Part shown: one piece after another, positions 1 through 64,000 of the stretch
Numbering within the stretch: position 1 is the stretch's first letter
Layout: every line of letters starts with the position of its first letter
Source of the DNA: Moniliella sp. 'wahieum'
Taxonomy: Eukaryota
Assembly: GCA_003971905.1 (NCBI GenBank)
Contig: RSEE01000087.1
Coordinates: 186,001-250,000, forward strand
DNA length: 64,000 nucleotides
Reading direction: 5' to 3'
Translations under genes and position numbers: made by a program
Notes under the pieces: generated by a model
Seen by the model: the letters and a program-made list of their open reading frames with translations, nothing else
Told to the model about the DNA's origin: nothing
The model's database searches: none

Positions 1-1007
1 CAGGTGCGAAGGCGACGGCAAAGCCTGGCTGGCTGCCGCGCCCTTGGCCTTCTTCTTCTTCTTGGCCATGGCCAGCGCCACCGCATTCCGTGCGCCCGCC
101 ACAGCCGCCCGGCTGTCCTCAACAAACTGGTGGTCGTTGATGCGCGCTTTGGACGATCCCTCAGCCAGCGCAGCAGGTGCGGGCGTGGACGCCGACGCCA
201 AAGCCGAGGTGGTGGCCACCTGCTCTTCCTCCGAATCAAACTCGACGGCCTCTGCCAACGCGGCATCGGACGCCACCATCTTCTCCGCGGCCTCTTGCAG
301 GTCACGTTCCGTCTTGGGCGTCCGGCCCAACATCTTTTCCAGCCGCTTGATCCGCGCTTGGTGCCGCGCATCCAACTGCTTTCGTCGTTCCGGCTCGGCT
401 TGGAGGTACTCGGCAAGACGTTGGGCATCGCGCTTGACACTCAGCCGACGACCCGACAGGTCCCGACACGCACTCGTATCTTCCCCTTCTCCCGTACGGC
501 GACGGGCACTCATGCGGCCGCCTTGGGCACGAAGCATACTGCCAAACCCACCCTTGCCCCCGGCAGAGGAGCCAACACACTCACCTCCTCCAGGGGGGGC
601 ACGCACGTCGCCTCTGCCACGGCACGACCCGAGGGGAAGGCAACGATGCGCATGCGCCGTGGGCTCAGCGGGGCCAATGCGTCCAGCACTTCGCCCGCAG
701 TCGTGTTGGCAGGCATGGAAACAGACAGGGTGTGGGAGAGGAAGGGCAGCCGGAGGCACACGGGCGACGAGCCCTGGCCCAAGCGGGCGAGGCAGGCGCG
801 CACGCGCTGTGCGGCCACCGCCTCGTCGCGCTGCCGGCGGGCCACGGCGGGGGGCGACGGCGGGGACAACGGCGGGGACAACGGCGGGGCAAGCAGTGTC
901 GACATGGGCGGCGTAGATGCTGGTGGTGGGGGGGACAGAGCAGACGGCCCACCAGCGAGAGGCAGGTGGCAACTGCCGCCCGGCGGAACCAGCGAGGCGG
1001 AATGCAT
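1..1007 (-). CDS. SDE2: Sde2 splicing/replication-stress regulator (ubiquitin-fold N-terminus, GG|KGG cleavage site); runs off the window
   Basis: Manual translation gives LP(G)GKGGFGSMLRAQGGRMSARRR...SACRDLSGRRLSVKRDAQRLAEYL, matching the Sde2 signature GGKGGFGS.LRA.GGRM...CRDL.G.RL. One frameshift near 556-562. Start uncertain (ATG 1007 or 905). Confidence 0.85.
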
Positions 1008-1180
1008 TTCCGCCGGCGAGTCACGAGGCAAGTGAACAATCAAACTTCAACCAAGTGGCTGTCACCCGTCACAGGCATCACCGCCACGCGAATCCTGCCG
1101 AGCAGCAGCCGCTGGTTGCGTCGCCCGCCGCCCCCACCTCCACCGCCACCCGCATCCCCACCCGCATCCCCACCCCCGCC

Positions 1181-3216
1181 ATGGCCGACGAGAGGCTGTT
1201 GCGCGTCTTGCTGGCCTCACCGGGCTGGACCCGCCGAGTGTGCAGGAGCAGCTCTTGCCCTACCTCCGCAGCCTCCCGCGCCCCGAGCAGGGCGAGCACC
1301 TGCGCTCCATGTTGGGCCCCGGCGCGCCGGTGGAAGAGGTGGTGGCGCTGCTCTCGCCCGCCACCAAGTTCCCCGCCCTGCCCTCGGCCGACTCGCTGCT
1401 GGCCGAAGGCTTTGCCCGCCACACCCACGCCGCGCCGCCCACCCCCGACCGGCCCCGGAGGGAGAAGCAAAAGAAAACGCAGCCTGGCCTGGCGCATACC
1501 AAGAAGGGCCACCTTCCTGCGCCCCGTGCTGTGCGCACCGTTGCGCCCACCGCCGGGCTGGTGTACAAGAAGGAGAATGCGCTCGATGCGATTGGAGCGC
1601 AGTACGGAGGCAAGAAGAAGCCCGTTTCTAATTCGGGATCCACCCACGCCGCACGGAGCACATCCGCCTCCCCTTCAGTCTCCTCTCCCCGCCCTGGCCA
1701 CCTCCCCTCGGCTCCGGCCACGCCGGAACCCGAGCCGACGCCCGAGACCCCCCCCACCCCCATCCCCACCTCCATCTCCATCCCCACTTCCTCCCTGACC
1801 CCGCCTCACGCTCGGTCGCAGCGCGTGCGCCGGACGACCCAGACGAGCAGGAAGACGGGTTGCTCCCTCTTCCCCAGTTCGAGCGGCCTAGCAAACCGAC
1901 GTCCGAGCTGGTGGAGATGGAGGATGCATTGGCCTTGCTACGTGTACCGCATCCTGCTGCCGCGGTGGCCCAGACGCGATGCTTTTGTGCAGGCCAAGTG
2001 CATCGGCCAATGAAGTGGATCCCACTCTGCTCGCAGTGTCAACTCGTGTTCTGCACAGCGCTCCGGCCGTCGCCGCTTGCGCCCGGCGGGCAGTGTCCCA
2101 GCTGCGGCACGCCGACCTTGCCGCTCGACGAGGAGGAAGAGTGGGGAGGCGAGGCAAGGCCAAGGCCAAGGGCAACGACACGAGTCCGAGCAAGTTTGGT
2201 GCGGCAGGGGGTGTACACGCTGGTGCTGGACCAATATGAACAGCAGTGTGCACAAGAGGTGCAGCAGGAGAAGGAAGAAGAACGAAGGAAGGAGGTGCAG
2301 CGACAACTGTTGTTGGAGCGGCAACGTGCCCAGGCCCAATTGATTGCCCAGCAACGCGGTCAAGAACTTCCGCTGGACCATCTCTTCCCTGACCTGCCCT
2401 CGGGCAAACCTCGTGGCAAAGCTCCCTCGGCCTCGGAGGCGGTGCGCGAAAAAACTCACCGCGTTCTCCGGCTCAATACGACGACCCACAAGATGACGAG
2501 CGAGCGCAAGGTGCGAAAAGTCCGCGCCGCCGCGGCCCCGGCTCCAGCTCCGGCGCAGGCTTCCCTGCTTCTTCCGCTTCGGTGGCCAAGCCGGCTCTGG
2601 TGATTGAGAGTGACTCGGACGAGGAGTCCGACCAAGCAGACCAGCTTCTGGTTGCCGATCCGTATGACTTGGGTCGAACCAACCCGCTTCGCGGGGGGTG
2701 GAGCGGACGGTGCCGAGGGCAGAGCGCAGGTGGGCACCACCCAAGAGGCAAGTGGCAGGGGAAGAGGAGGCCGATGTACTCTATCGCACCGAAGAGCGAG
2801 GCAGGTGGAGGGCGCCTGCTTGGAGTGCGTGGGTCCAGGCGGGCGTGCCGGTGGAAGAGGCAGAGTCCGAGTCTGAGCCAGAATCTGATCTCGAATCCGA
2901 ATCACACGGACAGGATGCCGAACAAGAAAGGCAAAAGACCGCTTCGCTCGGTTCTAAAGGCAAGGACATTGTTCCCCCCGTGGTGGAGCCGCACTTTGCC
3001 ACGCCGGGCTCTTCGAACCCTTCTGGCTCCCAGTCGGCTCCAACTCGAGCTAAGGAAACCACATCCAACCCATCTCTGTCTACATCCACGTCCCCACCCA
3101 CCCCCAACCCCAACCCCAAGGGTAAAGGAAAAGCTCCAGCCAAGACTAACGGCAAGGCCCCAACCAAGGCTAAGGGCAAGGGCAAGGGTAAGGGCAAGGG
3201 CAACGCTCCCACCTAA
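1181..3216 (+). CDS. zf-C2HC5 zinc-finger protein (ASC-1/TRIP4, yeast Rqt4-like)
   Basis: CFCAGQVH...PLCSQCQLVFC...CPSCG at about 1980-2106, followed by a coiled coil and an HRVLRL motif. Pieced together from ORFs 1181/1240/1860/2698 across frameshifts. Confidence 0.75.
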
Positions 3217-3490
3217 CCTAATACTAGGTAGCGGTTATAACCCTTCTACGGTGCAGGCGTTCTTACCCTGTGTCTTGTCTTGTTATACGCACCCTATCCC
3301 CATCCTCCTCGTCCCTGGCACCACACCACCGCTTCACCAATGGATCGATTCATAGGGGCAAGCGGTGGACCTGGGCCTCGACTCTATAGCGACTGGGCGG
3401 TAGGAAACGCACGAGCCGAGTCCCCGAACCACGTCAACAAGATCTATAGTCGGGCGCACGGTAACGATCGAGCGGGGTGAGGGATAATGT

Positions 3491-3528
3491 GGGTAGTGGG
3501 TAGTGGGTAGTGGGTAGTGGGTGGTGGG
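3491..3528 (+). repeat. (GGGTAGT)n heptamer array with six G-triplets
   Basis: gggtagtgggtagtgggtagtgggtagtgggtggtggg read directly. Confidence 0.9.
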
Positions 3529-3672
3529 TAGGAGAGCTTTCCTCCCGCAGGCCTCCGATAAGCGAACGAGTGGATAAGATACAATACCAACCCCGGTTAG
3601 ACGAGAGGCAACGCCAAGAAGAGCGCAAGCGCGTAAGAGCGCAGGATGGTAGCGAAGAAACGGGTGTGGTTG

Positions 3673-5724
3673 CTACGACGAGCTTTCGGTGCCTTCTTCG
3701 GCTTCGAGAATTGCCGAGCCGCCGGGCGCACGGGCCAAGGTCGGCCGCGACGGCGGCCGGGAGGCTCGCCAGGAAGCAAAGGTACCTGGCGTGGACCCAA
3801 GCGTAGATAGCTGTTGTCCTCCCGCATTCGCATTCGCATTCGCATTCGCATTCGCATTCGCCAGCGGCAACAACATCGCAGCTCCATTGCCTCCTCCTGT
3901 TCCCGTGCTGGTAGCCGATAAGGGACGAGCAAGCGTAACACATACGAGTGGAAACGCTCCCGTTCGAGGTCCAGGTCCAGGTCCTGCTGCTGGTGCTGGT
4001 GCTGGTGCTGCCGATGGTGGTGGTACGGTTGGTGGAACTGCCGAACCCGGCGCACCTCGTCCCACCACCGCCGCCGGCCCAGCAGCCGTCTGGCCCAGTG
4101 CCCACCCATCGTCGTACAGCCGCAACACCGTCACCACCTCTCCGCGGTGGAGAGTCAACTCATCGGGCAACTGGGCTGCGTAATGGTACACGGCCACCAC
4201 TTTGCTCCGGCCGCGAATCAGTTGACCACTGTACACGTCTCTTACTTCCCCCACCGTCGTCCCGGGTGAAGAGATGGGCAGGTCGGACCCAGTGGGCGAG
4301 ACAGAGACCGTGGGTGAGGTGGGCCCGGAACTAGCACCAGGCCCGTTGGGAGGTCCGCTCGGGCGGCACTCTGGCTCAGCACGCGTGTGCGGGGGTGTAC
4401 GCGGTCGGGGGTCCGTAGGAATGGGCGTGGGTACCGTCCCTGGGTCCGTAGGGGTGGGGAGGGCAGCGGGCGGGTGGGGGGCGGCGTAGGCCCACCCATA
4501 TGCGCCGCAGGGGGCACAGCAGCATCGCCGGATGAAGCGGCTTGCTGCGCAGGAGAGAGAAGGTGGGGCGGGGCCAAGGGCGAATGGGACAGGTGCGAGG
4601 TCGGGTCAAGGGTAGCAAGCGACGAGGAGACAGATGTGTCCCCGTTGGCTAGGCGCGTGGGGGAAGGTGGTGTGCGCGGGGGCGCGGGGGTTGGTGCGGG
4701 TGCGCAGGAGGGGGAAGAGGCAGGCAGTGGGCTGGGACGAGGGGCGGGGGGGCTTTCGAGTGGCGTGGGCGTGGGCATGGGCGTGGGCATAGGCGGGGTG
4801 CGGGTGGGAGGCGGGGGCGTTGGGTGGCGTGGTGCTGTGTGCGGGGAGGGGGGGAGGGTGTGCAGAGGGTAAGGATGCTGCCGTGCATCGTCTTCTGCTG
4901 TGGACGGCGTCGCAGGAGCGGATGGCAAGAAAGACGGCCACGGTCCCGTCGGAGGGTCCAACGGGGTGCACGGCGAGACTGGAAGGGGCTTGTCGGTATG
5001 CACCGCTTGGGAAGGAGGCTTGCTTCCCCCCTCTCTGCTGCACGGACAGTTTCGCGCGCAGACGGCGTCCCCTCCACGTCGGCCTCGGCTGGTGTCGCCG
5101 CGGCGGAGCGTGAGCGTCTCTGTCGATGACGGCGTAAGCACCACAACAGGCTTATCGTGAGAAGGGCGCCGAGTAAGACTGCACCTATGATCGATCCGAC
5201 CAGCACTCCGGCCAGACGTCCACCAGATAGGCCAGTTTTGTTGGCGGCCCGCGTAGTGAGCGAGTTGGGCGCGGAAAGCGTCGTGGTTTGCGCTGTGTCG
5301 GCGGTGGTTGCAGTTGAGGAAGAGGAAGAGGAGGCAATGTAGCTAATACTGTTGCTAGCAAAGGACGGTAGAGCCGAAGAGGAGAGCGAAGCGGACGAGG
5401 AAGTTGCAGCCGAAGTGCACACGGCGGTGGCAGAGACCGCAGTCGAAGATGGGGACGACAAGGAAGACGAAGCAGCGGCAGAAAGGGAAGAAAGGATGGA
5501 GGCGCGCCAGTCGAGGCTGCTGGTAGCAGTGAGTGTGGGTATCAAGGGCGGGGACGCAGTGTCGCAGAAGACGGGGCCGCTGCGAGGCTTGAGCCAGCTG
5601 TGTTGGTATCGAAAACGGGGGCGTGTTGGGCGCTCGGTGTTGCGCTGGGGGGCGTCGGAGCCACACGTTGCGCCGATGCGAAGAGCAGAAAGACAGAGAG
5701 AAGCAGGAGGACGAAGAGGATCAT
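3673..5724 (-). CDS. Type I membrane protein: signal peptide, S/T-rich ectodomain, one TM helix, C-terminal SH3 domain
   Basis: MILFVLLLLSVFLLFASAQ signal peptide; S/T-rich stretch; LAGVLVGSIIGAVLLGALLTISLLWCL TM followed by RRHRQRR; SH3 motifs AVYHYAAQLPDELTLHRGEVVTVLRLYDDGWALG...GAFPLVCV. Several frameshifts. Confidence 0.75.
3824..3859 (+). repeat. (GCATTC)6 hexamer microsatellite, encoding (AN)n on the minus strand
   Basis: Read directly. Confidence 0.9.
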
Positions 5725-6954
5725 ACGAGGAGGCCTTGAGCCGGTAACGAAGGCATAGAGGTCGTGGGTGCGGCCGCAAGGGGGATACGGCAGCTCCGGC
5801 CGGTGCGCCCGGCTCCCCACGGGAGGACTCGGACGGCGAGTGCTGCTGTTGGCCATGGCGCGACAAAAACGAGAGGGAACCGAGACTGGGATGAATGGGC
5901 AAGAAGATGGAGTGGCAGGATCTACGCCTTGGTACCACCAGCACCAGTGCACCACACTGCCACTGGTGCCCGCAGTAGACCAAAGTAGCACATAGGATCT
6001 GCTCCCATGGCAGCCGAACGCCTTGGCACAGGGGTTGCCGCGAGGACGCATGGCAGCCCAGAGCACCGCCTTCCCCTGATGCGGCCAGTTGGGGAGGAGT
6101 GTGTGTGCCGCTGCAAGGGTTGACGAAGCGATCTGCGAGCCTGTTCACCACTCTGTGCCACGCACCGACGCATGAGACGAGCCGCTCCTCTCTCGGCCCT
6201 CCCACCACTGCGATCTCATAGCGCTTTTCCACCCAGATACACTTCGCCGCCCCCTGATGGGTGTGTTTTGCCACTGCGCGGCGGCCGGCGGGCATAACGA
6301 TGGCTGTGCGGATGTGTGCGGCCACTCTAGTGGTGTGAACAGGGCAAGGCTTTGGGGCCATTTGGGCTGCGAACTCAATAAGCTTCACACGCATGTGGTC
6401 TTTGGACTGGACCGCACGCCAAAAGCCCAGCAGCGCTCATCCCACCCCAGCTCCCTTTTTTGTCTGGTGTTGCCGCCCCCCATCATCAGCTCAATCCATC
6501 TATCTCTCGCCGCCGCTCGTAGCCGGAAAAGGTGATGTGCGTGTTTGCTTGATAGGGTCTTCTGCCGTTGTTCCCGGGGATAAACACGAGTAGGGGCTGG
6601 CATAGCATAAGGTGACCCGATGTGTGCTTTTGTATATAAACGGGATGGATTCAAGGTGGTGTGCGTGTGCGCACAGTTTGTACCGCTGCCTGATCGAGAT
6701 GGAGGTGCCATGCGTACAAGGGGCCAGTGTGGCAAGGCACCCTACTCGCTTCTGCTGCCCCTGTTCCTGATCTCCTTGGCGGCCCGCGCGGAGGCATGGT
6801 GTTGCTGTGCACGGGCCACGCATCGGCCAGGTGGAGCAAGCAGAGGGCACGTGAAATGACATAAGGCACGTCCCTTCCCCTCGATGCCGCTTACGTACGC
6901 ACCCCGCTCTCAGCCACCTGGAAGGCGCCAGCCACAAGGAAGCCGGTGGGTTCG

Positions 6955-7906
6955 ATGAGCATGCTCGCCCGCGTCCTGCCTACCCTGCGTGCCTTTGCCC
7001 TGCCTGGTGCCGTCGGTGTGGTGCGCACCATGGCCACCGCTTCGGCTGCTGATGCGGCCACCTCGCCTGCCCCTCCTCCTTCGCTTCGGCAGCAGAAGCG
7101 CGCGCTGCGCAAGTCCATGGCCCGCACGCTGGATGCCATGACCAAGGAGCAGCTTACTGCCCAGAGCGCCACGGTCGAGCAACTGGTCTTGGCCTCGCCT
7201 CTATGGAAGGCCGCCCACGCGATCAGCATCTACGTCAACATGGACAAGGGCGAAGTGTACACTGACAGTCTGTGCCGCGCGGCGTTGGGGCAAGGTGCGT
7301 ACTCTCCGTCCCCCTAACCCCAGCTTGCCACATACTCCTTGCTACTGGCAACTTGCTACTTGCTGCTGCTTCCGTTTCGGGGGGGCGAGCTGAGCGCTGA
7401 CTGTAGCTGCGACAGGCAAGAGGCTCTATGTGCCGCTGTTTGGATCGGGGGACAAGATGGGGGAAATGAGGATGCTTCACATCCACACTGAGGAGGAATT
7501 TCATGCGCTCCAACCCAACAAGTGGGGGATCCGCGAACCGGGGGAACACTATGCGCCTCATTCCCATCCCACCGTGCACCTTGACGGCCCCAAGCTGGTG
7601 AAGAGGGACGACCCACTGCTTCCCAGCGCACTGGTCAAGGGGTTGGACCTAATCGTCGTGCCAGGCGTGGCATTTGATCACCACGCCGGCCGGTTGGGGC
7701 ATGGCAAAGGGTACTACGATCGGTACCTCACTGCGATGGATGCCTGCCGCCTGGCCCATCACTTGCCCCCGGTCGAGACGTTGGCCTTGGCGTTGGAACC
7801 ACAGCTGCTGCCACCGGGACAGGTGGTACCGCGCGAACCCCATGACCGCCTCCTCAACGCCATTGCTCATCCGGGCGGATGGGTGCTGCCTCCGAGCCAA
7901 TCGTAG
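6955..7906 (+). CDS. FAU1: 5-formyltetrahydrofolate cyclo-ligase (MTHFS); intron 7295-7415
   Basis: KRALRK, YVNMDKGEVYT, spliced QGKRLYVP, NKWGIREP, DLIVVPGVAFD...RLGHGKGYYDRY, HDRLLN. Intron GTGCGT...GCTGAC...CAG. Confidence 0.93.
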
Positions 7907-10395
7907 TGTTCATCGTTCATCCCACCTTCCTCCCTTTTCTGCTGGTCATGGCTTCGAACTGCCTTTTTTCGCCTGTGCCATTGACGGTTTCATCACTCGA
8001 CCCACGGCCCTCCGCATCACTCGCCCGGATGCATCTGCATCACATGATGTGGGCCAAAGGCAAGTCCCATCCCTCTCTTCCTCAATAGTCAATGCCCAGG
8101 GGGGCAAGGTCTAAGGGGTGGTTGATTTCCTTCCATCTTCCATCCGGCGTAACGCGTAACGCGAGCCTTTCATCGCCCTGGGACCTGCTCTCAGCACTCC
8201 AATCACCATGCGCTGCATGAAAGGCACCCACCCTATGCCCTGTCGCGTCCTCCTGTTGCGTTAAGTGTTAAGCTAGATCTATACCGCCAGCGACTTCAAC
8301 GTTCAGTTCAACCGTTCAACTGTCGAGCTTGAAGATCAGGGATGTGAATTGCGGATGCCAATGTTGGAGTGTGGTGGCATGTGGCACCACTTGGTGTGAT
8401 GGCTTAATCGGCCATGTTGCATGTACCCTGTCGCTGGCAAGCGGAACTCGTTGTATAGTTCCGTGACTCGCCGGCCCCGGATTGGTTACCGTCGCGCCCT
8501 CATTAATCATTCCCCTCCTTCCTCTTCTCTCTGTTGCACAAAAGGTTGGACTAGCGTCCGTAGCTTACCAGAAGCTATCTCCGACTGTTCCCACCCTGCA
8601 CAGTACAATCGTCCTTAGCTTGGTAGTGTAGCTACTTCTCAGTTACACGTTGACGCGTTAAACTTTAACGGACAACCGCGGTTCTGGGCTCTCACTGGTG
8701 TGACCGATTTATCGCGCTCACCTATGATCGCTTAGCCTACTAGTGCTTCGGCCTAGCCCCCATTCTTTCAGCCACAATGGTAGAATGCTCGTAACATATG
8801 ACACAGCATGCAGCATGGGCCAAGGTGCCGGGGATGCGTGTGAGGTGGTGGTCGGTGGGGCTGGGGGAGCGTATATCAACGATCAACTGTGGGTAGTCTG
8901 GACAATTGGAGAATGGACGTACTCTACGTACTAGCGGCTAGAGGATGGACTGGCAAGGAGTTGCGCAGCTCTGCGTTGCACGTTGCTACGCCTCAGGCCT
9001 GGGCCTGACTTCAGGACATGCTAATAAACCTTGCCAATAGATCTCGTCGCACCGCCTCGGATCTCACCGGTCACCGACTTACTGTCTCAGATCTCAACGT
9101 TCAACGTTCAACACGTTCAACGTACGTATAGATCTGATCGATCTTTTACCGGACGTCGTGTACATGTACTCAGTATATTCTGGAGCGACCAACCAGCATC
9201 ACCATCACCGCCGAGTCAGGGAGTGCCCCCGTAGTCAGTCACGCGTCACGTCTTCACCGGCAGTCGGGACTATAGGCCGGGGGGGGCAGGTTAGCTTGGC
9301 CATGTCGTAGAGTTTACACGTTCTTTGTTCTGTGTCCATCATGTACGTTGACGCGCTTCGCGAGCTTCTTCTGCCGCTCGGAGGAGGATCGTCGGACAGC
9401 CGGGTCGTTGGGCCGGGCAGGACAGAGAAGCAAGCATGCTGGAGGCTGGCGACGCCGGAGACGGGTTAGGTGGTGACCGGTGACTCGGCGAGTATGCATG
9501 GTAGTCATTAGTAAGTACGATGTTCTACGTAGCCGGCACCAGTAGAATCCTCCTGTGCGGCAGTCTCTGGTGGTTGTGGCGCACGCTGAGCTGAGACGTC
9601 GAGGGTGTTACATGTTTCTGGCCTGGAGCAGGTGGCGCAGATAGGATCGATAGGGGCACGACGTAGCGCGAGGGCGGCCGCGGAGAGGAGAGGAAGAGCG
9701 TCACGCGTCTCACGTGTGTTAGGGCCGATTTGTGAAAGCGTTGGGCCGGCGGCAAGTGGCTGGTGGCCGGTGGCAACACCACAGGCAGAGCAAGTGGCCA
9801 GTCGAAGGCACCCAAAGCTACCGCGGCCGCCAGCCGTCCGCAGCGCTCCACCCGATTCGCTCTGCGGCCTGGATATGATCTTGATCAGATCGATTACTCG
9901 GAGCACTAGGCACTCAGTCTGAGTACTCTAGGTATCCCATCCGTACGCCCCGCGGTCGTCCTGCGTACCCGCTGCCCACGACTGTGCCGTGTGTTGACTC
10001 CATTCATAATGCACCCTAGCACCCACACGCCCCCACCCGGCAGGATCCATTGATGACGCGCACAATGACGGATCGATGACGTCGAATGGCCGTGCCAGCG
10101 TGAAAACGGCGGGGCCAACACGCCCCCCCGGCAGAGGGCCAGTGTGGCTCAATCGCCCGACTGTCCAGCTCAGATTATTCATTCCTCCTTTCGCCGCCAC
10201 CGGCCAGGACTTCCTCTCTCTGGTTATACACCGCACAGCCGCCTCTTGCGCACCGTCCCGCCACCCCCTCCTCCGCACTGTCTCCTGTCTGCCATTCCCT
10301 CCTTCCGCTGTCCAGCTCCGCCGCCGACCGCCATCTACATGCCCTGCTGCCCTTGCGTCTGCACTTGTGCAACACCTCCCCCCAGCATCTAGGCC

Positions 10396-11917
10396 ATGCC
10401 CACCTCTCTCTACGAACGCCCCAGCACACCCTCTGAGCAGCTGCTCTTTGCGCGCGCCGAGCTGCGCCAAGCGCAGCACCAACGCGATGTCCAGCGCCGT
10501 GCTGCCCGTGCCGCTGCCTACGCCCGCCTTGTCGGTACCGATGCAGCGAGTGGTTCGCATGTGCCGCCGGCTTCGTCGGCGCCTGCCTCGGCGCGCGGGC
10601 ACCGCCGGCATAACAGCTACGACTCGGCTCGTACCTTTTTTCCGCTTCTTCCACCAGCTCCACCCAGTGGACCTACACCCGTCCACGTCTCCCCTCCGAT
10701 GGGGACGCTCGCCCCCCGATGCGATCCCGCCGTCTCGTATCCTCGTCCGCCTCCGACGCGCAGCAGCACCCTCCTCCGCACTAGCTTCCAGCTCGGCACG
10801 GATTCTGATTCGAGAGAGCGGGTGCGTCTTCCCCCCGTGCGCAGGACACCTCTTCTCTCCCTCTTCCACCATTTCCACGAGCGCAGCCCAGCGCCCACCA
10901 CCGCTCTCGCACCACCAGTACCCCATCTCCTTCGTCCCTCCTCGCCAGACCGATTGCAGCGACTGGGAGCTTGCCCGCGGCCGCTCTTCCCGTCCGGTTT
11001 CCGTCGACACGCCCTGCATGCACCGTTGCCACTGGACTCGCACCCTCAACCGCGACCCCACTCGCATTCGCATTCACATTCGCACTCGCATTCGCTCTCG
11101 CAGCCTCTCTCCTACCCGCCTCCCCCTCGTCCCCGCACCACCTCTCTTCCCACCCGTCGCACCTCTTTCTCGCAGGAACGACCGTCGCCCCAGCCGGGCA
11201 CGCACCATCGCCGCACGCATCGCTTCACCTCGGCGCCCCTCGCCCCCCGGGACTGACACTGATCCCGCTCTCCCGCGTCCTCCCGCCCCGCTCTCCCACT
11301 CGATCAAACCGTTGCTTCAATTTGGGTTTGCTGCGAGCCTGAGCTCGGCTGCGCTGCTGGCGCTGGGCGTGCTGATGAGCCTGAGTTACCTCCTCACAGC
11401 GTACGACGATGCGTCGGCGCGCGGTCGAAAGCTGCACTCGGCCGCGTCGCGCGCAAAGACGAGCATCGAAGATGGCTTGCGCTGGGGCAAAGATAAAGTG
11501 GGACCAGCTACGACGTGGGGCGCTCCCACCGCTTTCCTCGCTCGCCGCTTTGCCTTCCCTTTCCACTCGCGGCCGTGTCCCCGCCCAGATCCCCGCCCGG
11601 ACGCCTGCCCGGATACCTACCCGGATACCTGCTCAGATCCACCGCCCAAAGACGTACCGAGCCACGACCGCCCGCCCCCTTCTGCCCGGAAACAGGCGCT
11701 GCTGCCTCGCCTGGCCTGGGCCGTGGCCATGGCGCTCGGTGCCGGGATGATGTCCCTGCTGTTCCGCTCGACGGCCTCTGCTTCTGCTTCTGCTTCTGCT
11801 TCGGCCTCAGCTCCCGCTTCATCTTCAGCTTCTGCGCCTGCCTCCTCGTTCCCCCGCGCTTCGCATGCTCGTCCGCGCGCGCGGCTGCACGAGCCCTGGA
11901 CGGCGGGGCGCAGCTAA
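10396..11917 (+). CDS. Hypothetical protein with low-complexity N-half and 1-2 C-terminal hydrophobic/TM segments
   Basis: ORF 10396-11256 (MPTSLYERPSTPSEQLLFARAELRQ...) apparently continues by frameshift into LLQFGFAASLSSAALLALGVLMSLSYLL and LAWAVAMALGAGMMSLL. T-rich 3' region follows the stop. Confidence 0.5.
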
Positions 11918-11960
11918 TACCACCTACCACCCGTGCCGCCTCGTCCGGCATAATTTTTTT

Positions 11961-12013
11961 TGTGTTTGTGTTGTGTTTGTTTTGTTTGTGTTTGTGTTTG
12001 TGTTTGTGTTTGT
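11961..12013 (+). repeat. (TGTGTT)n-like microsatellite in a 3' UTR
   Basis: Read directly. Confidence 0.85.
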
Positions 12014-12634
12014 GTCTGGCCTTAGGCCTTATGCCTGGTCCTCTGGACCGTTTGATCCCCCCCCACCTCATCCGTTCTACGTCTGCGCCCGAGAGGCGCA
12101 GCGATCCTATACAAGTTGCCAGATCCCCATATGTGGCCCATGATTTGAAGCTGGCGAAGCTGGCTATGTTTTATGAATGTCGATTCCCCTGTCGTACTGG
12201 TTGGTTGGTTGCTAGACGCGGCTCGGGCAGGTGCTGGGTGGCGTTGGCCTTAAGGCCGAACGCAGCGAGCCAGCCACCGTAGGCCGCCGTGAACGTTGAA
12301 CGCGAACGTGCCTCCATCCATCTGGGAGTAGCTCTTTTGCCAGCTTCGTGTGACATGTGACATGTCACGTGCCGTTGTGACATGTGACGACGTACTGTGT
12401 CACACCCGTCACATGTGCCACCCTGTCACTGAGCAGTATCCCGGCGGACGCTGCAGGCACCGCATAACCCTAGGGGCAGCACGAGCTGCTGCGGCGAATA
12501 TACAGTGGCGTTGGGCGGGGGCCGGGCGGAGCAGGCGAGCTGCTTCCCCGTCGTCCGAGTAGGGTTGGTGCGCAACGCCTCGGCGTCCCACCCGGTTAGC
12601 GTCGCAGATGTGGTGGTGGTGTGTGGTGAGTACG

Positions 12635-12696
12635 GTGCGTGGTGCGTGGTGCGTGGTGCGTGGTGCGTGGTGCGTGGTGCGTGGTGCGTGGTGCGT
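12635..12696 (+). repeat. (GTGCGTG)9 heptamer array
   Basis: Nine units read directly. Confidence 0.92.
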
Positions 12697-12720
12697 CGCG
12701 TGTCGTGCGGGGTGCTCCGT

Positions 12721-12825
12721 GTCTCGGCCGCGGCCGAGTCCAAGATCAAGCAAGCCGGTGGCGCGATCCAGTTGGTCGCATAAGATTAAAGTCAAGCTGG
12801 TGCAGCGATCCAGTTGGCCGCCTAC
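12721..12825 (+). pseudogene. RPL28: C-terminal fragment of 60S ribosomal protein uL15 (yeast L28/human L27a), plus a degenerate tandem second copy
   Basis: 12721-12783 encodes VSAAAESKIKQAGGAIQLVA*, resembling the uL15 C-terminus (yeast ...VSKLAEEKIRAAGGVVELIA*). 12782-12825 is a mutated copy. No upstream exons found. Confidence 0.65.
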
Positions 12826-13112
12826 GCTTCGGGGATGGCCACTGGCTAACCCGTTTCTGATTTCTATTTCGATTCTGAATCCGAATCCGATTCCTATGCG
12901 ATGGCGATGGCCGTGATCTTGGCTAGGACCAGGCCGATGGCTACTAGGGACGCGGGGCGGCTACCGTCCTCCTAGGGCAGCCTCCTAGGGCAGCGCATTC
13001 GTATACGGCCATGGGTGGGGCGGCCCATGTCCCATGTCACCTGTCGCATGTCACAGGCCGCCCCTTGCAAAAGGCCACCCAATTGGCCCCCGCCTCGCCT
13101 TGGGAGCGTATT

Positions 13113-13161
13113 AGTACTTCGTACTGCGTACTTCGTACTTCGTACTTCGTACTTCGTACTT
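13113..13161 (+). repeat. (CGTACTT)n heptamer array, 7 units
   Basis: agtactt cgtactg cgtactt x5 read directly. Confidence 0.92.
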
Positions 13162-13457
13162 ACTGCTCCCGCCCCCCAAAATATATGGCACTCTATTGGT
13201 CGCAGACCAGACTCCCAGGCTGAGCATCCATCGAGGGTGGACGAATAGGGAATAGGATGGGTGGGCAAAAAAGCCAGGGGACCCAGCAAGGAGGCGAGTC
13301 GCCTGGTATCATTCGATTCGCGCATTGGGTCCAGCCAGCAGCCGCTCCTGGATGGGGGGGGGGGGGGTAGTCAGCAGCTCTGAGCTTGAAGCTCTGCATA
13401 TTCAGCGTCCAGCGTCTAGCGTCCAGCGTTCCGTGTTCCGCGTTCAGTGCGCCGCGC

Positions 13458-15289
13458 TCAACTGTCTTCGTCGTCCGACTCGTCGGGCTGACGGCGGTAC
13501 TTGGGCCGATGCTTGCGCTGCGGCGAGCTGGCCAGGGCCGAGGCGACGGTGCGTACCAAGGAGCGGTCGACGGTATGAATGTAGTACTTGCCCGACCGTT
13601 CGGCCCAGGAGACGGCGCCACGTGCGTGTTCGCGTTCCTCGACGCGCAAGATGGCCAGCGGGAGGACAAGGTGCGCTCGCACAGTTTAAAGTCATGCGGC
13701 ACAAACGGGCGCAACGAGACAATTTGCGCCCGTCTTTTAAATCGAGAAACTGCAGCGACAAGGTCTCGTTGGTGGCTGGCGTAAACGCATAGTTGTTGAC
13801 CAACACCACGTCTGCCAACGCCAATGCGCGCCGCACGCGGCTGTCGTCGCAAAAGTCTGCGCGCCACGCTTGCATTGGTCCGGCCTCGAGTGCCCACATG
13901 CGGAAACGGGAGCGCGCCTCGGCCAGCTGCGCCTCGGCGCACGCCGCGGGATTCTTCATGATTTCCACCCCGTCGGCCCGCGCGCCCGTTTGGATGGCAG
14001 TTTGGACGAGCAGGTTGCCCACGCCGCTGCCGAGATCGAGAAAGTGTTTGCCCGGACCGAGCTGGGTCAGCTGCGCAATCTCACTCATAAACACGGGCAA
14101 GAGCTCGCCATAGACGTTATCGCTAAACGCTTGGTACTCCGCCAAGCCCTCTACGTGCGGTCCGACCGCGCGCGCGTAGCACTGTGCCTGGATCACCGAC
14201 CACACCACCTCCCACGCCTTCGGTCTCGGTCTGCCGCCGCATCACCTCCAGCACCGAGCCGGACGCCTTGAGTGCGCGCAAGGTGTGGTTGAACCGGTCG
14301 AGAGTGTGGAGGAAGAGGGTGCCGTCGCGCCGGTTGCGCGCCTTGGTGAACGAGCGCAGGATCGGCTCCTCCTGCGGCGGAGAAGAGGAGGAAGGCGGGA
14401 CGTGGTTGGGCGTAGCGGGCGCCGAGGGCGTGTGAATCCGCAACCGAGGCGCCAGCGACGTAGGTCCCGTCTCGAGATCGTCCAGCGACCCAAACCTCTC
14501 GCTCGCCACAGCCGGATCAACGTAGGCTGCCACCATCGCATACACTGCTCGCAGCAGCTCAGCAATCGGGTCGTACTCTTCCTCCGAACGCGGCGAGACG
14601 AGCAGAAACGTTTCCTGCGCATCCATAGCCGGGTACTCGAGCGTGGCCACCGTGTCCGGCGCCAAGTCCTTAAAAAACGGCTGGAACGCCTGCGACCCGT
14701 CTGCCGCACCAGCTGGCGCGAACTCAGCACAGGGTACTTGCTACGCTCATACGCCGCCTCCACCACACACTCACGCGGCACATTGTACTCGGACGCAACC
14801 CCGCTCCGGCCCAGACGCGCCATCCCGCTCGGCACAGGACTCGAGACCGAGGCTGTGTCCCTGCGCCGGCGCGGCTCGACGTTCGACGGCGCGAACGTTG
14901 GCTCCCACTCCTACTCTCGTTGTCATGGTGGCTGCTGTGCTCGTTTCCCGTGTCGGTTTCTTGCTCGCTCTCGCTCGACTGGGAGGGGGTGGAAGGCGGG
15001 GTGGGCGAAGGCTGCTTGCTGCGCTGGGAAGGACGCGGCCGCTTGCGCGGCCGCTCAGAACTGGTATCCGTAGCGGGGGTCGGGGTGCGGGCGGCGCGCT
15101 CCCGTGCGAGGCCGCGCGCACGTCGGCAGAGAGCGCGTTGGTGGTGGCGGGGGCGGAGGGGGCGGGGGCACGCGCGGCAGGCGCCGGAGCAGCACGGCGC
15201 TTGACGGTGGTGGTCTTGACGACTGGCACGCGGGGGTGGGGCTTGCGCGGCTCCTTGCTGCCGCTGGGGGCGCCGAAGAAGTCGAGCAT
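13458..15289 (-). CDS. DOT1: Histone H3K79 methyltransferase
   Basis: LEYP...ETFLL..P...EEYDPIAEL, YQAFSDNVYGEL, FLDLGSGVGN, GVEIM, VVLVNNYAF, FLDLKDG, VSWAERSGKYYIHTVDR. Several frameshifts. Confidence 0.93.
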
Positions 15290-15538
15290 GGCCGGGGGGG
15301 GGGGGCGATGGTGGCGGTGCAAGTGGTGGTGGTGGAAGTGCAAGGGGTGCGGCTGGGCAGTCGGCTGGGTTAGGTCAGGTGACTGCGGTGCGACGTGGCG
15401 ACAGCCAACCGCCGCCGCCGACGCGCGCAGGGGGGCAGTGTGTGGCGTGCGCTCCCTACTCAGCTGAGATGCGACGCCTGTTTGAAATTGCAGTGCGAGT
15501 GTTATGAGATGGGAGGTTTGAGGCTCAGGTGAATATGA

Positions 15539-16701
15539 CTATTGTCTGTCAGTCTGCCTCTGCCCCCGCTGCTCCCCCACCCCCATCCCCTCCGCTACGC
15601 CCCGCGATCGCCAGCCACGTGGTCCCGCTCGCTGCGGGACGAACAGCGTCGACGACGAGCGCGACTGCCGCGCCTCGTCCTCGGCCCTGGCCTCGTCCGT
15701 CGCGCCGCTTTGGAACGCGCGCTCCTCGTTGCTTCCCCCCCTGCGCCGGGGCCGGCGCAACGGCCACGCCGACGACCGCAGTGCCTCCGCCGCTGCCGCT
15801 TCTTCTGCTTCTTTCTTCGGCTTCTCCCGGGCGATGGAGCGCGTGGGGATGGCATGGCCCTGGTACGCATGGATCTTTTGCACCGCACGCTGGTGCAGCG
15901 CCGTCTGGGAGGAGGTGAAGCCGAGGACTGAATGGGAGTGCAGCCGTGCGGACGGCGGTGGCGGTATGGGCTTGGTCCACGGTGGGCGGGACTGGGAGCT
16001 GCTCTGGGTAGGGTGGCGCAGCTTCGCCGCAGCGCCTAACACCCGATTCTGCATCGCATCGTTCCAGTCCAACGCGGTCACCAGCCGGTTGGGGCGGGGC
16101 AGTGGGCGGGGCGCACAAGAGGCGCCAGTGGCGGTGGAAGCCGCATCGCTTGTGTGTGTCGCATGTGGTACATGGGCGTAGGTGCAGTGGCGATCCCAGC
16201 GCCGGAGGGCAAGCTGCCTGCCCGCTCGCGCTGCTGGGCCAGCCAGCAGGCACCCGGCCCAGCTGCAGCACACATCAAATGGATTGATCATGTCGACCGA
16301 GTCGACCGAGGCAGTGAACGCGCGCGGCGGGGCAGGACTGGTGCCTGGCATAGGCAGGGCAACCGACGAGGCATTGCAGGCAGACGAGGCCGGGCCGAGG
16401 CCGAACTTGGCCTCCGCCTCTTCCAACGCGGGAAGGACGACGGCGGCGGTCGAGGGCGTAGGACGAAGGCGGGCGCGCTGGTGGGACCTGGCGCGGGGCC
16501 ATCCCAGGTCGGGCTCGCGTGGGAGGCTGGGTCGGCAGCTGGGTCCGACTGCGGCTCTGGTTCGGCCTGGACGCGTACAGGGCGCTCGGATGGCCCGTCG
16601 GCAGGACTGGCGGGGACAGGAGGCGGGGAGGCGGGGCGGCGCAGGCGGCGGGAACTGAAGATGCGCTTCAAGGTGCGCCGGACGAGGCTGGGCTTGGACA
16701 T
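15539..16701 (-). CDS. Hypothetical protein
   Basis: ATG 16701 in a GCCGCC context (MSKPSLVRRTLKRIFSSRR...). Coding-like segments such as LVTALDWNDAMQNRVL and a charged C-terminal part. No recognised domain; 3' end approximate. Confidence 0.4.
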
Positions 16702-17061
16702 GGCGGCCGGAGCAGTGGCGGGCGTGCCGGTGGCAGCCCCGCTGGCCGTCGTTGTGGCGGAGCGGGGCGGGCAGAGGTGCGTTGCTTGTGCGCTTGCCGT
16801 TGCTCGCAGCAGGCCAGTGTCCCCCCCGCTCCTGCTCCTGGAGCTTGCTTTGGCTTGGCGTAGCCACTTGCGCTCCAAGCAGAGAGAAGCCGCCGAGCCG
16901 ACCCTACCAGCTGCGTTCGCCCCTCTCCATCCCACCCAACCACACACACACACGCGCCGCACCTCCATCCGTGAACCACGCTGTCCACTCCCTTAGCTTC
17001 TATCGACGGGCGGTATGATCCGAGTGTAGCATACTGAATTGCGCGGTTAGCTATGTACGCG

Positions 17062-17977
17062 CTAGGCCTCCGGGACTGCTGCGGCGAGCGGTGGAGCCGC
17101 GCGGGGCCTCGGCTCGAAGCGCGGCGACGTCTTGGTCGCTCAGGGCGCGCCCCCGTCACATCCACAATCTGGGATGCGCCCGGGTAGGCAGGCAGGAAGA
17201 GGTCGAATTGGCGGTCGAGGTCGTCGGGGACAAAGCGGCCGCCAAAAAGTGTGGCCGTGGAAGAGCTGCGCACCGAGCTTGGGTGCCGTAAGGGAGAGCA
17301 AGACCTGTGGGACAAAGGTGTGGTTGACATTGCCTTGGTTGACGTCCCACGCGCTCGGCAAGTCCACGACACGATCGGTGGCCGGTGGCGGCGCAGCTCG
17401 AATTCCATAATCGATTCGTTGGTCAGGAGGTCGATCGCGTGCTTGTACGGCTCGCGCGGCGCGCCGTGGAACGAGAACCCAAAGATGCAGTCCAGCACCA
17501 CGTCACACTGGTTGTACGCATCCTCAAATTCGTCCGTGGCCAAGATGGGATGTGAAGCGCGTCGAGTTGGGTGCGCAGCCGCTCAAATAGCTCGGCTTGC
17601 TTCGGACGGGGGTACCACACTTGCACCTCGTACCCGAAATGGTGCAGATGCGCGCGGCCACCAGCCCATCGCCTCCCTGGTTGCCAGGCCCACAGGCAAC
17701 GAGAACGCTAGGGAAGTGGGGCGGCGGGTAGGTCTCAACACGGTCTGCGCACACGCCAGGCCGGCCAGCTCCATGAGCTGGTCCAGGCTAAACTTGTGGC
17801 GCGGCCCCATCAGCGCCTGGTCAATCGCCGCCGCATCTTGGGCAGAGATGTAGCGCAGGCGGAGGGCACGGCGGGGCCGCGGAGGTGGACGAGCGGTAGG
17901 AGGAGGCAGGCGGCGGCGGCCACCGGCGCAGGGGTGGGCAGGGAAGCGGACGGCTTGCTGGGCGGAGTGGCGGGCAT
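17062..17977 (-). CDS. NNR1: NAD(P)H-hydrate epimerase (YjeF_N / NAXE)
   Basis: YISAQDAAAIDQALM...FSLDQLMELAGLACAQ, VLVACGPGNQGGDGLVAAR, DCIFGFSF, VDLPSAWDV, LSLTAPK, GGRFVP. Multiple frameshifts; ends approximate. Confidence 0.92.
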
Positions 17978-18447
17978 GGTGGTGGGGGGGGGAGAGCGGG
18001 ATGGAGATGGAAGTGGAGATGGAAGTGGGATGGAAGTCGAGATGGAAATGAGCTGAGGATGGCTGGGGATGCTGAGGACAGTCTGTCCAGCGGGCGCTGC
18101 GGGAGAGGTGGTGGCCCGAGCTGCTGCTGAGGGCGCATGGCTGCGATGGGCAATGCGATCGAGCTGACATGTGGCAGCCCCGGCGGCTGGGGTATTTTAA
18201 TGCATCTCACTGCCCCCGTGCCCTGCTGGCCCGTCCGATCGAGGCCCAGCGCCCTTGGCGACACTGCCCCCGTGCCTGCCGTCTCAACGTGCATGCGCCC
18301 CCTGCGTCACGTGATGTGCTTTCGCTGTCCCTCCGTCGATGCCTCCCCCTTGCTTCCTCCGTCTCTCCTTCTATCGTGTCTGCTGCGACGGAATGCATGC
18401 ATTCACCCCCCCCCCTCCTCCGCTCATTTTCCTCCGCCTCGACCGGG

Positions 18448-20800
18448 TCAGACGAAGACGAGACACCCGTCACGGTGATCGGAGGCGGGCGCGGCAGCGG
18501 TACCGCCCCCGCCGTGTCCGCCGTGTCCACCGCGTCCGCCGGCCCGCTCGCGTCGTCGTCGCGTTCTCGTCGGCAGTGGGTGTGCTGGGCGTCGGCGTAC
18601 CGCGCTCTGGCGCGCTGGCTGGGCCGGGGTGGGAGATGCGATGCGGGAAGCCGGGCGAGTAGAGTGGGCAGAGGCCAAGGAAGCTGTTCCGCCGGGCAGC
18701 GGGTCGTGTGGGCGGGGCGCACAGTGGCCGAGGTAGATGCTGGTCCAGAAACTGAGTGCACGTTGGTCTGAGTCTGCCGCGTCGGGCTGGGTGGCGGTGC
18801 GCGTTGGGGGCGCAGCAGTACCGTCGGGGGTGTAGGAGAAGCGACGCGGACCGCAGCTTCGACAGGTCCGGTGGCATGTTGCCCGACAGTTCCAGCGCAA
18901 TCGTCGTCGCGTTCGCTCGGCGACGCACAATGCCCCCCCTTCCCCGCCCTTTTCCGCCGTTTCTTCTTCTCTGCCCCGGCTGCCGGACCGGCTGGCCCTA
19001 TGAGCCGCTCGCGCTTGCCCACGTGCGCCTCGGCGTCGTACCGGTTGGAATAGGCATAGTCGTCCTCCGACTCCGAGTCGGAGCCCGAGCCAGAGAGCGA
19101 GCCATCGCCACTGGCGGCATCTTGGTCGTACTCGTTGCCGCGCCCGGCGCCAACAGCTCATCCTCATCGTCCAACGGCAACATGCTGGCCGCACCCAGCT
19201 CAAACGAGGTAGTGCTCGGTGCCAAACGCCAGAGACGCACTTGCTTGGTTACCCTCTCTGGCGACGGTTCTCCTTCTTCTTGCGGTGGGCTTGGGCTTGG
19301 GCTTGGGCGTGCGCTTCCACCGGCACCGTCACGCTCGTCGACGGTGCCGGCCCGACATACAAACGCACCTTCATCCCATCCTCCAGCGGGTTGGTCAGCG
19401 TCAGCTCAAACACATACGTATGGCCCGGTAGCAACCGGTTCGTGTCCAGCACGCCTTCCTCCTCTTGTCTCCGGCTCAGGGTCAGGTGGCTCGCCCGTTT
19501 CGCCAGTCGGGCCGCTGCGTCTCCTCGTCCTTCGGGCGGATCGAGACCATGACCATGACCGACGGAGAGGGTGTGTGCTCCGGGCGTGTGGAGCGGGTAG
19601 CCGCGCAGCGCCCGGTCGCGATCCCGGTTGAGCGTCGTGGCCCATGCTGGTTGCGGATGGGCCGGGCGGCAATCCAATAGAGGCAAGTAGGCGTTGGCCA
19701 ACTTGATTTTGAATTTGGTCATTGTCGTTTTCCCGTCGGGCCGGACGAGAATGTGGGCAGACGCCGCAGCGGCGGGTGACCTTGGTCTTGAGCGGTGCCC
19801 GAAGCGGCATTAGCGCCTTGGCCCGGACCGGTGGTCCCACCCATTGGCCCATTTTTGCTCCAGCGTCGAAGATGCATAGAAACCCAACTCGGTCGCGTCT
19901 GACCCTGGCCCAGCCACCGGCGCGCCCAGCGCTTTGCCCACCCACCGCGCCGCATACTCGCCTTGGACGCCAGCGGCCCCAGCGACGTGCGGTCGCTCGT
20001 GTCTTGCCCCGAGTGTAGGCGGTGAAGGCGGCGTAGGGCGGCAGGCGTCCCACGCCGCTTCCGTCTGTGCCGACCCGCTCCCACTGGGCGGCAGGTGCGC
20101 CGAGGGCGAAGCCAAAACGGAAGGTCACGAAGCAACTTTGACCCGGCAGCCGGGACGAATGCGGAGGAGGCCGGGCTGGCGCCAAGGCCTGAACGGGAAG
20201 CATAAAGGCCGTAGTGCGGCGACCGAGGCCGCGTTGGCGAAGCGGCGTTTCGAGGTGCGCAAGCAGTCGCTCGTACTCGAGAATGTCGGGCGCATGTTCC
20301 TCGGTGGCTTGCAGCTGCAGCGCCAGGCCCGTCGGCTTGTCAAAGCTGATCCCAATCTCTTTCGAGTCCCAGCGACAGAAGGAACAGGACAGGTAGTACG
20401 GTGGCTGTCCGACGCTGGCCGCCTGCGTCAGTGGGTCGGCGGCGTGGCTCGGGTCCGTCGCGGAGATCGTGAGCCCATGCGTGCAGATGGACAGACAAAG
20501 CAGCTGCGCGGACACCGGTTCCGATCCGCCTTGACGTTGACCTTGCATGTCGAACATGCACAGCGGACAGTAGAACGACGCCACGTCGCTCGTCGTGCAC
20601 CGCCGACAGCGCAGCGCCGAGCACTCCTCGCAAAAGTACAGGTAGTCCAGCGGCACATACCCGTACGCTGCCGCCGCGTCGGCCGAGGGCACGGCGGCAC
20701 AAACGCGGGCACATCGTCGTCCCCGATGGAGACGGCGTGCTCGGGGGGACGTTGAGGCGGGTGAGCGTGCAGGGCAGAGGTAGAGCACGCGCGGAGGCAT
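18448..20800 (-). CDS. DCTN4: Dynactin subunit p62
   Basis: LDYLYFCEECSALRCRRC...FYCPLCMF, PPYYLSCSFCRWDSKEIGISFDKPTGLALQLQ, PLRAPLKTK..RRC..C.H, FELTLTNPL, FWTSIYLG. 3' end approximate. Confidence 0.9.
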
Positions 20801-20970
20801 GGTGGAGGGGGGGGGTGGTTACCGTTACACTCGTCCAGCTGTCCATTAGGCAGCCCTCGTCGCCGCCGTGCGCGCCACACAATTCCGCCCGGCGCCCTCC
20901 GCCTGCTCCACGTGGCAGGAAGGCGTGGTGCGCGAGGGAGCGTTAGTGCTCCCCCCCCACCGCCTCCACC

Positions 20971-21155
20971 ATGCCTGCCCGTCTCGTCGATGCCGGCCAG
21001 CTGCAGGCATACGCGGTGCTGCTTGCCACCGCCACGCTCTGCATCTACGCCGGCGCATTCTACTCGCTGCGCACGCCGCTCGCCACCCGCAAGGCACGCA
21101 AGGCCCACCTCGCCGCCGGCCTCGCCCCCGACTGGCACCACCTCCCCGGCGCCAC

Positions 21156-21188
<33 letters not shown>

Positions 21189-22493
21189 TGCCCACAGCGA
21201 CAAGGTCACTGCTGCTGATGCGTGGCTCTTCCCCATTCTGGGCTCGGGCGTGCTGTTCAGCATGTACCTCGCGTTCAAGTACCTGGACCCTGCCGCTCAA
21301 CGCGCTGCTCAGCGCGTACTTTGGCCTGATTGGCAGCGCCGCCGTCTTCCAGGTACGTTGGGCGCCTTTTGTTTTGCGACGCAGAAACCTATGTCCATGT
21401 CTATTCCCTAACCCCTGCTCACTCTGTACCCCCTCCCCTGTGGTTCTCGTACGCAGTGCCTCCGCTCCCTTGCTGCGTTGGTCGTGACGCGTCCGCCGGC
21501 CCGCCAGCACCCAAGCTCCCGTCCAAGAAGAAACCTGCTGCGGAAAACGGTAAGGACAGTGCCGCCGCAAACGGTCCAAAGGATGCGAAAGATGCGAACG
21601 ATGCGAGAAGGACGAGGACGAGGACGATGACGATGAGGAGGAGGAAGCTATCAACCAAAGAGTGGTGCAGCACTGGGTGGCGTGTACGCAGCACTTTGTG
21701 CGCACGCTCACGTTTTTGGACTGGGCGTTCTGCTGCCGCTTTCGGTGGGGGTGGTGAGCACGTACGTGCGCACGCGCCACTGGGCCGCATCCAATGTGAT
21801 TGCCGCGGCGCTTGCGTGGCAGGCCGTCGCGCTCGTCGAGCTGGACCGTTTCGTCACGGGCTCGATCGTGCTGGGCGGGTTGTTCCTGTACGACATTTTC
21901 TGGGTATTTGGCACCAACGTCATGGTCAGCGTTGCGCGCAACTTTGATGCTCCCATCAAGATTACTTGGCCACGCAACCTGCCCCTGATGCTGCATGCGT
22001 ACGTGACGCACCAAGCGTTGCCGGCCAAGTGGGAACTGGCTATGCTCGGCTTGGGCGACATTGTGGTGCCCGGGTGCTTTGTTGCGCTGGCGTTGCGCTT
22101 TGACCAGCACCAAGCGGCGGTACGCGCTGCACCACACACCTCCGTCGCTTCACTGCCCGCACCCGCTTTGCCTCCCCGTACTTCACCGCGACCTTGGTCG
22201 CGTACGTCTTGGCCTCGTGGTCACCATGACCGTCATGACGCTCTTCAAGGCCGCGCAGCCCGCGCTGCTCTACCTCTCCCCGGCGTGTGGGGCGCGTTGG
22301 CGATGACGGCCGCCGTGCGCGGCGAGTGGTCCGCCGTCTGGTCCTGGGCCGACTTGGACCAGGACAAGGAGAAGGAGCAGCAGGAAAAGAAGGACAAGAA
22401 GAAAAGAAGGAAAAGGCCAAGAAGGAAAAGGCCAAGGCTGACAAGGCCAAGACTGACAAGGCCCCCACTCAAGACCCTGTGCCGGCGCAGTAA
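20971..22493 (+). CDS. Signal peptide peptidase (GxGD intramembrane aspartyl protease, Ypf1/HM13-like); intron 21353-21456
   Basis: AWLFPILGSGVLFSMYL, LFLYDIFWVFGT, APIK, MLGLGDIVVPG and QPALLYLSP catalytic motifs. Confidence 0.93.
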
Positions 22494-22975
22494 CTTGGAA
22501 CTTGCCCGCAGGCGTTGGGCATTCGTTTACACACCTGCCCCACATACTCTTGTCCTTCGTTGTTGGCGGCCAAGCTGGATTCATTTTGTCGACGCTATGT
22601 ATCGCCTTGTATCCCTCCCCAAACCAAAACATTCCTACTGGCTCCAGTGCTACCCAGTGCCGCCCAGGGTACCCAGGGTACCCAGGATTGGTTCTCTCGC
22701 ATGTAGATACTGTGCCGGTCCCTGTTTGTCCTTGGTGGGTTGTAGCGCCGGATTCCCGCCAGATCCCAGGTCCATGGCGCGGGGCATCTCTATTCTATAG
22801 GAATACTTGTACTGGGGCAGCCTTTAGATTCGGGAACACATGGATTCGGTTCAACGCTCAATTCAAACCACATAGGGAAGATTACAGGGATGCGTTTCCC
22901 TCCCTAGGATGGAACCAGCGGGACCAACAAGCCAAGCCAAAGCCAAGCGACAATTCTGACAATGCCTTCTTTCCA

Positions 22976-25543
<2,568 letters not shown>

Positions 25544-26063
25544 CGTCGCGGCGGGGGGTGGTGGTGGTGGGGAGCAGGGGGCGGCGGCGCTCTGTTCTAT
25601 ATCGCCGGCCGGCTGACGCGTTGCGGGCGGCGGAAGCAGGCGGAACGTTCGGAACGCTCACGCGTCGCCTGTGCCACTCGCACACCGCCGCTGTGCGGCG
25701 GTGGGCGCGCACAGGCCACGTCACCGGGTCACCCCCCCGTGACGTCACTCGTCCGTGAGTGACCGGGTGACGCGTCCTGCCCCCCGGCAAGCTTCAAGCT
25801 TCAAGCTAAGCGCCGCAAAGTTTCAACGTTCGCCTGCCCGCTCGCGCCCGCGCGCCTTCCGCCCCCGTTCCGCCCCGGGATGCCCCCCCCCCTGAGCTCA
25901 GCACGCGCTGACTGGTGGCCGCCCGGTCACCTGACCGCCCCCTGCCGCCCGCGGCGTCCGTCGGCCTTCAAGCTTCAAGCTTCAAGCGAAGCTGAAGGCT
26001 GCGCAGCGCCCGCACTCGTGCTCCCTGCCCACCACCGCCATCCTCCCGCCCGCCCCCGCAAGC
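25544..26063. promoter_or_regulatory. Divergent CDC48/ISD11 intergenic region with GTCAC/GTGAC motifs, a GTGACGTCAC palindrome and two (AAGCTTC)n arrays
   Basis: Lies between two head-to-head start codons; motifs at 25720-25775, 25789-25830 and 25963-25990. Confidence 0.55.
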
Positions 26064-26578
26064 ATGTCTGCTGCTGCCCCCACCCGCCAGGCCTGGACGC
26101 GCCTGTACCGCGACTACCTGCGCACGGCCCAGTCCTTCGTACGTATCCTCCCGCGCCCCCATTCGCTCCGCCTCGCTGACCCCTCCGCCCAGTCCGCCTA
26201 CTCGTTCCGCACCTACTTCCTCCGCCGCTCCCGCGACATTTCCGCGCCAACCTGTATCCCTCTGCCGCCGCTGCCACCTCGTCGCCCTTCAGCAAGGTGG
26301 GCGCCACCACGACGCCCGTCGCGCCCCAGTCGCTCACCGCTGCCACCGCCCAGGTGGCCCAGCCTCCGGAGGCCGCGCGCGCCAAGGCAGCCCCCGAGGG
26401 CCAGGCGTCTGCCGCGGACCAGGTCGCGCACCTGCGCCACTTTTACGACACGGCATCCAAGGATCTCCACGCCCTGAAGCGCGCGGCCATTGTCAATCGC
26501 ATGTACGCCGTCGACAGCCTGGTGGTGGAGGAGCCGCATGTCTTCACTGCCTCGCGCGAGCCACCAAGCGATGCGTGA
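26064..26578 (+). CDS. ISD11: LYR-motif protein Isd11/LYRM4 (cysteine desulfurase activator); intron 26139-26192
   Basis: LYRDYLRTAQSF|SAYSFRTYFLRRSRDIF...LHALKRAAIVNRMYAVDSLVVE. Intron GTACGT...GCTGAC...CAG. Confidence 0.9.
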
Positions 26579-27111
26579 GCCTTCCCCCGCTGTGTCCTTT
26601 GTCCTTCACTGTTTTCGATACATGTTTCTCCCTGTTTCTGGGTTGCGTTGGGGGGGTGCTAGTTTGCTTCTGCTTCCATAGCGCCGCTGCCTGTGTCCGA
26701 GGGGATTGCCACCGGCGCCCCCAGTGCCCAAGTCCCGCTACGTCCGAGACGGCGAGCGTTGCCGCTCGGAGATGAAGGGCGGAATTTGTTCTGGGGCTGG
26801 CTGGATTCCAATTGGCAGATGGGAAAATGAAAGCATCAATTCACGCCCATGGCCTTCGTTACGCGTCATCCATGGCCCAGGCCATTACCCATCCTCTGGG
26901 CGTCCCCATCCCCTTTTAGCCTAGCCTGCTTGCTGGCTCGCTCACTACGCGACGGTATAACCAACCGCATGCCTCCCCCACTCCCCACCATGCAGGTTTA
27001 CAGCGTGCATTGCTCTCCCCGCCGCCACACCACCTAGACAGCGCAGGCAGAACCCCCCCCCCCCCGACCCTTGGAGCGACCGACGCAGCCAGAACGCCGC
27101 GTCGTCCGGGC

Positions 27112-28404
27112 TTAGAACATGATCGCCGCATCCTCCCGGAACAGCGCGCTGATCGACTCGCCATTGTGCGTGCGCCGAATCGACTCGGCCAGGAGCGCCG
27201 AGATGTCCATCACCTCCAACTTGGACGACTGCGCCATCTTGTCGGCCTGCGACACGGTGTTGGTCACCACCAGCTTCTCCAGCGGCAACGCATTGACCAG
27301 GTCCATCGCCTTGCCGCTCAGCAGCCCATGCACGTTGATCGAGTACACCGCCTCGGCCCCGGCGTTCTTCAGTGTCTTGGCAGCCAGGGCGAGCGTGCGA
27401 CCCGTGTCCACCATGTCGTCCACCAAAATCGCCGTGCGGCCCTGCACGTCGCCCACCAAGATCTCCATCTTGTGCTCCTCCTCCTCCCCGTCCGACGCGG
27501 CCGACTCGGCGTCCGACGCAGCCGCACTCTCCATCCCAGGCACACGCGCTGGCGTCGCACTGCGCGAACCGCCACTCGAAACGAGCGTGCCGTCGTCGTC
27601 GGTAATCACCCAGTCGCCCGACGGCTTGACCTGCACCCCGTTGGCAATGGGCGTGAGCTGGGTGAGCGGGTGCGGGTCCGACGACGCAGCAAGCGGAGGC
27701 ACGTCCTGGTTGTCCAGAATCAAGCTGCCCGTCAACGGCGTCTGGGTCGGGTCGGTGTACTTGTTCTTGGCCTTGGCACGGGCACGGTTAGCTTCGCGCT
27801 TCCGATTGCGGTTGATCAGCGCAAAGTCCAATCCGAGTGCGTCGGCCACGGCGGTCGCGCGCTTGGCACCACCCGCATCGGGAGAGACGATGATGGCGTT
27901 GCGCCAGCCGCGCACGTGCGAACGAATCCACCGGCTCACCGACGGCTCGGCAACCAAGTTGTCGACGGGAATGTCAAAGAATCCCTGCACCTGCGCCGCA
28001 TGCAGGTCCATCGTAATCACATGGTCCGCACCAGCGGTGGTGATCATGTTGGCAATCAACTTGCCCGTAATGGGCTGCCGCGACTTGTCCTTCTTGTCGT
28101 GGCGGCTGTACGGGAAGGAGGGGATCACGGCCGTGATGCGCCGCGCCGACGCCGTCTTGCACGCCGAAAGAAGAATGAGAAGCTCCATCAACGAGTCGTT
28201 GGTATCCGTCGTGGGGCCAGACGAGGTCTGCATCACAAACACATCCTCGTCCCGCACGCTCGAGCCGATGCGCACATCGATGCTCTGGTCGGCAAAGCGC
28301 TTGAGCACACACGGCGTCACCTGGATGCCGAGACGCTCGGCAACCAGGTTGGCGAGCTCGGGGTGGGCGTTGCCCGTGAGGAGGCGGATGCCGTTGGAGA
28401 CCAT
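27112..28404 (-). CDS. PRS1: Ribose-phosphate pyrophosphokinase, Prs1 type with an internal non-homologous insertion
   Basis: Intact ORF: GNAHPELA, FPYSRHDKKDKSR.PI, MDLHAAQVQGFF, VSPDAGGAKRA, LVDDMVDTGRT, RRTHNGESIS. Insertion of about 110 aa at about 27470-27800, like yeast Prs1 NHR1. Confidence 0.93.
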   Translation of the reverse strand: MVSNGIRLLTGNAHPELANLVAERLGIQVTPCVLKRFADQSIDVRIGSSVRDEDVFVMQTSSGPTTDTNDSLMELLILLSACKTASARRITAVIPSFPYSRHDKKDKSRQPITGKLIANMITTAGADHVITMDLHAAQVQGFFDIPVDNLVAEPSVSRWIRSHVRGWRNAIIVSPDAGGAKRATAVADALGLDFALINRNRKREANRARAKAKNKYTDPTQTPLTGSLILDNQDVPPLAASSDPHPLTQLTPIANGVQVKPSGDWVITDDDGTLVSSGGSRSATPARVPGMESAAASDAESAASDGEEEEHKMEILVGDVQGRTAILVDDMVDTGRTLALAAKTLKNAGAEAVYSINVHGLLSGKAMDLVNALPLEKLVVTNTVSQADKMAQSSKLEVMDISALLAESIRRTHNGESISALFREDAAIMF

Positions 28405-29399
28405 GGCCGGGCAGGCAAGCAAGGTGGATGAGAAAGGGAAAGTGGCGGCGAAGGCGGAGGCGGCGGTGGCGGTGGAGGTGGAGGTGGAGAAAGGTGGAGA
28501 CCGCGGTGGAGGGGCCAGGCGCAGGCCAGTGGCAAAGACAGGCTGGGTCTGCTGGGGGCAGGGGGAGCCGCAAGAGGGGATCGGTGCAACTGTTTTGCGT
28601 TTGCAGGCGCATGTTTCAATATCAATATTTGTCAGCTGCTGCAGGGGGGCGCTGTGCTGGGCACACTGCCCCTCTGCCGCCTCCCGAAGGAGCATCATCA
28701 TCGCATATCACCCATCCCACACCCGCCATCCGCCGCTTCCGTCGGCAGGAGCAGCTGGGTTCCAAGTGGCCATCGTCCTTCGCATCGCCACTCCATCGTC
28801 CTTCGCATCGCCACTCCCGTCGTCCTTCCCATCGCCACTCCCATCGTACCTCCCTCCCTCCTTCCCTCCTCACCCACCTCGGGCGTCGACAGAAACGAAT
28901 GCAAATCCAATCAGAGCACAGCGGGGGCAGGAGGAATAGAATAGGCAGGAGCGTGCAAGCCTCCAACAGAAAACAGTTACGCGGGGGGGAGTAATACAGC
29001 CGTGATCGATGATCGATCCTCATGATCGTGGACGAGAAAACCATGTGGGCCAGCGCCTCGCCCTCCCCGAAAGAACCCACGGGGGAACCCACGGGGGCAC
29101 CCAGGGGAGCAGGGACAAGGTGGGAGCAGAGACGAGACGGCGCGAGAGGAAGCGAGATGAGTAACAAGACGAACGAGACGAGCGAGGTGACCGCCTTCCC
29201 CTCGGGGGCTGCGCAAAGACAAAGACCCAGGTATGGGGGAAGGCGTTTTGTTGGTGAACCAATGCATAGCGGAGGGTTAAAGGTGGGGGGGGGGGGGGGG
29301 GGAATCAGTGATGTAATGGGGTTACTGCAGCGACACAGTTGCATCGCAGGTTCATATCCGATGCATCGACGGCAGACATGCAAGTTAGCCCAGGACCAC

Positions 29400-32300
29400 G
29401 CGCACGAGCAAGAACAACATGAAGAAGAACACCAAGAAGAACAACGTACCATGCGAGCATCTTGGAGCGACGGGTCGTACGGGTCGGTCTCCCAGGGGGC
29501 ATCGCTACGGAGCGGGTCGGTGTACGTGAGGGGGTCGGGCTCGAAAAGGCCGAGGTGCGCGTGGGGCGGTACAAAGGGAGTATTGAGTTTGTCCCAGGCA
29601 GGATCCAAGGGCGGGTCGAACGCAGCGTCCACCGCGCCATCGTACTCTCCCGCGCGCGGTCCACTGGGCCACACGGTCCACGCGGTCCACGCGGTCCATG
29701 CGGTCTACGCGGTCCAGGCGCGGCGGGAGCCGGTAATCGAGCGAATGCGCCCGCTCGCTCCGCCCCGACGTGGTCCACACGGGCGAGCCCACAGGGTTCG
29801 GACCTGGGCTCGGCACATTCGGTTCCATCGTCGGCACCAGCTAGCGCTCGCGATCGCACCGGTCCGTCCAGGTTCCATTGCGCCGCGCGGACCACCACCG
29901 ACGACATTCCCGTTCCCCGGGCTTGCCCCACAGGAGGTTGCCCGAGAGAGTGTGGGTTGTGGGTGGGTCGGGTACGCGTGCCTGCACCGGCGCCAACGGA
30001 CCTCCAGCCGACACGTTGGATCCCGCCGAGCCAAAGGACCGGTGCGAGGCGTGGGAGCCGTGGCGTGCATGGGCTAGGGGGGGCAGCGCGCGTGCCCGGT
30101 CCGCGTCGGGCAAGGAACCATGCACGTACCGTGCCGGGTGCGGGGGCAGCGGGTGCGCCGGGCCCACGCCCATGCCCGCGCCGGCGCCTGCGCCCACGGC
30201 GACGTGCGGGTTGGAGCGGTAGATGGGCGAATCGGGGAGAGAGGCCGGCGTGCTGAAGCGCGAAGGCAGGCCCATCGTGCGTACCGAGGGCGAGACGAGC
30301 GGGGTGGAAACGGAGGCCGGCGTGGGCGGGTGCGAGCCCGAAGAGAAAAACGTAGTAAGCATTTGTTTGGCAATCGGTACCCAATCCGAGTGGGCACGCG
30401 TGGTGAGCAGTTGAAAGTGCACCCCTGCCTCGGTCTTGTCCGAAGGAGGCGAGGGGGGAGCATCCGACGGCGCTTGCCACACCGTGGTGCGGATACTGTA
30501 CTCGCGCCGCAGCACGTCCAGTAGCACACCAAACTCGGCACTGGCCAGCCGGTCTTGCAGGAGCATGGGGTTGGGCGGACGGATTTGCAAGCTGGCACGG
30601 TAAGGCACTTGGTCCAGAACCACGTGCGCAACAAGCGACAGCGACATGCTCGGACCATACAGCGTAATCGTCTCGTCCCCACTCTCGCGCGGAGGGAAGG
30701 TGATGCTGCAGGATGTGCGCGCTTCAACGTCGTGCAGGACCAAAGCACGTTCCGAGGCCAAGATGCGGTGCTGCTGCCCCGAGCCAAGGGCACTTGAAGC
30801 GTGAAGCGTCGTAAAGTCCCGGTCTTTGGGCGCCACCATCTCCAGCACGGTCGCCTTGAGCGGCAAAAGAGACGCACTGGCATTTTTGGCAGGCGTACGG
30901 ACCACGACGTTGTCCTCGGTGGGGAGACAGCCTCCCCAGGCAGCCTCTTCAGCCGAAGAAAACTTGACGTACACTCCGTACCGCTTCATGATACGCTGAA
31001 TGTTCTTGCCCCCGACGCCGATGATGCGTTTGTGGTACGCCTCCGGCACATAGAACGCAATTTCAGCCGGCAGCTCCTCTTGGAGGTAGGTGAGACCAAG
31101 CAGGACGTTGCTCCTGTCCATTCCCTCCAGAGGGCCGGGTTGGGGTCGGCCAAGTCCCACCCGCGGCCGTTAGCAGAGAGGCGAATAATAAAGTTGTACT
31201 CGTTCCCTCCTCATAGACGATCTGGACGTTGGACAAGCGCATAATTTTGTTCACCTTGCCGTTCTTTTTTCCCGACAAAAAGTCACGATGTTCCGCCGCA
31301 AGCTCAAGGCAGACCGATACATGGCACTCGAACGACTGGGTCCACGGATGACTCAGCACCGTCGCCAGTCCCGCTTTGACCTCGGTCGCGGTGCCCGAAA
31401 GCTCCATTCCCCACACGCCCGACGCGAGCTGCTGGGCGCCTACCTCGGCCCCAGAGGCGGCTGCCGTGGCCTGGATCACATTCCTACCGTCACTTGGCGG
31501 GCCATGGAAGGGAAGGCCTCCACGGGCCGTGCCGGGCTAGAAAACGCCTCAAAACCCGGGTTGATCACGCGAGGCAGCGGCGGGGCAAGTTGGATCGAGG
31601 CGAGGTAGAGTTCGGTGGCCAAGGCCATAACTGCACGGAGTGTGCGTTCGATCGAAGCGCGGTTGTCGCCCCAGACGAGAAGACGAGGCGAGTCACTTCC
31701 CAACGGGGGAGAAAGAAAAGTGGCATTGTCCCGTGCGATTTCGGCGAGCTTGAGTGAGTGGTGGAGCAACAGCCAGTCGCGCTTGCCAGGCGGGAGATCG
31801 GCAGGCTTGTGGAGGAGCACGCCGGTCTTGTGGGTTGCGATCTGCAGCAGCATTTCCTTGGCGCGCTGCACGCCCCGGGCGGGGGCCGGTGATAAGGTGT
31901 TGGCCAGGGAGGCGAGGGGCGCTTCGGGCTCGGCGCGCAACCAGCCAAAGGTTCCGGGGCAAAGGTAAATGGATGTAGCAGTTTCAGTCTGGATGGTTTG
32001 GATCACACACCGCTTGCGGCCCCCGACAATGTTGTGCAGAGTGCGCTCCAGCTCGCACGTGTCTGAATCGAGCCCGTTCTGAAGAAAAGGAGGGTGGTAA
32101 GCAGGGGGAGAGCAGATCAAGGCACGAGCTTGTCACGGGGGGCTACGTACCAGCTCGTCAATCAGCGCAAGCACGCGGATGCGCGCCAGGTCCACCATGT
32201 CTCGTGTGCCGCTGAAGCGCACCTCGGATTCGAACTCTGTCTCCACCTCGGCCACGGCGGCCGAGGCAGCGCGGGGGACACGGTGGACGACATGGAGACT

Positions 32301-32845
32301 GGCGCCGGTCGCGTGCGCAATGGCGTCGAGGCGGTGCTGGACGGGTGGGCGGACGCGCGGCGAGTCGGCAGGAGGGGAGGAGGAGACGTGGGGACGCGCA
32401 CGACGGCCGAGGCATGCTGGGCGGCGTCACGGAGAATGCTGGTGTGGGCGGCCTCAACAGAGGCAGGGGCGCCGGCCAGCTGCCAGACGGGTGCGGGCGC
32501 GGCCGTGCGTGGGTGGGGGGGTGGGGGGCGTGCTGGGGGGGCGGCGGCGGGGGGGGGAGGCGGGGGAAGGGCGAGCGGGGACGAGAGGGCGGCCGGGGGC
32601 GAGGGGCGCGGCGGCGGTGGTGGAGGGGCGGGCGGGGGCGTGGGCGTGGGTGCGGGTGTGGGGGTGGCGGTGGCGGCGATGTGGTGGGTGTGGGCGATGC
32701 GCGCGGCGTCGTCGGTGGTGGTGGTGGTGGTGGTAGTGGTGGTGGTGGTGGGGTGGGGGGTGGTGGCGGCGGCGGCGGCGGTGGACGCGGCGGCGGCGAC
32801 AAAGGCGAGGCGGTAGGCCCCGTCGGCGGGCACACGGTGGCTCAT
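29400..32845 (-). CDS. Multi-KH-domain RNA-binding protein (S. pombe Mug60 / yeast YLL032C-like); intron 32079-32150
   Basis: NIVGGRKRCVIQTIQTETATSIY, HRDFLSGKKNGKVNKIM, LQEELPAEIAFYVPEAYHKRIIGVGGKNIQRIMKRYGVYVKFS, DNVVVRTPAKNA. 3' end approximate. Confidence 0.85.
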
Positions 32846-33041
32846 CGGGCGCAGGCGGTGGTGGTGGGCGGCGAGCGAACCTCCGCTTAGATCTTATTCT
32901 CGCCGCCCGAGCGCCGGGAAGGCACGCTTACCTAACAACCCTGCTGCTCCGCTGCCCGCCGCGCTGCTCCACCGCGCCCACCACCGCCACCGCCGCCGCG
33001 CCCCCGCCGTCGCCACCGCCGTGTCCTCCGTCGCGCCGGCG

Positions 33042-36000
33042 ATGTCCACGCCCGCCGAGCCAGTCGGCGTCGCCCTCTCTGCGCCTGGCCCCGCGCCCCC
33101 CGCGCGCCACCTCTCCGCGGACCTCACCGGCTCTGCCCCCCCGCGCCCGCCCCGCCTCCGCCCGGCGTGCTGCTCGGCCACACGCGCAACTTTAGCCGGC
33201 CCTACTCGCCGCCCCCGCGCCGCCGTCCGTGTCGCCGCCGTCTGTGTCGCCGCCATCCGTGTCGCCGCCACCACGCGCGCGCCTCCCTCGGCGGCACGTT
33301 GGGCCTCGCCTCCCCCGCCGACCCGTCGCTGCTGCTGCACACCAGCTCCAGCAGGACCTCGAGCGTCGCCGCTCCGCCGGCGACCCCCTCCGCCACCCCC
33401 TCCTGCCCGGCCAGCGCTCCTCCGTCTCCTCCTCCCTCCGCACCGTCTCCCCCATGGGCCCGCCACCCAGCACCCCGCTGCCTCTCCCGCCGTCTCGCTG
33501 CCGACGACCCTCTCCTCCATCGCGCGCCTCCGCCCCCACCCGCACCCGCATGGCCTCCCCGAGCGCGGCCCTCCCCCCCCCGGCGCTCCGCCGCCGGTGC
33601 CGACCACAGCCTCTTCCCGGTCCAGCACCCCCACCTCCCGGCCCTCTCCGTCTCCTCATCCCTCATCCCGTCCCTGCATCCGCATCCTCGACTCCCACCC
33701 CCCATGCTACCCCCCTCGCCCACCCCCCTACTGCCTCCACTGCCACCCAAACCCCCTCTGCGCCCCCGCGCCGTGTTCCCGGCGAGAACATGGACCCCGC
33801 CCGCATTCAATCTTTGTTGTACGCACTCGAGTCCGAACTGGTCGACTGGCGCGCCCTGGGATCGGCAGCCGCAGCCGCCGAAGAGGAGCCCGCACGGCCA
33901 CGCACGCTCCGCGCCTCAGCCCTCAGCACTGAACTCGATGTCCTGCCCGAAAGCGAGTCGGAGCAGGAGCATGGCCGCTCCCTTTCCTCCCCGCTCCCTC
34001 TGACTCTTCCGAACCTACTACCCCGCTTGCATCGGCCTTTCCGGCGCCCGATACCACCCCCCATGCACCGGACGCCAGAGCTGCAAGAGGCACCACCCGA
34101 CATAACCCCACGCAAGCAAACGTCCCTCCGCGGATGCGCCCCCTCCACTTTGCCCCCCCCCAAGTTGACCTCTTTTACCGAACAACGATCCAAAGCCCCC
34201 CTTGCACCAGTCGGTAGGCCCCCAAAAGCTGCGTCTCCACCTCCCTGCCTTGCGTGCCACTGCGGGCGCATCGACAGAGGATATCCATCCCACGCGTTCC
34301 GCCTCCACCTCTGCTCGCTCCCTCTCGCCGGCGTGACCAAAGCCGCCCTATCGCGCCTGCGGAGGAAACATAAGCGCGCCCCTTCTTCCGCCCCCAAGGA
34401 GGACTCGGGCCTGTTGACCGGCACAAGCGAAGCCCTGGTCATTGCCCCCGACCCAGAGGGCCAGGATCAAAAACCGTCAAGCCCACGTAGCCCTTCGCCC
34501 ACCTTCGGTACCGACGCGTTCAACTACTATGACTTTAGCCCCGACCTGCCCCCCTTTGCCAAGGGCTTGCGTCCCGCGACCTGACGGGTGCAGGCACCTG
34601 GGCCGGGCTCGTAGCTCGAGCCGGGCTCAATGCGATGCGTGCCGAGGATGGAGGGTCGGTGCTTGGGAGTGCACGGCACTCGACAGCGTCCCTTGGCTCC
34701 TTTGACCGGCCCGGTACCGCTCTGTCGAGTTTCTCGGCGGTGACCGAGACCCACGATTTGTCAATGCGTGCCGTGGCGGAGGCAACGAGGCGGCAACAGA
34801 ACGCGCTGCTGAGGATAAGAAGCTGCAGCAAACGCTGCTTGCTAATCTTCATCTTACCCCGGCCGACTTGGAGAAACATGTAGCGCAGCACCTTGGTCTC
34901 GCCTCCGATCCGCGGGCTTCCATGCCATCTCTCTCTGGGGCGACGGACATGTCGCGCGCCGCTTCACGCATCTCGAACGTTACTCGTACGACAGCCACCA
35001 ATCGCACTTCGGCCTCGCTAACGTCTGCCTTGGGGACATCGGCAGACCGGGATCTATATGCTGCACCAGAAATGGTAGATGGGGAGGGGGGTACAGTCGG
35101 TCTCATCCAATCCGAAGGATACGTGCCGTTCATCCCTCCTTTCCTCCAACATCCACCGGAAAAGCGCTATGTGGAAGTGTCTCTGCAGACCTCACACACT
35201 TCGCCTCCGCCCTCGGTCCAGTCCGAGGCCCACTCCGAGCCGCAATCCTGGGCCACGCTCACAGACAAGGACAAGGACTTGATGTATCGCACGGCGATCG
35301 CCTACGCTCGTCGGCGTGGCGGGCTGGAGCCATCGGATGACCGATCGTCCCAAGTATCGTCGCTTACCGAGCTGGAACTAAGCGATTCCGACTCGGACTT
35401 GGATGTGGGTGCGGACCTGGACGAGCTGGCGGAGAGAAGTGGGTGTTTGCGGTGCCCGCTGCGCGCGGGGAGAAACGCAAGTGGTCGCCCGGGCAGGAAA
35501 AGAACGTGTACCCATCCACGCCGCTAACCAACCGCGTCGTCCGTCCCCTAGGGCGACCGGCCTTTGGCTCCCTCTCTCCTCTGCCTCTCCGCCGTTGGCG
35601 GGAGGGGACTTACCTTCGCCTGCACTGCCGTCCAGTGCGGTGGCACCCCGGCTGCACGCAAACACCCCTCCCTCGTGCTCGCTCCCGACCTTTCCTTCCC
35701 TCCCCCCGGCCAACGAGACGGAGACTACGGACTGGGGAGCAGAGGACTTGGACGACGACCAACTCCTCACGGAGGACCCTTGGTTTGAGCGCCAGATGGA
35801 GGCTGCCTCCGCGTCTCTTGCCCGGCTTGAGGCTTGGGAAGAGTCGTCCAACCCGAGCGAGGAGGAGCCATCCTGGGAGGAGGAGGACCAACGCAGCCAA
35901 GACCAAGACCAAAACCAAGAGCAAGATCAAGACCAAGACCAAAGCCAGGACCAGAGCCAGGACCAGAGCCACAGTCACGACCACCATCTCGAACATGACC

Positions 36001-37140
36001 AGAGCCAGGGCCAGGACGAGTGTCTTCCCCGATGGACGATCGATCAGGGGACTCGGAGGTTCCTCGGTGCGGTAGTCCTGAATCCATCTCGGATTCGACG
36101 GGGCGGGTCCTGGCCTTGACTCGTGGTCCACCAATCCCTCTACCTGAGGCGGAGGAAACGACACCGCGACAAACACCAACCCAGTTGCCTACTTCGTCGC
36201 CGGTAGGCCCTTCTCCGATCGAAGACGATACCCTGTCGTTTACCCGCTCGCGCAAACCCAACTCTTCTTCCTCTTGGTCCACAGGACGAGGAGGAGGAGA
36301 TGGGGCCCTTACCTGGTCCCGACATGCACCCCCCCCCACCACGCACGTCCTCGATTCCTCCTCTTAGGAAGCTCCCAGCCCCAACTCGCATCCCGCTGCA
36401 GGGGATCAAGACACTGGGAGCAAATGCCCCTTCTCCCCGTTCCGCTTCGCGCATCGTGCCCCCTTCTCTCCACAGCCCAAAGGCGCCGACGGTGAAAGTC
36501 GGCTTGCCGCCGCCACAAGGGAGAAGATAGGGCAGCATCCCCGATCCTGCACGGTGACGGGGGCAAGCCACCTGTTTCTTTGCTCCCTACCCCGGCGGGG
36601 CGCAGCTCCTTGCCCCGAAGGTCGGTGTCGGCCGCAGTGCACTTCCGCGACCAAGCGACAGTTCGTTGCCCCGCCCGGAAGCCAGCTCCTTGCGTAGCGA
36701 GACGGCGCCGAGTGCACTCCCACGTCCTAGTCACAGCACCTTGCCTCGTCCTTCTGATTCCAGTATGCGTACCGAGGCCGGCAGCTCTCTCCCGCGCGCC
36801 TCGGCCGCGCGTGGCCGGTTACCAATCCCGTCCCGTGCGCTTGCCGCCCGCTCTACCTCGTCCGATGCCTCGGCAAGACGCCCAGCCGGCTACGGGCGTC
36901 CGGTCTGCCCGTCCCAACACGGGCACGGTGAACCGATCTTGCCTCTCTTCCGTTCTGCTCTCTCCTCGTCTCTCCCTTGTCCTTGTCCTTGGCCTCACCT
37001 TCCTTTTGGCCCTCGCACTGCGCCCGCTTTTTTCCCTTTCCCTTTCTCCGTTTCGGTCTCTTTCTCTGTCTCGGTCTCGGTCTCGGTCTCGGTCTCTTCT
37101 TCCCCTCGCTGTGTTTTCATTCTTTCGCCCTTATGGTAGA
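33042..37140 (+). CDS. Large low-complexity hypothetical protein (P/S-rich, acidic QD tract)
   Basis: Chain of coding-like segments (MDPARIQSLLYALESELVDW..., FNYYDFSPDLPPF, GYVPFIPPFLQHPP, (QD)n). Start 33042 or 33790; boundaries uncertain. Confidence 0.4.
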
Positions 37141-38621
37141 CCGTTGAGCCCAGCCGGGGCTCCGTCCCAACCTGGGCTCTACCCTAACTGTATACCCCCC
37201 CCCCGCGCCCCACCGCTCCGCTTCCCATGTCTCGTCTCATCTCATCTTTCTCCTCGTTCCCTTTCCCATCTTTTGACTTGTCTGTGCCCTTCACTTGTTC
37301 TCCCCAGCCTTGCGGCCCATTCCCCTGGCCCCAATGCCGTATCTGGCGCTCTCACTCTCACATGTTGCGTGGACCCGACGAGGTTGGGACCAGGCGCCGT
37401 AGAATTCCCGGTTGCGCTGCAGGCGCGTGCGACCACGGCAGTACGTGCAAGTAGGCTATGCTCACGTATAAACAAAACAGGTCAAGTCAAACATGATCCC
37501 TCTGTCGTTCTCTTCCTCCCGCTCTCTCTCGGTTTCTCTTTCTCTGTTTCTCTCGCTCCGTTTCTCTCTCTCTCTTCCTCGGATCCCGGGCTCAACACGT
37601 TCAATTGATTGGGTCACCTGGAGCACCACTGCCCACCGTTATTACGCGACTTTGCAGACAAACAGCCACTCTTCCCTCTGAAACCGGATTTTACCACCGT
37701 GTCCCTTGACAGTATCATATGGCGTGTATGGGAGCCTGGGGGCAAAGTATACCGCGTGTATATACTACGAGGTGAACGGATTGTCCTGCAGCCAGTGTTC
37801 TACTGTAGGGCAGCTAGAGTAGTTATTGGACGACCGTTGTGGTTCAGGATGGGTGCGCGACGATGGCGCGCACCACCAACACAGGCGACCGACATTAGTT
37901 CCCCCTCCTGTGCCGATGCATTGCTTCCTCGCTGGGTCGAGTAGGGTGTGTCCGAGAGGGACGGCAGGGCTTGTCTGCTGCGGCTCAAGATATATACTTT
38001 TTGGTCGGGGTGAAAATGGCGTACTGTACACGTGGCCGGCATGGGCGGATGGGGGCGTCGGGCATGTGCTGTTGGGCGACGGTGGGAGCGAGGGGCCAAG
38101 AGACAACGAGGAGGAGGGCTAAGGGGTGGGGGAATGTGCGTTGGATTGGGTTGGGTTGGATGTGGTGGGCGCGTGGTGTTGAGAATGGGGATGGTGGACG
38201 ATGGGTGATGGCTGGTCGATGAGGAGGGCGCGGCGGCAGGCCCATCACGCATCGTCATCACCGCTTGCGATGCGTGAGCGCCCAGGCGCTGTGGCGCGGC
38301 GCCAGTGGAGCGCCCGCGCAGACGCTAGGGTTGTGGCGTGGCGCGACTGTGCGGTGTGCGCGCGCGCGGGCGAGACGGGCAGGCGCGGGGGCAGTGGGTG
38401 GGGCAGGCGATGATGGGCACAGGGGCAGTGGCGGGCGCAACCCTAGCGGCGGCGCGGGGGGCGGCGGGCGGCAGCACCCCCACCAACCCACCGCAAACGC
38501 CGCTGCTCGCCGGCAGCAGCGCCAGGGGCCACCGTCTGCGCCTCCACCGCCCCACCGCCCCCACCATTCCCGCGGCTCCCCCGGCCTTCTCCCCGCCGCC
38601 CGCCGCGCCCCTCTGTCCGCC

Positions 38622-41600
38622 ATGCCCAGCGCCCCGCCGGCCACTGGCCCTGCGCCCCCCGGCCCCGGCCGCGCGCCCACCATCGCCGACTTTGACCTGC
38701 TGCGTGTCCTCGGCAAGGGCTGTGCTGGCAAGGTGCGTGTCTTCTCCCTGCCCTGCGTCTCCTCCTCCTCCTCCTCCTCCTCCTCCTCCTCCGCCTCCTC
38801 CGCCTCCTGCCCCGCCCGGTCTTCTCACACCCCCCCCCCCTCCACAGGTCCTCCTCGTGCGCCAGCGCGCCACCAAGTCCATCTTTGCCCTCAAGACCAT
38901 CCAGAAGCGCCACGTGCTCGCACACCAGGAGCTCCAGCACACCCTCACTGAGCAGGCCGTGCTTGCCCGCACCTCCGCCGCCCACGCCGCCCCCGGCGAG
39001 ACCGGACTGCCCTTCATCGTCAAGCTCTGGTACAGCTTTCACGATGCCACCAACCTGTACCTCGTCATGGACTTCCATCCTGGCGGCGACCTCGCCACCC
39101 AGCTCGCCCGCTGGGGCCGCCTTGGCACCGACCGTGCCCGTTTCTATGCTGCCGAGATCGCAGAGGGTGTCGAGGCGCTCCATGCGGCCGGCATCATTTA
39201 CCGCGACCTGAAGCCAGAGAACGTACTGATCGGACAGGATGGACACATTGTCCTCTCTGACTTTGGCCTCTCCAAAGAGTTCCCGCGCCCCGGGATCGAG
39301 GCGCGCTCCCCCCATTGGCTTCTCCCCTCCGCCTCGAGCAGCAAGAGCCTGGCCGAGGCCGAGAAGCTAGCCAAACTCGCTGGCCAGGACGCCACCACCA
39401 CCTTTTGCGGAACAGCCGAATATCTCTCGCCGAGGTCATCTCGGGCCAGGCGTACAGTTACGAGGTGGACTGGTGGAGCTTTGGTACCATGTTGTACGAG
39501 ATGCTGGCAGGCTACACGCCCTTTGCCGGTGAGAGTCACACGGAGATGTACGTGCGGGTGTTGCGGGAGCCCTTGTCTTTCCCTGATCCCTTGTCGCGCG
39601 GCTACGATGCAACAGCCTGGGACCAGGACACGCGCGGCTTTCTCCGTGGCTTGTTGCAGAAGGACCCAGGCTTGCGGTTGCAGGAGCCCCGGTTAAAGAA
39701 GCACCCTTATTTTGGCATGATTGAGTGGGACCACATCCACTTCCGCCGTTATATCCCTCCCTATGTCCCCCACACTGATCCCCACAACCAAGAGGACACG
39801 CGCAACTTTGATGAAACCTTCCTCGGCTTGCGGCCCAATTTGGAGTTTGACGATGACGAATCAGACGAACCCGAGGGCTCGGACGAAGACGATCCGCAGC
39901 ATGCCCATGAGACGTCCAAGGACCGTGCACGCCGCCGCAGGGAAAAGGACGAACTTGCGGCTGAGGCCGAACGCACCCGCCTCTTGGCCAAGGTCCGGAG
40001 TGTGGCCAAGGCCCAGGGCCAGGATGACGTGCAAAGCCTGTTTGAAGGCTACGACTTTTCCACCTTCTCTTCCGTTGTTCCTGCCGAGGAGGAGGGGGAA
40101 GATGGTCATGGGATGGACGTTGACGCTCCCTCGCCCGAGGAGCACGACACGCATGATGAAGACACTGCGATGCGGGAACGTACGCCCTCTCCTGCACCAG
40201 GCCCGGCGGCGGGTCTGCCGGATACGACGAGTGCGTGGGACACGACGTCTGGCAGTGCCGATGGACTGCCTTCCAGCTCGTCGGGAACAGTCCCACAAGA
40301 GAGCAGGAATGCCCCCGAACTTTCTCCTGTGAACGCCCCCTCGAGCCGGCCTTGGTCCCACCCTCCTCCTCCGAGCTTCCGGACGAGCCGGTGGCGTCAG
40401 CGCCTCTGGCTCCGCCGAGCCCTGTTCAGGAGCTTCCCCCACCGCCCCCACTGTCCCGGCCGTCCCCGCCATCCCCGCCGTCCCCGCCATCCCCGCCGTC
40501 CCCGCCATCCCCGCCGTCCCTACCAGTGTTCCTTCCGGTCTTCCTGCCGCTGCCGCTGCCACTCCCACTGCCGCTGCCACTGCTGCTCCCCACTGCAGCT
40601 GCCTCTGTTGCTCTCTCCGGTAGAGCCACAACCCCCTCCATCCAAGTCCGAGCCCCCCGCACAACGCTATGCACCAGGGAGCGTTAAAGCACGTTTGGCT
40701 GCGTTGGAGGCGGCGCAGAAGAAATCGGCGGCTGCGCCCTTGTTGCCCAACAAGCCGACACGCAAGATTGCTCACACCTACGGTGCGGCCATTGCGGCTA
40801 AACAAGAGCCCAGCGGCCCCAGCACACTCCCCTTACTTCCCGGTCCCCAGCGGCGCGTTCATCCAGCTCATCTACTGCTGATGTATCTGCCCTTCCTTCT
40901 CTTTCACCAGCAGCACCCTCGATCGAGCCCGAAAGTCGACACAACCGTTGTTTCGGACCAACCGGTCGAATCTTCCCCCGTGGTGGAGGCGATGCCAGTA
41001 CAGGAGGCGCCCGTGGACACCGAAGCTATGGAAGTCACTCCCAGCCCATCTCATGTCGCAGAGGAGAACATTTCAACGCCCGCTGGGCCAGAACTGGCCA
41101 TTTCTGTCCCCGCCCCGTCCGCCGAACCGGAATTGACGCCTATGGATGTTGTTCCCGAGCCTCAGCCTAGTCCACCCGCGGTGGAGCAACCGCTGCCCTC
41201 GCCCGTTCAACCTGCGTGGGCTCCTGCGCCCCCTGGCACAACGGTACGGATCATCTCTTCTTCACGGGCGGACCGGACGATGGAACAGTCGTTGTCATCC
41301 CCTTCCACGCCTCGGTACCGTCCACCAAACTTCTTCACTCGGTTCCTAGGGCACGCCCACCTCCCGTCCTTTGTCTGTCCAGTTTTCCAGCGCTCAGGCA
41401 GCCGAGTTTGAAGAGTACGAAGCAGCTGCTTTCTTGGCGAATGCGACGTTGGAAGAACTGGAGCGAGAGGCGAATGAGTCAAGCTTCTCTAACCCCGAAG
41501 TGGTCAGCTTGCCTGACGTGGGTTCTTCCCCACGGAGCCGCCCGAGACAGAGACGGAAACGGAAACGGAGAAGGACGTGGCCGGGCTCACCCTGGAATCA

Positions 41601-42702
41601 CCAGGATTCAATGAGCGCCAGGCCTCTTCCATCCCGACCAGCGTACCCGAAGCTATGGCCACCTCGGGCTCCATTGCTAGTCTCGATGCTCCGGATCAGT
41701 CGATGTGCAACACGACCACCACCACCGCCGCCACCACTGCCAATACTGCAGGGAGCATCACTGCGCAAACCACCCCTGCACCCACGTTGTCCAAGACGGC
41801 ATCGCTCAAACGCGGCATTGGCTCTTTAGCTCGTGCCCGTGGTACCAATCCAGCCGCCGAGCCCGAGGGGCTGGTCAAACCAAGTGCACACAAGGCCCAA
41901 CACTCCTCTTCGAGCCAACGTCGTCCCACGGATATCGTTTCGATTGCTGCGGCAGCTGCCCAAGCGACGATTGCCAACCCCAACGTGGTCCCCAGCGCAT
42001 CCATTGCCCCCCCGCGCGCCGTGCCTCGATGGCGCTCAAGCAGGAGGGTGAGCAGAGCGAAGAAGAGGACTGGGACATGATTGACGACCTCAATACCGAT
42101 CTGCTTGTCGCGGGCCGACTCGGAACGGAATGGAGGTTCAGGCTTGGCCGCTCTCCCCCCGCGCGTGTATTCCTCCACGGCCCGGACCCTGCGCAAATCC
42201 CGTCGTGCGCTCACCGCCGCCGCCCATCGCCGCCGCACCTTTGTGCCGCACATGGACGACAAGTATCGTCTGCTCACGCGCAAGTCGGATGTTCCCGCCA
42301 TTCAGGAGGAAGACACGGGTCCGAACCCAGTGGCAAAGAGGCTAGCACGGACGAGTCGAAAAAACGAAGGTGGAACGCAGTGCCCGAGGTGGCGGTAGTC
42401 GTGGCCCCCGGCGCGTCTCCGCCGCCATCGGGCCGGAAACGCGGACTGTACCGTCTGAGCCGCCGGATTGGGTCGGAGACGCGCGACCGCGCGGCCGGAC
42501 CAAGTGTGCCTTCGGTCTTGGAGGTGGACGAAGGCGAGGGAAAGGCAGCCGCAGCTGCGTCTGCCCCTCCTTGTCGCCGCAACCGCCGGGCCCGTCCAGC
42601 CCACTTGCCTCGGACACAGATAAGAAAGATACATCCAAACGCGGGAACAAGATGCGTCGCTTCACCCTCTTTCTCGACGCTAACAAGCACAAGTCGGACT
42701 AA
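38622..42702 (+). CDS. AGC-family Ser/Thr protein kinase (Akt/Ypk/SGK-like) with a long disordered C-tail; intron 38733-38847
   Basis: DFDLLRVLGKGCAGK|VLLV, FALK, YRDLKPEN, DFG, TTTFCGTAEYLSPE, VDWWSFG, PPYVP...DTRNFDETF, hydrophobic motif LFEGYDF. Confidence 0.92.
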
Positions 42703-43390
42703 ACCGCGCGCAAGGGCCGACGGGAGAGGTGAGGGGGTAGTAGGATGGCATGCCTGTTGGTACATTTGGTTCGCCCTTCTGTGTTTGTGTCTGTCTCTAC
42801 CTCTACCTCTCTGCCTACCTCTGCCTCTACCTCTTCCTCTACGTCTTCTTCTTCCTCTTCGTCTTGCTCTGCTGGCTCTACTACCGCTTGCCCTCTGCGC
42901 TTGTCTGATCCTGCCCCCTCACCACACCCTGCGGATCTCGCCGCCCACCTTCCTTTGCCTTGATACCCTCGCCGCCTCGAACTTACTACTTGCCCATGCT
43001 GCTTTCCAGCATGCTGGCTATCCCTTTCCTTTAGTGCCGGTACACTCTGCCTTCTCGCCTCAAGTCTCCATTGCGATTGGACCCGTCTCATCCAATTCCA
43101 TCTCTGCTGTGTGTATGGGCAAGGAACATATAGTCAGCCGAGGGAAGTGGGGGCAGAACCTCAGTGTTGTACAGTTGAATATAGGGTAGGTTTATGTCTA
43201 CCAGGCTGTTGCAGTGATGCTGAAGAGGCGTCCCTCGTCCCTGAGGCTCAGGCCTGAGAGCACCAGCGCGGTGGTACGTCTGTGTCGTATCCACCCCCGC
43301 GTCCCCGTCGTGACCCGTTCAATTTTCTCGTCGGCTGGGGGTCCCTTGTGTTGCTGTGTCGCTAGTGCCGCGCTGCGCTTCTCTGCGTGT

Positions 43391-43426
43391 TGCTTTGCTT
43401 TGCTTTGCTTTGCTTTGCTTTGCTTT
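43391..43426 (+). repeat. (TGCTT)n pentamer microsatellite
   Basis: Read directly. Confidence 0.9.
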
Positions 43427-44949
43427 GGGCTGCTACAGCCAGTAGCTTAAGTTCCGTCCGGCGCGGTCTGGCTGCACTGGCCCTCTTCTTAGCCCTACTC
43501 CTACTACTACTACTAGACTACTAACCGCCGAGTGCACTGGTGCAAGCATAATCCGTCGGAGATACCGTCCCGTTCCCAGGCGCCACGGGCCGGCGCTGCG
43601 TCCGTATAAGCTTTAGGGGCTTCTAGTACACGCACGTAGGTGGGAACTTTGGCCTATTGGGGTTGAACGGTGAACGGTGAACCCCACCACACCTGCAGGT
43701 ACTTCCACCCCTGAGCATTTCTATACGTTCGTATGGATGGCCAGTGACTAGTGACTAGTGACCAGCGGTTGTATATATGCGTTCTGGATGCATATGCCAT
43801 GAAAGCACAACGTCTGGCACCGTTCAACGCGCAAATGGCCATCATTGCACAGCCAGTCGTCAATTGCAGTAGAAAGGAGAAAGGGGTACATTAATAGTGC
43901 TGTAGCGATACACAGAGAACGTACATTCTATAATGCAAACCCCAATCCGTTCCAGCCGCGTTTTCTCCGCCTCGATCAGGTGGATCGGGTGGGACGAGCG
44001 GCCTCCCTTGAGCTTGACTGGCTCACCCATCCTGAGTTCCTATAGAAGTATGGACTGGTGACTGTCCTGCATGTACTTGTTTGTCGGCTGGCAACCTACT
44101 GTATAAAACTATATCCTATTGTTACACTATATCTTGCGCCTGAGTTGTAGCGCACTGTATATAATACAGGGAATGAGAAGGCACCGTGGCTGTGCAAACC
44201 GGATAGCTCGAGCGGATCAGGCGGGTGTGGGTGGTCCACAGGGCGGAGGCGGAGAGAGGGTGTTGCATATATCTCTCCACAGTGGTGAGTTGTTTTCGAT
44301 CACTAGGATTCGTGAGCTCGGCACAACCACAGAAGGGTTACTTTTGCCACGAAAGCCGCTCTAGCGGTGTCTATACGGTGTCTGTCGGCCCGGAGCTCTG
44401 GGGATGCGGGGCGGGGCTGGTCTGTATCCACACCGACGTAGGCGGTGCCGGTGATGCTTATATAGAGGCCCGAGCGCCGGCGGGATTGGGGTGGCAGCTG
44501 TGACTGGCGGTGAATATGTGCAACAGACGTTAGTTCGTAGTTGGTGTGTCTGTGCGTGGTGGATTATGCAACTAAGGCGAAAGTGATCCACAGGACGCCC
44601 CAACCGCAAAAACAAGACTCGAGCGATGGCTGTAGCGCTGGCCTGTCCAAAGTCCGAGCCCCACCAACTGTCTCTCATGGCGCCCTCTGGCCTGTCGCCT
44701 GTCGGAGTCCCGAAGAGGACCGAGGGCGGATGGGGAAACCGTATTATGGTTTCGAGTCATATATGCCAGACACCGTTCCTACTCTTCCTCTTCGGCAACT
44801 CTCCGCAACAAGGCCCCCACAACCGCACCGTTGCCACACCGGCACTTTTTGGGGCTGCACCACCACATGCAATCCTCTCACCGCTTCTGCTCCATGGCCT
44901 CTGTCGTGGCACTCCCACGGAATTGCAACACCACAAGTCCTCCACCAAG

Positions 44950-46197
44950 ATGAACACCCCCAATTCTACGCGGCAGAAGAATACAGCCGTCAGGGAGGCC
45001 CTAACCTTCCCCCGCCATTGACCAGCACCCATCAGAGGCGGGCGCATGTGGCTGCTTGCGTACCAGCTCCATCAGCTCTGGCTCTAGCTGCAGCACAGGC
45101 CACTCTTCCTCCTCCACCCTCGACAGCAGCAGCACCTCATCCCCCACCCTGCTGCGCCTTCCTCAGGTACCCCTCCCCTGCTCCGGAAGAAACTCCATTC
45201 CCCTTCTCTGGAACGCCTATTCAATCCACAAAGTTTATACTACACCACCCGTCCATCCCAGGGGTCCGGGGCTGACGGTCTTGGTGGTCGACGACAATGT
45301 GGTCCAATTGGCTGGTACGTGCCCCCCCCCTCGTATCTCTTTGTTTGATTATGTATACACGAGCGTCCTGGTCCGCTTTCCTGCAGTGAGCTCGAGAAAA
45401 AGAAAGAGGGAAAGGAATCTGATTTGGTTGCTTTTGCTTTTTCCTCATCGTCTTGTTTGTACAGTGACCATGCGCATCCTCCACCTTCATTTCTCTCCTC
45501 CTTTGCGCATCACGTGCACTTTACGCCCACTTCCGGCGCATCCGCCTTAGCTCTCGCTGCTATGCAACGCTTTGATCTGATCCTGATGGACATTCACATG
45601 CCCCCCCCGCTGGGCCCGACGGACTGCTCTGCACCCGCACCATTCGAGCCGGTCTTCTCTCTCCGCCGGCCCGGCAACCCACATCAACCAGCACGCGCCC
45701 ATTGTCGCCTTAACCACGGAAGCCGGACAAGACACTTGGCCTAGGTACCGCCAAGCCCAACTAGATGGCCTCATCCCCAAGCCGTGCGCCCGACCCACCT
45801 CCGACCGCTGCTGCAGACGCTCCACCGTGCCCTCTTCCCCCCACCCATCCCACCGGGGCACTCGGAGATGCCCCTCCCTATTCTCCCCGGCAGCGTCGCT
45901 CCAATGACTCCTCTCACGCCCACGCGGGACCAACCGCCGGCACTCACGAGACCCAGCCACTCCTCGTGCCACGCCCCCGTATTTTTTCCAGAAGGGAAAC
46001 TGATGTTGACTCCTGCTGGCCTACCTTATCTTCTTCTGCCCCAACCTCAAGGACCAGCCCCCCGATCATCCTCCTCCCACGGCCGCCCCCGTCCCTGCCG
46101 CCATCGCCATCGCCCTCTCCATCGCTCTCGCCCTCGCCCTCGCACCACCGCCTGCTCTCCTGCCTGTTCTGCATCCCGCCCTACCCCCCCTCCCTAG
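44950..46197 (+). CDS. Stand-alone response regulator (receiver domain flanked by low-complexity tails); intron 45315-45464
   Basis: LTVLVVDDNVVQLA|VTMRIL, SGASALAL...FDLILMDIHMP, DGLLCTRTIR, NQHAPIVALTT and LDGLIPKP, read across frameshifts. All receiver catalytic positions are present. Ends approximate. Confidence 0.8.
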
Positions 46198-46871
46198 TAC
46201 GGCTCCCAATTCCAGCGGCGCTCGGCTCCCCCCACAGGCACCGACACTGTACGCCTGGGCCCGCTTAGCCTACCGAGCGGGCCAGGAGGCGGCGGCGAAG
46301 GGCAACTCGGGACCGGGGCCGGAAGGGCGTGCTCGTGAAGCGTCCCACTGGGTGGGGCGGAGCTGGGCTGGTGCGCGCTTGGATTGGCCGCAGCAGGCAG
46401 CCCGGGGGCGATGGACGAGACGCAGGGAGGGAAGCGAGTGGGGACACGGAACGTGTGACGGGCGGAGGAGGACGCGGTGGGTGCGGTGGGACGCTTGAAT
46501 GGTCGCGGACGCAGCACGAGGGGCCAGAAACGGAGGGACGCGGACAGGGACAGATGGGCTGAGTGCGATTGGAGGACACGCAGAACTGGAAATGACATGG
46601 CGATGACAGCACAGAGCCGAGGCCGAGAGGCGATCCATAGATTAGGCCGCGGTGCCTAGTGATTACCTGGCGAGGAGGCGACTGTGAATGTGACATGTGT
46701 GATGTGGGATGTGACAGGTGACGAGCAGCCTGGGAGCTTAAGCGTGTTAAGCTTTCTGGCCGAATGGCGGCACGTGATGCCGTCCACATGCTGAGGCAGC
46801 AGCAGTGGCTGGCGCCGTGCCTGCGCTGCTGCCAGCCCTGCTGAGCTCAGCATCGCCGCGCCTCGCATCTG

Positions 46872-46982
46872 CGTTGCCGTTGCCGTTGCCGTTGCCATCG
46901 CCATCGCCATCGCCATCGCCATCGCCATCGCCATCGCCATCGCCATCGCCATCGCCACGCCATCGCATCGCATCGCCATCGT
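46872..46982 (+). repeat. Compound (GCCGTT)n-(GCCATC)n hexamer array upstream of the RhoGAP start
   Basis: Read directly. Confidence 0.9.
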
Positions 46983-47025
46983 CCCCACCGCCTCCACCGC
47001 CTCCATCCCTCCCCCCCCCCCCTCC

Positions 47026-50000
47026 ATGCCCGACGGCGACCCCGACTCCGACTCGCGGCCGACGGGCTGGCGGCGGTGCGCGCCGAGCGGGATGCGCTGG
47101 CCGCCGACAATGCCACCCTCCGCGCCCGCCTCGCCCGCCCTCGCCCCACCCATGCCGCCCCCCCGCCCACCACTCCTCCCTCCCCTCCCTCGCCGCCCCC
47201 GCCGGCCGCCACTTCCTCCCTCCCCCTCCTCCGTCCTCCCTCCGCGTCGGCCCTGCCCCCCTGGTCCATCGCGTGCCCTCCGGCGTCTTGCTCACCACCT
47301 CGCCCGGCCCCCACACCTACGTCTACATGTCCGCGTCTCCGTCCCCTCCCAGTGGCTCATCCGCAAAACTGGTCCGACCTCGTCCGCCTCCATGCCCAAA
47401 GCCACCCCGCCACCTCCCCGCCCCTCCGCCTCCCCTCGCTTTCTTCCCTCCCCTCCTCCGCCCTCTTCATCGACCACAGTCCTGCCCGTATCGCGGCACG
47501 CAAGGTACGCTCCCCCTCGCTTCCCCTCGCCCTCCATTGACCATCCTCTGCCCCAGCACGCCGTCCAGGCTTCCTGGATGCGCTGCAGCGCGTTGCGCCC
47601 GAGAACATCATGCATGCCTTCCTCACCGCCAACTTGGTGTCTCCCGACCAACCACCCGCCTGGATTGCCCGACGCGACCGGCACCCCGACTGTGCGAAGC
47701 TTCCTGGGCCGCGCTCCCACTTTTTTTCCCCGAGCTGTTTGTCTTGCGTACCGACCGTCTGGACCGCTATGGCCCCGATTGCCGCTTCCTCGACTCCATC
47801 TCTCTGGTAGGTGCGGCGGCCACGAGCGAGGAGCATCCCAAACCGGACGTCCATGGCTTTGTCCCTCCCTTTTGCATCCGCCTCACCGTACCTACCATAC
47901 CCGGCGGCCCTCATCTGTTCAGCGCCGACAATGGGCTGAGCGCGACGCTTGGATCACCGCCTTGACCGAGACGGGTCCCGTCTTGCCTCTCGCCCATCCC
48001 CATCCCGATCCCGCGTCTGCACCCGTCCCGCATCCTTCGCCGCGCCTCCAGGCCATGTCCACCAGTACCAGCACAAGCGCGCTGGCTACGTTGCTCGCGC
48101 ACCGGTCCCCCGCACCTGCTGCCACCCCCTCACTCCCACACCCTTCCTCCCCTCCCCCTCCCCCTCTTCCTCCCGCGCACCACCCTAACGCCACCACCCA
48201 GCGTTCCGCACGCGCTCCCCTTCTTACTCCCGCACCTCTACCGCCTCCACGCCGCCGCAGTCCCCTGGACGCGTCAACACTCCACCAGCTTCAGCCGTCG
48301 GGTACGGGCCCTGGCGCTTGGTGAGCCTTCTCCCGCCCCTGCCTTACCCGCCGCCCCGGCTACCGCCCCTCCGGGCGTCTCCGCACTGCCCCCCATCTCG
48401 GCACATTCCCCGCTGGCGCAAAGCGAGGGCGTTGGTCCATGTCACCCCCTTCTGTCGGTGCAGATCCATGGGCGATCCCGACCAGGCGACAGGACGAGGT
48501 GCTGGGTCGGGAACGGGAACAGGCTCCCTACCCGGCCCGGCGGCAGGATGAGATTTTGAGTGCGGATGTCAATAAAGAGTTCCACCGCCTTCCTCCTACT
48601 CTTCCACTCCTCTTCGCGGTGGGGGGTTGCCTCTCCACCACCTCGTCTGCGTGACGTCCCGGTTGCGCCCGCGGGCGCCAGTGGCCCCGCCCCTGGGACA
48701 GCGCCCACGGCCCCCCTGTCTCCGCGATTGCTCTCTAGTCCACGTACGATTAGTGGCAGCCGTTGCGGGACCGGTTGTACGGGTGGGAGTATCGACGCAC
48801 TCCCTTGGAACGGGCGGAGCTAACGCTGCCACCGCTGTCAACACCGTACCCCCGCCACCGCCCACATCCGTCCCACCCCTTCCGGTGCGCGGTGATCCTG
48901 CTGGCTGGATGATGGATGGAGAATCAAGTCCTTCCTTGGCCGCACCAGGTTCGTCAAGTGTCTTATCCTCCTCTGCCCCCCACTGCGTTTGGTACCGCTA
49001 TCGTTTCGGCTGCTGCAACAAGCGCCGGGCGGATAGCCTCGCTTCTCAGTCACTCGGCCAGCTTGTCAACGGCCTTGACGTTGCATGGAGCACGGGCATG
49101 GCTGCTACCCATGAGGGCCTGCCTTCGCACCCGAGCAATGCCACTTGTCCCTCCGCCGCAGGAGGAAGGGCCGACTCGTCGGAGGTTCTGGCACCGCAAT
49201 CGTGCCGACAAGACAAAGACAGGGACAAAGACAAAGACAAGGATAAGGATAGGGACCCGCGTCCCGCTGATCCCCCTGCGCATCATCTTCCCTCTCGCCT
49301 TCCTTTTCGCATGCACGCCAACGCTCCCACTCGCGCGCTTCGCATTTCCGTTCGCTGTCTCATGGTGGAACGATACCCGAGGCGCATGCGGTGATGGGCG
49401 TCCCTCTGTCGACCTCTGTCGCACGAGCCGCTGTGCTGATCGACTTGCGTGCTCCTTTGTGTCAGGGGGGGGCGACGGCTCTGCCCTACGTGACACAAGG
49501 GCACGGCGCCAGCCCGGACGAGTACGCTGTGCCGGCGTTGGTGTTCCGATGCATAGAATACTTGGAGCGCCGTAAGGCTCAGTACGAGGAAGGTATCTAT
49601 CGTCAATCCGGCTCGGCCGAACTGATCAAATCGTTGCAAGCGTATTTCGATACGTTTTGGCGACGCGTCCCTGCTCGGCCCCTCTTCGCATGTGGTCCAA
49701 GCTTGGATTAGGGAGCGGTCGCACGCCCCGGCGGGTCTACTGTGCCGCCGGCCGAAGAAGATGATGCGGCGACGCCAAGGAAAGAGTTTTCTCTTCGTCC
49801 TGCCAAGTTGCGACAACCAGTCGCCTCGTTTGCGCAACGTATCCCCCGCCGTCGCCCCTACCGCTCTCGTGCCGCCTGGGCTGCCGCTTCCACCCCCTGG
49901 CTCGTCCGCGAAGATGAACGCTCTTTGCCGTCGTTGCCTTCTTCCCCCCCACCACACCATGGACAGGGTCCTCCTCACACTTTTCCCCGCCCGCGGTGGA

Positions 50001-51770
50001 GGAGACGGACGAGCGACTGGATACCTCGGCGGGACTGGGGTTCTATTGGGACGTACTGCTATTGCGGGACTTTTGAAGGCGTTTCTGCTGCGCTCCCTTC
50101 CTGAAGGACAGGGCGTGTTAACGCCATCTGCCTCGTCAGCCTTGGCCGCCTTACCGCCCGAAGAAGACGAGGAGGAACGACGAAGGGGACGAAGAGAAGG
50201 AAGGAGAGGAAGAAGACGAGGACAGCACCATGAGGCAAGACGAAGAACAACCCGGCTGTTCAGCCCTGCCCTGGGTTGGCCATGGCGGCGGCTCATCTGC
50301 TTTGCGCCACTCGGCGGTGCGTCCTCGTGTGCGCGGCACCATGGCCCGCGCCCGTCTGGTGGGCGAGATCCTCCGTGCCAACCTCCCGCCGGCGAACTAC
50401 GCGCTGCTCCGCACGCTGGCCGCACACCTCGCCCTGTGCTGGCGGCAAGCAGGTGAACCGGATGACGATGCAGAACTTGATGATTGTGTGGTCGGTCGGG
50501 CTGCCCGTGCCGCGGATGTGTTTCCTCTGCTGCTGACCCACACCGCCCTGGTCTTCCCGGTGCCGACGTTGGGCGCGCCGTTGGCGTCGCCGTGGACGGG
50601 CTTCCCGTCGCTCGATGGCAGCCTCAGTTTCCCCTCCCCTCCCCGACCCTCCCTCCTACGCAGCCCTTCTCGGGGCTCGGATTAGGGCCTCCGCCCGAGC
50701 CCGACCCGTGCCCACTACCGTACCCCCACCCATCCCCCTGTTGCCCTCGGGACGGTGCGGCCATCGCGCGTGTCGCAACCCAGCCTTCCGCCGCCCACGC
50801 CGCTGCCCTCTCGCTCCACTCGCCTCCGTCCGCGTATGCCTCGGCCGTGCCGTCGGGCTTTGCCCCCACGCGCTCGGCCGCAAGAGGGGCCGCCCGCCGC
50901 CCTCACGTCCGCTCTCGCTTCGGCCTCCCTTCGGGACACACCGACCCACTCCACGACTGCCTCCTCACCGCGGGATGGACATGCGTTTGCTCCCGCGCTT
51001 GCCTCGGCTGCTCCTGGCCTCACCACCTCGCCCCAACCGAGCACCGACATGTGCATCTCCCACCTAGCTTGCCCTCGTCCGGACGGATCTGTCGCGGGCG
51101 TCCCGGGGCTCACGCCTGGGCTCGGCTCTCTTCGTCGGGCTTTGCGACGCCTACTTCGGCCCTGGTCCGCTTCGGCGGCTTGGTCCTACGCGTATTCCTC
51201 CTATACCTCCGCGTCGGCGCCTTGGATCGGCCTGGGCCTCTGCCTCCCGCAACCTGTCCCGCTGAGCAACACCCTAGCCGAGCCGTGGCGGACTGGATTG
51301 GGCCAGTCGTGGAGCCCGGTTGGGTCGCCGCTCCCTTCCTCCTCGTCTGCCTCCCATTCCTCCCTCTCCCACCTGTCCTCCGCTGCGGCCGTCGCTGACG
51401 TCCCACGCGCCTTCCTCGCCCACCCACCTGGCTCGGTCTGGCCGGGACCAGCACCGGAGCCAGCGCCGGTCAAATGTACCCTGGCCTGCCCGATTCCGGG
51501 GTGGAGGCGGCCTTGTCTCCCACCCACCGCTCTCTCCCGCCCGCTCCCGCTCCCGCTCCCGCTCCGCTCCCCCTCCTCCGCACGCAAGCTCCCACACGGC
51601 CTCAACCTCGACCTCGACCTCGATCTCGAGTGCCGGAGCAGCTTACGCCCCGCTGCCTTCCTCGGCCTATGCGGGCGCCCCCGCCCGTCCGCGGCACGCA
51701 GAGCCCACTTCCGATCCCCACCCCGCTCACATTGGGCAAGGCAGGCAATTGGGTGGCGAACCAGTAGGCG
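47026..51770 (+). CDS. BEM3: Bem3-like Rho/Cdc42 GTPase-activating protein (coiled coil-PX-PH-RhoGAP); intron 47505-47556
   Basis: ERDALAADNATLR coiled coil; PX-like WLIRK..SDLVRLHAQ...LFIDHSPARIAARK; PH end HLFSADN.AERDAWITAL; GAP VPALVFRCIEYLE...EEGIYRQSGS, AIAGLLKAF, LPPANYALLRTL, NRMTMQNL. 3' end approximate. Confidence 0.82.
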
Positions 51771-52102
51771 CCCTCTCACCCCTCGCCCTCCGGCCTACCC
51801 CGCTCTCACCCGCCAGCTCGGCAGCCCCCCATGCCGTCGACTGTGCCGTTACGCGTACGTTTTGTCCCTCGCTTCGCTGTTTCTTTTCTGTCGTGGTTAC
51901 CTACCCTTTTTTCATTTTTCCTTCACGAGCGCCCTCTGCTTCCGCCTTTTACCATCCGTCGATTGTCGTTGCTATGCATACTATGACTGTCAAGGTGGAA
52001 TGTGAGAACGATGGTGGTGGTGGTAGGTACACCTTGATAGATGCCAGACCGTCGCGCCCCGACAGCCGGAGCGGCGCGTGGGGTTTCGACGTGTGTTGCA
52101 TG

Positions 52103-55100
52103 TTAGCTGCGCTCGATGCGCGCAATCAGTTCGGCCCGCTTGGCCGAATCGGAAAAGAGGGCACGGAGGAGCTGGGTGAGCTCAGCGGGAGCAAAGTCGC
52201 GCAACGCGCCCGCTTCGCCCCAGAGAAAGGCAATGTCGGCCAACGAGCCGGTAAGCACATCGGCCAAGTAGGTCGCCTTGAACCAGGTAGGCACAAACGG
52301 CGCGGCCACCGCCGACGCCCGTTCGTCCGTCACCCCGGCCGCCTCGGCTTGGGCCGCGTCGGCGGCCGCGCCCGCGTCCACGCCCAGCGCCGCCGCGGCC
52401 ACCATGCGCCCCAGCGGGCGACGCAGCTGGGAACACAGCTGCTCCAAGCGCCGGCTCTCGTTGTCCGAGATGTCCTCCAGCGCTTCGATCTGGCCCACAA
52501 CGCTGGCCAGCGCCAGGTTGGCCAGGCGGCCCAGCGCACGCGCCGTCGCGCTCGCCGGCACAACGCCTTGCCATGCACGTGCCAGCGACGCCAGTGTGCC
52601 CACCACCTGCGCCACCGCCTCTCCGCCGCTCCGAACCGATGCACATTCGCCAGCCCCAAAAAGCCCCCGGCCGAGAGCAAGCTGCGGGACACGAGGCCTT
52701 CTTGCACACGCTGTCATTCCATTCGCACAGGGAGCGGAGGTGGTTAGTCAGTCCGCTCAGTCGCAACAAGAAGGACAGGATGAATCGATGAGTGGATGAG
52801 TCGGCGATCGCAACGTACCAATTGATGCTCAAAGCATTCGTGACCCATCATGCCCAGGCGCTCGGCTCGTTCGTGCAGCTCCTCCTGCACCGCCTCGCCC
52901 ATGCGCATCGCAGCCGCTTGCACCCACGCGGCCATCGTCGCACAGTCGTTGCGTACTGCCCGGCCAGCGCAGGCACACTGCTCGCCTCGGCCCCATACGT
53001 GGCGGGCAGCGTGGCAATGTACACGTCCACCGCGTCCACCACGCTGGCTTGCACTAGGGCGGGAAGCGAGCTGCCAGACGGCACGGATTCGTGCGCACCA
53101 GCCAGTTCCATAACCTCCTTCACTTCTTCCAGTCCTGCCAGCTCGGCGAGCTCGGCCAGGTCAAGCCCACCTCCCGCACCACTACCATCCGCCGCGGTAG
53201 CACGTTCGTACAGCGCAACCAGCTCCTCCAGCTGCGCCCGCACCGACTCGGTACGGACCGAGATCTGACACGCCTCTTCCGCCGGCAGCGCGGGTGCGAG
53301 CGGGGGTGGGCTGGGCGAGAGCGCACCTGCGACGATGATGGTATACCCGCCGTTGCCATTGACCCGTCACCCTCTTCGCCCCACCCCCACATATCCTCCT
53401 CTTCCGCGGCGGCGGCGGCAGGCGCGACAGTCAACAACGGCACCCCTCTTTCACGTGCCTCAGTGGCAGCCGCAGAAGGGGCATGTGCTTCCGCCTCGGC
53501 ACCCGCCGTTCGACTCAAGGCCGCATGCGCAAGGTCTGGGGGAGGGTGGGCGGGAGGCGCCACATGCGGTTGGTCCGCTGCGCGGGCGGGGCGAGACCCA
53601 AGGAGCGTGTCCACCTCGCCCTCCTCCTCCTTATCATTCTCGTCGTTGCTGTGCGCCCGCGAGGGAGAAGAGGAAAGGTCCCACGGATCCGAACTGCCTT
53701 CGCCGCTTGGGTACGGCGGCTCGGCCCCAGACCCTACCCCCGGCCCTTCTCCTCCACAACAGCAAGGGGAGCATCTGCCTCGGGCGGCGGCGGGTTGGCA
53801 GCGGGGGACGCGCTTGCATGGCGCACCTCCCGCCCTGACCCCGGCCGTACCGAAGGAGGCGATGCGTGCACAAAGGGGGAGGAATTGCGACTGAGCGCGT
53901 CCCACGAACTGCCAGACGTGCCCTCGCTCCCCTTGGGTGGGGGGGCAACAGCCGTGTGGTTGGCGTAGGAGTCTGAGCGACCCGGTGACTGGACACCCTC
54001 CTCCTGCTCTGCGTCCGGCGGTTGGGGGGCGCGGCAGGACTCGAAGCATCGTCATCCGCATCGAGATCCAGATCCCAGGCGTCTTCTGCCATCGCACTCG
54101 ATTCAGGTCCGGCACGCGGTTCTTCTTCGTGCAACGTAAAGGACGCTTGTTCGGCTTGATCAGGTGCAGGCGCCGTCGGTCCAGGACTTGCCTCGAACCG
54201 CTCGGGTACCACGTCAGCTGCTGCCCCCATCGGGGCAGCATCAACGCTGGGCTCTCTCTCAGCGTGTAGTGGCGGTGAGCGTGTTTGGTTGGGTAGAGGT
54301 GGGTGCTGGAGATGAATAGGCCCAGTTTCAGGAAGCATGCTCGAGGGCGGCGAGGGTGCACCAACGAGCGGGGGGGACAAGTCCCACGCATTCGTGTCCT
54401 GCGGTTGAGGAAGGGGTTGAAGGTCAGGACTCGAACGCAAGTCGAGAGGCTGCCCTTCCTGGGTTCCCGCCAGCGGATCCGTCTCAAAGTCCCACTCGTC
54501 CGCTTGTGCGTCCTCATCCATCAGGGAGCTTTGGGCCGGGTTTGCCACAGCTGAGGGAGAAGAAGCAGGTGCAGGAGCAGGAGGAAGAGCAGAAACGGGG
54601 GCAGGTGCAGGAGCAGGAGCAAGAACAGGGGAGAGATCCCAACCATCCGTGTCGAGCTCAGCATCCGCCTGACTGACGACCGTATCCGAAACGCCGTGAA
54701 GCGGGGGTGTCCTCGTAGATGCTGTCATGTCTGCAAATGACCGCGTTGGCAGATTGGTGTCAAATGTAGAGGCAGGCTCGGCTTCGTTAAGAAGAAGGCC
54801 AGCCTGAGTTTTGCCATCAGATCCTTGTGGAGGTAAGGGGGCCCAATCGTCTTCATGTTCGGTCGTGTTTTCTGAGAGCATTCCACAGTCAGTCTCAAGA
54901 TGCACCACAAGGAAGTCCAAACGCACCCGTCAAGCGAGGTAGATCCACCCCTTCATGACCTGTATGTCCGTGCGGCTCTGTCAAGCCAGCGAAAGAAGGC
55001 TCCTGGTCGGCATGAGCATGAGAGGGAATGGACGCAAGTATTTTGGGTGACAAGTCCCACCTCCTCGCCTGCCGTGTCCAGGGGCTGTCCTTCTTCGGTG

Positions 55101-58100
55101 CCAGCAGCCGGACCAGCCAGATGCTCATCCGTGGCGGTGAAGGAGTGGATCTCGGTCTCGGGCACAAATACGCGGCCATTGTCCAGATCCAATGGCTGGC
55201 CCTCGTCTGTTCCGGCTTGGACATCATCCCGAGGAAGGGCCTCAGGTGGAACGTCTTGAGAAAAGCCCCATCCATCATCACCTCCCACATCGAGGGGCTG
55301 CCCTTCCTCCGTCCCAGCGCCAAGATCAGTAACAAGACCCTCTCCAGCGACAAATGGCCTTGTCTCTGACACACCAGCATGGCCAACGTCCTTGCTGGGC
55401 AGCTGGATCGTCTCCGCTGCTCGACAGGGGTCGGGAGGGAGGGCCACTGGTGCTATCTCCGGCGAGAAGCCCCATCCGTCATCACCAGCCACGTTGGAGA
55501 CGGCCCTTCTTCGGTCGCAACGCCAGACGCGTGCAGCGCCTTGTCGTCGACCATGAAATCGGTTGGCAGAAATGCTTGGTCCATATTCATGTCCCGGAGC
55601 TGTTCCTCCTCTGCTCCTGCGTGCGCTTCGGTGGGGAGCAGGGGCGCGGGTGCCAGCGGCGGGGACAAATCCCACCCATCATCGCTGGCAATGTCGAGCG
55701 CCTTTTCTTCCGCTCCAGTACCAGAGACGGGCAGAGGCGCATCGGCAGAAGGGGGTGAGAGCGGTGCTGTGGCAGGTCCCGCAGGCTCCAACAGCGTCGC
55801 CTCCTTCGTCGCGCCGGCTTCGCTGTGGCTGGGCAGATGCGGGGTAGCGGCCAGCACCGGCGACAAGTCCCACGCATCCTCTGCGTCAGCACCGACTTGC
55901 CGACTCTCTCTCCCTATCGGCACTGGGAACAGCTTCATCAGGCGCCGGGGCGGACGAAGCGCCAGGGGCAAAGGCAAGGCCAACATCCACATCCAGCGGT
56001 TGGCCTTCCTGGGTACCTGCTTGGGTGTCTAGAGCAAGATCCGCGGGGGCCATCTCGGGCGAAAATCCCCATCCATCGTCCTCAGCAGTATCAAGAACAT
56101 GCGCCTGCTCCGTCCCAGCGTCGGGAGCTACCAATGGCACGCTCGCTGCGCCGAAGGACGGCAGATCATGCGGACCAACAGGCACATTCAGCGGTAGCCC
56201 CTCCTGCGTACCTGCCTCAGTGGGTAGAGGAAGAGGCGCAGGCGCCAGCTCGGGCGAGAAGTCCCATGCAGCATCGCCAGGGATGTCCTGAACTTTCTCT
56301 TCTCGGCCTCAACGCCGGAAGAGGCAATGTGCTTGTTCTGGGCCGTCACGAGCTCAGGCTCAGGTGCCTCGGTCGGGTCCGCCTGGCCAACGTTCACGTT
56401 CACGTCCAGTGCTTGCCTCTCCTGCGTACCTGCTTGCGAGGTCAGAGGAAGAGGCGCAGGTTCCAGCTCGGGCGAGAAACCCCATGCATCATCGCCCGTA
56501 TCGTTTAGAGGCTGCTCCTGTTCGGCTGGAGTGCCTACCTGGGCCGCCTCGGTACCCGCGTGAGTGGGGAAAGCCAGGGGCGGAGACGCCGCCTTGGGCG
56601 ACAAGTCCCACGCATCCTCCCCGTCCGTGTCGATATGCGCATCATCCCCCCTATGAGGTGGAGCAGACGACAGAGGCTCATCCTGCATGGCAAGGGTCTC
56701 CGGTTCCCGTTCCAAGACATGGCCTACCTCCCCATTCTCCACATCCTCCACATCCAGCGGCTGGCCTTCCTGCGTACCCGCTCGCGTGTCGAGATCAAGA
56801 GGCGCCGATGCCAGGTCGGGCGACGCCCCCCATGCACCATGCTGATCCACGTTCAGAGGTTGACCTTCCCGGTCCCGGCGCCCGGGGGGAGAAGGAGAAC
56901 GGGGGGGATGCGGTCGGGCCAGGCAAGGAATGCGCCTCATGGGGACCATGCTGATGCAGCGGTTGGCTTCCTCCGTACCTGCTCTGGCGAGAGGAAGAGG
57001 CGCAGGCGCCTCTTGGGGCGAAAAGTCCCATCCGTCGTCCTCGGTGATGTCTAGCGGCTGGCCTTCCTCCGTCCCTGGATGGGGGGGGCGGAAGGGACGT
57101 GCGCCGCCGAGGGTTGGGTCGTCAGAGGCGGCAAGACATGTGCCTCCTCAGCACCCGCGTCCACCACCTGCCCCGCATCCGTATCCACCAGCGTATCTGG
57201 CAATGGCGCCGGCGCCAGCTCAGGCGAAAGGTCCCATCCTTCGTCCTCAACAGGCAGAGACGAAGTGAGCGCCGGCGGCCCTTCGGTCGGCCCTGGCACA
57301 GTATCGCCGTCAGGGGTCTGGTGTGTCGAGAAGTCCCATCTCGTTGGGCCGGCGGGTTCCATCGGTTCGGATGTCCCATGCTCCGGCAGGCTCGCTTCCA
57401 AGGGTGGAGAAAGGGCGTTTTGCGTAGACGCAGGCACTGGCGGGAGAAGCGCACTGGCCAGATCAGGGGCCGGAAGGGGCTCCCCTTGCTCCAGGTTGAG
57501 ACCGGCCGGGTGGGTGGGAGGCAAGGCAGACGGCAGGGGCCCAGCGGCGTCGACGGCGGCTACCCCTCCGTCCGAAACTAACGAGCCCACCTCACCATCC
57601 TTCGCGCTCAGCGGTGCTTCCTCGTCGGGCACGGGCGCAACAGTGTCCGAGCCACGACGGACAGCCGCGTGACTGTCGATATCGACAGGATGGCCCTCCG
57701 CCGTGCCGTCATAGGAATCCAGAGCGTCATCCGACGGAAAGTCCCACCCTTGCGTGCCGTTGTCCCACCCGCCCAGCGCGGGGCCTGCCTGCGTGCCAGT
57801 GTCGTCGTGCCCAGCGGGGAGGGTGAGATGCGCGTTGTGCGCAGCGGCAGACGACCGGGGTGGCTCCGGCATCGCGTTCTCCAAGAACGGTACGAGCGTA
57901 GCTGGCACGACCGAATCGTCCGTCGCAGCAGGGCGCGTAGGGGAAGAGAGGTCCCATCCGCCCGCCTCGCTTCCTTGGTCCGCCAGGGCAGACGGGGCCA
58001 GTGGCGGTGTAGAAAGAGCAGTAGAGGGCTGGACTAGCCCCTCGGGCGGGCGGGGGGTTCGGGCGCCCTCTTGATCGTCCGTGGTCAGAGGGGGGAGAGG

Positions 58101-61100
58101 CCAAGCTAGCTTGGTCAGCCAGCTGCGGGTTCACAACGAGCGTGTTGGCCGCTGTGGTCGGGGGGGAGGCCAGACCCAGACCAGGCCTAGCAGGACTGGG
58201 CGACCCGGCGTGGTCAGGAGATGCCACGGCATCCATGCTGGCGACAGAGCCGGGGCGGGAAGTAGGCAAGGCAGTTTCCGAGGACAACGGCAGGACGGGC
58301 AAGGCTCGGGAAGACGGGGCAGCCGGGATGGAGGGCGGAGGCGAAGAAGCTCGAGGCGCCGACGATGAGGGCAGCTCGAGATCCCATGCGCCATGCTGCA
58401 ACGGCGATGGCGACGGAGGAGCCTCGTGCTTCCACCCACCCTGCTGAGATGGCGACGGCGTGACCAGCTCCAGCTCGTTAGCCGTCCGCGAGAAGCTTTC
58501 GTCAGCAGGAACAGGAGGCGTACGCAGACGCTCGACCGGCTCTGGCGCAAGCACTGCCGCAGATGACTCCCCTGAGACATCCCACTCGTCCGCCGTGGTC
58601 GCAAGAGCGCCCGACGGAGTCGTAGAGGTTGGTACGCCGGCCTTCTCAGTCGCAGGCGGGGCGCGAAACAGCTGGCTCCTTCGGGCGGAACGTGTCGTCG
58701 CCCAAGTCCCAGGCATCCTCGCCAGGCGAACTATGATCAGCAGGCGCTGCAGATGCAGCAGGCGTCGCAGAACCAAGCGCATCCAACTCCTCGGCTCGCT
58801 CGCCTTGCCCAGGGGCTGGGGAAGGGGCGGTAGGCGGAGGCGGGGGCGAGGCAATGGGGGGCAAAGACACGACGCGCGTGGGAGCAGCACTCGCGCTCTC
58901 TGAGGGAACCAACTCTGGAGCCAAGTCCCAAGCGTCCCCTAACCCACGTTCTTCCCGGCGGTACCGACGCTTGTGACGACGTGCGCGACAGACTCGAGGT
59001 GGGCCGCGGGGGAGGGACATGTGGGAGCTCAGCGTCGCACTGGGCCGCCGCGGGGCCGATGAGGGGGATGCGCGGTGCGCTTGCGCGGCAGCGCGAGGCT
59101 AAAGGGGGAATAGGCCGGCGCGGGGACAGGGCGAGCGCAGGTGCCTGCGGCGGGCTGGTGGCGGCCGAAGCGAGTCCTGCCCATGACGAGCCCGCCAGAG
59201 GGCCAGGGAGCGGCGGGGACGCCAAGGAAGGACTGGGCGCCGAGGCCAAGGCAGGGCTGTGCCCCAACGTAGACAGCGTGCTGGGCAACGGAGGAGGACT
59301 GGCCACCACCGGGCGCGGCGACGAGGGCAACGCGCTGGAGCCCAGATCGGACCCCAGCACGGGCACGGGCACCGGGCTGGGCGACGGGCGCAACGGAGGA
59401 CTCCCGCCGCGCTGCCCGCAACGCTGCCCGCGACACTGCCCGACACGCTGCCGGCCATGCTGCCGCCCAAGCTGGTGCCAGCGAGGCCCAGGCCGGACCC
59501 AAGCGCGCGCGCGCCTGTGCCTGCGCCTGCACTCGCGCCGCGCCGAGGAGGAGCGGACTTGGCCCAGCCGCGAGGGCAGGGCGCGGCTGGACAGGGCGCT
59601 GGACGAGCGAACGGACGAGGCTTGGCCGGGACCGGAAGCGGAGGTTCTTCCAGCCCCCACGCATCTTCGTCCGAAGGGAACGGGCCCGAACCCAACTGGG
59701 CCTGCGCTGGGATTCGGCGCGCCGCCAGTTTTTCCGTCCTCCCCGCGCCATCCCCGTTCCGATGGAGTTGGATGGGGCCAGGCTCGCTGCCGGCGTCGGC
59801 GAGGCGCGGGAGACCATGCGTCCGCTACGGGCAATGCCACCTGCTGCCGAAAGGGGCTGGGATCCTCCACGCCCGCAGGGTGGTGGGCTGAGCCAAGGGC
59901 GTTGCAAAATCTTGGTTGCTGCTCGTGTCAAACTCTGAGCCGGGGAGCGCCAGAGGCGGAGCACCGATCGATGCGTACACAGCCGTCGAAGTAGACAGCA
60001 TTGAGGGACTGTCGCCCACCGATCCGGTGGCGCCCCAGGTACCTGGCCACTAGCGGCATCGCGCACACGGGCCACCTGGGCCGCCAGCACGGCTTTGCGC
60101 ATGGCCGTGGGTGTGTCGCGGGCGGCGATAAGGAGGCGTGCAAGCGTCGTGCGTGCCTCGGTCGCTTGCGCTTGGCCCTTGGCCATCAAGGGTTCCGACA
60201 TTGACAAACGCTTCCATGCCTTGAGGAGTTGAAGTGCCTCCTCCCGGGCCACCGACGCTTCCTCGGCCGGGAGCGAGTGCAGGTCGATCGCGGCCAATTG
60301 AGCGCGGTGCCAGGCCAAGAGGACGTCGACAGTGCGCTTGCGCAACAACCGCACCTCCTCATCCTGGGGCGCAGGAAGGTCCTCCTGACTATGAGGTGAG
60401 CTCAGTGTTGCCGTTGCTACGGCCGCGATCAGCTCAGTCACTCGGACCAGGGTTTCGGATGCGGGGCCCGGAGGCCAAGTCAAAGTCACGGCATAGCGAG
60501 ATACGGCTTGGAGGTCCAAGCGAGGGTCCAGTGGGGGAGGCTCTAGGGCAACCCTTGTGGCAGGCGCAACCTGTTCGGCGGCATGCCAAGAGGTGTGAAG
60601 AGAACGTTCTCAAGGGTGGTCAGGAGGGCAGAGAACACAGTAGGGTGAAACGAAAGGAGCAACGGGACCAAGTCGGAGGTTAGATCAAGCGAATGCGCCG
60701 GGCCATCACGCAGAGCGGCAACCGAGATGGACGAAGCCAAGGCCAAATGGACCGTAGTCGGCTTGGCTGGCTCGTTCGGCTCGGTTGACTCGGTGGTCAC
60801 TTGGACCGCGCCATGCCAGGCAGCAAGCGTGAGCGCGCTTGCTTGCTCCATCACCTTGTCGGCGCGGGCGGCGATGGCATGGACAAAGCCAATGCCAGGA
60901 GAAGACAGGGCCCAGGCTTGCGGGCCTTGCGCCAGCTCCTGGACGGCCGCTTGGGCCTTGGGGCCGCTGACGCAGAGGACGTTGGAGAGGTCGCCACTGG
61001 CCCAGGCGAGCTCGGCTTGCTCCACCGCCTGAAGCGGCGCAACCAGCGCTTGACACAGCTCTGTCAGTGCCCGGAGGCGGGTGTGTTGGCCGACCAGACC

Positions 61101-61570
61101 GGTGTGACCGCGGCGGGGACAGAGATGGGCTGTGCAGAGCCAGCAAGTGCCAACACGACCAACCAAACAAACAAACAAACACGAGTCAGTAAGGGAAGGG
61201 CAGGGGCCAGTCTGGCCCGACCTAGACGTACGTCGTGAGCAGCATCGATCGGCGCAAGCGAAGGAGCGGCGCGAAGACGGGCAAGGCGGGCGCGCAGCTC
61301 GTCGACCCGCGCAGGCAGGGAATCGGCGGTTTCAGCATGGTGGGTAAGCTGCTGGGCATGCTGGCGGAGATGGGCAAGGAGGCGGGTCTGGTGGGCATGG
61401 ATCTGCGCATCGAGCAGGGTGGCCTTTGCGCTGGGCGGCAGCACGGGCAGGGCGGCGGCGGAGCCCGGCGTGGCGGAGGAAGCGGGCGCGGGCGGGGCAA
61501 GCGACACGCCGGCGTTGATGGCGACCAGCACCGAGCGGACATCCGTCGGCGGGCCAGCAGGGGCCGACAT
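52103..61570 (-). CDS. DSL1: Dsl1/ZW10 ER retrograde tethering subunit with a hugely expanded acidic Trp-motif lasso; introns 61130-61231 and 52711-52818
   Basis: C-terminus IEALEDISDNESRRL...FVPTWFKATYLADVLTGSLADI.FLW..GAL.DF...EL..LLRALFSDSAKR is a ZW10/Dsl1 C-terminal signature. VPALA..Y.NDC motif present; helical N-terminal region at 61570-60050; continuous coding-like sequence in between. Confidence 0.8.
54600..57260 (-). repeat. Intragenic imperfect tandem repeat of about 200 nt (about 65-70 aa) in DSL1, about 14 units
   Basis: Recurring [DE]D[GA]W[DG][LF]SP.LAPAPL...AGT[QE]EGQPLD peptides; nucleotide similarity visible between 56205-56280, 56422-56497 and 56972-57045. Confidence 0.85.
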
Positions 61571-62070
61571 GGCGTGGGCGGTGCGATGCGATGCGGGCGA
61601 GGGGGCGAGGGGGCGAGGGGGGCGATGGAGATGGTGGGCGCGATGGAGGCGATGATGGGCGCGATGGAGGCGATGGAGGCGATGGAGACGAGGGGGCAGG
61701 CGAGGCAGGTGGCTGCCATGCCACGTCAATATCAATCGCCTTCAAGCTTCAATAGCCCCGCCCTGCCCACCGCCTGTTCCGCCCGCAGCGGAACGGAGTG
61801 GAGTCACCGGCCGCCAGCTGCCTGTCTGCGCCCCCGGGGGCCTACGATGGGCTACGACGTGCTCTGCATGGCCGGCGCCATGGCGGGCATGCAGTCTGCG
61901 GCGGGATGGGATGGGACGAGATGAGATCAACTGGGACGAGGCGCAGCGGGAGCAGAGCAGAGCAGGAGCTATGGCGGCGGCTAGCGCAAATGTGCCCCGG
62001 CCGAGCCGGCCCCGTCGGGCCCAGCACACACACAGCCGCGCGGCGCGTCCATCGCCACGGCGGGCGAGCG

Positions 62071-62492
62071 CTACGAGTCGACGTCGACGCCTCGTTGGCG
62101 GAGGTAGTCCTTGGCCTCTTTGATTTCCTGCACAACGGGGCTGCCCGTGTTAGCCCAGCACCGCACACCGCCAGCACCGCCGCTGCCGCCGCCAACGACG
62201 CGACTGGGGACGGGGGAGGGAGCCAGCGGACAAAGGAGAGCAAGAGCAAGCAACGTACGACCAGCAGTTCTTCGTATGCCTTGGGCGTGTCGTTGAAGTA
62301 GTACAGGCCCTTGCCCAGCTCGTACATCAGGTGGCAGCCCACCGCAATCAGCGCCCACCACGGCAGCGCGGCCAGCACAGCGTCCGCCGTGGCCTGCGGC
62401 ACGAGCGGGACGGGGAGGAGGTGGAGCCAGAAGACGAGGTATGCGCTGGCGACGAGCGCCAGCTTGGTGGCAAAGCGGGTGGCGCGGGTCAT
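62071..62492 (-). CDS. DPM3: Dolichol-phosphate mannosyltransferase subunit 3; intron 62128-62258
   Basis: MTRATRF...LPWWALIAVGCHLMYELGKGLYYFNDTPKAYEELLV|EIKEAKDYLRQRGVDVDS. Intron GTACGT...GCTAAC...CAG. Confidence 0.93.
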
Positions 62493-62697
62493 GGCGGGCA
62501 GGAAAGGGCAGGGCAGCGAGAGGCAGCGCCGATGGTTAGATGGTCGTCGTCTCCGCCCAGACAGACCCCCGTCGCCCACCACCACCCCAGCGTCTGACGT
62601 AAGCGCTGCCACGTCTGTCACCCCATGCGCACCACCCCCACGCCATGCGCACCACCGTCCCCACCACCACCAGCTGAATGCATTCGTTTCCCGCCCC

Positions 62698-64000
62698 TCA
62701 TCGCCCCGGCGGCACCATGTCCTCCACCGCATACGGAGCCAGCATCGAGATGAGCGTCGCCCAATCCTCCCGCGATCCATCCCCATCCCATTCGCCGCGC
62801 CGGGCCCTACGTCAGCCCCTGGCGGCGCCGGCCACAGCCCATCGGGCTCAAATGCCGCCACACCGGCCCCCAGCGACGACGATGGCGAGAACGTGGGCTG
62901 GATGGGCGGGATGGGGCCTGGCGCAGACGCAGATGCAGGCCTAGGCTTGGGCACCGACCCCGACGCAGAGGCCGAGGCAGAAGCAGGAACGGGAGCAGGC
63001 ACAGGAACGGGGGCAGGCACAGGCACCGGCACCGGCACAGGGGCAAAGGCACTTTCCATCCAAGCCCCTGGCCAATTGCTCGTAGGCGCATCCAAATGCT
63101 CGTTCATCCCGCTCAAGATGGGCGCCGCCAAGGCATTGTAGATGTGTTGGGGGTTGAGTTTGCGTGGCGAGGCGGCGGTCAGGTTGGAGGGCAAGGTAGA
63201 TGTAGGCGACAGCGTCACTTCCATCCCCATGGGCGCAGGGGGACAGGCGCAGGGGGACCGCCCCAAGAAGAAGGCAGCGCACTCGCTCGGCTGCCCCGTC
63301 GGTTGCCTGGCGGTTCGGGCCCCGGCCCCGCCGCTGGGCCGGGAGCAGGCGCAATCAAGGTGCGGTCCATGTGCGACGCAGCTCGGGCTCGGGCCGCCCT
63401 GACGTCCGGTCCGGGCCACAGGGACGGATCGGGATCGGGATCGGGATCGGGACCGGGATCAGGATCGGGGTCGGAGGCCGCGGCGCCGTTGGGGTGCGCG
63501 CCGAACCGAAGCGGGTTGTTGAGCTCGGCCCAACCGAGGCGGGACAGAACGGGCGCGGACGGTCCCATGGCCACTGGGAGCGGTAACCGTCCCGTCGTCG
63601 CATCGGAGCCGCGAGCGGGAGCTAGCAGGTCCCTTGCAGTGGGACCAGCCTCTTCGGACACCGGTGGTACCGCCTCAAAACGCGCGCCCAACCCCCCTTT
63701 CGCCCGCGAGTCTGCCAGAGACGGCGACGAGGACGGATGCGCGGTACGCGTATCGCTGTAGGGTAGTCGCGGCCATAGTCGGCAGGCACCGGCGCGGGTG
63801 CTGGCACCGACGTTGGTACCGACGTTGGTGCCGACGTCGGGGCCGATGGCATGCTAGATCCGCCCTCCGAGGCCCGATGGCCCATGGCGGGGACCGAGGG
63901 CATGGGGGGCACGAATTGCGCGTCGGCCATTTCCTTGACTTTGATGAACATCTCTACGATGCGGATTTCGCGATCGACCACGCGACCGGCGCCGGCGATG
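62698..64000 (-). CDS. 3' part of a gene entering from the right edge; P/S/D-rich tail ending DWATLISMLAPYAVEDMVPPGR (possibly a transcription-factor C-terminus)
   Basis: Coding-like fragments VDREIRIVEMFIKVKEM, IYNALAAPILSGMNEHLD, NWPGAWMESAF. No DNA-binding domain within the window. Confidence 0.45.

Follow-up and report, generated by a model that had tools for sequence, protein, structure and literature searches.

A Dsl1/ZW10 locus with a probable giant, tandemly expanded tryptophan lasso in Moniliella

The gene and its boundaries

A Dsl1/ZW10 gene lies on the minus strand of a 64,000-nt stretch of the genome of Moniliella sp. 'wahieum' (contig RSEE01000087.1), the whole of which is referred to here as the window. 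Most likely, positions 61570-52103 make up one gene of about 3070 codons, some 2200 of which form an acidic loop, or lasso, between its N- and C-terminal halves (Table 1). Membership of the Dsl1/ZW10 family, originally predicted from the sequence, is borne out by both flanks of this region. The C-terminal domain matches Pfam ZW10_C2 (PF22766; E 1e-21, scoring 78 bits where the cut-off is 27) and human ZW10 (PDB 7qpg_W; E 3.5e-15), of which the C-terminal 170 residues align (7QPG chain W). It has 420 homologs at E <= 1e-3, the closest of which, P0001, is 57-58% identical to it, and alignments to homologs extend after frame correction over about 315 residues, spanning two frameshifts and one intron.

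Table 1. Features of the Dsl1/ZW10 locus, in positions of the window
Feature	Coordinates	Strand	Evidence
Exon 1, with ATG at 61570-61568 and family-like N-terminus	61232..61570	-	tblastn, family profile
Probable 102-nt intron, GTACGT...CTGAC...CAG	61130..61231	-	sequence reading; downstream frame still ambiguous
Remaining N-terminal half, Ala/Leu-rich, helix-like by eye	60022..61129	-	profile 116-213
Lasso, ~2200 codons, acidic, Pro/Ala/Ser-rich, 25 W-[DG]-[FLIV] and one W-G-W	53346..60021	-	motifs, profile 449-533
Core array of diverged tandem ~66-codon units	54386..57236	-	direct-repeat families
Probable 55-nt intron, GTGCGT...CTGAC...CAG	54872..54926	-	splice-signal scan
Terminal di-Trp W-G-W in acidic run, ~15 codons upstream of C-terminal domain	53381..53389	-	motif reading
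C-terminal half including ZW10_C2; stop codon 52105-52103	52103..53345	-	Pfam, profile, 7qpg_W
Frameshift within conserved family motif, too tight for an intron	52950..52962	-	profile, hhalign
Probable 108-nt intron, GTACGT...CTGAC/CTAAC...CAG	52711..52818	-	splice-signal scan; P0001 similarity restarts at 52713
Frameshift revealed by closest homolog P0001	52618..52640	-	two-frame match

A 93-member family profile maps colinearly onto the locus, with the N-terminus at 61546-60777, the lasso at 59671-53297 and the C-terminal domain at 53288-52106. Within the C-terminal domain, positions 685-838 fall on 52621-52106 (E 7.8e-54), and positions 553-604 and 609-655 on 53126-52816. Upstream, on the same strand and in the order of the family, weak but colinear profile matches reveal a family-type N-terminus, with positions 9-93 at 61546-61271 (iE 1.4e-5) and positions 116-213 at 61097-60777 (iE 0.008); between positions 93 and 116 lies a surplus of about 105 nt, at the probable 102-nt intron. 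Residues 10-100 of P0016, P0011, P0013 and P0025 align by tblastn to 61567-61301 (E 7.5e-6 to 1e-3), and the same family proteins match both ends of the locus. No family similarity was detected in 60585-60022 (hhalign probability 0.1), a segment whose length of about 250 codons is compatible with the unmatched profile positions 213-449. The lasso positions of the profile, 449-533, find matches in seven pieces of ORF spread over 59671-53297, placing the roughly 6.7 kb acidic Trp region, as had been proposed, at the lasso position of the family between the two halves, and the first Trp motif (59782-59612) matches the lasso motifs of four homologs. The ZW10_C2 domain, the matches at both ends, the colinear profile and the long C-terminal homology after frame correction together are why we read the locus as one gene. 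A separate DPM3 gene is found upstream of the locus, at about 62492-62262.

Motifs, repeats and frame breaks of the lasso

Within 53330-60050, the minus strand holds 25 copies of the motif W-[DG]-[FLIV] (59659 to 53683) and the plus strand none, compared with 2.9 +/- 1.6 (maximum 8) in a shuffle control (n=200) and 1.4-1.7 per 6.7 kb in the rest of the window; one copy, at 57378, overlaps a different frame at almost the same position and could be spurious. Once the W-G-W (53389-53381) and a handful of further sites are counted, the acidic Trp motifs total about 27-29, in line with the 28-30 first counted, and every motif listed in the original prediction was recovered on the minus strand in its place. 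The frame-corrected lasso (2217 codons) is 15% D+E, 4.5% K+R, 15% P and 15% A, with a net charge of about -233. By these sequence tests, what separates the two Dsl1 halves is an acidic, low-complexity, Trp-bearing loop, the hallmark of a Dsl1-type lasso.

The Atg8-interacting core is [WFY]-x-x-[LIV]. Many of the motifs had earlier been described as acidic and W-x-x-hydrophobic-like, and as possible Atg8 ligands, a description that does not hold, as the hydrophobic residue of the motifs is at +2, while +3 is S in 17 of 25 and L, I or V in 0 of 25; an array of Atg8 (LIR) motifs was rejected.

Direct-repeat families D1-D8, with 5-13 copies at 60-88% identity, recur mostly at spacings of 195-222 nt. 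Each unit of about 66 codons bears the extended motif [DE][DE][GA]-W-[DG]-[FL]-S-P, and most also carry a second motif, G-T-[EQ]-E-G-Q-P-L-D (9 copies). Twelve W-[DG]-[FLIV]-S-P copies use three different Ser codons and three different Pro codons. A GC3 periodicity whose phase jumps repeatedly stands out in 54000-57500 and is less marked in 57500-59600; the frame is ambiguous in 59600-58950. The divergence of the copies makes the array old and not an assembly duplication, and its age, together with the strand bias of the motifs, the GC3 periodicity and the peptide kept despite synonymous codons, shows that the repeat region is coding and selected.

No continuous ORF extends over the locus, and the motifs are spread across all three minus-strand frames, so the predicted 6.7 kb of coding sequence stands for the motifs and the flanks but not as a single open frame. 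The cheapest stop-free path switches frame at least 14 times over the gene, 10 of them within the lasso, and a codon-scored path requires 21 switches. Nine of the 23 intervals between consecutive Trp codons (57378 excluded) are not multiples of 3, and the lengths of out-of-frame repeat units (199, 200 and 206 nt) lie 1-2 nt from those of units in frame (195, 198 and 204 nt). Three probable short introns would account for a few of the switches. The 55-nt intron, which translates to a hydrophobic peptide unlike the remaining lasso, repairs one of the nine intervals when removed. The Trp codon at 55059 then lies 363 nt (3 x 121) from that at 54641, instead of 418 nt. Other breaks fall within conserved sequence. 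At 52950-52962, profile position 604 ends at 52962 and position 609 starts at 52950 in a different frame, a nearly invariant Cys-containing motif (alignment A1) carries on in the other frame past the break, and hhalign assigns the piece upstream of it to profile columns 616-659 (E 0.0027). Residues 15-46 of P0001 align to 52713-52618 in frame -2 (66% identity, E 1e-8), and the next residues follow in frame -1 to 52106.

Breaks of the same type, with no room for an intron, interrupt conserved domains of other genes in the window, namely the APE motif of a kinase, the D2 domain of CDC48, DOT1 and a signal peptide peptidase, which is why the remaining switches look like assembly indels. The Dsl1/ZW10 gene is real and extreme, but the assembly is too error-prone for its exact sequence; the call for polishing that came with the original prediction was justified.

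Long lassos in other fungi

The lasso of Saccharomyces cerevisiae Dsl1 forms an insertion of 111 residues (378-488) within CATCHR domain C (PMC9915479); further sources describe the binding of delta- and alpha-COP by the lasso through its Trp motifs (PMC4868844, PMC7145657) and name the alpha-COP C-terminal domain as the partner of single-Trp motifs (PMC10866661). A review (PMC4868844) gives the lasso as absent from metazoan, plant and aquatic-fungal homologs. The predicted Moniliella protein resembles yeast Dsl1 in being a tether subunit of the CATCHR type, with an acidic, presumably disordered Trp loop that separates the N- and C-terminal halves, and in having a di-Trp near the C-terminal side of that loop (PMC9915479, PMC4868844, PMC7145657). 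It differs in scale, with about 2200 codons against 111 residues (about 20-fold, as predicted) and about 27 Trp motifs against a few. The tandem units of about 66 codons, the extended motif and the second conserved motif are further differences from yeast.

Lasso lengths were compared among 128 homologs, with the lasso located by family profile position. The median is 111 aa, and W-x-W occurs inside the final 120 lasso residues in 98 of the 128. In seven (six cluster representatives and one added cluster member), the lasso at this profile position measures 1743-2097 aa, and in a further seven 505-938 aa. Among the giants, six are named Sporidiobolales (Rhodotorula toruloides, two Sporobolomyces and two Rhodosporidiobolus), and P0105 groups with them in the tree. 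The named proteins (GEM07258.1, BGP24613.1 (Rhodotorula toruloides), GAA6016544.1, GAA5969776.1, GAA6011922.1 and GAA5897511.1) are 2868-3116 aa long and annotated as single proteins. Their lassos have the same architecture as that in the window, in that single-Trp motifs come first and di-Trp motifs, two W-x-W in these proteins, follow close to the C-terminal anchor; they hold 13-18 acidic Trp motifs, predominantly of the forms W-G-F or W-D-L, at a density of about 1 per 105 residues versus 1 per 66-82 in the window lasso. The giant lasso, implied to be unique, is therefore not confined to the window, and the Sporidiobolales versions sit unremarked in public databases; our literature search found no description of giant Dsl1/ZW10 lassos. 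Equally long lassos in all close relatives were to have made this one ordinary, a situation that the Sporidiobolales nearly bring about in length, although they are not shown to be close kin of the Moniliella.

In a tree of the C-terminal domain, the Sporidiobolales form a separate, well-supported clade, with the window protein outside it. No sequence similarity was detected between the window lasso and the lassos of other long-lasso homologs, nor between it and the 175-559 aa proteins of a word-indexed database. Given the separate clade and the lack of detectable lasso similarity, the expansion in the window is either independent or diverged past recognition. The best named matches to the C-terminal domain (43-47% identity, E 1e-19 to 1e-18) are Dsl1 proteins of Ustilaginomycotina (Moesziomyces, Testicularia, Exobasidium, Malassezia and others), whose N-termini match too and whose lassos are likewise acidic and Trp-bearing. 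These lassos, however, are 100-480 aa long with 4-8 acidic Trp motifs (Ustilago maydis UMAG_05371 is a protein of 1166 aa and Pseudozyma flocculosa PFL1_05344 one of 1631 aa), and the window protein lies outside their clades.

Competing readings and possible function

If the frameshifts were real, the locus could be a decaying Dsl1/ZW10 pseudogene, or a gene in which the lasso alone is decaying, with a functional copy elsewhere. Such decay would fit the break rate, which at about 1.5 per kb exceeds the 0.3-0.4 per kb of CDC48 (1 per 2.4 kb) and of the kinase ORFs (1 per 3.1 kb) and the 0 breaks in 1.6 kb of PRPP synthetase, and would fit the frameshifts in the conserved C-terminal domain. We nevertheless consider it improbable: similar one-base breaks affect CDC48, which is essential in yeast, as well as the invariant kinase motif, DOT1 and the signal peptide peptidase, GC3 phase jumps are common throughout the window, the motif peptide is conserved across synonymous codon changes, and no premature stop is forced once the frames are followed. 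Little probability is likewise left to an ordinary-size Dsl1 produced by several transcription units or by a largely intronic middle, the repeats then being a separate acidic protein or non-coding. The unmatched 60585-60022, the ambiguous frame in 59600-58950 and the likelihood of at least three short introns speak for such a split, but the profile is colinear, its lasso positions land on the repeat region, and the first Trp motif is already of the family type. Moreover, only one of two extra intron-like signals found in the lasso by the splice-signal scan is credible, the repeat periodicity is too regular to admit introns of 50 nt or more, and the Sporidiobolales gene models describe one protein with an insert of equal size.

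It is doubtful, too, that a single giant protein uses its single-Trp motifs for a partner other than COPI, such as a different coat, an adaptor, Atg8 or a factor particular to its lineage, with a possible contribution from G-T-[EQ]-E-G-Q-P-L-D. W-[DG]-[FL]-S-P-E-L and the second motif are absent from the other lineages examined, and S-P may be a phosphorylation site; yet the region occupies the COPI-binding lasso position of the family, an acidic context and an aromatic residue or Leu at +2 of the W are common to the lassos of other lineages, the ancestral di-Trp is kept, and the Atg8 core W-x-x-[LIV] is found in none of the 25 motifs.

We prefer, with a probability of about 0.6, a giant-lasso Dsl1/ZW10 expanded by tandem duplication, whose motifs are likely COPI hooks and whose frame breaks are mostly draft indels plus the three introns. 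The gene would then encode, in a basidiomycete, the Dsl1/ZW10 subunit of the complex that tethers COPI vesicles arriving at the ER from the Golgi, where its expected partners would be Tip20/RINT1 and Sec39/NAG, probably as a single uninterrupted protein with a lasso enlarged by tandem duplication of the ~66-codon unit. By analogy with the yeast lasso, which sits at the tower top and catches the COPI coat through tryptophan motifs, COPI capture can reasonably be inferred for the window lasso. Its roughly 26 putative single-Trp motifs would engage the alpha-COP C-terminal domain, and the one ancestral di-Trp beside the C-terminal domain would engage the delta-COP mu-homology domain; the likely effect would be added hooks and a longer reach toward COPI coat subunits. 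A bolder proposal, which we hold to be unlikely, is that lassos became hyper-expanded at least twice among basidiomycete yeasts (here by 66-codon tandem duplication, and separately in Sporidiobolales), which made Dsl1 a multivalent net or condensate scaffold of about 2000 residues. Such a net might gather COPI vesicles at ER arrival sites, and perhaps uncoat them by out-competing the single-Trp contacts of the coat, with the second motif recruiting an extra factor.

The Dsl1 lasso is the textbook case of a tether that captures a vesicle through its coat, and how loop length and motif number relate to capture range, avidity and uncoating is a question that natural lassos could test. They form a series that spans about 100 to about 2200 residues, with 4 to about 50 Trp motifs, and a giant version is present in a genetically tractable yeast, Rhodotorula toruloides.

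Acidic tryptophan motifs and a diverged repeat array

The lasso, the acidic loop between the N- and C-terminal halves of the Dsl1/ZW10-family gene at 61570-52103, carries tryptophan motifs in numbers far beyond chance. Between 53330 and 60050, the minus strand has 25 copies of W-[DG]-[FLIV] and the plus strand none, against 2.9 +/- 1.6 (maximum 8) expected from 200 shuffles, while the remaining 52 kb of the window holds 13 and 11 copies, equivalent to 1.4-1.7 per 6.7 kb; the copy at 57378, overlapped by a second frame of almost the same spot, may be spurious. A scan for Trp with three or more D/E no further than six residues away recovered on the minus strand every acidic Trp motif listed in the original prediction, and the motifs, all on that strand, run from 59659 to 53383 and are distributed over three frames. 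An additional acidic-Trp cluster at 45-52 kb on the minus strand was rejected as Arg/Glu-rich wrong-frame noise.

Part of the lasso is a diverged tandem array of repeat families of 5-13 copies, with 60-88% identity and a spacing of mostly 195-222 nt, as found by direct-repeat search; the divergence of the copies kept Tandem Repeats Finder from reporting this 200-nt array. The array unit combines [DE][DE][GA]-W-[DG]-[FL]-S-P with a second element, G-T-[EQ]-E-G-Q-P-L-D (n=9), which to our knowledge resembles no known motif and may be a separate, putative binding motif. Among 12 copies of W-[DG]-[FLIV]-S-P, the peptide stays constant although Ser and Pro are each encoded by 3 different codons and Gly, Asp and Leu by several. 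From this constancy over synonymous codons it follows that the motif is preserved at the level of the protein and that the copies are old, not an assembly duplication. Within the lasso, GC drops to 0.59-0.60 at 54000-55500, compared with 0.64-0.73 around it, in a stretch that includes a probable 55-nt intron.

Family assignment and genomic context

The gene's final 214 codons (52747-52106) have matches in Pfam (ZW10_C2, E 1e-21) and in human ZW10 (PDB 7QPG, E 3.5e-15), and an exhaustive HMMER search with the C-terminal piece yielded 420 homologs; a word-indexed protein search limited to longer proteins returned no match to it, and a search of metagenome contigs with this piece and alignment A3 returned no relatives. 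The best named homologs carry Dsl1 C-terminal-domain or ZW10 annotations and come from Ustilago, Pseudozyma, Moesziomyces, Testicularia, Exobasidium and Malassezia; four of these proteins match the locus at both ends, their N-termini (residues 10-100) at 61567-61301 and their C-termini at 52618-52106. When a family profile of 846 positions, built from 93 members of 740-1250 aa, was searched against the minus-strand ORF pieces, its order was preserved along the locus (see table), and the assignment to the Dsl1/ZW10 family is secure. Profile positions 213-449 were not detected at the locus by this profile search, and hhalign comparison of 60022-60585 with the family alignment gave nothing; the unmatched DNA, about 250 codons, is of the right length for these missing positions.

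A tree of the C-terminal domain puts the window protein and P0001, its closest homolog (on a 15.4-kb contig), in an unresolved polytomy and outside three well-supported clades, those of the Sporidiobolales, of Malassezia-related proteins and of Ustilaginomycetes/Exobasidium. The CDC48 of the window has a best identity of 90%, to Agaricomycetes (only aberrantly long proteins compared), which places the organism among the basidiomycetes and nothing finer. Two of the homologs are fungal-type Dsl1 proteins under plant names, P0004 (MCO5588317.1, labelled Adiantum nelumboides) and P0308 (KAI3479655.1, labelled Cichorium endivia), the latter in the same 90%-identity cluster as Moesziomyces proteins; both probably derive from fungal contigs within plant assemblies.

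The neighbouring genes form an ordinary fungal housekeeping context. Those assigned by Pfam, listed for window positions 1-32000 and 62262-62492, are SDE2, a zf-C2HC5 protein, an SH3 protein, 5-formyltetrahydrofolate cyclo-ligase (with a probable intron at ~7296-7403), DOT1, dynactin p62, signal peptide peptidase, CDC48, PRPP synthetase, two KH-domain pieces, a protein kinase and DPM3. The last of these is a separate gene (~62492-62262) preceding the start codon at 61570, directly upstream of which a tandem 9-nt repeat (61588-61697, ~12 copies, 74% matches) likely lies within the 5' UTR or promoter.

Coordinates of the locus pieces, probable introns, motif features and frame defects in the window
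Feature	Position	Strand	Remark
Profile 9-93	61546-61271	minus	N-terminus
Profile 116-213	61097-60777	minus	N-terminal half
Profile 449-533	59671-53297	minus	seven pieces; site of the family's Trp motifs
Profile 531-655	53288-52816	minus	C-terminal half
Profile 685-838	52621-52106	minus	E 7.8e-54
Probable intron	61231-61130	minus	canonical signals
Probable intron	54926-54872	minus	55 nt; canonical signals
Probable intron	52818-52711	minus	canonical signals
Diverged tandem motif array	57236-54386	minus	direct-repeat search
G-T-[EQ]-E-G-Q-P-L-D	54442-57805	minus	nine sites (direct-repeat family D4), between or just before Trp motifs
W-G-W	53389-53381	minus	in Glu run
One-base deletion, kinase	near 39430 (39400-39470)	plus	A-P-E motif
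Frame jump, CDC48	near 23745 (23740-23760)	minus	second AAA (D2) domain
Frameshift, DOT1	near 13690 (13658-13696)	minus	DOT1 domain
Probable frameshift, signal peptide peptidase	22122-22208	plus	

Reading frame, probable introns and assembly errors

With a GC content of 0.60-0.73, the part of the window that holds the locus has long ORFs in all six frames, so that ORF length alone is uninformative. There is no single open frame: the cheapest stop-free path changes frame at least 14 times over the gene and 10 times within the lasso, with 22 changes needed on the plus strand of the lasso region, and a codon-scored path through the gene makes 21 over 3144 codons. Three frame switches are probably introns. 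Without the 55-nt one, the distance from the Trp codon at 55059 to the one at 54641 shortens from 418 nt to 363 nt and the frame is restored; a 77-nt candidate at 55374-55298 was rejected, the frame being unchanged there and the 5' site poor. The other switches leave too little space for an intron. Array units that shift the frame, 199, 200 and 206 nt long, neighbour others of 195, 198 and 204 nt that keep it; a conserved motif of the C-terminal domain is split, with profile position 604 stopping at 52962 and position 609 beginning at 52950 in a different frame; and P0001 (57-58% identity) is unbroken where the window changes frame at ~52625.

Similar breaks interrupt conserved domains of four unrelated genes, at places where an intron would not fit, and GC3 phase jumps are common throughout the window, the PRPP synthetase ORF (1.6 kb) being the sole intact one among the ORFs checked. 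Because small indel errors are frequent in the assembly, ORF-based readings of the window need frame correction. Much less probably, the locus is a pseudogene whose frameshifts are real, a reading that their density favors (~1.5 per kb in the Dsl1 gene, against 1 in 2.4 kb in CDC48 and 1 in 3.1 kb in the kinase). Homopolymer runs of at least four bases are about three times as dense in the lasso (15.1 per kb) as in CDC48 (4.1 per kb), but the kinase region (16.6 per kb) is at least as rich in them, and they therefore do not explain the excess. Against a pseudogene stands the same defect in the kinase, CDC48, DOT1 and signal peptide peptidase genes. We favor one giant protein, with a probability of roughly 0.8, a reading that depends on frame-correcting draft-quality sequence; frame-corrected alignments to relatives reach ~315 residues.

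Lasso length across the family and a possible role in COPI capture

Lasso length, taken as the number of residues between profile positions 430 and 535, was surveyed in 128 homologs of at least 600 aa (123 representatives among the best 150 of 420 matches, together with 5 cluster members added to them). The lengths have a median of 111 aa and quartiles of 98 and 185, and the yeast lasso is given the same length of 111 residues (PMC9915479). Lassos shorter than 200 aa account for 99 homologs, with 15 at 200-499, seven at 505-938 and seven at 1743-2097. The last seven (six cluster representatives and one added member) belong, with total protein lengths in brackets, to the tractable yeast Rhodotorula toruloides (2868 and 2889 aa), Sporobolomyces phaffii (2993 aa), S. 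pararoseus (2950 aa), Rhodosporidiobolus poonsookiae (2987 aa) and R. microsporus (3116 aa), together with P0105 (2914 aa), a database homolog that clusters with the other giants in the tree. As in the window, their insert is flanked by N- and C-terminal halves; its acidic Trp motifs number 13-18, most of them W-G-F or W-D-L, and a pair of W-x-W motifs lies within 44-185 residues of the C-terminal anchor.

With ~2200 codons and ~27 motifs, the window lasso would top the survey by only ~5%. The exceptional length that had been claimed for it holds relative to the 111-aa median of the 128 homologs, which it far exceeds, but is shared by the seven others. No sequence similarity was detected between the window lasso and other long lassos, and a word-indexed search with a 319-aa lasso ORF found no match among candidates of 175-559 aa. 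W-x-W is present in the lasso of 106 of the 128 homologs and in the final 120 lasso residues of 98, and Trp count correlates with lasso length (Spearman 0.63). The window lasso takes a known device to an extreme, and its giant precedents are public but apparently undescribed; among the papers listed by literature searches, none was on long basidiomycete lassos.

The yeast lasso is described as a disordered segment inserted into CATCHR domain C and found at the tip of the ~25 nm tall Dsl1 complex, that binds delta-COP as well as alpha-COP by means of Trp motifs in acidic context (PMC9915479, PMC4868844, PMC7145657), and the site for single-Trp motifs on the alpha-COP C-terminal domain is reported to matter in coat oligomerisation and ER tethering (PMC10866661, citing Travis et al. 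2019). The window lasso, with a net charge of about -233 after frame correction, is predicted from its composition to be disordered as well. Its ancestral di-Trp would have been kept beside the anchor and ~26 single-Trp motifs added on a strongly acidic, Pro/Ala/Ser-rich chain; the additions should increase valency and reach in COPI capture, and might compete with the coat's own single-Trp contacts. Binding of Atg8, also suggested in the original prediction, does not agree with the motifs: scored against the definition of the Atg8-interacting LIR motif, with L, I or V at +3, these motifs place their hydrophobic residue at +2, and 0 of 25 have L/I/V at +3.

Some mid-length lassos are denser in motifs; one of 938 aa holds 48 acidic Trp motifs and one of 927 aa holds 40. 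The homologs P0104, P0306 and P0080 (ENA/Logan records of 1462-1844 aa), which group with Malassezia in the C-terminal-domain tree, have lassos of 626-938 aa with 32-48 acidic Trp motifs, P0104 having a repeat of ~25 residues, and represent a different, denser style of lasso expansion.
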